Shown: piece after piece, positions 1-61,454 of the stretch
Layout: the number at the start of each line of letters is the position of its first letter
Position numbering within the stretch: position 1 is the stretch's first letter
DNA from: Bigelowiella natans CCMP2755
Taxonomy: Eukaryota; Protista; Cercozoa
Direction of reading: 5' to 3'
Assembly: GCA_000320545.1 (NCBI GenBank)
Contig: ADNK01002097.1
Location: forward strand, 1-61,454
Length of the DNA: 61,454 bases
Made by a program: the position numbers and the translations under genes
Notes under the pieces: generated by a model
Told to the model about the DNA's origin: nothing
What the model saw: the letters and a program-made list of their open reading frames with translations, nothing else
Databases searched by the model: none

Positions 1-195
1 CTCTAGTACATGCATGGATATTAGACATCGATTTAGCAATTATATATACATAGATATATCTAGAGTCAACAGTGAGGGATATTAAACCAATCATCCAGAT
101 AAATGCCACATGGTGGTTTACGGGTCTTCTCGTAACTGGTTGAAAGGTCAGCCTTAGTAGTCATTTAAATTATACCCATTAGTAATCTCTGTGAA

Positions 196-645
196 TCAAG
201 GGTGTGAATGTTTCGTCGGCGCGTGATTTAGGAGTTCAGTGGAAATTGCCCCCATCGCCACCAAATTCTGATAGGAAACACCGGGGCAGAATGAGTCACA
301 GCGAGAGAGAGCGAGAGAGAGAGAGAGAGAGAATAATTAATCAATAATCACCATCATCAAAAACAACTTAAACCGACTCGAACAAGAAAAACAATGCATA
401 CGAGGATCATTTTTTTAAATCTAAATGAAAATATCTTCCATCGTCATCGTCGTCATCGTTATCACCATCATCATCATCATCATCATCATCATCTTTGCTA
501 GTACTGTTGTTATCACCTTAAACAATCCACGTTTGAGCTGTTCACTACGCTTTGTATACAAGCTTCCCGATCTGCCTCGGCAAGGCTAGCGAATTGGAAC
601 TAATAATAATAAAAAGCAAAATTACCAACAGCAACATCAAAGTAT

Positions 646-677
<32 letters not shown>

Positions 678-928
678 CACGTTCGGTTTCGGCATCTGTA
701 TTTAGAAAAATGAAGGAAAAATCATTTAAGAATAGGAAAAATAGTTTGCACTATTACAAAATATGACGACGATGAATATATCTCACGAACGAATGATGCA
801 GAGAACTTCATCATCCATTCCCATCAAAGTGAAAAATAGACAAAACGACAAACATTTAAGTAGAAGGTACTACAAATGAGTAGGTACTATCCGCTATAGC
901 ATCCACTTAAGCGCAAGGAGAATGGATT

Positions 929-972
<44 letters not shown>

Positions 973-1082
973 GCATCATCCCCCATCCCCCCCCATTGAA
1001 CCAACGAACGAACAAAGGACCGCAATCAACCCTATTATCATGAGGGGGTATTATTATTATTATTATTATTGTTATTATTGTA

Positions 1083-1116
<34 letters not shown>

Positions 1117-1568
1117 CTACTACTACTACCTCTCCACAGTTACAAGCTGCATTATTAATGGCAATGCATTGTGAGCTTTCATCTGGCCACATAAAATATC
1201 CCCCACTCGTTACATTCGTCTAAAGAGCATCATAGAGGAGGAGGAGGAGGAGGAAGAAGAAGGGTAGCAGCAGATTATAGGTGATAATGATGATGATATA
1301 TATTGGGATTGTACCCTTTAGATAAACCATATCATCACACTGATCATATAAGTGCGGAGTGTGTGACAAATAAGGAAAACTATAGCTACTGACTCTTTAC
1401 TGTTGTTGTTGTACTTACCGTTGAGTTGAATGAAGCAATAAGATTATCCGGGAACAAATCGATACAGAACGCTGTCCCACTAACACATCGGTAGTAATAG
1501 TAGTGTTAGTATTGGTATTAGTAGTAGTAGTAGTAGCAGTCGTGGTCATACATATACGTGTGTACACT

Positions 1569-1599
<31 letters not shown>

Positions 1600-1708
1600 A
1601 TACACATACACACACACATACACATATATATAAAGAGCAGGAGAAGCATATTACACATGACTAAGACGAAGGTCCACATTAACATGCAAACGTCGTTTCA
1701 TTGATGTA

Positions 1709-1740
<32 letters not shown>

Positions 1741-2879
1741 AATTGTCTATAATTCGCTTATAAAATAGTATATTTTATGATGAATCAGGGGTATACAATA
1801 TTATCAAGATGTCCATCATATACATTTAATATATAAATGATAAATATATGCTGCTGCATCATGCTGTTTAATCATCATTCCCTTCTGTGTACTAAATAAC
1901 GACTCCTACCATGGTATAACTTCTGCCAACTAACAAATAACCCCAACCCTAACTTCTACTACCTAGTTGTTTTCAGTTCTTCGCAAGGGGCCAAATCAAA
2001 GCTAATGATGATAAGTAGAAGTAGTGGTAGGAGAAGTATTCCAGAAGAGTAAATTACTACCCATCATTACTTTGAATGAACACAATGATGACTGCTAGTA
2101 TCATCCCTCTCGAGAGATGATACTATCTTAAATGACTACTACTACTTATAGCTATTAACATTATGTCAATTGAGTAGTAAGTGAATATAAGTATTACTTT
2201 GTGTACTCGATGACAAAAACCCATGTGAGGAAGTAAAAGTAGCAAAGAATCTTTAAAGACAACCAAACCTCCCACCTATATCAGCACCATTAGAACAAGT
2301 AGATCATAGGAAGAAGAAGAAGAAGAAGAAGAAGAAGAAGAAGATGCTGATGAGCAAAGGCTATCAAAAGAAGAAATACTTTAACTATTCACTAGTACAC
2401 TCACGTGTTCTGTGTACTTCCCTCCTCTCCTTTTGTACAAGATGATCTATTTTATAGTCCTTCTCTTCTCTCACCATCATCATTTACACCATAAAACTAC
2501 TAAGAGTCAACTCCTCCTTCCTTCCTTCTTCAATCCTAATGTTACTCTCCAATTTCCTATTATTCCTTCCTCCTTCTTCCCCATGTTAGTCCGATTTCCT
2601 TTTTTCCCTTCTTCTTCATCACATATCGTTTTCAACAAGTTATAGTAGTAGTAGTAATATTAATAGGTCATTGATTGATTGTTATTACCAGAAATCAAAT
2701 GTACCAGATGTCAAACGCACACAGCAACAATGTGTAGGTTGGCACCTAAGTGGAAGGAGGATTCCACAACAGGAGGAGGAGGAGGAGGAGGAGGAGGAGG
2801 AGAGAGAAGAGAAGAAACAAGATAGATAAATGGAAGAAAACAAGGTAAATTCGTAATTATTAGGACACATTCATTATAT

Positions 2880-2920
<41 letters not shown>

Positions 2921-3316
2921 GCTACTTTTGCAGTGAAAAAAAGAATGAATTAGTGGAAAAACATGGTGTTTAGTGCATTATTGTCATCATTATTTCTAAA
3001 TCATTTTTCTTCTTATTCTTACGGAATGCAATCTCCTTTGAGAGGCGATAACAACGCTTGTTTCTTTAGATTTTCAGTTTCTTCTTCCTGATGAATAAAG
3101 GAGAAGGGGCAAGAGGTACACGTCGGATACACACGCACACGCACATACAAACATATAAACATATAATAAATATATTTAACATAAATATATATAATCAGCG
3201 TGTGTGTTTTTTGTGTTCTGTGTTTGTTCGTTACAGACAAACATATAGTAGTGAGTGACTACTAATCCCTAGATCACTAGAATAATACTTGATACTCGAT
3301 GATCAGTGCATATGGG

Positions 3317-3356
<40 letters not shown>

Positions 3357-4735
3357 CTTTTATATATAAAGTATCGAGTGGATATATCGATCAGTGCTTT
3401 TGGGGTTGCTGCGAACAATTTCTACAAGCATTGGCCACCATCTATTACTACTACTAGTAGTAGTATAGTAGCAATATTTCAATTACTTCGCTTTTCTTTC
3501 GGATGTAATACTCAGCATCCCTAAGCTGTTCCTCAAACTGAATATCATGGGTATATATATATATATATATATATATCATGAGTAGTAGAAATCATTTATC
3601 TGTTTTCTTCTTCTCATACAACTTATCAACGGTTTATCTGTTTTATTGTTTTTAAACATACAACTTATTATCAACGGACCTTCCATTTCTCTCCGACGAA
3701 CTTCGCTCTCTCCACTTCCTCCTTTCTCTGATGATGATGATCACGACAAGTTTCAACAATACGGTTATATGTCAGAGACTCAATAATAGATGATAATAAT
3801 AATAATACAATATGATAGATAGCAGCTGCAGAGTGGTTCGAATCATCATTTTCTACTGTATCATTGCTTACATCTAAGCCATCGTTGTCCTCCCATTCCC
3901 CTGTTATAAAATCAGTATATTATAGCAATCACGGATGCGCTTTATATGGCGAAAAGCCTTGGTTATGCCGTCTTTCTAATTGGCTGTTCTTATGTGATTA
4001 TTATTATCACCAGAAGTAGATCTTTGCGCAGCTAGTTCGTCTCTCTTTGCAGCATTATTCGGAGAATCATCTAGACCAACCGCTACTCCCAAACCAGGAA
4101 TTTTCTTGCTATGGTGTTCCTCGTTTCTTCCCCTTGCTGTCGTTCTTGATTTTCCCCTCCCCAGCCACGATTTAAGACCAACCATCCTATCGATGTATTG
4201 AATTTTGAGTGAATACGTTTTTGAGAATGTTTGTGTGTGTGTTGAATTATCAAATGAACAGAAGATCTACATAAATAAACATCTAAACTAACTTAATAAC
4301 CATTTGGAGAAGCCTTCAGGGGATTCATCCTTCGGGCCTGTTGTGTCGATTATGAAAATAATATTCAGATTACAGGTGGATGTGTCCTGCTGTTATGACG
4401 AACGATGATAATAAAAAGTAGCGGTGATAATGATTCGTTGCTCTGATGATCGTGCACAATAGAAAGGAATCTAAAGTATTGACTTAAATGGAGCAAATAA
4501 ATGTTTATGTATAAAAGTGTGGTTACAGACCTACAGCCTCAGATCGTTCGATGTCATCGGTGTCGTTATGTTCTATAAAGGCATCATCATTTCCGTTAAC
4601 TTCTCAATCATGAACCCATAGTCAAACAATATCACGTTCAAACAAACCTCGGGGTCGAGTATCAAAGCCTTCATTTTCATGATTCCCCTTTCGTGCATGT
4701 GCACGATCCGCTTGGATCCCATGCTTGGTATCCAT
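196..4735 (-). CDS. Hypothetical multi-exon protein; boundaries uncertain
   Basis: Short AG/GT-bounded non-repetitive blocks between microsatellite tracts translate on the minus strand, e.g. EEETENLKKQALLSPLKGDCIP (~3022-3088), GTAFCIDLFPDNLIASFNST (~1419-1479), FQFASLAEADREACIQSVVNSSNVDCL (~518-599) and a terminal NLVAMGAISTELLNHAPTKHSHP* (stop 196-198). No family recognised. Confidence 0.35.
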
Positions 4736-5785
4736 TTATTCCTCCTCTTCAGAATGAATTTTACCGTAGTGTGGCTATCCAAATCCAATAATCAATGGGG
4801 ATTAGTCTATGCGACATCTCAATTTCAAGAAAACTGTACCAAAATTCAGGATTTAAAATATTAAAGCGACATGCTTGGGTCTAGCTGGTTTAAAAAGTTC
4901 AAAAATGGGACTACATGATCTTTTGTTCACCTGAGACATACTACGTCGTATGTCGCATGTATAAAATGAATAAGAATTATCGATACATTAGTTATATGAG
5001 GCAAAATTAGGATGCGACATGTGGTCGTTGTTGTCTTATATAAGATATATAGTCGGATACTAAGCTTAGACTTGTTGTTTTTGTCGTCGTTTTCAGCCAC
5101 AGGACGTCGTAGTACACATACCATACCACCCTCGTGCTACAAGACCAATTTTCGATGGCACCCTGCAGTTCTTCTTCGCGTGCCGTTGCTCTTGCACTTT
5201 TGGCTTTTGCCGTTGCTTTAACTTTCGTCCAGTATCCATCCGCTCCATCTGCATGTGAGTTGCTAGAGTTAGAACCGTGTTGTACGCGTTAGAAATGCAA
5301 TGTTGTCGATAAATGGAGTAATTACGTTGTGGGAACAGCAGTGTCTAGCACGATCAATGAAGACATCTATGAGTACTTTTTAGCCAGACTGGGGCAGCAG
5401 TAGAAGAAAGACCGTCTTCCTCACTCTATGAGAACCTGCAAGCTGTTTTCGAATTGTAATGGCCGTGTCTCCTTCATTTTGTTGCTATGCCATTGCATTG
5501 CCGTGCTGTCTCCTCTTCATTCTGGCTTAGTTGTCTTTCTCTTCCGACGTTCTTTCTCGACCAAAGAGAAACAAGTACGAAGAGTTAAGGACAATAAAGT
5601 TGTTAGAAGTCAGCAGAAGCATGCAATGGCTTGTGGGACGAAATATTGCGACGACAAGTGCCATAATCAATGCTACGATGGCAGCTTACAGGGTTTATCG
5701 TGGGGTGGTGATAGATGATCCGCTCTTCTCTGCTGCTTCGTTTATGTCTGAATCAAGGCGAATCTGAGATCTTTAAATTTAATAC

Positions 5786-7448
5786 TTGCATGGCTGCATG
5801 AAAGCGACGACTTTAGTTGACAAGACGTACGTCTCTTCTTCTCTTTATTATTCTAAACTAATTCCAGCAACCAGCATTTCTAAAAGCAGCCGCCGCATTG
5901 CTTCTAATGTGGCCACAAGAAGATCAGTACTTTTCGGTGTAGGAGGTGTCTCTCTTGCTTCCTCCACAATTGCATCGAAAGGAAATATTGCTCGTGCAGG
6001 TTATTCTCATAAAATGATATACTAAATTGCATTTGAGAAAAGAGTGAGGTGAGAGGCTTATGAAGAAAAACAAAGTCTTTTTCCACAGAATATATACATA
6101 ACATGTGTGGGTGTGGGTGTGGGTGGTGGAGTACTTGCATGGCATTCCCACATACACTGTAATCCTAGAGTAGAGCCGACATCTGCTATGTGCTATTAAC
6201 CTCCTGTTCTCTACTACCTTTTCATACTTCTGTCGGTAGATGATTCGTTCACTACTTCACCTTCTGGATTACAGTAATGACAGACATTCAGTGCAAAATT
6301 AGAGTATGGTTATATTCGTAGTTTCAAATGTCTTTCAGGTACGCGGAACTAGTGGAGGGCAGTGGTAAACAGCCAACTGCGGGACAATTAGTTAAAGTGA
6401 GCAGTTGTTCAGAAACATGCTAGCATTAGAGGAAAACGGTTTAAAATCAATGATGTATAATATCCAGGTTCACTACACAGGGTGGCTGAATGGTTTCGAA
6501 TCGCAGGGAAAGAAATTTGACTCTAGTCGCGACCGGTAATTGAGTGGTCATTGTCAAATACTTATGTCATGTTTTCGTGTCTAAAACTGTAGAGCCATAA
6601 TCATCATCTTCATCATCATCATCATCATCACCGCCACCATCGTTTTAATTAGTGGCCGCCCTCTGAGCTTCAAAGTTGGAACTGGTCAGGTCATCAAAGG
6701 CTGGGATGAAGTATGTAACCAAATAAACATTCTCAGTCCGAATAAGAAGCGTCTTATGGAAGTATAGTTTAACATGGACACTGCTATCCACCAATAATTA
6801 ACACAAGAATGAAAAATCAATAGTATCAATATTAATACTATTATTAAAACTATAGAAGAAGTTTTAGTTTGCTCGTTGAACCCTCCTCTTTGTCTCACAA
6901 ATAGTAATCTATCTTTAAAAGGGCATTCTAGGTATGAAGGTAGGAGGACGACGACGCCTGATTATCCCTTCGCAGGTAGAAAGTATTAAACAATAATATC
7001 TCGAGAAATGATGATGATAAAGTGTTTTATTGTAACACCTGTCCAATCTTAAACTAACAGCTTGCCTATGGGAAGCGGGGAGCTGGAGGTGTCATCCCTC
7101 CCGGTACGTACGACTATCTCAATTTCTTAAATTCACTGTTACATGGGAAAAAGTTTTTTAATAATATATTTTACAGTTGAATTGAAACTACTTGCACTGA
7201 ATTGAGTTGATCTTCTCTTTCTTCTTGCTACGCATAATTCGACTGTCGAATACTGTGTTGACATTTCTGGGTCGAAGATTCAACTCTTTACTTTGATGGT
7301 AATATGAGATAACATCGCAACAAATATCATCAGTGCTATGAAAAATAAGCATACGTTTCTCCGTCATACCCTGTAAACAATATCATAACCATTGATGATG
7401 TGTTATTCTACACCAAACATAGTCGAGCTTGTCGGGATTGCTTACTAA
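5786..7448 (+). CDS. FKBP-type peptidyl-prolyl isomerase, probably thylakoid-lumen targeted; start uncertain
   Basis: Spliced exons give YAELVEGSGKQPTAGQLVK/VHYTGWLNGFESQGKKFDSSRDR/GRPLSFKVGTGQVIKGWDE/GILGMKVGGRRRLIIPSQ/LAYGKRGAGGVIPP/DSTLYFD/VELVGIAY*, a canonical FKBP domain. Upstream RRSVLFGVGG...ARA resembles a Tat signal with an AxA cleavage site. Confidence 0.9.
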
Positions 7449-7529
7449 GCACCATCCACGGAGAATAGGGGCTTCTGGGCCTTCAGTAAAGATCTATCTT
7501 CGAACGAGTTAAACATTTGTCAAATTTCG

Positions 7530-8900
7530 CAGCACGCATGCATGTAGAGGCACGGGCAAGTATGAAGCACATTGTATGACATCTAACCTTGGTACATATA
7601 GTCTGTACGTTGGTATGGTACTGAATTGTCGTGAAGTACTTGTTTCATCATCATGCGTCGTAGCCCAATTGCATGTCCGATGCTATTCTGAATCGCCTAT
7701 GCCCGTTCAGCGGGCTACTACTCTGCTAGTACTACTGAGTCACAGCACGTAGTACTCTATGCTGTCACATAGCATGCATCTAGGCAGCATCTTCCACAAA
7801 GTCTGTATCGCCATAGCTTTAGTTGCACTAGTGCATGCCATGAGGCTACATCTACTAGAAGAGCGATCTTGTGTGCGTTGACACACAAAATGATAAAATG
7901 ATACGCCGGTCCTGCTAACGGTGTGCTGGCTAGTAGTTATAAGTGCACATGATATGAACAGTCACATGCACATGATATCGAAGATCGACAAACGTGCGCC
8001 GGTGTGTGTCGTGCTGGCGCTGCTATTGTCATCAGATCGAGGGGGCAGCTCCACCAGATTAGAGGCGGCTAGGCGATATAGACATTAATGTCCATATAGC
8101 GACTGTTCATTTATGCTTGCTTGACCTCTTTGCCGCTTGCCTAAGCACAGCAGCTACGTACAGCACTCACAATTTGCCTGTATGCTAGTACGCTGTATGT
8201 TGGTTTCTGCTGTCATCATGATTAGCAGACAAGGTGTACGATACACACGACACTGTACTAGTGTACATGTGCTACATGTTATGATAATTGTTAATGATCA
8301 TTATGTCGTATACATTGTACATTGTGTCTATTGTTAGCAGTTATGTGCTTCATGCATGCATGCGCAAAAGCATCCATATCAGCGTGTATGTTGGATGGCT
8401 GCTGTATGTTACATGTAGCATAGTCATCTGCAGCAGTGTACGGCGCTTTCGTCGCTCACAATTTTGTCTAGATGTGCATATGTGTGTACACACACAGCGA
8501 CTGCTTGACTGCAATGTATAATGCATAGCGGATTTTAGTCCTATTGCTAGATTGGTCCTAATGATCAATGACGAGACCATTGTTACAGATCCAGCACCCA
8601 AGACCCATAGCCTGCTATGCTAGGTATGCGTAGCTTATCGCGGTGACGCAGCAGTTTTGATGTCACCGTGCATAGTTGATCGATCGTCATGTGTGTATGC
8701 ATTCGTATATATTCGAACACATGCAAATGGGTATTGCTAATGGTTAACATTCAAATTGTATAACAACGACATTAGACACTGTTCGCATGATGTATTCCAT
8801 GTATGATGTGAACATTGTGTCTTAAGTAATACATACCTCGAACACTTTAAATTTTACGTCTATATCATAAATATTCTATACATGTTATAACATTGTATAG
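7530..8900. repeat. Decayed intergenic island (probable TE relic) rich in 4-nt palindromes
   Basis: Abrupt change to an alternating purine-pyrimidine texture (CATG, CTAG, GTAC, GATC), with no long microsatellites and no coherent ORF. Lies between convergent FKBP and U1-C. Confidence 0.5.
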
Positions 8901-8918
8901 TCGACCATGTCTCTACGC

Positions 8919-9542
8919 TCATACATTTAGTGTCATGAGAAACAATGTGGACATCATGCAGATTACTACCCACAAAAATAGCTTTTTCCTGGTGGATGAA
9001 AATGTGTTCATTCTTCTAGTAAGAATTACACATTTTCCAAAGATATTATGAGGTTTCTGTGTGTATGTCATGACGAGGCGCAGTAAGAGAATAATGATCA
9101 CCAAAGAGTAGGGAGTACTCTGCATCCCAGGGCCAATACCTCGAGGTCCTGGTTCATTTGAAACGAAAGGCAATCTTTCTTCCCCAGGGTGATCACCACG
9201 TGGTCCCTTAGGTGGAAAATCAGGTGCAGCCATTGCACCCATGCTTGAAGTAACGAATTGAGGTTCTTCATATTCCCAATCGCTGAACGAAGACACAACC
9301 TCGCCTCCGAAAGGAAGCGACGCATTATAGTGGTTAGCTTTGTCAACTAGGCCTGGAAATCGCTGTTGCTGCATTCTTTCATACATGATATGGGCGAGTT
9401 CCTTTTGTGAGGCCAATCCAAGCTGATTGTAATACGTGTAGACATTCTCCAGGTGTTTGCGGCCTACGCAATGCTGCTTTCGGCCACCCTGATTGTCATG
9501 CGTAAGGTATATATCACAGTACTCACAATAGAAGCGCCCCAT
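8919..9542 (-). CDS. SNRPC: U1 snRNP protein C (U1-C) zinc-finger protein; 3' end uncertain
   Basis: N-terminal [34 protein letters not shown] matches the U1-C matrin-type zinc finger, followed by a Pro/Gly/Met-rich tail. Confidence 0.85.
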
Positions 9543-10164
9543 CCAATCGCCTTAGGCATTGGTTGCTTTCGGTTCTAGTGATGACGGGAGCGGGTAGACA
9601 TGAGTCTTGTATCTTGGTGAGATGTGTGAGCAGTGTACGATGATTGCGATGAAGATGATGAATGGGTGATGTACGGGTGGGTGATGAACAATGATGAATA
9701 ACCCGAGATAATGTTGATGATGATGATGATGATGACGACAAATAAAAAAAAGAGTGTTGTTGTTGTTGTTGTTGTAGTGGATGTTGTCTGATGAGCAATA
9801 TGATGATCAGGATATATCCTCATTGTTTTTTTTCCTCCCTATGTCATCATTCATTAAATTTTACGGCTCATCAAGATGGAAAAAGACACACCTCGTGCAG
9901 TCTTTTAACTAGATAGGTACTGTGGAATAATGATGTCGCAGTGGGAAAAAAATCTCAAATCCAACTTATTTAGACTCTAACCCTAAATCTGTTTTCTCTC
10001 TACTGCATGAGTTGAAGGCGCAATTGGCTTAATCCACTGTAAAATTCATGTCGCTTTATGTAAAGGTAGAGCGTTAATGCATTTTGAGGCATGTAAGGTC
10101 ATTAACCAAAGATCCCACCCCTCAACGCGAGGACCATCATCATCCGCAAGAGAGAGAGAGACAA

Positions 10165-13357
<3,193 letters not shown>

Positions 13358-13679
13358 TTACCACGTTAAGACTGTTTCTTCTAATTGGTATTTTGTGCAA
13401 ACTTGGATGTACTTTGGGCAATATTGCTACTAATCACAAAATCTATCTTCGACTAGAGAAGGTGAAAAAGAAGATTCGAGAAAGAAGGATTGATGTCATA
13501 TGGAATGAAAATATGCACACACACACACACACACACATGCAAAGATATGTGTATACATGTGCATACATTAGGATGATTGTTGGAAATCATTTTATCATTC
13601 ATCTCATATGCATGCACCTGCATAGTACATTTGCCATGCAGTTATTTGAGTAATAGAAGAACAGTGCCACGCACTTATC

Positions 13680-14470
13680 AGCATCACAAGATGCCATTGA
13701 TTGATTTTGAGTTGCGAGGCGCACAGACAGACTTGATCGCACATTGCAATGCAAGCCACAGCAAACTAATTTGGGATTGCTTTAGATTGGGCGCGCGCAT
13801 GCATCGCACTTCGCTCGATGCGCGCGCAAGTCTATCTAGATCGACGACGTACCACACGCACTCTAGCACTATGTGCATCTCAACGCCTGGCTAGCCATCT
13901 AGCCATATGCAAAACAGAGCGGCCACAGCGCTTGTGTTGAGTCTGTCGCCATTTGCCTAGCTTTGCCATCCTAGCATTACGTGCTTTGGCTGCATTTATT
14001 TATTGAATGCATGCATGCACATCCTGTCGTCGATAATGTCGCCAGCGCTAAAGCGCATTATTCTAGTATTGCATGCGCTGCTAAGCTATGCTACTGGCGC
14101 GCGCAGCCAGGCTTTTTTTTAAGTTGCGCAGTCAGTCGTCTCGTTTTTGGCGTGTACGTATATAGCTCACATGCAGTGCGCAGCATACTAGCTAGCTAGC
14201 ATGGTGTGCTAACACATTCACGTCGTGCGTGCCCGCGCATCCTAGCATCACAACACGTAGTCGCGTCCATGTGATGCAGGGCCAACTGCGCTGCTAGCTA
14301 GCTAGCTGATGCCCCGTGCTATGGCTGCGATATGACCACACCGTTGCAGCATTACGCTAGCACGCAATGCATCTAGGCATCACTAGATCACAGCTGAAGC
14401 GCATTCACATCGCACCGCCACGTTGGTCACTGGTCATTGTCACGTTTTCTGAGGATTTTGTGGATGTCAT
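13680..14470. repeat. Decayed intergenic island (probable TE relic)
   Basis: GCGCGCGCATGCATCG...CGATGCGCGCGC inverted repeat (~13791-13828) and GCTAGCTAGC runs (~14188, ~14293). Lies between convergent CDPK and methyltransferase genes. Confidence 0.5.
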
Positions 14471-14471
14471 G

Positions 14472-17240
14472 TCATTGGAATTCTTTCCCAACTAGCAATC
14501 CCCGTTCGCTCAGCAATGCCTTCATGAGGGCTTGATCTTTCTTTTGCTGGGCCCGAGCCTCCTCCTTTATGTTCATCCTCGTTGATTCGCCTTCAGTAGC
14601 AAAACCGTGTGGATGTCTTTCATCATCAGCAGCACCCGCTCCTAGCACAAATTCGTCGCTATCAATAGTTTGATTGTCGAGAAAGTGAACGTTGAACGAT
14701 TCATAGCGTGCAGATTCACCGAAAGTGTCGACAACCTGCACGCGTTTACTATCGTTTTGTTCCTCACTTGTGTCATCACAATCGCCCTCCTTGGCATCAT
14801 CACCGTAATCAACTTCACGACGTTCTCGTTTTTTTTGGAGAGTGTCAATAGTGTTCGACTTGAACGTCATATTCTCTCCTGTCGCCATCGTCGGAATTAA
14901 CTCCGCTTCACTCTGATCAATTCCTGCAGCAATGAGAAATTTTTGCGCTAGTGTATTGCCATTGTGCATCATTTTCCTCCTTGGGGGTTGACACTTAGTA
15001 TGGCGAAATGGGATGGGCTTGTATGGATCAAAGCCTTCCAAATCACTACTACCACCATCTGTCCTACTACCTGGAAAGGCGTTGAAGACAGGAGAATATA
15101 AGCCCTCCTCAGTATGCACGGCACTCATTAAATGACCAAGAGCAAGCTCTGCCTCATCTCTTAAAAAGGCATCATTTATTCCTTCCTTACCTTTTTTCGA
15201 GAACAGCGAGAATTGATTCACGTCGAAATTGAACTCGATTCTGTTGGGCAGTAGTAGCTCTCGGTCATCATCAGTATTGAGGAATACCACTTGTTGAAAT
15301 ACAAGGATAAAAGGCTGCATGCGAACTGAGGGAGGTAAACGATAGATTTGACACCTCCAATTTTCATGCTGAGGAAAGCTTCGGAGTAACATCAGGACAA
15401 TATGACGGTCACCCGAGGTTACACAAATATATTTTCCACCTCCTCCCAATTTCCTTTTACTACCATCGTAGTCGCCCTTATTCTCGTTTTCTTTCGCTTT
15501 CTCGTTTCCCTCCCCCGCTGCTATATTGCTGCAGGATCCTGGGCAGGGACGATGGTGGCTGCTCATAGGCTTAATGAGAAGTTGTTTGATGCCTTTGAGA
15601 TATTCCGTTGCTAATGAATGTCCGATGTAATAATCTTCATCTTGCTTATCGTCACCTCCAATGATGCTCTCTAGAGTGCCTTTATCAACAATTGCGTCAT
15701 ACTTTAATAATTCCGATTTGTAGTACTCGAATGAATTCCTTCCTTCAATATCAAGCAAATTGGCCTCGATCCAGCGCATATTGGAATAACTCTTCCCACC
15801 ATACATCTCCTGCATTGCTTGGATGGCAGCAGAAGAAAAATCTACATTGTGAATGTGTTGATAGCCTGCTTCATAAAGAAGAATAGAAAGACGCGAGGTC
15901 CCTGCCCCTGCCATCATGATGCGGTGTTTAGGGTTTAAAATATGATATTGAGGAAGTAGCAGTATATTTGATACAGCTTGACATGGTGCCACCCACTCGT
16001 GGTGGTTTGAGGGAGGGCGAGCCTTATGCAGCATCTGCCAATATTCTCGTGAACGAAAATGCTCAGGGGACAAGGGCAATAAAGATCCCTCCAACTGCCG
16101 TTCTGGACCGAAGTCAAGGCATTGTGCAGATCGCAACTTTGCATTATCATCCTTCTTCGTATCACCATTGTCATCAATATTGTCAATTCTGCCTCCCCTA
16201 TGAGCTTTTCTGTTAACTGCTTCTGATTGCGAAGACTCTCCAAACAAATGTTCTGTTTGATCAATAAATCCCTCAACAGTCGAGGTTGCATTGACGCTGA
16301 TGTCGTCGTTATCATCACCGTTGTTCTTTAATGCTGCTGCTTTATCATTCTCACCCCAGGACCATTTTATCTTCCCATGCATATCCCTACCAGGCTTCGT
16401 AGCAGCATGATAGGAGGAAGAAGGTGCGGAATTGCTAATTCTCTTTTGTTTCTTCTCCATAATCGCATCCATCCCGTCATCGAGACTCACACCAGCTGCT
16501 AACATATTACTTATCTTAGCAATAAGTTCTTTTTCCTCTTCCTCATACGACTTTTTACTATCACCAGTCCCTGCTTCCTTTTTGGACTCGTTGCTAGTAG
16601 TCGTTGAATTTAAATTTCTACTACGTTGACACCTTCTTTGTGTTTGTCTTCGTCTTAGAAAATCATCCAATCTGAAGTCACTGCCAGAACTACTGTCATG
16701 GCTGGTAAGAGACGACGATGACGACTGTTCCCAATTCAGCACACAGTAAGTACATTTCTCAGTAAGGGCATCACGTAGTATTCAAACGACAACGACAAGC
16801 TAAAAAACAGAGTAGCGATGAAAAATAATAATATCTCTAGTTAGATGACGACGGGTTACGAATCGAACAAACAACGACTAATGGACATCAACTATGTTAT
16901 GAATCGATTGAACGTTTCTCGGGGTGTATTTTCTTATCGATTTACAACAATAATTCTGCCGTAGTAGGTTTTTATCATTTCTTCTATTCACGAGTTTTTG
17001 GCCAGAACGTACCAGCTTCTTCTCGTTAGCAGAGCTGTCGCTCAACCATTCATTTTCTACTTCTCCATTTATTGAATATTGGAGTCGATTATTTTGTCCT
17101 TCGCGTATTACGACGGTCCAAGACGAGTTACCAGCTTCATTTAAGAATATCACCGACGCAATCATGATCAAAAGAAAACCCCTAAAAGCTCTTCTTCGCT
17201 TGACATATTTGCTGCCATGTATCATCATCTTGATTATCAT
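14472..17240 (-). CDS. Class I SAM-dependent methyltransferase, METTL13 N-terminal/EEF1AKMT4-like, with long extensions; probable first exon near 16880-17240
   Basis: 756-aa ORF with FRSREYW...HEW...IMMAGAGTSRLSILLYEAGYQHIHNVDFS...MRWIEANLLDI...YDAIVDKGTLESI. The upstream ORF has a hydrophobic segment FLLIMIASVIFL after a basic stretch. Confidence 0.75.
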
Positions 17241-18719
17241 CCTTATTCTTCTCCTTGTTCCTTGCTCACAAAGTATCACTCACGTGCCGACCTCTTTCCC
17301 TATTATATTTGCCCGTATTGCAAATTACCAAGCAGCCTTTCTACCCACACCCCCTTGAACGGGTGAGGTATTCATTTTGCATGAAGTATGCGACGGTGCA
17401 GCGATGATTTCTATGTGGCAATGGAACCCAGTAGCTACGATAGCGCTCATCATTTCCGGCAAGCCGGCGTCATGGATGTGCGCATTTACTTGCTCGTCGA
17501 GATGGATTTGGTTGTCGCTTTAGGATATTGTCCTGTATTGATATCTCATCGATATATGACCATAGAAATGATGTCGTTAAATATGTTTATCCTGTGTTAG
17601 ATCTATCTTTACGGTTCTAATTCATTTTCTTGTCGGCACATGTGTAAATTAAAAAAGCGGCCTCCGCTTGAGGCAACAAAGTCCGGCCCACCAATGCGGA
17701 GAGCTGCAGCAATGGGCACGCAATCTCCTTCACTGCCGACCCATTTGAAGGAGAATCCCACCGTCCTTTCTCCTTAGTTAGCTTGACTTAAATTTGGAAA
17801 ATGAATTCTGATTAATTTGAAGATGGAATGACAACGGTACACTACTACTACTACTCCAATCGAACATAATAACACAAAAACATATGGCGGTAATATCCAC
17901 AGATCGTGAACAACTCTTGCATAGATCTGTCTACATTTCGCCGAGATAAATTCATGCTTTACAACCATGGCGAGATACCATTCTCATCATGGCCTCTGGC
18001 AAGAGATATTTCCTCCTCCTTACCTTTTTTGTGAAGGACTTTGGTTAAAATTCGCCGTGATGATCCATCATAAATGACAAGCATATGTCCGAATATCACC
18101 GCCTTTGCGTTGCTGGAGTATGTTGACAAAAACCCATATGTCTGAGCGTCTGCCTGCCAAATATATGTTAGTCAGTAAGCACTCAATATTCTAAAGTCCC
18201 TCATAATCAATCAGTTGCGTGATGCTCCATAATTAAGGCCCGGTTGCTTATTATGAGGTGGAATAACCTCATTTGAATGCCCAGTAATTGTGCATGAATA
18301 CTTACGTAAGCATTGTAAGTAAAACCCTCGTGTTGACTAATGATATATGAGGACCAAATCAATGCAAGAAAAAATTGCAGCAGTGAGTACACCGCATCCA
18401 ATTTTCATTGAGGAATGCGGATTGGCCATTGCTACATGTGAGGAAGCATAGTCTACTTTGGCTCCGAAAATAAGATATAAATATTTTTCAGATTATTCCA
18501 GTGTATCGAATTGCTGGATTCTCATGCAATGTCTCGGGCATCGGTGGTATTCAAAGTGCGCCACGTTATTGCCCAATCAATAACGCCCTGTTCAAGATTA
18601 TATCTGTAGAGCCGTATCCGGAAAATTCGCACAAAAAGGTGGATAAATACGAGTAGAGACTCCTGCTTTGCAAATTTATGTAGGATAAATTATAACGTTT
18701 GCATTGTACTTACACGTTC

Positions 18720-18765
18720 TAGACGTTGGCTGGCGTACGATATGTGGCATGCAAGCATACATATA

Positions 18766-18810
<45 letters not shown>

Positions 18811-19560
18811 TTAAATACATTTTTGCCGATGACCGACGTACGAATCGCGTACGATTCGCATATGCATTAGCGCAGTACTTGCAGATCTAGTGTATTCCAT
18901 ACATATTTCGATCGATGCTCGCATAGCCACGGCATGCCTGATACGACAGACTATGGCGGGGCAGTACGATAAGTCGTTCAGCTACGCAGCGGGTGGTGCT
19001 GATACCTCTAAATCTATTTGACGCCGCTAGCGTATCGTAGCACGGCATGTCTGCTAGCTAGGTATATGTGCAGTATGCTAGTCTGCTACTTTTGTACGTG
19101 TAATGTGTGCGATCGATGCCATCGGCGATCCGATATAACGATCGAATAACTAGCGAGCGTACTAGCGAATGCTACGTAATGAACACATGTTATATATGTG
19201 CATGCCGTACTAAACATGTCTACAATGCTTGGTGCTGCATAGCTGTTGTAGCTGTCCGTGCGCAACAAATAACATGATCGAAACGGTATCAAAAGTAGAA
19301 TGGAAGCACAACATCTCCAGATATATGGGAACATGAACCAAATTGACGCCGCACATTCGTGGCGCTACGATGCATGTACCTACGTGCGATGCACTATGCC
19401 TTCGTTGTGCACGAATGTAACCCTAATGTACACATAACATGGCATAGTAGCAGTGTCTAGAAGGTATATGTGTTGAAACTACAAAACAATAGAGATAATG
19501 CAGAGTAGGTCTATTGCGTGTAATATACACTTGAGCGATGGTAATGAGAACGCTATAATG
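18720..19560. repeat. Decayed intergenic island containing an (AT)n tract
   Basis: (AT)n at ~18769-18806 followed by palindrome-rich sequence (CGTACGAATCGCGTACGATTCG, CGATCGATG, GCTAGCTAG). Lies directly downstream of the F-box gene 3' end. Confidence 0.5.
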
Positions 19561-19606
19561 CAGTTCTCTCCCCCAAACTGTTTTTATTCTGGCATATGGT
19601 ACATCA

Positions 19607-21998
19607 TCATCTTGCCTCGTTCTTCGAACCATTATCGTCAAAACTTCTTCTTCGGTAATTAACAATAAACGCATCATTGCTACTACTACTGGTGCCGGCA
19701 GCAGCAGTTGGGGTCCGAGAAGATTCTTTTACATCCTTCTGATGAAGCGATGATGATGATGATGATGGCGATGACCATGATGACGACATTGACGAATATA
19801 ATCCTAATTTTGGGGTAGCAAGAAAGCGTGAATCTAGCGCTTCTGATTTAGATGGACACGGAGAAGTTGTAGAATTTGCAAAACGAAGATCTTGCTTTTG
19901 ACACCGCTGATTTCTTTGTTTACCACGTCCCATGCCACCACTAATTTCAGTTTTATTACCACCAACACCGGTGTCAATAGCAATGGTAACAGTAGAACGT
20001 TCTCTTTGACCTCCCTGCTCCCTGGATGTAGAAGAAGGCCCACTTATCTCCTACGGAAATAGCTTGCGTTAAATAGCGAGAAGGGTGTTAAAATATGAAA
20101 ATGGTGGAATACCTCTTTGATTGTAAGAACGAGTTCTTTCCGAGGTCTAATCAAGATATCTTGAGGATTGGCTTTGTGGTTACTCTTAATGTGTTTCCGG
20201 AGAAAAGCTTCGTATTGAGTACGGAATCCACAGCTTGTAGAAGCAAAAATATGAAACCACTCATTACATTTTTTAAGGTAAACGTCGTATTACTTATTCA
20301 TTATCATTAGGACTATTATTATCACCACAATCAACATCATTGTTGTCTTACCCTGGAATCGGACAACTATTCTTCATGAGATATTCCCGTCCTGTGCTAG
20401 GATTAAGCTGAAAAATCAGCACCAAACCACCGCCAGTACGATGACAGACAACGTCGTCACCAATTATTTGATGAAATGACATAAATCACTTCTAGTATTT
20501 CTATACTATTCAACGCAACGTTCTATGGCAGGAATTATTATAAGCTGAATTGTTTCGAACGTCGTGAAACATGCGGAGATTAAACTTAATTACTCCGGGA
20601 AAATTCTTGAAAATGGATTATATCACCTCGTGTAATTTGTTATGATTCTCAAGGCTTTCTTTGGACTTGAAAGCGTAGGAGCACGTGCAATACTGACACA
20701 GGTAGATTTTACCTATAAATACCAAAAATGTTTTGAATTTTGCACTTTTTGCAAGCTATACTCAATTTTAGGGTTTTGGATGAAGGATCCCTATCGCTTT
20801 ATAAATCAGCCCTCAACATATTACATTGAACCACCTCTGCGAAATTCCTTCATTCTGGTCCTGTATATTATTCTCCAATCGTGCTTTCGAGCGCATGACT
20901 GAGGGCATCTTCCATGCCAAATCTATGATGATAATGATGATGATGATGATTGTGATGATGGTCGCTCGTGGTGGTAATTATAATATAATACAGGATATAT
21001 TGCTACCCTGCGAGAAAGATGTTTCCATATATATCCATCCTTTAGGTATAGGTCCATTCTCTTGGAGACCACACAGAGTGCCGCAACATCAAGAGGATAC
21101 CTGCGAATGGCAGCATGTGGAGAGAGAGGTGGTATATATGTGCTCTGGATTTAACAAAAAACAAATAAAAAGCCAGCAAGTGTACTTACATAAACGTTAT
21201 TATCTTTCTGTGAAGCTGGACGGGTAGCTGCTCAAGTTGAGAGGGACTGAAATTGAAAGTAGGTGGTGGAGGCTTTCTCTTCCTCCGCCTCTTCTTCTTT
21301 ATTTTACGCTTACTTCCCTTAGCAGTTTTCATCTTCTTCGTCTCATTTCTCCCCCTGCAATTGCTTCTTCTTCCTTTTCCATTGAAAGATCGAAGGGATC
21401 TATACCCGGGGGGGCAGATAGGAACGTCTTCGTCTTCGCTGGATGACGACATGATACTTGTTGAACTACTCGCCACTTGGATGCTGGAACGTATATTTGC
21501 CGCTTTCGTTTCCTTTTTACGGTTAGCAACCCCGAATGCTGGTCTTTGAAGCACATAAGAATGTGGCCTGTAGTTAGACTGTTGAGGGGGAATCCAGTTC
21601 CAAGACAAATCGGAGGAAGAGGAGGAGGAAGAGTAGGAGGAGGAAATTCTGGAGTCGAGTCTAGGCTGAGTTGAGAATCCTTGATGGAGAGTGGAACTTG
21701 TTACACTTGGCTGATTACCGACATTTACAGAAGAAGAAGATAACGATAGTGATGATATAGACCCTCTCGTTCCGTTTGTTGCCATAGAAGTAATTTGAGA
21801 AGAATGGGGAATTATGGCTGAAGAGGTGCGAGCAACTTTTGAAGTACGAATCATATATGGCTCCTCATTCTTTCGCTTTAAGAGCGTATTACTTCCATAG
21901 TTTGGGCCGCATCTGGGAGCTCCTTCTACTATGCCGCTGTTGATCATCACACTACCACCACCACTTTCTATTGACTGTTGATCTGCAGCGCTTTGTTG
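19607..21998 (-). CDS. F-box protein with C2H2 zinc fingers; start uncertain
   Basis: Splicing joins LEQLPVQLHRKIITFM to YPLDVAALCVVSKRMDLYLK (F-box), then DWRIIY, YLCQYCTCSYAFKSKESLENHNKLH and CPIPG/CGFRTQYEAFLRKHIKSNH (C2H2 fingers). Basic stretch KRKIKKKRRRKRK. Confidence 0.7.
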
Positions 21999-22527
21999 CT
22001 ATAAAGTAGTATAATAACCGTCACTCGGCTTTGAATGCTTAATGTACTGAATGGGCCAAGTTAGTCTACTCGTAGTAGGAAGGTATTTGTCTCTGCTGAG
22101 CGAACATAAGTCGCCCCCCCCCTCTTTCTTTCTTCTTGTACCCTTTCTTATTATTCTTGTTCTTGCATTATTGTCGTATGATGAGTTATGCAATTTATCC
22201 CTGCGACAACAAACAACAAAATGTAGTCTCGTAGTAGATCTAATCATCTAGTTGCTACTCTTCATATGTTGTCGCAGACTAAAAAGGAAGGACAAACGTT
22301 CATGCTGCATAAATCCAATAACATAATATTATCCTGATACGTACGAGCTAAAATATCTGTGGAAAATGAACAAATACAGGGGATTTTTACAACTTATCAT
22401 TATTCGCTGGGCTGTCGGCTGTGCGCGTGGCGCCTGGCTTCGAGTAGCGCCTGACTTCAATTGCACACTTTCTTCATTGCCCCTCATCTCCCATAATAAG
22501 AAGAAGAAAAAGAAGAAGGGGAAAACC

Positions 22528-23039
22528 ATGGGGGAGGAAAGTAAGCGAAAAAGGTGCTGTTTATTTATTACTATCGGTTAATATTTAATACGGACTACAT
22601 AGACAATATGTGTTGAGAGTTGGAACGAGTATGTAGTACTTATTGATTGTGTTTAGGGTTAAGATAACAAGGGAATCATAATGCTGTTGTTCAGTCCTTT
22701 CTCTACATAATATTCTGTGTTTGGAGTTATCAAAAAGAAATTATTATTAACCACCACCTATCTGAACATGTGCATGCACATACATAATACTTGGCATTAG
22801 GAATAGGCACAACATATGAACTCACAAGATCCTTTAGTGGTATATCAGCACACTCTCAGGTGTGGCTAGCATCATGCCTACTACACACATAGTATATGTT
22901 ATATCAGTAAAAGGTTGGCACTCTATGGATGATTGATTACACTTTGTCCATATAATGTTTTGTATTTCTCTTAAATCATATAACTATAGGAGGATTTGTT
23001 GAAAGAATCTACCCCCCTACTTCAGGTCATTTTTTAGTT

Positions 23040-23074
<35 letters not shown>

Positions 23075-23918
23075 CGTAGCAGTAGTCGTCATCGCGTCAT
23101 CATCATCGTCGAATAGTAGCAGCAGCAGCAGCAGTAGTAGTAATAGTAGTAAAGGCTGTATTTTACTATCATCTACATTTGTGTGGGGGGGTACATCTCA
23201 ATTACACTAAATCAATTGCACTATATACTAGAGCCAGAGGAAAACCCTCTTTGTAGGCTTGAGTATGCATGGGCTGGCCATTCTCGTTTGCGGTAGAAAT
23301 GATGATTCTATTATTATCGAAGAATAGAAGTAGTGTTGGTAACACAACTTCGTTAGATTGATGATGTGGCGAGTGATTTCCAACACAATTGAACATGATT
23401 CACTTTGAGTAAATGCGATGTGGAGTAGTATGGCTACCTCACACATATTGATTGATCGGGATATGGTTATTATTATGTCCGATGGGTGCCTGTTGTAGAT
23501 GCTATTTCAAACTTGCTGCTTATTGTGCTGTCTGATGGCTATAGTAGATGCAGTTATTTTACGATTATAGTAGAGATCACTGTTCTTGCACCTATATGAT
23601 CATTTAGAGAGTTAGCACAAATGTTTTGAATGCTAACTGCTTACCGTCAATAGTGATTGATATGAATACTGTTTTTATGTATTTCTTGCATAACAGCATG
23701 TCTAAGCTGCTTTGCTGGTGGGACAATGTATGCTTATGGTGTATGGGGCTCCTATCTCAAAGCAGATGCAAACTTGACACAAGTAGTGCAACTACTAGTA
23801 GTAATACCATGTCAGCAGCTTCATTCAGATAATAATGCAGGATCATATTTTATATATTGATCAAAGATTGTGTGGTGGTGGTGGTGGTGGTAGTTTACAT
23901 TGCACTAAGCAACTGATT

Positions 23919-23954
<36 letters not shown>

Positions 23955-24075
23955 ATCGTTATTATTCGTAAATAGATTCAAACCAACGTGCTTGCAGGCC
24001 TTTTATTCTCTGGAGGCTCTTTCCTCACGAAGCCAATATTAGATCACGTGCAAGTATCAATTCGATGGGCGGCGG

Positions 24076-24110
<35 letters not shown>

Positions 24111-24293
24111 GGGAATGGATGAATAAATAAATCAATCAATCAATCGACGCCACCAGCAATATTGTATATGATACATGAATTGTTGTACTATAGTCGTCAT
24201 TGCTCCATGATAAGGCGTGCGTTGTGTTTTACTCTTGGTTGCTGCTTTAGTCTGAAAATGATTACGACGTGTGTTGTACGTGCTAATCGTGTG

Positions 24294-24326
<33 letters not shown>

Positions 24327-25280
24327 ATAATGATGATGATGATAATGATGTGTATGTTATGTCTATTATCTAGATTGTTCCTGGTCTTGCAGGTGCCATG
24401 GCCTACTTGTTGCTGGGACTACTACCGATAGAGTCAGTATTAGTACTACTACTAGTGCGCTGTATGTAATACAAAGGAGGAGGAGGAGAAGGAGGAGGAG
24501 GAGGAGGAGGAGGAGGAGGAGTAGCACTGTAAAGTCATGCAGGATGCAGGATACGATACACATACCACCCATGCACTGTAAAGTCATGCAGGATACGATA
24601 CACACACCACCCATCATTGCTATTTCTCCTCTCATTACCATCATCGTCATCTTCATCATCAGGTATTTGACGATGAACGTCCTAGTGGTACTGATGTGTG
24701 TAGTTGGTTACTCGGTCATGGGTCTCTTCATCGCCGGAGTGCAAGCAATACAATATGTGTGTAAAAAGGATGGATTTAACTTCAATGTTGGCACTGCGGT
24801 ACGTATAATACGTACTACTACAACATTATTCCTCCTTCTATTTCTACTATACTGCTACTACTACTACAACATTATTCCTCCTTCTATTTCTACTATACTG
24901 CTACTACTACTACAACATTATTCCTCCTTCTATTTCTACTATACTGCTACTACTACTACAACATTATTCCTCCTTCTATTTCTACTATACTGCTACTACT
25001 ACTACAACATTATTCCTCCTTCTATTTCTACTATACTGCTACTACTACGGTAGATGTTGATGATGAACCCTTTTTATGCTTCAACTTTCTTCTTTTATTT
25101 TTATCATCGTACTATCACTGGCTCACATGATGATTATGAAATATTAGTGTCCTATATCTTCCTTCTTCTTCTTCTTCTTCCTCCTCCTCCTCCTCCTCCT
25201 CCTCATTATTCTTAGATTGCTCAAACATCATATGGTATTGGGTGCATGGTATGGATTGGATTACTCAAATTGACAGGTAG

Positions 25281-25345
<65 letters not shown>

Positions 25346-25387
25346 GTGAGTATAAACAAGAGAAGAGTAGTAGAGGAGATATAGAAG

Positions 25388-25419
<32 letters not shown>

Positions 25420-26106
25420 GTGCGTGTTGGTTTATCTTTGACTGAATTTAATAAAAATAATTAGGGTCTGAATGGCGTTGGTTCTGCCTTTTAATTGTAC
25501 TTCCAACTGCTCTCATTGGTATATTTGCCGGTATCGTATACCCAACAACCTATCAGGTACGACATTGTTGCTGTTATTGTTGTTATTGTTGTTGCTACCA
25601 TTCTTGATAATGCACACACTACTATCATCATTTACACTACACTACTATCATCGCTTACACTTCACAAAATTATGCGACAAATACAGTAATCAATCATTTT
25701 AAAGCATAATTAATTCAATGAATGAACAAACGATGATAGTTAATATAAGAATATTTCCTTCTTCTTCGTCTCCTCCTCCTCCTCCTCCTCCTCCTCCTCC
25801 TCCTCCTTATCTTCCTAGGTTGAGTCGGTTTATCACACCAAGTCAACTCCTCCTAACAACAACAATGATATTTCTCGATATGGTGGTACTGGTGGAGGGA
25901 ATGATGATGATGAGGAGGATGGGGAGGAGGAAAAACAAAACGGTGGTAGTATTGCCAACCCCTCGAAAGTGGTGAGCACGCAGCAATATGGAAGGAGGAA
26001 GAAGAAGAAAGGAGGGAAAGTCTCTTCGAGCACCGCTGCTGTCAAATGTGTTCTTTTGCCCCTGATCCTACTTCTTTACCTCATTTGGTATTATCATTAG
26101 TAACAG

Positions 26107-26137
<31 letters not shown>

Positions 26138-26503
26138 TTTACTGTTATTGTTATCATCATCATATCCCAATGAATTCAAGAATTCTTTGAGTTGTGAGTA
26201 CAGCTTGGTGTTGGGAAGTAGTGACAGCATTGGGATTTATGCTGCTGGTGCTGGTGCTACTATCATCATCATCATCACCATCATCATTACTATTACTATT
26301 TATCGAGGTACGGCTCAGCAATCGCCTTGGAATCCAACTCAGGCACTATCATGGAATCGATTGGTATGATGATGATGATGATGATGATGATGATGTACTT
26401 GTGTATTCTATTCATACTAATAATATCGGCATGATCATCATGCTTTACAGGTGCTGGAGAGGATGCTTTTCTGCTTGTGATGGGGTAGTAGTAGTAATAG
26501 TAA

Positions 26504-26535
<32 letters not shown>

Positions 26536-27912
26536 TCAGTAGCAACAGTTGTATATTATCTATTTGCTACTCCTGAGAAGAAGAAGATGATGATGATCAT
26601 CATGAGTAGAGTAGTACTAAAAGACTGGTTGGTCCGAAGTATGAGGAGGAAGCAGTATTGATATATGCAGTCTTTCTTTCTTAAACGAATAATAGGAGGA
26701 AGCTGTATTCATATGCTCTTTCTTTCTTATACGAATAACTCGTAAGTAGTAGATGTGTCATTGAGAATGCTGATGGTGTTGTGCTACTACTACATGTAAT
26801 GGTACTAATACACATATTGTGTTGTTTGTGTTGCCCATAGATTTGGAGTGGGGCAGACTCTGGGTCGTTTATCCTCTTTGTTCTTCGCACTCTGGTATTA
26901 GCAGCAGCAGTAGTAGTAGTAGTAGTGGTAGTAGTATATGATGCCCATCATCAATCAATCATCTCGTGATAGTGATGTGAATAAATGGTGATGATCATGA
27001 TGATAAAGTGAAATAAGGCTACGCAGAAACCATCATACATACAAAACGACGTCTTCGTATATCTGCGAAATAGCAGTGCATAATGCATATCCTTTCCGTG
27101 TACTAACTGTGCGTGCGTGTGCGTGTAAGACTCCGGATACTATACTACGTGAAGGACGTTGCATGTTAAAATTGGATGATGATAATAATAATGATGATGA
27201 TAATGTTAAAATTTGATGATGATAATATAATGATGATGATGATGATGATGACAATGACCAGACGCCAACATGTGTTTAGCACCCAAATCGTCCTAGTATA
27301 TGGCTGCTGTATGCTTATGCGTCGTGTGATCATTTTCTTGACCCTGCTCACACACAGTTTGAAGAGATACTACTACATGTTTCCAGATGATCCTCACTGT
27401 ACTGATAGCAATAGTAGTAGTAGTAGTAGTAGTAGTAGTATTAATAATAATACTGTTGTAGGGCACGTGCAGGCAATGAAGATTTGGATAGTTCAGGAAG
27501 AAGGTAAGTTATTGGATAAGATCCACAGGATGATGATGATGCTGAGGAGGAGGAGGAGGAGGAAGATATTATAATGCTACTATGTATTGCAAGAAAGACA
27601 TTCTTGTCATCATCATCATCATCACCACCACCACCACTATATAACTTGTTTATACGCACTAACAACAACAACAAGTAGAAGAAAAAGAAGAAGAACAACA
27701 ACAACAACACCGATGAGCCTCATCCTCCTCTTCCTCCTCCTCCTCCTCCTCCTCCCCCTTTGTACTACCTGTTCTTCTTCTCCTCTTATTTCATCCTTAA
27801 AGAAATTTATGAGCTACATCAATTATACCAGTTGTGATATTGTCTTTTCTCTTTCTCCTCCCCCTCCTCTTTTCCTTTTAATTGACGATGGTTTGTTTGT
27901 TTTGCGATTATC

Positions 27913-27948
<36 letters not shown>

Positions 27949-28007
27949 ATTACAGGCTATTGGTTCAGCCAATCGTTGGCACGTTCTTGCTCTTCACTAT
28001 ACACATG

Positions 28008-28038
<31 letters not shown>

Positions 28039-29001
28039 GAATAATTACCACCATCACCAATTCGAGAGGTTTAAAGAGGGGGAGAAAATGATAAGTACAA
28101 AGGATATCAATATTGGATATGGGTGCGAGTAGATGGCGAGCGGATGACGTTATATTTTGCAGATGTAGAAAGTGAGCAAACTAGCTATTATGAGATTTCT
28201 CCCTCCTCCTCCTTCGCCAAGAGTGACATGAACGACATAGAAGTAGTATTAACAATCCTATTCTACTTCACATATAAAGAAAATCATTATCATAAAACTT
28301 GCATGCAGGTATGCCAGCTTTGGGCCCTCAACCCCATGGTAAAATTCATGTAGTAGTAACAACATTTTCTGATGATAAGATAGGAATATTGTCAAAATAC
28401 AGTCGCCTCCTTCTTCTCCTTCTTCAATTAGTGTATACGAACACCACGGACTGATGTCCTCCTCCTTCTCCTCCTCCTCCTCCTTCTCTTTTCAAAATAG
28501 GGTGGCAACTATGGTAATAACGTTATCTGGAATACCATACGGAATGTCCTGGACGTCATTGTTTCACACGATAGATGCTGTTTTCTCAAGCAGCACTCTA
28601 AGTACCACTCTTGGAATGGCCTTCGGACCTGGCTTAGGTAATACTAATATTACGTAGTTAATAATAACTTTTTGGCCTCCTGCGATGGTATTCATTGTTT
28701 TTATCATAAAATCATCATTATCATCATCATTGCAGGGCCACTCCTTATGAATGGTGTCGTCGGCTTTCTCTACGAAGCTCAAATAATGGAGCAGAATCAC
28801 AATCATCATCATCATCATGATGAAAATGCAGCAGCTACTACTAGCAGCACGACATGTCTTGGGTCTCATTGCTACGCTACATCATATTATGCGTTCTTAT
28901 GTTGTGATTTCGTGGCGTTCCTATTAGCTGTCACTTTATACTGGCTCAGTAAACGCGTTGTTCTTCCGGTAAAACTACTTTCTTCATCATCCTACTCGTA
29001 G
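22528..29001 (+). CDS. MFS transporter, nodulin-like / NFD4 / MCH1 family, with many microsatellite-rich introns; start uncertain
   Basis: Hydrophobic exons (LAGLLFSGGSF, IVPGLAGAMAYLLLG, LVVLMCVVGYSVMGLFIAG, VITLSGIPYGMSWT) and a terminal exon GPLLMNGVVGFLYEAQ...TCLGSHCYATSYYAFL carrying the GxLYD/E...CxGxxCY/F family signature. Confidence 0.7.
24813..25048 (+). repeat. Intronic minisatellite, 46-bp unit x ~5
   Basis: Unit aacattattcctccttctatttctactatactgctactactactac starts at 24822, 24868, 24914, 24960 and 25006. Confidence 0.95.
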
Positions 29002-29399
29002 TATTATTCACTCATTTTGAGGATCTTAGAATTGTCATTGTCAACATCTTCCATGATACCATACATGGTGTCGATCTTGAGTGAAATACTAAAAGGATGA
29101 GGTTACATTTTAGAAGACTGTCAGAAAATAATATGTAAATAACAAAGATACTGAAACATATTCTTTGGGATAATTATTAATATTGATGATATGGAAAAAA
29201 TGTATTAACGTGTGGACACGTCATAGATCTATGTTGAGCATATTCTGACAGGCATGCATAAATCAATAAGGTGGTGAAAGCTGGAAAAGGCAATGAAGAG
29301 ATTGCAGCAGCACTTTAAACCCTATGATGAGTAGTAATAGTACTTTCAAGTTTTAGAATGGCAGATTCATCAGCAGGTATCATCGACTGCAACATGTAA

Positions 29400-30137
29400 T
29401 CAGTCTCTACAGGACATGGGCGCACACCTTTGGCTTGTAGTTTGTTCAAAACCATTGCAGTAAATTGTTTGCACATGTATCAGCATCAAATTTTCACACA
29501 TGAATCTGCACACGCACTCATCCAATGTGCATGTGTCACACGTTACATGCGTGTTCTTCACGTGCGTGTTCTCAACGATAAAAGCAAGAGTGTGCCCCAC
29601 CATCCAAGTGCTTGGTGCACATGATCACATTGCGTTTGCAATTGTGTGAACCCGTCGTCTGCATTTGCATTGAGGCACCGTCAGTTAGCTGTGTCGTAGC
29701 ACGGTCCACAATCTTGCATGCATTTGCAACTGCTCACATGCTCTAGTGCTAGAGATCGATGCACTGAAGTGCACTTGGTCACCAGTGCTGGGCGCCGTTG
29801 TGTCGTGGACGCGTCAATTGTTGGCGCTTGGCTGCATGGCCACGATGTTCGAAAATGTGTGGGGGTGCATGCAGGAACCGTCGATTGCGAGTTGTCAATG
29901 CATGGTGAACACACACGTTGCATTCAGCATGAACAATGAACGAATCGAAGTGCACACAATGCACGCATGCATGCGGTGCGAGATCGAGGGGATCATCAGA
30001 AAGAAGGAAGACAGAAGGAAAGAAGTTGTTCGGAGCGGTTGCGTTGGAAGGATCATGGAGGGAAAATTCCAAGAAATCCAAAATCAATCTCCGGAAGACA
30101 TGCACGTGCACACACTTGGAATGTGAGAAAGGGAAAA
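29400..30137. repeat. TpA-depleted island (probable TE relic)
   Basis: No TA dinucleotide at 29752-30137 by manual count; CA/TG-rich; many overlapping Cys/His-rich spurious ORFs. Confidence 0.65.
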
Positions 30138-30339
30138 TATTTCGATTTTTGAACCCGATTAATTAATTTTAGTTAGGATTCTCGAATCGTGTTCTCTAAG
30201 CACAAAAAAGGATCAAATCCAATCTCTTGAGTAGGTACATGAGCTTCCTAAACGGCCTGCGTTTTCACTAAAAATAGACGAGTTTTGTTCAAAACTGCCA
30301 TGCGTTTTGTTTTGCTGGGTTTGATCAATCAAGAGCACA

Positions 30340-33300
30340 ATGAATGACATCACTGAAAGAAAGAACGAAGAAAGTGCACCACCATGCCCAAAGGCTGTTG
30401 AAAAACTTCTGAAGATGAACTGTGAAAGTGTTGTGAGGCATGTGCTCTATGGGGAAGCCATAGTTTTACCTAAGGTGGGCAACACTGTGGGTGCAGATCA
30501 GCACAAAATGATATATTCCCATTCGTATGGAATGGACATAATCCTTGAGGCTAATTACTTTTGTTATTAGGGATGGGAGCGTAGAGATTTCGATGATTTG
30601 CTTACAAATTGTGAATTACCGCAATGCTCTATTTCAAACGGCACCAACGCTAAGAACAATGCGAAAAATTCCATCCTTTCTAAATCTCAAGTCAAAAATC
30701 AGACATTTGCTTCTCAACCACGAAAGTATCCATGTTCAAGTACAAACCGGAAAAATCATAAAAGGTCGAAATTCTTCGATGCAGATGAGCTTTTTCGGAA
30801 CAAACATGGTCCTAATGATGATCGAGTTAATACCCGGTTTGGGGCATCATCATCATCACTGTCGGGCGAATGGAATAAAATAAAGGCCCGTCCATTTCAT
30901 GGTGATATTACAACTCCAAGATCAAAGCACCTGGACATGAATGCAAATTCGAAGAGAGACATCGCAAGACAGGTCTTTACAAAAGTATCCTTTTTAGACT
31001 CGAAACTAATTTGCCCTTAGTAATGTGTTCGAATGGATAAAATTTTACACCCTATCAAAATGAACGTCGATTAGTTATAAACTTCGGACTTGAATATAAA
31101 AAGTAAATTTTATTTGATACCATGTATTCATTTTTTCGTTCAGGCTACATGCCTTGCATCAGACTTACGCGCATGTGGTTCTGAACTGAAGTGGAATCAT
31201 ATTGGAAGATTACTGAAGTCACTGAATAATGAAGCCGCAACATTAAATGTTGCTCTGATATACCTTGATTCTTCAACTTCCTTCGTCTTGGATATCAAAA
31301 AGTAGAATTAAAGACTAATGATGCTTATTCCGAAATCGATTTATAATTTTATTGGTCAGGAAGTCAACGGTAGCAGATAGGAATGATGCTCCATTCTGTA
31401 TTGTAATATATTCTGGGACGCAGAACTCTACACGTTTACACCTCGATGATATGAATAGCAATATTTTTAAGATAACACTGTGGAATTCAGGAAAAGAGAC
31501 TCGAAAATTATGTAATCGACTTCTTGACTTAATATTGAACCATGATATGCGGGTATATGTATACGACGCAAAAAGGACTTTGAAAGTAATCCTTGATAAT
31601 GCACTCTCCGAAAGTGCGCTGCCATCGTCCTCGAAAACCCAGAATCTTCACGATCCATATGTCGCAGGTTGTCTTACATCTGTAAGGTAGTACCTAACAC
31701 GTCAAGATTACATGATTGTGTTCTCAGGTTGGCTTTTGGACCCTGATAGATGTATGTGAGCATTAATGTATGGAACCTTATCGCACTGATTGAACAATTT
31801 TTTCCTCCGCATAAGGCAAGTCAAAGCCCAACTTTGATGTACTGATGAAAGTAGGAAATTTAATCAGCCTCTCATTACAATCTTCAGTAGCGTTAATTTT
31901 CTAGGTGTACAAATTTAGCTCCACTCATTTGTTGGTCAGTCGAAGTTCATCAATTCCACTCCATATTCAAAAATTTCTTCGTCATTTATATCAACTGCCT
32001 GAATTTAGGTCACTATTGTTCTTCTTGGATATTCTGAATTCGACCTTGCACACACAAAATCTTGATTAGTATACCCTATGATAGTGAGTTTCTGGAAAGA
32101 AAGCTTAGGGCTGAGAACCAACATCATGCGTACCGATTCCAGGAAATGCCATTAATCCTGAGTCTTGTAGAGATGGAATCCCGAGGTACATCTTTTTTAT
32201 GCTTTTCATAGATAAAAGTTAAAATGAATATTTTTTAGGAATTGCTGTGAATACAGACGCGTTTCAGGAGGTGAAGCAAGATCTTATTGTGAGAATTCGC
32301 AACATTGAATATGAATCTCGGAAATTACTCCGAAAGGTTTTTCATTTAGTCCTATCCCGAGGACATAAGACATTAAGCTTTGGTTCGCATTGTATTAATG
32401 TTTCCCCCCCCCCCCAAGGATGTCTTACTAAGTTCTCCAGATCAAGTATCTAAAGTTCTCTTTGATGATCTCAAGCTTCCAAGAATTCAGGTTTGAGTAT
32501 GAAATAAGCTCGATGCTTGAAATGATTCCATCATTTTGCAGAAAACAGGAAGGCCAAATAAAACGTCAGTGTCTACTGGCGAGGTCTGTCACACATATAA
32601 TCTTAGGGTATCACGTGCTGATGTAATACTACTTTATAGGATGTTCTTTTAAAATTGAGCGTCTTTCATCAATTTCCGAAGCTGGTTCTCGAGCACAGAT
32701 CCCACACAAAACTGCTGAATACATGTAATCTTTTGCGCATCAACAATAATTCTGAAATGCATCTCTCCTTAATTCAATAGGTATAATTTCATTTTTTATT
32801 TTGCAAATTTTTATTTTGTGAAGACATTCTGCCTCTCATAGAAAAAACAGTGCATTCAAAGCATGGCAAACGGATACATTGCAGATGGAATAACTGTGCT
32901 ACTGGGACTGGTGAGCATGTAATACATCGCGAGAAATACATATCTACATACTTTCTGTCTGTATTTTCTAAACACTGTAGGTCGTATCAGTTCTAGCAAT
33001 CCTAATCTTCAAACCCTTCCAACTTCAAAGCATGCACTTAGAAACATCATTAATGTTCGAAATGCCTTCTGCACCTCGCATCGGGGAAGCTTATTAATCT
33101 CTGCAGATTATTCTCAAATGGAAATGAGAATCCTTGCCATGATTTCGGGTTAAGGAAGTTAAGGAAGCAATTTTGGCAGTATTATTGTTATTGAATATTA
33201 ATGTAACCGATTAGGTGATAACACTCTTCAAAATATATTTGATGGAAATGACGATGTATACAAGCTTATGGCTGCTATGGCATTCAGAAATGGTGATGCA

Positions 33301-34291
33301 AATGTTGTGACTCAAGATGATCGGGACAGAGCCAAAGTCCTTTGTTTAGCTGTATCCTATGGAATGGTGAGTTTAATGCCTTAAACTTGAATTTCAATTT
33401 TATTTTTATTTTTTCCATCAGGGATCCTATGCTCTTGCGCATCATCTTCGAACGACGTCGAGATCTGATGCCGAAGATCTTAAATCCGAGTTTCTAAGCA
33501 AGGTAAATTTGTTTTGAGGTGCATTCTGTGTTATAACCGATCGAACTATTCTTAGTTTCCCGGGATGGCTACCTTCATAAAGCGTAAGATAACAATTTTG
33601 ATAGCTCCTATGAAGCATTTAATCTTTTCCCACGCATCATGAAGGTGTGAAAACCCAAGCTAAAAATTGTGGCTATGTGACAACATACATCACAAAACGT
33701 CGGAGATATTTGCGAGGCATATCCAGCAACAACTATGGCAAACGCACTCATGCGGAAAGGCAGGCTGTGAATACAATTATTCAGGGAACAGGGAGTGACA
33801 TGATCAAAGGGGCAACAATTAGGATTCGGGAGGAATTACTCTGTCGCTACAAGCAGAACATTGCAGAAATTGTTTTGCAGCTGCATGGTGTTCAATTTAC
33901 TATGATGATTTCAATATCTCACCAAGCCGACCATGTGCGATAAATGTAATTTTGAGATTTTTTTTCAGATGAAATTGTCATTGAAATCAATGACACGTCT
34001 CAAATTGAGACGGTGTGCAAGATCGTTAAGGTTTGATTTTTCATTTTCATGAAGAGAAGTCATCGAAAACAAAAAAAGACGTGACAAGTGCACATTCGAT
34101 TTGCTCTTAGTCGTCATCCTTCTTGTCACAAATTTCTCACCACATGGTTTGCTGTGATTCAGGAAATCATGGAAAACGTGGTTCAAAAACAAACAAAAGT
34201 GAAATTTCCCATTCGGCTGAAGGCTGGGAAAGATTTAGGACATCTGGAGAGCATTGAAAGTTTTTCAGTGTCACCCAGAGGACAGTGCTAG
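30340..34291 (+). CDS. Family A DNA polymerase, Pol theta/nu-like, no helicase domain seen; about 19 short introns
   Basis: HDPYVAGWLLDPD (degenerate exonuclease region), TGRISSSNPNLQTLP, LISADYSQMEMRILA (motif A), RDRAKVLCLAVSYGMG (motif B), GYVTT..KRRRYL, AERQAVNTIIQGTGSDMIK, LQLHDEIVIE (motif C). Confidence 0.9.
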
Positions 34292-34386
34292 TCCAATGCT
34301 AGCACAGCTTTGTGTGCTGTGCGCTCACCCAGACCATGCATGCTGTGCAGTTTGACACCATGCGTGAGCTGCGAGACGTGCGACGC

Positions 34387-35240
34387 TGATGTCAAAAGAT
34401 TTCGAATTGCGCTTTGTTTTCTGTCAATTTGTTGCTCACACACGCGTGTGCACATTGGGTTCCGGCGCATTCGCGAAATTCCTCGAACCTTCTGGAAGGT
34501 TCTCGGAGACTCTCGAGTCTTCTCAGAAGTTTGGAGAACTTCAGCACACGCACGCGCCTTGCACGTCACACCAGTGTGACGCAGGCGGCCTTTGCACGAG
34601 CGACTGACCACGCAATCGGCCACGCACGTCACCTCCTCAGTTGCGAATCCAAGGCTTCAGCGTGAGCCTTTGACTCGGACAATCCACCAAGTGATTGGGG
34701 GGTCGGCACGTTCTTTCCGATTGGAGTCAACCCAGAACTTGCCGATTGCATCCTGCGCCATCTGAGGTTCGCATTGTTCGCAGCCAAACCAACTGGCGTT
34801 CCTCGTGCTTTCGAGGTCCCGGTGCCATTCGGAGAAAGGAGCCTCCGGCACCACGAGAATCGCAGTGCGAAAGCGCTTCTTTCGCAGCTTGTGAATCACG
34901 ACAGGAAGCTGGTCCAATCCAGGGCAACCGAGCCAGCGAGAAAAACGACCGTGCCCTTCCAGTCTTCCTCTGCTCGGCACTGATGATCCTCGTCCAACTT
35001 TTGGGGAACTTTCCCAATGCGAGGCCGAGCTTCAATGAGGACACTCGGACAGGATTGACCTCCGAGTGCCTCAAGGTGTTGTTGCCCAGGCTGAGCGGCT
35101 TGAGGTCGTCAATGTGTCTGTGGGACTGTCCGATCCACTGTTCCTAGCAATGAAACAGGACTCAGTGGAAGCCCGTGACAACACCTCGCAGGCTAGCAGG
35201 GCTGCGAGGGCCCAATCCAACTTGGGTCCTCTTTGCTGGC
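34387..35240 (-). mobile_element. 3' remnant of a Gypsy-like LTR retrotransposon: integrase GPY/F tail, Dam-like segment, PPT and 3' LTR; hypermutated
   Basis: Minus strand reads WIGP[17-nt insertion]CEVLSRASTESCFI...RHIDDLKP (GPY/F motif with Y->C), then DWKGTVVF...CPGLDQLPVVIHKLRK...AILVVPEAPFSEWHRDL, stop at 34657, purine tract GAGGAGG (34632-34638), and a putative ~245-bp LTR (34387-34631) with TG...CA ends. Confidence 0.6.
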
Positions 35241-35860
35241 ACAGCCCAAAGGGCTCTACCGCGCACCGCCTTCAGCACACGTGCACTTTGGAACACACGT
35301 GACACAGGTCAGCTGTGTGCTTTGGAAAGTGTGTGCTTTTGGTGCGTGTGTGCGTGCACGTGCAGCGTGCCATGCTGGCCGGATGCACAGCACGCACGTC
35401 CCAGCGCAGCCTAGCTCTAGCTAGCTAGCTAGCCAGGGTCCGCTGGGTGTGCTCGCAATCGCGCATGCAAATCATGCATGCTAGCGTGCCTTTTGCTGTC
35501 ATGCTTGTTGCGCACATTGCGATCGCTAGGATTCAAAATCAGAAGCTCACTGGAAGATGTGCAATGATATGTGGTGCAATGATCCCACAAAACCCAGAAA
35601 CCGTGCCCTGCATGCATTGTTCACTGGCATGCACGACACAGAGCATCATGCATGTGCGCTGTGTTTGCGTGCTTCGTCTCGCACACTGTGCATCCAGCTT
35701 GCTCTGGTCAGCATAAAAAATGACAGTGATCAAGGATTGATGTCTGTGTGGGAATCACGTTTCAGAGGAAGATGGATGGCTTTCAAATGGCAATGTAGCA
35801 TCAATGGAATGATTGAGCAACTTCAAGTCTAAATTGCCTCTGATCGCACATGCTAATGTG
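35241..35860. repeat. Continuation of the TpA-depleted island with (CTAG)n run
   Basis: Few TA, mostly inside CTAG (ctagctctagctagctagctagc, ~35411-35433); CA/TG-rich. Confidence 0.6.
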
Positions 35861-35868
35861 CATGACCG

Positions 35869-36698
35869 TTAAACCAACTGTCTTTGCTCCCTAGGATTAA
35901 TTACTACTCTTCCCGGCCAGAACTCAACTTCCTTTCTTTGAAGCTCATTCTCCTCGTCCTCAGCAACCATCTTGTTTATTGCATTCATGAAAGCTTCAGC
36001 AGATCCCTGCAAAAAAGAAGCAATTGGATACTTATATGAGTACTCGTATAACATGAGTCGACCACAGTCATACTTCCCCGCCTCCTCTGTCCCCTACAAT
36101 TACAACGAGTATCATGACCTGTATGATGTCAACATGTGCAGAAGATCCATGGTACGTTACTTCCTCCTCTTGAACAGCAAGGGCCTTCAATGTTTTAATG
36201 GAGATGATTGAAGATAAAGAAACCACATTTCAATATTCAGAACACTTACGTCTTCCAATATGCACATTCATTCATAAACACACTTTGAGAATACATAGTT
36301 ATTTATGGAAATATGGATGTACATGTACACAAGTGTATGAATGTAGAAACTTATCTTTTATTTTCTTGGGCACTACTAATGAGAGACGCATTGGCAGATT
36401 CATGAGCTGCAACAATTGATACTACCTCCTCATCCTCCCGTGGTGGAGCGCGGCGGCACACGCGAACACTTACCTGCGGCGAAGGTTAGTCAATCAATTG
36501 TCATTATTATATGAAGAATAATCCCACATATCGTCCAAACTGTATTTTCTAAATACTATAACACTCTGTTATTATTATTATTATTATAGTTATGCAACTC
36601 TAGGGTTTGGGGTTGTATAGGATTCATCAATGTGGACCATAACTTTCTTCTTTTCTTCCTTCAAATAAACACTTATACTCCGATGCAAGAAGACATAA

Positions 36699-36729
<31 letters not shown>

Positions 36730-36774
36730 CACTTGCCTCCTCCTCCTTCTGCACACCCCCACTAGCAGTATCAG

Positions 36775-36810
<36 letters not shown>

Positions 36811-37573
36811 AACTACTACTACTATTAGTACTATTAGTACCTTGCCAATAGCATCCCTACCCTCTGAAACAGCCTCAACTTGATACTGAACAAGACGAAT
36901 CGGCACGCGCACCACCTTATAATGAATGAATCACAACAACACAGAAAAAAAAGTTTGGTGACGAAGATTAACACCATGACGTTCTTTGGTTCTTATTTCT
37001 TTGCTTCGGACGTTGATAACGCTATTTGATGGTCATGATCGTGAGTATCCATTTATTGAAGTTGTAATACAGTCTTCCGCATCATCACTTTCCATAGAGT
37101 GCTGCTGTTGCTGCTTCCTTTAACTCACCCGACTAATGGCATTGTACACGGCCTCTACTGGCCCTCCTCCAGTCGATGCGTCGATAATTGTCTGTACATA
37201 CGGGTAGGTAGGTCGTAGAACATGTGGTAGTTAGAACATGGCACTGACATCGTATATCAATCGATATGATATTGTAACCTTTCCTGATGGTGTTGTGATA
37301 GACACCGTGGCCGTTGGATGATCATGACCACAAGATACGTGGCACGTGTTAAGCTGAGAAGAAGGAAGGTAGTGGAATTGGATGAGGAGAATGGTGAGCA
37401 GGGGGAACACGATGATAACTATAGGAAGAGGAGAATAAGATAAGTCGAGGAGGAGGAGGAGAAAGAGAATAACACGTGACTAATGCCATTAGACTAACAT
37501 TAATCATAGAGATGAGCGTTATTGATTTAAAATAACCGATGTAAGTATGTATGTGTGTGTGTGTGTGTGGTAG

Positions 37574-37607
<34 letters not shown>

Positions 37608-37953
37608 GACCATTCTCGGCTGGCTTATACTGCACACACTACTACACATACTACTTTGCTCACCTAGCTACCTTCTCAATGTTGTTTTCCACTACTTACT
37701 TACTATGAAGGGATGATGATAATAACAACAAGCTATTTTCGACTACTTACTACTTTGTAGAGATGGATGATAACAACGCTAGGTAGCATCATGTGGTTAT
37801 CTATTTATGTTTGTATTTTTATTCTATCGTCGTCTTTTGATTACCTTCCATGACTCTTCAGCAGGTTTTACAAACTAAGTTAATGTATCATCATCATTCA
37901 CACATCAGATTTCGATTATTAGTAGCTACTACCAAGCACCATCCTCCCGCAAA

Positions 37954-37985
<32 letters not shown>

Positions 37986-38177
37986 TCTAAATCTACTGTT
38001 TGAACCTCATTCTCAATGATTGCTTGAATATCAGCATCAGTGACTGTTTTCTTTTGATCGGCGGTATCCTACATACACCACCAATGGAAAGTATGGTGAG
38101 AATAACGATAAGGGAGAAGAAGAAGACGACGAAATAGAACAGCAATAAAAGGAAGGCGGTCCACTATGGGTGGCATT

Positions 38178-38211
<34 letters not shown>

Positions 38212-38405
38212 CCGCCATTCACCTTGAACTTTTTGAACGCAACTTTGATGACTTCTTTGTCCAACCCTGTGTATCTGGTCATCGTTGTACGAGAGAGAGG
38301 GGGGAGGGGAGGATTAGAGAGGGCGACGATTAATTAAATAGACGTTCAAATATCAGAATGCGTCTGTCGTTCGTCAGCCTTAATTCTCTATATATTCTAT
38401 TCTAC

Positions 38406-38441
<36 letters not shown>

Positions 38442-38495
38442 AGTAGTAGTAGTAGTAGTGGTAGCCTTCCTCCCCGAGGCAATGGTTTTCATCAT

Positions 38496-38532
<37 letters not shown>

Positions 38533-39658
38533 TACTGACAGGTAGCACGATGATGAATGAATGACCACAGCATCATCATCATCATCACATCCAGCACTAC
38601 AACTTATAATACCCAAGTTCCTCCAAGCGATTGCTGAAGGCTGCTTTTCCAGAGTGTTTTCCCAATACAAGAGTGGATCTATGTGTTTGTGTTGTTGTTG
38701 TTGTTGTTGCTATTTTCCCAATACAAGAGTAGTGGATGATCTATGTGCGTCTTTCACGGTGATGGTTTGATGGTTAATAATAGCTACATAGTAGTACCAA
38801 CTCTTATTGATTTCGCATCATCTTCAACTTGTTTTTGTTGTTCTTCTTCTTCTTTTTCTTTTGTTTAACTAGTAGTACTAGTAGTAGTAGTACTAGTAGT
38901 ACTGTACTGTCGACTTCATCATCATCATCATCATCATCCATGTCAGTATAAGAAAGAGCAACGATTTATTACTACTTGAGACCAACGCTTGCAGGACTCA
39001 TAATTTCGTAAGTAGCAGCATGCTTCAAGACCCCATCCTAACGTAGTTTGGAGTCAGAATATCATATGATCAAGTTGCTCTGTTAGTTAGATTGACGAGC
39101 TGGCAGTTATTGGTACTGATATATCGAGGAAGAAGAAAGAGGAGAGAGGCAAGAACATCCACTATTACTAGTATTACTACTACCTGGTGAATTCCAGCTT
39201 CATGAGCAAATGCATTAGCACCAACAATGGCTTTGTTTGGTTGGACCGACATTCCTAGTAGAGTAGTTACAACAACAGTAATGTATAACAGTATCAGCAG
39301 CAGTATCATTGCATCCCATAGATCATCAGAGTAGTACAAATAGTATCACCAATATCATCCTACATAAATACATACATACATACATACATACATACATACC
39401 CGTGACCGAGGTGACCATGCGGCTGGTGCGTGTAATCTGGGTCGTATCGACTAGACTCTTGACAGGGAATACCTTATTAAAAGTGGTGGTAATAGTAGTA
39501 GTAGTTGTTTAGTTATTCTTGTGATAGTAATCATAATAACAAGGAGGAGTTAGAGGAGAGGAAGAGAATGAATAAATCCCAGAATTCAATAGTAACAAAC
39601 AAGACGTAGTACAACAATAACAACAACTTCAACTACCACTACCACAAGCACAACCGAA

Positions 39659-39691
<33 letters not shown>

Positions 39692-40701
39692 ACTCTCTTT
39701 CACCACTACCTGTGGTCGTGTGTAAAGTGCCATCACTACTTCCTCCAAAGAGGCATTTCCTTGGTTCAAAGTGATGATAACCGTGAGCTTCATATGTGTG
39801 CTCACAATGATAATAATAGGGTTTTGGTTTTGCTATATTTCACGGTGCTGTCTTGATACCGTTGATCATCATCATCACCATCATCAAAGTACCTGCACGC
39901 TCTCCAATTCCATTGATAGTCACTTCCACTTGGCGAGCTCCTCCCATCACACCTGACAACAACCAACCATGATAATATTACGAACGACAACTCTGCTCAG
40001 TACTTGCACACCGCAGTACCGCAGCACCGCTGCACGAAATAACGTGTTTTCTCATCTCTTTCTGCCTCTTCCTCCCTCTCCCTCTCTCTCTTTTAATTCT
40101 GTATAATAACAGCACAGTAGCCCTACTTCATAGAAGCTCTGGAGTGTGTGCTATGTGTGAAATGATCATTTCCCACACAGCACATCATTCCCCACACAGC
40201 ACACACACATTCTTCTAAAAACAAAGGAGGTTGTTGCGTATGCATAATAATATGAAATACTTCTCGATGAAATGATCTCCATCATCATGGTTGTCTGATT
40301 GAGATTATGTGTGTGAATGCATATCTATTGCCTTCAAGCGTATTCGCAACTGCAAGACCCAAGTCGTTATGACAGTGAGTGGACCAAGTGATCGAATCAC
40401 CACCGGGTGTGTTATCTTTCAAATAACTACAATAGCAACAAGAAGAAGAAGAAGAAGAAGAAGAAGAAGAAGAAAAAGCATCACATATTTCAATCAAAAA
40501 TACTTGAGTAGTAGTAGCTGCGCGAAAAGAAGCACTTGTCTATGGTTAAGACCGAATCAGCTCGCAGTATTCGCGTGGCGTCACAAATCCAACGGTGTCC
40601 GGCACGTTGATTGTACCAACACCTGCCTTAATTACCTGCGAAGGAAAAGGAAGAAAATGCAATGCAATCAAGAATAGAGCTAGATTAAGGGAAATCATTG
40701 A

Positions 40702-40732
<31 letters not shown>

Positions 40733-41874
40733 TCAAATATTCTCTCGTTGCAAGATATAAATTGCTAAAGTTCTAATCACGGTTCTACCTCTCCAAATAG
40801 TTCTGCCATGAATGCAGGGTCACTGCGGCCAGCATCTTCAGCGGAAAACTCAACATCTTCACACATTGATCTTTTTTGGTATATAAACAAACAACACCGG
40901 AAAAAATATTACAGGTTGCTCCTAAAATTGTTATCATGAGCAATTATCATAAGGTGAGTAACCTGGCGAAGGAGACTGCCTTCACAGATTGCTGGATACA
41001 CTCAGTCCTTGAGATCTTGAGCTTGTTCTTAAGGTGAATGTCGGAAGTTGCTAGAAATGTGTGGATTCGATGAAGAGGTGCATGCTGCACAGCCTTTCAA
41101 GAATAATCGCAAGTTTTAGTAAACGTTGTTCGAATCAAGGAAACTGATCCCAATTAAGTGATGATGATGATAATAAAATGATGCTTCTTACTTCATAGCA
41201 ACGTTCAATGTCCTTCTCAATAGCTCGAGACAGGCCACAGATACGCATAGGTTTCCCGGAGGCACGATTTTCAAGAAGGGGCCCGATCTTTATTAAGGTT
41301 GTTCAATCAGAATCGTTTATCAACAATGGAGTAAATGACAAACAGGTAGATGCCGAGCATACTGCAGTTCTAAGAGGAAACTTGTGATGACAATGAAATC
41401 AAAACCATCAGAATCTTTATAAATCCACGCGCGCGCGCGCACACACACACACACACACAAAGTACTTCTTGAGCAACAATCTTGACAGCCTCAAAGTCGC
41501 CATCAGATGCGATCGGGAATCCTTATAACACATACATACATGCAAACTCATTCGCTCACTCGCATACAACATGTAGCTCCTATAAATTCATGATTTTCAT
41601 CTTTTAAAAGACAAGTACCTGCTTCACATACGTCCACACCCAGACGTGAAAGCTGGGTTGCTAATGTTATTTTCTCTTTGATGTTCATGGTAGCACCAGG
41701 AGACTGTTCTCCGTCTCTTAAGGTTGTATCGAAAATTGTTAATACTGGCTTGTCCTCATCCTTTGTCGTTGCTGCCTCCGACGACAACATACGCAAACCA
41801 CCCATACTTCGGCGACTGTTTCGACGAATATTTGCGCTGATAGCATTGGCTGCTCTCGTGCATGCTTGCAACAT
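35869..41874 (-). CDS. leuA: 2-isopropylmalate synthase (LeuA type) with C-terminal regulatory domain, multi-exon
   Basis: [105 protein letters not shown]. Arg/Ser/Ala-rich N-terminal presequence. Confidence 0.93.
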
Positions 41875-42340
41875 TGTGAGGATGGGTGGGGGGGCTCGAG
41901 GCTCCTGGGATTCGCTTCTGTATTTGGTAAGGATTTTATATCGTCATGTGTAAATGCAGCGTATTTCTACATATAAATAAAAATAAATTGGGCACGAGAC
42001 CCACGCAACATTCCAACAGATTTCTGCATAAGTATGATCAATATTTGATGTCGCACCTATATTTTCAAATGTATTTATCTTGATTTTATTCGGATACGTT
42101 TACCGATTCTCTTATTATGTATCTAACCCTCGAAATCTCTCAGAGATGAAAAGGATTAGGGTTAGAAAGAAGAAGAAGAAGAAGAAGGAGAGGAAGAAGA
42201 AGTGAAGTGCGTAGTTCGTTACAATCTTTTTTCCAACAGAAAAAATCGGCGCGGGAAGCCATTTTCTGTGGAGTACAGGCCTGTAGTCAACAAGGAAGGG
42301 CCCAAGGCAGGCCCCAGAGAACAGAATACCAACCAAAATA

Positions 42341-45300
42341 ATGGAGGAGAAACTTCGCAGATGGCGGGAGCAGCGTGAAGCTCAAAAGAAAAAAGGGGGA
42401 ACGAAAAAAAAACCAGAGATTATTACAAAGACAGCGGTTGCAGTTTCAGCACGGAGAAAAGGTTGAATGTTACGCCAAATGCTTGTCTATCCGAATATGC
42501 ATAAACTTCATGTCGTTCTATGAACACAGCGGGACCTTCCTCCACTCTTAAAGCAGCGAAGCCAGACGTTTCTTCATCGCATAGATTTAAAAAGTTGACT
42601 AGGCAGCGTAAGCCTGCATCGAGGGGTACAAAATTAAAGTATGGAGTAGCGCACATTTCAACTTCTATTGAATATTTCTAAGATTTCTTCACCTAGAATG
42701 TCGTCACGATTTCATTACATATTTCGCACCCTTATTGACTGTCCCCATTTTCATTGCGATGCAAAGGAAATGGTGTTGGATCGAAGAAGATGCCACCTTC
42801 TCAGTCATCTGGACGACGATCTGGTAGCAAAAACAACCCTCCTTTGCATCGCAAACCGCCTGTTAGAGGGACAAGCAAGATTGCAGGAGGGGGAAAGGTT
42901 CGAGAAATTAACGGGACAAACATTATGACAAGTGCTGCAAATGCTACAAGTAGTGCTGCCACTGTTACGAAACCGACTCCTAGTCAACAACATGATACAA
43001 AGAAGAAGAAGATCGATCAATCATCTTCTGTTGCTCCAGCACTAGCTGCTGTTCCTTATAGTTCTTCCGCAACGAAAAAGACGGGCAAAAACAGTAGCCT
43101 GAATTCATCATCGCTATCATCATCAATAGTGGAGAGTGATGCAAGCATTAGTATCGACGATCATCACGTAGTAGCCACTAACTCTAGTGACAATAATTCT
43201 ACAAAGGAGGACCAGAATCACTCCAACCGTTGTTCGACAAATCATTCTTTATATTCTACTACTAAAACTTCGAAAATATCTCCCACCAAAGAAGTAACGG
43301 CAGCCTCTTCCAAAGCTCCGGGTGTTACTGACGAAGAATCCAAACAGGGAAAATGTACAACTACTACTACTGCAGTAGCAGCAGCAGCACCAATAAAAGC
43401 AACTGTGCCGCAGCAGCAGCAGCAGCAAGAACTGACTACTACGGCTAATCACGCTACTATTGCTGCAGCAGCGAAAGAGAATTTAAGTCCATCACCATCA
43501 ATAAATGTGGTGGTGCCGTCTGTAGAACGGGGCAGGGGAGATAAAAATGACCAGCAGCAGGACAACTCTGGTGAAAACAGTCATCACGAAGATACTGCTG
43601 GCAAGGATATTGCTATTCAGAAGCACGGGAGAAACTCTATCGATGCTGTTATGAACCCAGTAACTCGATCCACAGCTACTATTGCCAAGAGAAGGCAAAG
43701 GAGAACATTGTCGCCTCAGACGAGTGCAGGTAATAATCAAATGCGATGGATAATTATGATGATGATTTACTACTTCTACACCCACTAAATGTATTCACTC
43801 ACTTACAATATGTTTTTGGCTACAATTTTCCAACCTCCCCTCCTTTCCTCCTTTGATAATGTTATAAGCCACCAATGCTATGCCAGCAAGAAGGACAAGC
43901 ATCTCTGCAAGTAATAAGAAGGGCTGCAGGACCAGCTTAGGAGCGGGAGAAGGATTACGTTACCAGTCTCCTCGAAAATCAGCAGCTGCAGGATTATCAA
44001 CTCGAAAACCAACATCATATGCTCGGGTAAAAATAGTAATAATAATAGGAAGTGGTGGAAACAACAACCATTTTTATTGGAAGATGATAATGCTTGGAAC
44101 CAGTACAGCTTTAAAAAGAAGCTGATTAATCGATTATATTCAAATCGATGATCGCAATTAAGAAATGAAGGATCAAATTGATAATCGTAACAAGATGTTA
44201 TTCCGCTTTGTACGTACGTTACTAGTTCTCTGAAATGGCACATCCAACAATCAGCACCATCACCTCCTCCTTCTCATCTTTGTTATCCTGCATCCATGTA
44301 GGACTCCATCTTCGAAGTCAACACTCTGTTGTCAAGGCAGATAGATGCAAAGAACCTTACGGCTATTGAGCGCTATGAGACAAGTCTTATCAACCAATGG
44401 TGTTTCATGATTGAAACAGCGAAGAAAAACTTCGGATTACAGGAGAACAGCGCCCTTGTAATTCCTATTGATTACTCTGGGATGTTATGTCCAATATTAC
44501 CTACCCTAAGAAGAAGATGATGATACGATAGTTGTTGCTGTTGTTGTTTAAGTGCTTAGAATTGCTTTTCTTTCCTCATTCTTCACCTCACCACCCCTCA
44601 ATATGACACCACAATATCACACATTCGTATCATAATATCCGCATTATCAACTACTATTAGTAGTAGTAGTCGTTAGAACATTCTATGCATTTGTTTATTT
44701 TTAAATATCACAGTGCAACAACATCATTAGTACTCTTCTTTTTAGGGTCAGATACGCAGTGTCCAACAGCAGTTGTTCTCGATGAAGGAATCTCTTCATG
44801 CTGTGGAATCAGACCTAGAGCAAAAGAGGAGACTTCTCAAGGCAAAGCAGATAATGAAAGCCTTGGTATGGGGGTAGGTAGTGTAGTAGAAGTACGATTC
44901 ATCTCGTCATGTTGATGAAGCTCTTCATTGATATCTCATTGATAACTATGCACGTCGTCATAGATGCAAGATGGAATGAAATTCGAGAAAATCACGGCCA
45001 TTTCAAAACATCATCAACAGGTTGTAGGTTTAATTAGAAAATAGCACACATACTTTATACGCTTTATTCCGAGGTGGAGGTAGCGATACGAATGTATTTT
45101 CCAGGCGGATAATATCCTATAAGTATTTGTTGAGAAGAGGCATAAGTTAATGCAAATCGAGGATTTGTTATTTAGTTTCCAAAGCAATAAATCGCTAATT
45201 CGACCCCTTATTATTATTCTTGTTTTTCAACACTAATAGATATTGCGTGCCATACACATGAAAATGCACAAAGTATCACAAAAAGCGATATCTCCGCTCA

Positions 45301-45682
45301 ATGCCAAAGATTTCACAAATTCGTTGCACAAATGCAATGAAATGCTGGAGTCGCTAAAGTTAGCTCGTAAGGATATTGCAGAAAAGGTGGTAGAGTTTTC
45401 TACAGCTTATTGTTTTAAATGATGATTCTATGACATCATAGCAAGATATGTATCGTCACCACTATCCGCATTATGAAAATTCACAAATCTTTCCTCCTCC
45501 TTAAGGCCAGTATGTCGGCTACTGTGGCAACGGGACTCGTTGAATTTGTTGTGGAAGAGCACGACACGCTGGTGACTTGCCAACGCCAACTCAAGACTCT
45601 CAAAGATCTCTCGGATCATCTTTTCAGTCTTAGAGTTGAGCGCTTGCAACGCGAGCTATTCCTCAAAGATAGAAAAAGCTAG
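42341..45682 (+). CDS. Hypothetical protein with low-complexity N-terminal half and coiled-coil C-terminus; possibly QWRF/HAUS8 (augmin)-like
   Basis: 344-aa S/T/K-rich ORF (42754-43788) plus spliced exons ...AIERYETSLINQWCFMIETAKK... and terminal ...CQRQLKTLKDLSDHLFSLRVERLQRELF...*. QWCF recalls the QWRF motif. Confidence 0.5.
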
Positions 45683-45739
45683 TAACGATTGGTAGCCAAT
45701 GAATCTGGTGGATGTCTCAACGACAAGCGAGTGGAGCGA

Positions 45740-46520
45740 TGGTAGGCATGCGCATGCCATGTCTATAAATGCATGCGTGTAACTGACATAGCCATAACTC
45801 TAGAGAGCCGTTTACTTCATTCACCATCCATGCCTATCTAGCTATGTGGACATGAATGCCTAGATGCGCCACCCATGCCAGCATGCAGACGCATCGTGCG
45901 AATCGTGCATTCATCCCTCCCTTGCATTCCGGCTCTACGCATCTACTGCACGCGTGCTATAAATTCAAGCGCATAAGCGGACACACCTCTAGACCTGGTC
46001 AAAACCCGGTCACACTTTCCGACGGCATCCGAAAAAGTGACCTGCCCATGATTTTGGTTCCTTTATTATTAATTATGCTATTATTTCCAATTTTGCACCA
46101 CCAATAAAATAACATCTGCATTGAAATCAAAATGAAGTACAATCTTTTTATTTGCATTGCCTACTTGTCAGGTGCAATCATTGCACAATCAGTTTTGATG
46201 ATTATGATGGAAACAGCTAGAGAGTCATCCACCGTCTAGATCGTGCTGTACTGCGCACTGGCGCTAGCTACGGGCGGTCTAGCTAGCTAGCAGTGCATGA
46301 CGAGACGGATGTCTAGCAGATCGATGCAATGGACAAGTCAAATTTGTCAATTGTCATCCTGATGCAGCCATGGAAGGTCGCGACTGTACGTAGCGCTCAC
46401 TGCTAGACTAGCCCAAAATTCACTTGCAAATGTTGTCCCCAATGCACGCTACAGCATGCCAGGCTAAATAATCTATGTTCGTTCATGTAAGATACGTATC
46501 GACTAGATGACATCCTGAAT
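45740..46520. mobile_element. Decayed island containing a mutated copy of the GAGACGG TIR (46302-46368)
   Basis: gagacggatgt[ctagcagatc]gatgcaatggacaag...ttgtcatcctgatgcagc aligns with the TIRs at 60253 and 61418 and the copy at 51741. Lies between convergent genes. Confidence 0.6.
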
Positions 46521-46620
46521 GTAGCAATAACTTGTGCAGCTCAACCAATCTACATTCGATCTTATCTTTTGCCTGCAAGATTAACAGAGATGATGCGTTG
46601 CTCGTTATTCAGGTGTAAAT

Positions 46621-46915
46621 CTAGATGACGGGTATATACTCGTCCATTTCCGGTTCCTTCTTGACCCTGTAAATCCTCACCATCCAATGTTCGGAGGTAA
46701 ATGCTTCCTCCAAATATCGAAATGAAATATCCTTTTTCCCTATTTCAGTATTTCGGGTTCTATCAAATCCCGTAGGACGGCCATACTGTGTCATCATGTC
46801 TCCAAATCGGTAGTAGCACATGCTATACATGAGTGAATTTGTCATAGTGGAGGTTGCAGACCGGTCCACAGTGTACCTAATGATCATATCGTAGATATAT
46901 CACTCAAGCATTACT

Positions 46916-46950
<35 letters not shown>

Positions 46951-47708
46951 CGTATCATAGTGTTTTCAGCAGCAGTTGGAACATATATCTGATTAGATAA
47001 GAATAGAGAATAAAATGATGATGTAAGTTGGTGTAACTTACATTCCCTGGGCGTTGTAGTATTCAGCTTCAACCACCTCGGGGAAAATACCACCACTGAT
47101 TCGAACCATCCAAAGAAATTTGTTTATGTCGTCGGAAGAATATCCAATTTTTCCACCAAAGACCACGAGGACGTAGTCAACATCAAGCTCCCGTATAACT
47201 TTGATCGATCTTTCTTCAGGGGAGGCCATTGCATAGCCAACTCGTGCAATGTGTGTATTGTTCCTTGTATTATTGTCTACTATGACGGTTCTATTGCCCA
47301 TTGCCGTTATTTGGTAGCCATAATCCCACCAACTCATCACACGACAATCAGGATCAGTGTTGAATTTGAGCCATTGATACGCCTCACGAAAGTCGTCAAA
47401 GACAGTTTTAGACCCGTCGCCATTCACAGCAGCCAACACAATCGAAGGCGATGAGTAAGCAATCGAGGTGACCTGATTAGCACGTACATAAGAGCGTATG
47501 TTTGTGCGGAGGAGCACTACAATAAAGATGATTTAGAGATAGTATTATTCTTCCACGTGGAACTAGATAGATATCGTTCTTTTCGTGAAACAAACCAAAC
47601 AACAATCTATCTGAATCACGAAGTTGTTCAATGTGAATAATACTAATAATAGCAATAATAATAATAATAATAATAGGTGGATCGACCTAAATATACGCCT
47701 TTATAATA

Positions 47709-47740
<32 letters not shown>

Positions 47741-49710
47741 AACTACTTGTTGTTGTTACATACCCAGGTGCAGTGGATGGTGTAGAAGTAGAAGAGAATT
47801 AACAGGGCAATTGTCACCATCATCCCAGTCAAAAATGTTACTGGCTTCTTCTCTGTTCGAATGATTTTGTTTCCGTTGATCATGCGTTGTTGTTTTCTCT
47901 TGAGCTTTTCAAGAATCTCCTTTCCTTTGTCTGACTTGGGCCCTTTTCCTCCTCCTCCTCCTCCACCGCTTTTCTTGTCGCCTGCCTTCTTACCTCTCTT
48001 GCTAGTTTTCTTCGCAAGTTCCTTTTCTTCTGCATTTGTTTCAGTTTCAGAATTATAAGGATACTAATACTACAACAACTACTACTACTACTACTACTAC
48101 TACTTTTAAACAAAGAAATGAACTAATGCAGCAGTGATTTGTTTGCGGTTAAGTGGATAATAATACCTTCCTCCTCTTCTTCTTCTTCCTGTTGTGCTGC
48201 TACACTCTTCTTCTTGCTAGCCCCTCCCCATTTAATATTGCTGTAGTTTTTCATCGTTTCAGAAGCACCAATTCCAGCCATTACACATACAACAGGAGCA
48301 AGCACCAGCACAAGCCGAACCTGTAATTAGTTAATGATGATGATGATGATGATTTATCATCGCACTCTATCAGATATATTGTTCCAAGGTAAGTGTAAGA
48401 GTAAGAGTAAGGAGAGATTATGTGGAGATAATAAATATTGATGGTGTTGTTGTTTGTTGTTGCTGCTAGTTGTTGTGTATTGTTATCAAGAAGAAGAGTT
48501 GTACCATAATCGACGAGAAATACATAGCAGTGACCGTGTAGAGAATGATGAAAATGTTCGCATCGGTAAGGTGCATAAAGCAGAAGTATAAGCCTACTGG
48601 AACAAGAGCAACCAGACACTGCATATCGAAGAAAAATGTAGTCCACGAGCTTGGCTGGTGCTCAGATACACTCTTCACGATCGCAATATTTGATGTGGAT
48701 CCCAAAAGCGCCTTGAATCTTGCAGTCAAGAACGGCACACGACCCGATAAAGCTGCCAACACCACCATCGCAAACAAGCCCACAGCTCCCAGTATTGCCA
48801 TTCTAAGTAGGTACTTAAACTGCTTTTCAGATACCATCGATTTTATCCAATAGAAATATGTGTACAACTGAAGCAATCCAAACACGCCAAATGCTCCCAT
48901 ATGCTCAGGGCTGTTGATCGACACAGGCTGAAAGCTTACGAATTGAACGTGCATGCTCAGCAAAGTACCCAGAATGTAGAAGGTACAATAAGCAACATAA
49001 AGCTTATTTGAATACCGACCACATAACATCAAAGCAATGACGTGGAGAGGAATAAGATTGATCAGGAATATGTAGCCACCCCAAGACAGGACCATGTAGA
49101 AGTAAGCAAAAGCAGCCATTGCGCCCCAAAATATAGTCCCTCGTTTTACAGCGCGTACCCAACAAGCAAAAGTAAAGATCATGGCGAATATCGCACATGC
49201 TTCATTATCATAAGATCCAGCTACGGAACGTGAAATATATCCAGGAACAATGGAGATAAATGCTGCTGCGTATAGACCAGCAGAGGAGTCCCATAATTCG
49301 GTTGTGAGAAAGAACGTAGCCAAGCTCGTCATCATTGACATGAAAGGCGCAAGCATCACGCAAACATTGCGAATCTCGACAGTAAATCTTAGAGCATGGA
49401 GAAGATGATATCCAATAGCGGCGGTAAACATGAGACCAGGGTAAACGGTACCTCCAATATACCGTCCAAGAGGCCACCATGAACGATTATCGAACCAGTT
49501 GTGGAACTCATAAAAGCCTTCACTCACGAGATACTTTGTCGAGCGGAAATTGAAGTAGGGGTCAAATTCGTGGATAACACTCTCGTACCGCAACACAGAG
49601 AAGAGGCGAGTAGAGAAAGCAAGGATACAGATGAGGAAGAGAATCAAGCCTTCAAAGACACCTAGTGCAGCTTCTGTCTTAGATATTCCCTTGCCAGCCT
49701 TCTGCTTCAT
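46621..49710 (-). CDS. STT3: Oligosaccharyltransferase catalytic subunit STT3
   Basis: [81 protein letters not shown]. Confidence 0.97.
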
Positions 49711-50265
49711 TGAGCCCGTTTGAGCCCTAATTTGTAAAAAAACGTAAGGAACAATGAGATGGAAAACGATTCAGAACGCAAACATCAATTTATCCATCTT
49801 CATTTCGCACACAGTCTCTCACCTCTTCGCGTCCATCACAGCCGTAGCACTGTCCGCAACCCTGAGATTTATGCGACTTGTTCCGGCCCCGGATTTTCGG
49901 GATTCGATAAAAATAAAATAAATTCCCTGTAATTAATGATAAATTGATGATAGATCCTTGTCGAAGAGTGAGATATTACCGGTAGGCAAGTTATCGTACG
50001 TCAGCGCAACTTCACTAGTGATCGCTTTGAGTAGCTTGCCGGCAAGCAAAGATCGCCTATAATTATGTTCCCATAACAAAGAGAGGGAAACTAATGTAAA
50101 AATATCCTGCGACAAAGAAACTGTCGCTTACCTTGTAGTATACTCTGCGCTCAATTCAGTCCTCAAAGACTTGACCAGATCTATGAGGTCGCACGTGGCG
50201 TCTGGACCACCCCACCCCCGTTCCACAGCGAAGGAGACAACGTTGGTTTGGTGGGATTAGGTGCG

Positions 50266-51591
50266 ATGTCACGGCTATTGAGGAGTACCTTCATCTTGAT
50301 ATTCTTCAGCAGCTTAATTTTACTTTCTTTGGACGTGGATTTGAACTTTTGGGAATGGACGAAAGCAACGTTGGATTTTCCAATTCATTCAGAAAACGAG
50401 TTGGATGAGACACAGAGTACTACTTCTCCAACATCTTCTCCAACATCTTCTCCAACATCGATGGAATCAGTAGCCAGTGATAGAATAGAATCCATCGTTA
50501 TCGACAAAAATCGGAAGGTTTACACGATGCACTATCCGAGAACAGTTCTATTTTTTATGTACAGAATGACAGTTATGACTCTCCACGATGGTTTTAGGGC
50601 GTTTGGATTGAAAACAGCCCACATTATGCCTCGTGTTCCACGTGATGCGAAGAAAGGCGACATTGTCATTTGGATTGGCAGTGTGTATTTCAATCACAAG
50701 CTGCTCAAAGAGCTTAAGAGATTGGGTCTTGTAACTATACTGTACCAGACTGAGCCACTGCCTATGATTATGATGAATATGACAAACCAGAACATACTTT
50801 GGGGCAATGATAAAAAGTATGATAGAAGATTAAAAACGGAAAAACATGATAACAATGGAAATGAGGATGACACAGTCGTTTTTGGTGAAACATTGGTTCT
50901 AACTTTAAAGAATTGCAAATCCTATTCAAGAAACTGGGATCCTTCCATCTACGATGAAATTTGGGATTATGGAAAATCACATACTGACGCGATAAATGCA
51001 TGCAGAAGTAAACAAAACAGTAGCATAATACCACGTGCACGGTATGTTCCATCTGGATACTTGGAGAAATGGCCGCATAGCCCCGATTTTCAGCAGGATA
51101 GATCTGACCATGTGGTGTTCTTGGGCTCTCTCAAGCATGGTCGCCAAAAATGCTGGAATGCACTCCTAAAGTCACCAGTTCTTAAGGACAGACTTAAACC
51201 AGTATACGACCTGTGGAATGAAGCAGCCTTTCAAAACTTCACTGAACATTATCCGTACAACAAAATGTTCATCTCGTTTCACAAATACTGTGAATTTCCT
51301 CGATTAAAAGAAAGCGTAGCAGCTCTTGAACCCCGTGCTGCTATAATTATGAGTACAAAGGGGTTGCTAATATCTGATAGATGCTATGCTGGCGATGAGG
51401 CCGAATGGGAAGGTCTCCTTGATTTTGTAGAGCTCGGAGAAATGGAAAAGGTCTATCTTCGTATGATGAACCTGTCTTTATCAGATCGCCAGAGATTAGT
51501 AGAGGAGCGATTCGAAAAGTTTAAAATCAAGTTCTCACCGAAAGCAATTTTGGAACGAGCACGAATTCCCTCGTGGTTAGCTAAATCATAG
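50266..51591 (+). CDS. Intronless type II membrane protein, glycosyltransferase-like (GT-B, CgeB/Glyco_trans_1_2-like)
   Basis: Single ~441-aa ORF: N-terminal TM (FILIFFSSLILLSL), TSSP-repeat stem, then YQTEP...EIWDY...VVFLGS..GR...FISFH...LEPR...LLISD. Confidence 0.6.
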   Translation: MSRLLRSTFILIFFSSLILLSLDVDLNFWEWTKATLDFPIHSENELDETQSTTSPTSSPTSSPTSMESVASDRIESIVIDKNRKVYTMHYPRTVLFFMYRMTVMTLHDGFRAFGLKTAHIMPRVPRDAKKGDIVIWIGSVYFNHKLLKELKRLGLVTILYQTEPLPMIMMNMTNQNILWGNDKKYDRRLKTEKHDNNGNEDDTVVFGETLVLTLKNCKSYSRNWDPSIYDEIWDYGKSHTDAINACRSKQNSSIIPRARYVPSGYLEKWPHSPDFQQDRSDHVVFLGSLKHGRQKCWNALLKSPVLKDRLKPVYDLWNEAAFQNFTEHYPYNKMFISFHKYCEFPRLKESVAALEPRAAIIMSTKGLLISDRCYAGDEAEWEGLLDFVELGEMEKVYLRMMNLSLSDRQRLVEERFEKFKIKFSPKAILERARIPSWLAKS

Positions 51592-51740
51592 TAGTACCAC
51601 AATAACTTGTACCTTCCATGTATTATCATTGGTTTTGCCTGCTTAGTATCCTACGAATGTGGTGAAAGCATTTTGTGCGCATAGTAGCGTGGTGTACAAA
51701 CTAATTGGATGTGTACCATTTGTACATGTTGTATGTATAT

Positions 51741-51789
51741 GAGACGATGTAATGAGTAACTCAAATTTGTTCAATTGTCATCTTAGCTG

Positions 51790-51857
<68 letters not shown>

Positions 51858-52740
51858 TGTACATGCACACATGAGACGGATGTAATGAAGTAAGTGATTA
51901 TTTCTGTTCAACATCGGCCGGCGAATGATGTTTTTCTCACTCAAATTGCATGCCGTACCTCCGTGGGACAGAGGCAATATGTAACACGACCATGCAGAGC
52001 ACGTTGCACTGTTGCGCCTCTAGCCATTGAGCACCACCCCCCCTTTTTTGAGCCAGAAACATCTGTGCTTTTGTTCTTCGCGTCCGATTACGATGTGCGA
52101 TCCGAGGGCCACGTACATGTACGTGCACGTTCGTTCCCAAATCAACAACACTAGAACACATGCACTTATTGTGCCATACGTGCATGTGCGTGCTAAAAGC
52201 ATGCTAGCATGGCACATGTGAGAGTTAGAGAGCGCAACAAAACCCGATAAGACATTATTTGCACTGCATGAAACAAGTTATTGTGGAATGCACAGATCTA
52301 GATAGATCTACGCATGTTGAAAATTGTGACATCAACAACACTATAGATCATTATGTGCTTGGAAGAACTAGAGAGACCTAGATAGTGTCAGCTGTCTAGC
52401 ACTATTAGCTTTACACAGTGTATGTATCAATTATTTTATAATTTTTATCTATAACTGCTGGGGGTGGCCAAATAAGCCGAGCTAGCTCGCGGCGTCGATT
52501 TATTTCGGCATGCTAGCGTAGCTTGCTGATCCTTCGCTCACATCTTGATCGACATACATGCCAGTTTAGTCATCACTGGATCATCCAAGCTGTGATGGTT
52601 AGCTAGATGTACGTGTGCATGCATTTGGAGTATCATCACAGAAAGCACACCCGCAGCATTGGATTTTCGATATGATTTTACCAGCTATCATCAATCACAT
52701 CCATCACGCAACGTACGCAACGCAACGCAACGCAGGCTAA
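51741..52740 (+). mobile_element. Island with two GAGACGG-TIR ends (51741 and 51873) around an (AC)n/(AT)n tract
   Basis: gagacgatgtaatgag...ttgtcatcttagctgt (51741-51790) and gagacggatgtaatgaag (51873) match the TIR at 60253/61418. Downstream sequence is CA/TG- and CTAG-rich. Confidence 0.65.
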
Positions 52741-52801
52741 TGAGAGGTCAGTTGATGTATTATGTGGACGAATATGTAATGCAGGCACGGGTAATCATTA
52801 A

Positions 52802-53827
52802 TTAGCGAGTACTCTCCTCGTTCATACTTTTCTCCGTTGCTACTGCGAAGGTATTCTTCATATGATCGCATATTCCCTTTTGCAAAATCATTTTTGAAAA
52901 GAGAAAACAAGAATGAAGTTAGCTGTAGCAGGTGGAGCTTGATTGAAAATAGCCCACAAAACCATACGGTAACTCAATAAAAAGAGAAGAAATTGGAAGA
53001 GAAGAAATGAGGAAAACTGTTAGTTTCATGACATCAATACCATGAGAACATCAAGCGAGTCTGCGAGGACCTGCCTGCAATCGACTCTTTCCTTTCCTAT
53101 AAGTTAATAAAAACAAAACAATCTTCATTAATCATCAAATGGGATACGAATAGCGATAATATTTTCTGAATAATTTTCTGAATATTGTAGAAGATCATCT
53201 GATATCAAGCAGGAACATCATTAAAGCAGCAAGCACCATCGTTTTTCTTTTGTTTTCACCACCTCTGATGACAGTTTGTATCCTTAAGTGAACCTGCAGC
53301 GCCACCCATACATATGTTATTACAACAACTCTCACAGAAAAAATGAATGATCTCATTCCCATCTTAATCTTAGTCCTACATAGAGAATAAGAATTGTTCA
53401 CCTTCTCATCTGAAGGATGATGTATGCTATACCCACAAAATTCCACATCCTTATGCTTAGAGACGACATATCTGATCATGGATTTTGATCAAATGATAAA
53501 AAGAACGAACTTATGTGAATAACTCAAACGAAAAATCGTAGTGGATGTAAACCACTTCTTCATACCGCAAAGCATTGCCCATTGTATGGCCCTCCTTATG
53601 GATCAAGAAGGTCGAGCAAGTCTCATCCTTGCTTTCCGCCTAACAATGTTGGCGAGTTCATGTTTGGTATACAATCGGTAGAAGTCTTATCCCAAGGAAA
53701 TTAGGAATAATGAAGGTTTTAGAAGAGAATAAGGACAAGATCTCTGCCTGCGGTGCTGCCGTGCCAAATGTCCAATACACTCCGTGAAACCATTATCATG
53801 GGGTTCAAACATAGATACTTCACTCAT
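52802..53827 (-). CDS. POLR1D: RNA polymerase I/III shared subunit RPAC2 (AC19); start uncertain
   Basis: TCSTFLIHKEGHTMGNALR/YVVSKHKDVEFCGYSIHHPSDEK/VHLRIQT...ICDHMKNTF. Confidence 0.88.
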
Positions 53828-54275
53828 CTCAAATGTTACTTCTTCAACTATTGCTGCTACTGCTGTGTTTTTACTGCTGCGGTACCATGGAAAGCTGTGG
53901 GGAGTCATTCCCTGCCATGGCAACTGGGTCCAGTTAGGAAATTATGACTTTTAGTATGAGAATGCCTATTTTGGACCTTTTTTCATGCGAAAATTAACTG
54001 AAAACAAATCCAACAATGATTACTTAGATATCCAATGAAAGCACCACACGCAAAGTGGTAACTATTTGGTCAATTATACATGCCGATTTTATCGTAAAGA
54101 CAACCTTTGACACATGGATGAAGAACTAACTCTCTCCTCTCTCTGTGTGTGTGTGCGTGTGTGTGTGTGTGTGTGTGTGCGTGTTCTTCCGTTCGCCACT
54201 GAAAGAGCACCATGACAGCTCTTTACTGGTAATGATAGAGTGGGATTCTCTGTCGTTATGTAGTACCATGTTTTA

Positions 54276-54923
54276 ATGGACGATTTATATAGCGTGTTTC
54301 CTCCGCTTCTTGAAATGGCATTGTCATCTAATAGGTTGGTGGGAGCGTCGTTGTTTAAGGCGCTTCTGTGGCGGGTTTACAAATCAACTGACTTTGATGT
54401 GCACCGTAATTGGCTTGCTATCACCCACTCCTTGCCTATGTCAGAGGTAGTAGCAACTCCTTTTCTGTTATTATTCACACAGTTGACTACTATCTCGGAG
54501 AATGCTATCGACATCATCGTATTCCTCCTATTCAAACAATTTACCACCGAGGAGAATATCGTTGTCGTATTCCTCCTACTATTTCATCTATCCTGCTATT
54601 ATCACCAACCACCCTTTTTTTTCTCTTCTTCTTCTTCTTCCGCCTCCTCCTCCTCCTCCTCCACCTCCTCCTCCTAGTTTCTTCTTCTTTCTCTTTCTTC
54701 ACACGTGCTAATTAAACTGTGGCTTTTACTCCTACCCCCTCCTCCTCCCCCCCCTTTCCTACCCGCTCCACATATATTTTTCGTCGACGTCACCATCGCG
54801 TGGAAAATCATCATCATCACAATCATCATCATCATCATCATCATCATCGTTATTCAGTGGTACTATGACTCAACGAGTGAATGGACTCTCGATTATCCCC
54901 CATTCTTTGCTTATTTCGAGGTA

Positions 54924-54978
<55 letters not shown>

Positions 54979-55106
54979 GCAATAATTAACCCACATTGTA
55001 TTATCATCATCCTGTTAGCATCACCATCCTCATCGTCATCATTTGGCGATGAATAATGCGCAGTAATTTAGGCAGACTTAAATTATACCCCCCGACCCAC
55101 GCACAC

Positions 55107-55184
<78 letters not shown>

Positions 55185-56281
55185 GCTTAGTGGCTCTTAT
55201 CTCAAATAGCACAGTTCATAGACCCAAATATGCTAAAGGTGCAGTAGGAAGTAGTAGTATAAAGCAGTAGTAATACCATTGTGTGAAATGCTAAGCTCAA
55301 TATCCAATGAGTATTCACTTTTGTCGTTCTAAATGCTGGTTCTGCCGTCTAGTATCGGAGTAGAAAGTCATCCCATTCTACTATCAATAATTGCGTAATA
55401 TACTAGTAGCAAGTGTGTTCTTACCAGACATTACAACATGCCCGCATGGTGTGCGCCGAAGAATTCTTATATGGTGTACAAGTTATGTGCTTTCTCTAAA
55501 AACTGCTATTATATGTAATCCTCCTTCGATTTGGTACTTACTACTACTACTACTACTACTACTACAACTACTACTACTATGGCTAATATATCATTAAATA
55601 ACAGGTTCAGCAGGAAGCATTTGAGTCATCAGGATGCTTGTTCTTTCAAAGAGTCTCTGTTATTGTGGCGGATACGGTATTATAAACGGAATGGAGCTGC
55701 ACAACAATAACAACATAGATGATGATGACAGATCTAACTGACAACATGGACATTATCTACTAATTTGACGAGCTCACTCTCTCTCTATCACAACAACATG
55801 CTAGTATACATCACTCTATTATAACAACAACAACAACAACAACAACAAAATACTGTAAAATATGTTTCTTCCTTGTCTGCTGCTATGATCGCCAAATTAT
55901 CTAGGTGCTATTTGCTAGTGTATTGTTCTTCGTACGTACGACAACGATGGGTAGAAGGAGAAGAGGAGGAGGAGGTGGTGGTGGTAGGAAACATGCTACT
56001 ACTACTAGTACTAGTACTAGTAGTACTAGTAGTGGTACTACAGACGAAGCATTAGATCGACAATATCGGTTACATCTTGCCCTAGTTCTTGTCTTTCTGA
56101 ACACAGGTGCTGCTTGCAAAGAGAGACGTTGTATATACACATACGCATAGTAGTAGTAACAAGTAGAGGGAGACTTCAGCATAGTAGAAGGATGATAGTG
56201 TTCTTGGGTTTGTTATTACTTGCTGTTGTTTATAATGATGATGATGATGATGATGATGAGATGGTGATTCATAGTAGTATT

Positions 56282-56312
<31 letters not shown>

Positions 56313-56592
56313 AGTGGTAGTAGTTGTAGCTTTAAATGATTGATTGATTATCTTCTTCGTGACCTCCTGATCTTGTTGCTGTTGTTGTCATCTTTAGGGT
56401 TAATGATTGTGGATCATATTCATTTTCAGTACGTACGTTAGTAGAGCTCACTAGAATATATGTTTGTGTGTATGAGAGATATAGATGACAATTCCAGCAA
56501 GGGATGGTGATAATGAAGATGAGTGGGTGGTGATAGTGATAATGAAGATGAGGATGGGTGATGATGATGATGATGATGATGTGCCAATATCG

Positions 56593-56624
<32 letters not shown>

Positions 56625-57531
56625 ACATATTTTCGTTGCATCACACACACACACACACACACACACACAACACACATGGGTAATATATGTGTCAATCATT
56701 CATTGTAACCCCCTCACCACTTAAATCTCAAATAATATTTCAAACATTATTATTAGAGAATTTTGCTTTTTTGAGAGAGAGAATTTTTATTGGTGTTGCA
56801 TTATTTCTTACTCATTTTGTGTACTACTACTACTACTACTACTACTACTTACTTCTAAAATTCTTATGATAGTAGTAGGAGAGCTACACCTCATGGACTA
56901 CTACTATAGATATACCTAGCTTATATTAGTAGCGGTAGGAGTAATGGTGGTGGTGATTACGTACTTGATAATAGATACAACGGGTTCCTGATGGGTATTT
57001 TCATATTCTCAATCGCTCATATAAGAGCAGGCAACGACTTGATTGGAGGTACTACTACTAGTAGTAGGGTGATAGAAACACCAAGGAAAGAATCAAAGAG
57101 AAGAGGAGAAGAAGGACCTGGAAGAGGAGGGGGCAGTTGATCATCTATTGCACAATGATGCTGGTTGTCGCGTGGTGATGAGATTGGTTTCAGCAATATC
57201 ATTAATATCATCACAGAGAAGCACACCCGTGACTACTATTATCTTATTCATCCATCAAATAGGAATTCTGTTTGCTGTGTTGCTCAACTTCAAACACATC
57301 TTCTTGTGCGTACCTACTGAATGCTATTGCTGCTCCGATGATATGTGCATTCGAAAGATGCGGCAAACATCTTCATTAGCCACGAAACCATTTGATGATG
57401 ATGATGATCATGATCATGATCATCATCACGAAACCATAGAAGAAGAAAATGAAGAAGAAGAAAATGAAGAAGAAGAAGAGAAAGGAGGGAGGATAAGAGA
57501 TCACCTAGCGGATGTTGTCCTCGTCGTTGTT

Positions 57532-57567
<36 letters not shown>

Positions 57568-58458
57568 TCCTTATTCTTCTTTTTGTTGTTATTGTATACT
57601 TCCTTGGTTTGTTCGTGCTCCTACTATTCACCTACTACTACTACCTACTTGCTGACGCACTTGAACAACATCGCAGATATGTTGCTCCGTTGTATTTCAT
57701 CCACCTTTTTCGCCGATATTGCATGGGAGTAGTAGTAGTAGTAGGAACTACTACTACTACTACTACAACTGCTGTCATTAAAGAAAGAGGAGGAAGAGGA
57801 AGCTTCCCTCTTACATCCTTGTATCCTCCCCCCCCCCATCGGTTTCGCATTGATCTGTCGTCATATTGGAGCATAGACATAGGGAACTTAGCAGTGCTTG
57901 GAACTGGCGTCGTTGCTGTATTTGCAGCCTCTTTTGGGCCTTTCCTGTGAGTAGTAGTAGTTGGAAGAAGAAGAAGAAGAAGAAGAAGAAGAAGAAGAAA
58001 GCTTCATACACCTATTAATCATTATCCCCACTCACAAACATTAGGTTCTGCCGTGGGAATGGCTCCATCGATTTAGAGCAAATATTTCAGATATTTCGCC
58101 GAATGTTTCCTTTTGAAGGGCGCGGACTTTGCCACGCGTATTGGGCCCCTAACATTTGGGCGCTGTACAACACGTGTGATAAGGCTATGGAGGTTGTTAT
58201 GAAGAGAATTCCCCCAAATCTCCTTGGTTCTTATGGACAAAGCATGATGATGATGATGATGAAGATGAAGGAAGGAGAAGCCTCAAACACTACTAAAGGA
58301 CTTGTGGAGGTAAAGAAGAGACTTTATTACGAGAACTATACAACAAAAACAACAACACATTACCTGTGAATGAATGCGTGCTTCCTTCCTTCCTTCTCCC
58401 CCTCCTCCTCCTCCTCCTCCTCCTCTTCGTGGTACTCATTATGATCATTACCATCATC

Positions 58459-58494
<36 letters not shown>

Positions 58495-58577
58495 GGCTTT
58501 CGTTCATTCGGTTCTACCTAAAGTGGACCCTAAACACACTGTTATTCTTACTCTCCTTGCAATGGTAATTCAAGTTA

Positions 58578-58611
<34 letters not shown>

Positions 58612-58877
58612 GATACTACTCAGTAGTAGTAGTAGCAGTAGTTGTTGTTGATGATGTGGTAGGAGCAGCAACAGTAGTAGTAGTAGTAGTAGTAACAGTA
58701 ATAGTAGTAGTAGCTGACTTTGGATATTATGAAGGAAGAACAAAACAGCTATAGTCGTAGAAAGATGAAGGAGAATGTTGTTATATTGATGATGAGTTTA
58801 TGAGTTGATAGATGATGATGATGATGATGTAACAGTCACCAGTACTTGCACGCACGTGGACGAGACCGGATCCAAGG

Positions 58878-58908
<31 letters not shown>

Positions 58909-59199
58909 TGATGATAATGACGACGATTTCTACCATGCAGAGCGGTGCCAAGCGACATAGTAGTGTTATTATCATAAGGATAGTGCAATCAACAATAATA
59001 CACACAATATAAATATATATATTATAATCACCAAGCACCATTTCTCATGATGGAGCTAGGTGATGACGATGATGATGACGATGATGATGATGAGGAGGAG
59101 GAGGAGGAGGAGGAGAAGGATCACATCATTGCAAAGAATGATAAGAGTACACATGATCATAGGAGGATCACATCATTACAGAATCATAAGAGTAGTACA

Positions 59200-59235
<36 letters not shown>

Positions 59236-59930
59236 TGATGTGGTTGTCGTGGTGTCTGTTGTTGGCCAATAGGAATTTTGCCTTCAGCACTGGTGTATGT
59301 GCGTTGGTGGCCTTTCTCTTTGGATGGCACGTACATGAAAAGGCTATTCTTCTCGCCACCCTCCCTCTTGCCCTCTCTCTCATCGACGTAGTTGTAGATG
59401 ATGATGATGACGATGATGATGCAAGTTATAATTGTAATAATGATGATGAAAAGACGAAGAGGTCCACACCAACAAAGACGAGGATGGATGGCGCCACAAC
59501 AACAACAACAACAAGAAGAAGAAAGGAGCTGGAAATCCATGCGTTTTGGTTGCTCAATATAGCGGGAAATGCGTCGCTACTCCCCTTAATTCACACTCCT
59601 TTCGAGTTTCCGATAAAGATTGGTATGCTTGTAGCTCATACTCTAGTGCTGCAAGTCATGTTAGAAGGAATGGGTGCTGCCTGGAAGAAGCCGAAGAATA
59701 AAAACAAGCAGCAGCAGCAGCAAGGGTCTTCTAAATACTCTTTAAGTTTCTCCCTAAGTTGGTGGGAGCTGCTCTATGGTTTGGGGCTGGTAGGAGTACA
59801 GTTATTCCAGTCAGTGATTCATCCAATATTTTTCGCTCATCTGGCCTTTCTCCCGTTGCTTCTTTGGTCCACATATTGTGCTTTCGGAATAGTTACAGCA
59901 GCAGTGTTGTACTACTTTTGTTTATTGTAG
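54276..59930 (+). CDS. ALG8: Dol-P-Glc:Glc1Man9GlcNAc2-PP-Dol alpha-1,3-glucosyltransferase ALG8, multi-exon
   Basis: [108 protein letters not shown]. Confidence 0.95.
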
Positions 59931-60252
59931 TTAATAATGGAAAGGATGATTAGATGTTAATAGAGCATCATCGATCATTTTGTCCGCGTTAGCAATAATT
60001 TCGTGGCATCGGTGAGGAGAGATCACCGTCCCGTCGTTATCTTATTACTTCATCCAGTACGTAGTATCGCTGCATGTTGTTTTCGAAGACTCAATTCATG
60101 TATGCGCGCTCGTGAGTAGGTTTGCGTGCTATGTATACGCTGTGGCTGCCGTATGACTAGACACGTCTGCTACAAGTCGTCATCACTGAATAACATCTAT
60201 ACATGAATTGCGTGCAGCCGCGTCGTGCGGCTTGCGGTATATCCAAATATAT

Positions 60253-61418
60253 GAGACGGAAGTAATGAAATGGATAAATATTTCCAATATGATCGTCCTA
60301 ATGTAGCTGTTCAAGGCAGCGGTTACAGCACTCATGTTGTGCCTGGATATATGTATATACATATATGTATATGTATATATACATATTTCAAACGGCCTAG
60401 TAACCGCTACGCTAGCTTCTTCTCCTCGTGCACATGCGCAACGCGAAGACCTACGCTACGCGCAGCAAAACTAAGCTTTCTGACGATGACGAAAACCCCA
60501 CAGAAGTGACAACAAAGGAAGGAAACGCATGTTCAATTTATGACTTCGATTCAAACCTTCAAGATGAAGACACCATTGACAAAGGTGAGGACAGGAAGGA
60601 CTTTGACTTCTCTCAATGCATCCGCAAAGCACTCGCAAATGCCACATCTGACATGAAGAACCAAAGTCGGGAAAAAAGAGTAAACGTGGAAAAATTCAAC
60701 AGAATTCTCTCCACTGTTTTGGAAAAAATTATGGATGACCAAAAAACAATCATCGCGGAAAACATCTTGCTGAAATCCAGACTGACCAAGGTTGAACAAG
60801 AGCTCACAACGCTCAAAAGGAACCAAAACCCCCGAGGTTTACGGCAACCAGGCACCCCATCCCCGCAACAAGACGAAAACTCCTACGCAACAATTGTTAG
60901 ATGCTGTAACGATGAAACGGTGAAGTCCAAGCAAGGACCCTCAACACCCCCAAGGCAGACAAGAAGGGAAACCTCACAAGGACAATGGCAGACCCCCAAG
61001 AAACAGATGAGAAAGAAAAAGAAATGCAACCAGAAATGCAAACAGAACGTGGCCATCTTGGAACTTGACGCGAACATGATGATCTCAGAGGGGTCCGCAG
61101 AACGCCAAGCTGCTACACCAAGCAACCAGCGCACCGAGGAAAAATTGGCAACATTAACCCCCGATGAAAAGGCAAAACAAACAACAAGAGATCATGGATC
61201 GCAATGATGAGACCACGCGTCTCACAACCGCAGAGCAAACAAGTCGAGAAGCTGTGCGCAAAGCGCGCCATGCTAGACCAAAACAGGATGCATTTTCATG
61301 CATGCGCCATGTGACCAAGGAAACAAACAGACACAATTTAAGCGCTGTAGCCGCTGCATTGCACAGCTACATTAGGATGACCATTGAAACAATTCAAACA
61401 TTTCATTACATCCGTCTC
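60253..61418. mobile_element. Non-autonomous TIR element (~1.17 kb, ~90-bp imperfect TIRs, GAGACGG termini) in an (AT)n context; MULE-like
   Basis: Left end gagacggaagtaatgaaatgg...tcctaatgtagctgttcaaggcagcggttacagc versus the reverse complement of the right end gagacggatgtaatgaaatgt...tcctaatgtagctgtgcaatgcagcggctacagc. Flanks are tatat and atacat. Confidence 0.8.
60428..61207 (+). pseudogene. LINE ORF1-like fragment inside the TIR element
   Basis: A-rich intronless ORF with coiled coil ENILLKSRLTKVEQELTTLK, SYATIV and WQTPKKQMRKKKK. This motif order is common in non-LTR ORF1 proteins. No transposase motifs seen. Confidence 0.4.
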
Positions 61419-61434
61419 ATACATGTACATACAT

Positions 61435-61454
61435 GAGACGGATGTGATGAAATA
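61435..61454 (+). mobile_element. Start of another copy of the GAGACGG TIR element (runs off the window)
   Basis: gagacggatgtgatgaaata, 16 nt after the previous element's right TIR. Confidence 0.75.

What the first reader, a model, noticed from the sequence alone, without database searches (positions are those of the whole stretch)
34302..35144. Complete loss of TpA in a retrotransposon relic: candidate 'reverse-RIP' A:T->G:C hypermutation system
Seen: a manual scan finds zero TA dinucleotides in ~840 bp, where roughly 40-50 would be expected from base composition, while CpG stays abundant and CA/TG are in excess. The residual protein shows the direction of change: the Gypsy GPY/F motif (consensus W.GPY.V......Y.I...H...LKP) reads WIGP-C-EVLSRASTES-C-FI...RHIDDLKP, and the downstream segment has W-H-RDL. 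Tyr codons TAY have become TGY or CAY, and the 107-aa ORF at 34657-34980 has no Tyr. Established: ascomycete RIP mutates C->T (mainly CpA) and creates TpA, and 5mC decay removes CpG; neither fits. Inference: a repeat-directed mutator edits TpA to TpG/CpA on both strands, either by adenine deamination (TadA-type enzymes favour TA) or through a mutagenic thymine modification. I cannot say whether it has been described in this lineage.
Basis: partly seen in the sequence, partly recalled or inferred. Interest (0 to 1): 0.92.

Follow-up and report, generated by a model that had tools for sequence, protein, structure and literature searches.

The report
TA-erased retrotransposon relic, known mutator
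A dead jumping-gene fragment in this alga has had every TA step rewritten to TG or CA by a TA-specific DNA hypermutation process; a 2026 preprint already showed this process by experiment in what the scan's notes say is the same species, so the locus is a clean extra example and not a new system.

Summary
Window 34302-35144 has 0 TA where 40 are expected, CpG is normal, and CA/TG are in excess by about the missing amount. The depleted tract is wider, 34237-35567, with 12 TA against 65 expected; 11 of the 12 are CTAG.

The DNA is the 3' end of a Ty3/gypsy-type LTR retrotransposon on the minus strand: about 170 aa of polyprotein C-terminus in three frames, then an LTR remnant.

The direction of change is shown in the closest family (three copies). 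Its two LTRs and its copies differ mainly by TG-versus-CA discordances and by TA versus TG/CA. Its open 1594-aa frame has 1 Tyr, against 74 in a TA-normal relative. At 32 of 69 aligned Tyr positions it has His or Cys, including the RT motif YVDD read as HVDD.

'Repeat-directed' is not. A family with at least 150 matches, 16 of which I examined and found 99.3-100% identical, is untouched, while this single-copy relic is saturated.

The process is already published for Bigelowiella natans (bioRxiv 10.64898/2026.01.13.699255). This scan met it before on other DNA (s1-417280).

Details I did not find in the preprint: LTR elements as targets, CTAG sparing, patchiness, no strand or half-site bias, and no creation of stop codons. 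The enzyme is still unknown.

The parts
34237..35567 (.). TA-depleted tract: 12 TA against 64.6 expected, CA+TG 240 against 164 expected, CpG 88 against 104.
34302..35144 (.).
35137..35187 (-). Relic polyprotein piece 1 (reads ...EVLSRASTESCFIARNS). It aligns to aa 1429-1445 of the family-Y polyprotein, the region after the integrase.
34994..35125 (-). Relic polyprotein piece 2 in a second frame (SHRHIDDLKP...). It aligns to aa 1448-1489.
34666..34935 (-). Relic polyprotein piece 3 in a third frame, lying inside the 107-aa ORF 34657-34980. It aligns to aa 1510-1592, the C-terminal end of the polyprotein, at 46% identity. It reads WLGCPG and EWHRDL where the TA-normal family has YLGYPG and HWYKVL.
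34290..34640 (-). Probable 3' LTR remnant; both limits are approximate. It follows the polyprotein stop, as the LTR does in family Y.
   Evidence: the limits are inferred by extrapolation
34441..34521 (-). Block 81% identical to the LTR of multi-copy family Z: an array of alternating GAA/TTC pentamers (heat-shock-element-like) plus an adjoining conserved block.
35189..35200 (.). CAGG-CTAG-CAGG: an 8-nt CTAG insertion footprint with a duplicated tetramer. It lies where the relic changes reading frame.
   Evidence: earlier notes s1-417313 and s1-417327 describe this scar type
35411..35434 (.). Tandem CTAG/GCTA array inside the TA-depleted tract.
33647..33943 (+). Nearest confirmed host exon, DNA polymerase family A (PF00476, E 2.5e-18), with normal TA content. 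It marks the left limit of the affected DNA.

Best explanation
The interval is the 3' end of a Ty3/gypsy-type LTR retrotransposon on the minus strand: the polyprotein C-terminus plus an LTR remnant. It is 5'-truncated and frameshifted, and it lies just past the 3' side of a host DNA-polymerase exon.

Its TA steps have been removed by the TpA-specific hypermutation process of this alga. That process acts on integrated DNA and turns the A:T pair of a TpA into G:C on one strand or the other, giving TG or CA at random. Tyr codons therefore become Cys or His, TAA and TAG stops disappear, and no new stop codon can arise.

Shown here, in the sister family: the dinucleotide specificity, both strands hit equally, action after integration, action in patches, and relative sparing of CTAG.

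Inferred: that this particular single-copy relic was mutated in place by the same process.

Inferred and unproven: that the chemistry is adenine deamination to inosine by an ADAT2/TadA-type enzyme, whose natural tRNA substrate is U33-A34 (a UpA step), and that targeting follows a silenced or foreign chromatin or RNA-guided state and not copy number.
For: (1) Composition of the core: 0 TA against 40.4 expected, CA and TG in excess by about the missing number, CpG normal.

(2) TE identity: tblastn of the family-Y polyprotein hits 35187-34666 on the minus strand in three frames. The block 34441-34521 matches an LTR at 81%. A TA-normal relative, family X, carries protease, RT, RNase H and integrase zinc-binding domains in that order.

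(3) Direction of change: family X has Y 74, C 16, H 37. The TA-free family-Y frame has Y 1, C 57, H 64. Of 69 aligned Tyr positions, 17 read His, 15 read Cys and 0 read Tyr. YVDD in X reads HVDD in Y.

(4) Action after integration: the 5' and 3' LTRs of one Y copy differ by 6 TG|CA double mismatches plus single mismatches, several of which read TA in one LTR and TG or CA in the other (the singles were read off the alignment and not tallied by class). Two Y copies (6036 nt, 93.4% identical) differ by 104 TG|CA doubles, 87 TA|TG-or-CA singles and 105 other bases. Three copies give 243 variable dinucleotide columns confined to TA/TG/CA. There are 125 other singleton changes, of which only 48 are A>G or T>C outside TpA.

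(5) Independent experiment: in mutation-accumulation lines of B. natans, 230 of 231 mutations in two viral inserts are A>G or T>C, all of these at TpA. TpA-poor CDS are enriched for RT and DDE Pfam families.

(6) Deaminase-fold genes exist in the genome.
Against: The relic has no close DNA paralogue. Its own ancestral TAs cannot be seen, so part of the TA-free state, especially in the LTR, could have been inherited from an already TA-poor master. Family Z shows that this happens.

The CA+TG enrichment is 1.34 in the core and 1.46 in the tract. Both are below the preprint's 1.52 cut-off, and the tract is shorter than its 3-kb cluster rule.

No enzyme is linked to the process. I found no 3'-neighbour preference on the mutated strand, which is not what a TadA-like single-strand preference for UAC would predict.

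The species name comes from earlier scan notes. I did not verify it independently.
Confidence: 0.85

Rival explanations
1. Inherited, not local. The relic, or at least its LTR and 3' part, was already TA-poor when it inserted, copied from a master element that had been hypermutated earlier or that carries TA-poor LTRs. The same mutator would be responsible, but it would not have acted at this locus.
For: Family Z has 28 LTR copies at 98.6-100% identity. Almost all carry the same 3 TAs against about 18 expected, with a TA-normal interior and a 1489-aa frame holding 73 Tyr. The relic's LTR block is 81% identical to that LTR. The relic and family Y share Cys in WLGCPG and His in W-H at two Tyr positions.
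Against: The relic's coding part is also TA-free and Tyr-free, which is not compatible with a working polyprotein. In family Y the copies demonstrably mutated independently after insertion. Two shared outcomes are within chance.
Confidence: 0.15
2. Same footprint, different chemistry. A thymine-modifying activity (oxidation to 5hmU or 5fU, or a J-like base) at TpA causes T-to-C changes, instead of adenine deamination causing A-to-G changes.
For: TA is palindromic, so T>C on one strand and A>G on the other look the same. The absence of any half-site or 3'-neighbour bias fits recognition of the duplex TA step at least as well as a single-strand deaminase. From general knowledge, not tested here: 5-formyluracil mispairs with G.
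Against: The six-frame search of this genome found no Tet_JBP (PF12851) match. That is weak evidence, because the positive controls did not ring either. Deaminase-fold genes are present, and the preprint names an ADAT2 homologue with the DNA-editing Asn.
Confidence: 0.2
3. RNA editing before reverse transcription. An ADAR-like enzyme edited the element's RNA, and the edits were fixed when the element was copied into DNA.
For: According to the preprint's discussion, ADARs favour a 5' U, and retroelements pass through RNA.
Against: RNA editing would give TA to TG on the sense strand only. The core has CA 70 and TG 69. The two LTRs of one integrated copy differ by TG|CA discordances, which can only arise after integration. 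The experiment shows in-place changes in integrated DNA. AA, CA and GA contexts are spared.
Confidence: 0.02
4. No mutator. The TA-free composition is a selected or intrinsic property of this DNA, for example avoidance of TA-targeting transposons, of UpA-cleaving RNases or of TATA-like elements.
For: An apparently active family keeps TA-poor LTRs. The GAA/TTC arrays in the LTR are TA-free by construction.
Against: Loss of every Tyr codon, HVDD in place of YVDD, and random TG/CA outcomes between copies are mutational decay and not selection. The relic is frameshifted and truncated.
Confidence: 0.03

Closest known systems
TpA-specific hypermutation of integrated viral DNA in Bigelowiella natans (Mettrop et al., bioRxiv 2026, 10.64898/2026.01.13.699255)
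   Same: Same species according to the scan's notes. Same dinucleotide, same products (TpG and CpA), both strands, foreign DNA as target, and a long-term footprint of TpA depletion with CpA+TpG gain. The preprint already notes RT and DDE Pfam families among TpA-poor CDS.
   Different: The preprint shows de novo events only in one NCLDV insert and one virophage insert. Its genome scan needs at least 3 consecutive 1-kb windows, so a 1.33-kb tract like this one is below its threshold. A text search of it finds no mention of LTR elements, Tyr loss, CTAG or flanking context.
Repeat-induced point mutation (RIP) of ascomycete fungi
   Same: Both are DNA-level, transition-only, dinucleotide-specific hypermutation that inactivates mobile DNA and leaves a dinucleotide-skew footprint.
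   Different: The direction is opposite: RIP changes C to T, mainly at CpA, and so creates TpA. RIP needs duplicated sequence and a sexual cycle. Here highly repeated young elements are untouched and single-copy DNA is hit (preprint). RIP creates stop codons; this process cannot.
APOBEC3 (C to U on cDNA) and ADAR (A to I on RNA) editing footprints in retroelements and viruses
   Same: Both are deaminase-type, context-dependent hypermutation used against retroelements and viruses.
   Different: Those act on single-stranded cDNA or on RNA and leave strand-asymmetric footprints. This one is strand-symmetric, acts on integrated DNA, and is restricted to TpA.
ADAT2/ADAT3 and TadA tRNA adenosine deaminases, including reported DNA editing by amphioxus and trypanosome ADAT2
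   Same: Their natural substrate is A34 preceded by U33, a UpA step, and homologues are present in this genome (preprint).
   Different: Nothing links any of these genes to the footprint. The loci I inspected look like ordinary housekeeping deaminases without extra domains in the frames examined. No 3'-neighbour preference was seen.

Membership tests
B. natans TpA-to-TpG/CpA hypermutation footprint (Mettrop et al. 2026) | Strong TpA depletion (Rho_TpA <= 0.43) | tested here: met
   Rho_TpA is 0 in the core and 0.19 in 34237-35567.
B. natans TpA-to-TpG/CpA hypermutation footprint (Mettrop et al. 2026) | CpA+TpG enrichment (Rho >= 1.52) over at least 3 consecutive 1-kb windows | tested here: not met
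   Combined CA+TG obs/exp is 1.34 in the core and 1.46 in the tract, and the tract is only 1.33 kb. The enrichment is in the right direction but below the preprint's strict cluster rule. My ratio may not be computed exactly as theirs, because the formula is an image in the text I hold.
B. natans TpA-to-TpG/CpA hypermutation footprint (Mettrop et al. 2026) | Changes are A>G or T>C at TpA only, on both strands, in integrated DNA | tested here: met
   Met in the sister family Y: 243 TA/TG/CA-confined columns against 48 non-TpA A>G or T>C changes, LTR-to-LTR discordances, and TG 53: CA 51. For the relic itself this is inferred from composition and from Tyr becoming Cys/His.
B. natans TpA-to-TpG/CpA hypermutation footprint (Mettrop et al. 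2026) | Target is foreign or mobile DNA | tested here: met
   The interval holds an LTR-retrotransposon polyprotein C-terminus and an LTR block.
B. natans TpA-to-TpG/CpA hypermutation footprint (Mettrop et al. 2026) | Elevated de novo mutation rate at the locus in mutation-accumulation lines | not testable with these tools
In addition, the core has no TA left to mutate.
Fungal RIP | C-to-T transitions that create TpA and deplete CpA/TpG | tested here: not met
   The opposite skew is seen: TA 0, CA and TG in excess.
Fungal RIP | Dependence on sequence duplication | tested here: not met
   The relic is single-copy at DNA level. Family X gave at least 150 matches, and the 16 copies examined (99.3-100% identical) have TA obs/exp of 1.13-1.19.
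Ty3/gypsy-type LTR retrotransposon (identity of the relic) | Polyprotein with PR-RT-RNase H-integrase order, flanked by LTRs | tested here: inconclusive
   The order and the LTRs are shown for relatives X and Y. The relic keeps only the last 170 aa or so (29-46% identical to X and Y) plus an LTR-like block. Its family assignment therefore rests on homology of the tail.
ADAR-type RNA-editing footprint | Sense-strand A-to-G bias | tested here: not met
   CA 70 against TG 69 in the core. Post-integration LTR discordances are present.

The most novel reading that the evidence does not exclude
The TpA mutator may recognise the duplex TA step and not one strand. Which strand mutates is a coin toss whatever the outer neighbour, yet the tetramer context sets the rate, with CTAG most refractory. 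It would work in patches whose borders can fall inside an element. It would have converted old LTR-retrotransposon layers and many short intergenic tracts that lie below published detection thresholds. Currently amplifying families would escape it, one of them carrying LTRs almost free of TA, which would point to an arms race in which elements shed the target dinucleotide. Because the process never makes stop codons, it would also leave long false ORFs, and possibly raw material for new genes.
Probability: 0.3. Interest if true: 0.6.

Novelty: already known. Interest (0 to 1): 0.4.

Why it matters
A regulated, dinucleotide-specific A:T-to-G:C mutator aimed at foreign DNA is a rare kind of genome defence, and its enzyme could be a natural DNA adenine editor. 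That discovery belongs to the 2026 preprint.

This locus adds the following:
- Retrotransposon relics in short intergenic tracts are targets. There are three such tracts in this 61-kb window, so the footprint is probably more widespread than the preprint's 124 clusters of at least 3 kb.
- Pairs of LTRs give a built-in before/after test showing that the mutator acts after integration.
- CTAG survives the process.
- Young high-copy elements are spared, which argues against a RIP-like repeat sensor.
- The process preserves open frames, so unannotated 'genes' in TpA-poor DNA should be treated with suspicion.

Tried and rejected
I have no read-level evidence on expression, polymorphism or de novo changes, and read laying was not used.
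- Right-hand neighbour: the minus-strand ORF at 35872-36054 gave no homologue and no Pfam match. I therefore could not show that the tract lies between converging genes, as earlier notes describe for similar DNA.
- ORFs inside TA-poor tracts gave no Pfam family. They are best read as artefacts of stop-codon loss.
- The family-Z polyprotein has no protein match in the window.
- Tet_JBP (PF12851) was not found, but the control genomes did not ring either, so this says little.
- Deaminase-fold loci are present: six MafB19/TadA-type matches and one A_deamin locus. In the frames examined they look like ordinary guanine, dCMP or tRNA deaminases with no added domains. None can be tied to the footprint.
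- Strand processivity was rejected: the TG/CA outcomes along 6 kb pass a runs test (z = -0.39).
- I did not build a copy-versus-consensus spectrum. All spectra come from pairwise or three-way site counts.

Full report
**1. The observation**

The interval 34302-35144 (843 bp, 56% GC) holds no TA dinucleotide, where base composition predicts 40.4. None of 20,000 shuffles fell below 24, and the Poisson probability is about 3e-18. CpG is normal: 64 observed, 66 expected. CA is 70 against 50 expected and TG is 69 against 54, so the excess roughly matches the missing TAs. The gap from the TA at 34300 to the TA at 35145 is the longest TA-free run in the window. The next longest is 388 bp, at 29750-30138.

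In 34237-35567 there are 12 TAs against 64.6 expected. Eleven of them lie in CTAG, although only 3.5% of TAs elsewhere in the window do. Two more tracts of the same kind lie at about 29480-30138 and 60500-61450.

**2. What the DNA is**

A six-frame search of the same genome with the 107-aa ORF finds three closer relatives at 46-49% identity, one of them inside an open 1594-aa frame. It also finds at least 150 matches of a more distant family, many of them inside an open 1659-aa frame.

I distinguish three families:
- **X:** 5.7 kb, 326-bp LTRs that are 100% identical in the copy examined, protease, RT, RNase H and integrase-zinc domains in that order, normal TA content.
- **Y:** 6.07 kb, 515-bp LTRs, three copies, almost TA-free.
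- **Z:** 7.1 kb, 358-bp LTRs, about 20 or more copies.

tblastn places aa 1429-1592 of the Y polyprotein, its very C-terminus, on window 35187-34666 on the minus strand, in three frames. Downstream on that strand, 34521-34441 is 81% identical to a block of the Z LTR. That block is an array of alternating GAA/TTC pentamers plus a conserved neighbour.

The interval is therefore the 3' end of a Ty3/gypsy-type LTR element, 5'-truncated near 35240 and frameshifted. To its left is a DNA polymerase family A exon at 33647-33943 on the plus strand, with normal TA. I could not establish the identity or orientation of the right-hand neighbour.

**3. Direction of change**

The relic has no close DNA paralogue, so I tested direction in family Y.

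- **Amino-acid content.** The X polyprotein has Tyr 74, Cys 16, His 37. The Y frame has Tyr 1, Cys 57, His 64.
- **Aligned Tyr positions.** At 69 aligned Tyr positions of X, Y reads His 17 times, Cys 15 times and Tyr never. Phe and Trp are mostly conserved.
- **RT motif.** It is YVDD in X and HVDD in Y.
- **The relic.** It reads WLGCPG and EWHRDL where X reads YLGYPG and HWYKVL. Its 151 aligned residues hold no Tyr, against 11 in the last 175 aa of X.

**4. The process acts on integrated DNA, at TpA only, on either strand**

The two LTRs of an element are identical at insertion. In the C1189 copy of Y they are 94.8% identical. They differ by 6 adjacent double mismatches of the type TG versus CA, plus single mismatches. 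On reading the alignment, several of those singles show one LTR keeping TA where the other has TG or CA.

Two full copies (6036 aligned nt, 93.4% identical) differ by 104 TG|CA doubles, 87 singles of TA against TG or CA, and only 105 other bases.

In the three-copy alignment, 243 variable dinucleotide columns are confined to the set TA/TG/CA. In 153 of them all three copies are mutated, with discordant outcomes. Only 125 other singleton substitutions occur. Of these, 48 are A>G or T>C outside TpA, and about a third of those look like mis-polarised CpG decay.

TG and CA outcomes are equal (53:51) and show no runs along the element (z = -0.39). This excludes an RNA-editing origin and argues against long strand-processive events.

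**5. Further properties**

These are drawn from small samples.
- **Context.** Among inferred ancestral TA sites, CTAG is retained most often: 16 of 26, against 79 of 334 for all other contexts (Fisher p = 9e-5). Sites with an A or T neighbour are lost fastest.
- **No half-site bias.** Which of the two A:T pairs mutates does not depend on its outer neighbour; every half-site contest is near 1:1.
- **Patchiness.** The C2141 copy keeps 59 of 73 TAs in alignment columns 600-2100 but almost none elsewhere.
- **No stop codons.** By enumerating codon contexts, TA to TG or CA cannot create a stop codon in any frame, and it removes TAG and often TAA. This explains the open 1594-aa frame of a dead element and the 27 ORFs of 50 aa or more overlapping 33500-36500. 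It also warns that unannotated ORFs in TpA-poor DNA may be artefacts.

**6. CTAG**

Earlier notes of this scan describe 8-nt CTAG insertion scars with a duplicated tetramer (s1-417313, s1-417327). One such scar, CAGG-CTAG-CAGG at 35189-35200, sits exactly where the relic changes frame. A tandem CTAG array lies at 35411-35434.

Other CTAGs, for example at 35144-35147, are in frame with the homologous protein and show no duplication. Those look like surviving original TAs. Both sources seem to contribute, since CTAG occurs 11 times against 3.8 expected from the window's frequency.

**7. Targeting**

The 16 family-X copies I examined are 99.3-100% identical and have TA obs/exp of 1.13-1.19. Yet 9 of 16 have an 800-bp flank with TA obs/exp of 0.4 or less, against 4.6% of window bins (p = 8e-9). 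Young elements therefore sit in or beside old hypermutated DNA without being mutated themselves.

The relic is single-copy and saturated. This is the reverse of what a repeat sensor would give.

Family Z is a curiosity. Its interior is TA-normal, with a 1489-aa frame holding 73 Tyr. Its LTR carries only 3 TAs against about 18 expected, all within its last 20 nt, and the roughly 440 bp before the 3' LTR carry only 2 TAs. The LTR count holds across 28 LTR copies that are 98.6-100% identical, with minor exceptions.

**8. What is known**

A full-text search found one paper on this: Mettrop et al., bioRxiv 2026, 10.64898/2026.01.13.699255.
- In mutation-accumulation lines of Bigelowiella natans, 231 of 302 nuclear point mutations fall in an NCLDV insert and a virophage insert.
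- In the NCLDV insert 210 of 211 mutations are A>G or T>C, in the virophage insert all 20 are, and all of these fall on TpA. The rate is about 1000 times the background, and it appears in only some lines.
- The authors also report 124 TpA-poor, CpA+TpG-rich clusters of 3 kb or more, RT and DDE Pfam enrichment among TpA-poor CDS, and an ADAT2 homologue as candidate enzyme.
- A text search of the preprint finds no mention of LTR elements, Tyr loss, CTAG or flanking context.

The species name for this genome comes from earlier scan notes, one of which (s1-417280) led me to the preprint. I did not verify the species independently.

**9. Mechanism and enzymes**

Adenine deamination is the most economical chemistry: inosine pairs with C, and the tRNA substrate of ADAT2/TadA is a UpA step. 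It is not shown. Thymine modification would leave the same footprint. The genome has deaminase-fold loci that look like ordinary housekeeping genes in the frames I examined. It gave no Tet_JBP match, but that search was uninformative.

**10. Verdict**

'Repeat-directed' is not supported. The system is already described in what the scan's notes say is the same species. The locus is a clear, sub-threshold example in a retrotransposon relic, with some incremental detail.

**Not done:** no read-level evidence and no genome-wide census.

Noticed in passing
window 29480-30138 and 60500-61450: Two more TA-depleted tracts of the same type. The first has 6 TA against 42 expected, with CA 74 and TG 74 against about 40 expected each. 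The second has 18 TA against 59 expected. Neither matches the three polyproteins or any Pfam family. Short tracts like these fall below the preprint's 3-kb cluster rule.
   Followed up: partly
L031+L035 (G000:C2862:292714-299813, minus strand) and L003-L030: Family Z LTR element (7.1 kb). Its interior has normal TA and a 1489-aa frame with 73 Tyr. The 358-bp LTR has only 3 TAs, all within its last 20 nt, and the roughly 440 bp before the 3' LTR hold only 2 TAs. The LTR count holds across 28 LTR copies at 98.6-100% identity, with minor exceptions. Possible explanations are a hypermutated 3' end passed on by a master copy, or loss of the target dinucleotide.
   Followed up: partly
window 34441-34521; Z LTR positions about 100-240: The LTRs carry arrays of alternating GAA/TTC pentamers that resemble heat-shock elements, which hints at stress-inducible transcription of these elements.
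   Followed up: no
L043-L058 (16 copies of family X); L063:7001-8300: Very young family-X elements (LTRs 100% identical in the copy examined, TA obs/exp 1.13-1.19) sit next to TA-depleted DNA far more often than chance: 9 of 16 flanks at or below 0.4, against 4.6% of window bins. The borders can be sharp: in L063 the element is followed by a tract that is almost entirely TA-free (one TA in about 1.3 kb).
   Followed up: partly
L062 (G000:C2141:26370-32406): One family-Y copy is hypermutated only in part. It keeps 59 of 73 inferred TA sites in alignment columns 600-2100 but almost none elsewhere, so the process works in patches whose borders fall inside an element.
   Followed up: partly
G000:C3010:7624-11634 and 32326-34416: The third family-Y copy is split by about 20.7 kb of inserted DNA. 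I did not examine the insert.
   Followed up: no
window 35189-35200 and 35411-35434: A CTAG insertion footprint with a duplicated tetramer (CAGG-CTAG-CAGG) sits at a frameshift of the relic, and a tandem CTAG array lies nearby. This is the same scar type that earlier notes report in other spacers of this genome.
   Followed up: partly
window 34088-34291 (+) and 34108-34236: A plus-strand ORF running up to the TAG at 34289-34291 ends in a motif that, from memory, resembles the C-terminus of family A polymerases. If it is the last exon, the host gene ends at the edge of the LTR remnant. The 128-bp TA-free stretch inside it could be spill-over of the mutator, but gaps of this size occur elsewhere in the window, and Pfam did not confirm the exon.
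   Followed up: partly
window 33500-36500: The list for this 3-kb stretch holds 27 ORFs of 50 aa or more, on both strands. Many overlap one another inside the TA-poor tract, as expected when TAA and TAG stops are erased and none can be created. Gene predictions in such DNA are unreliable.
   Followed up: yes
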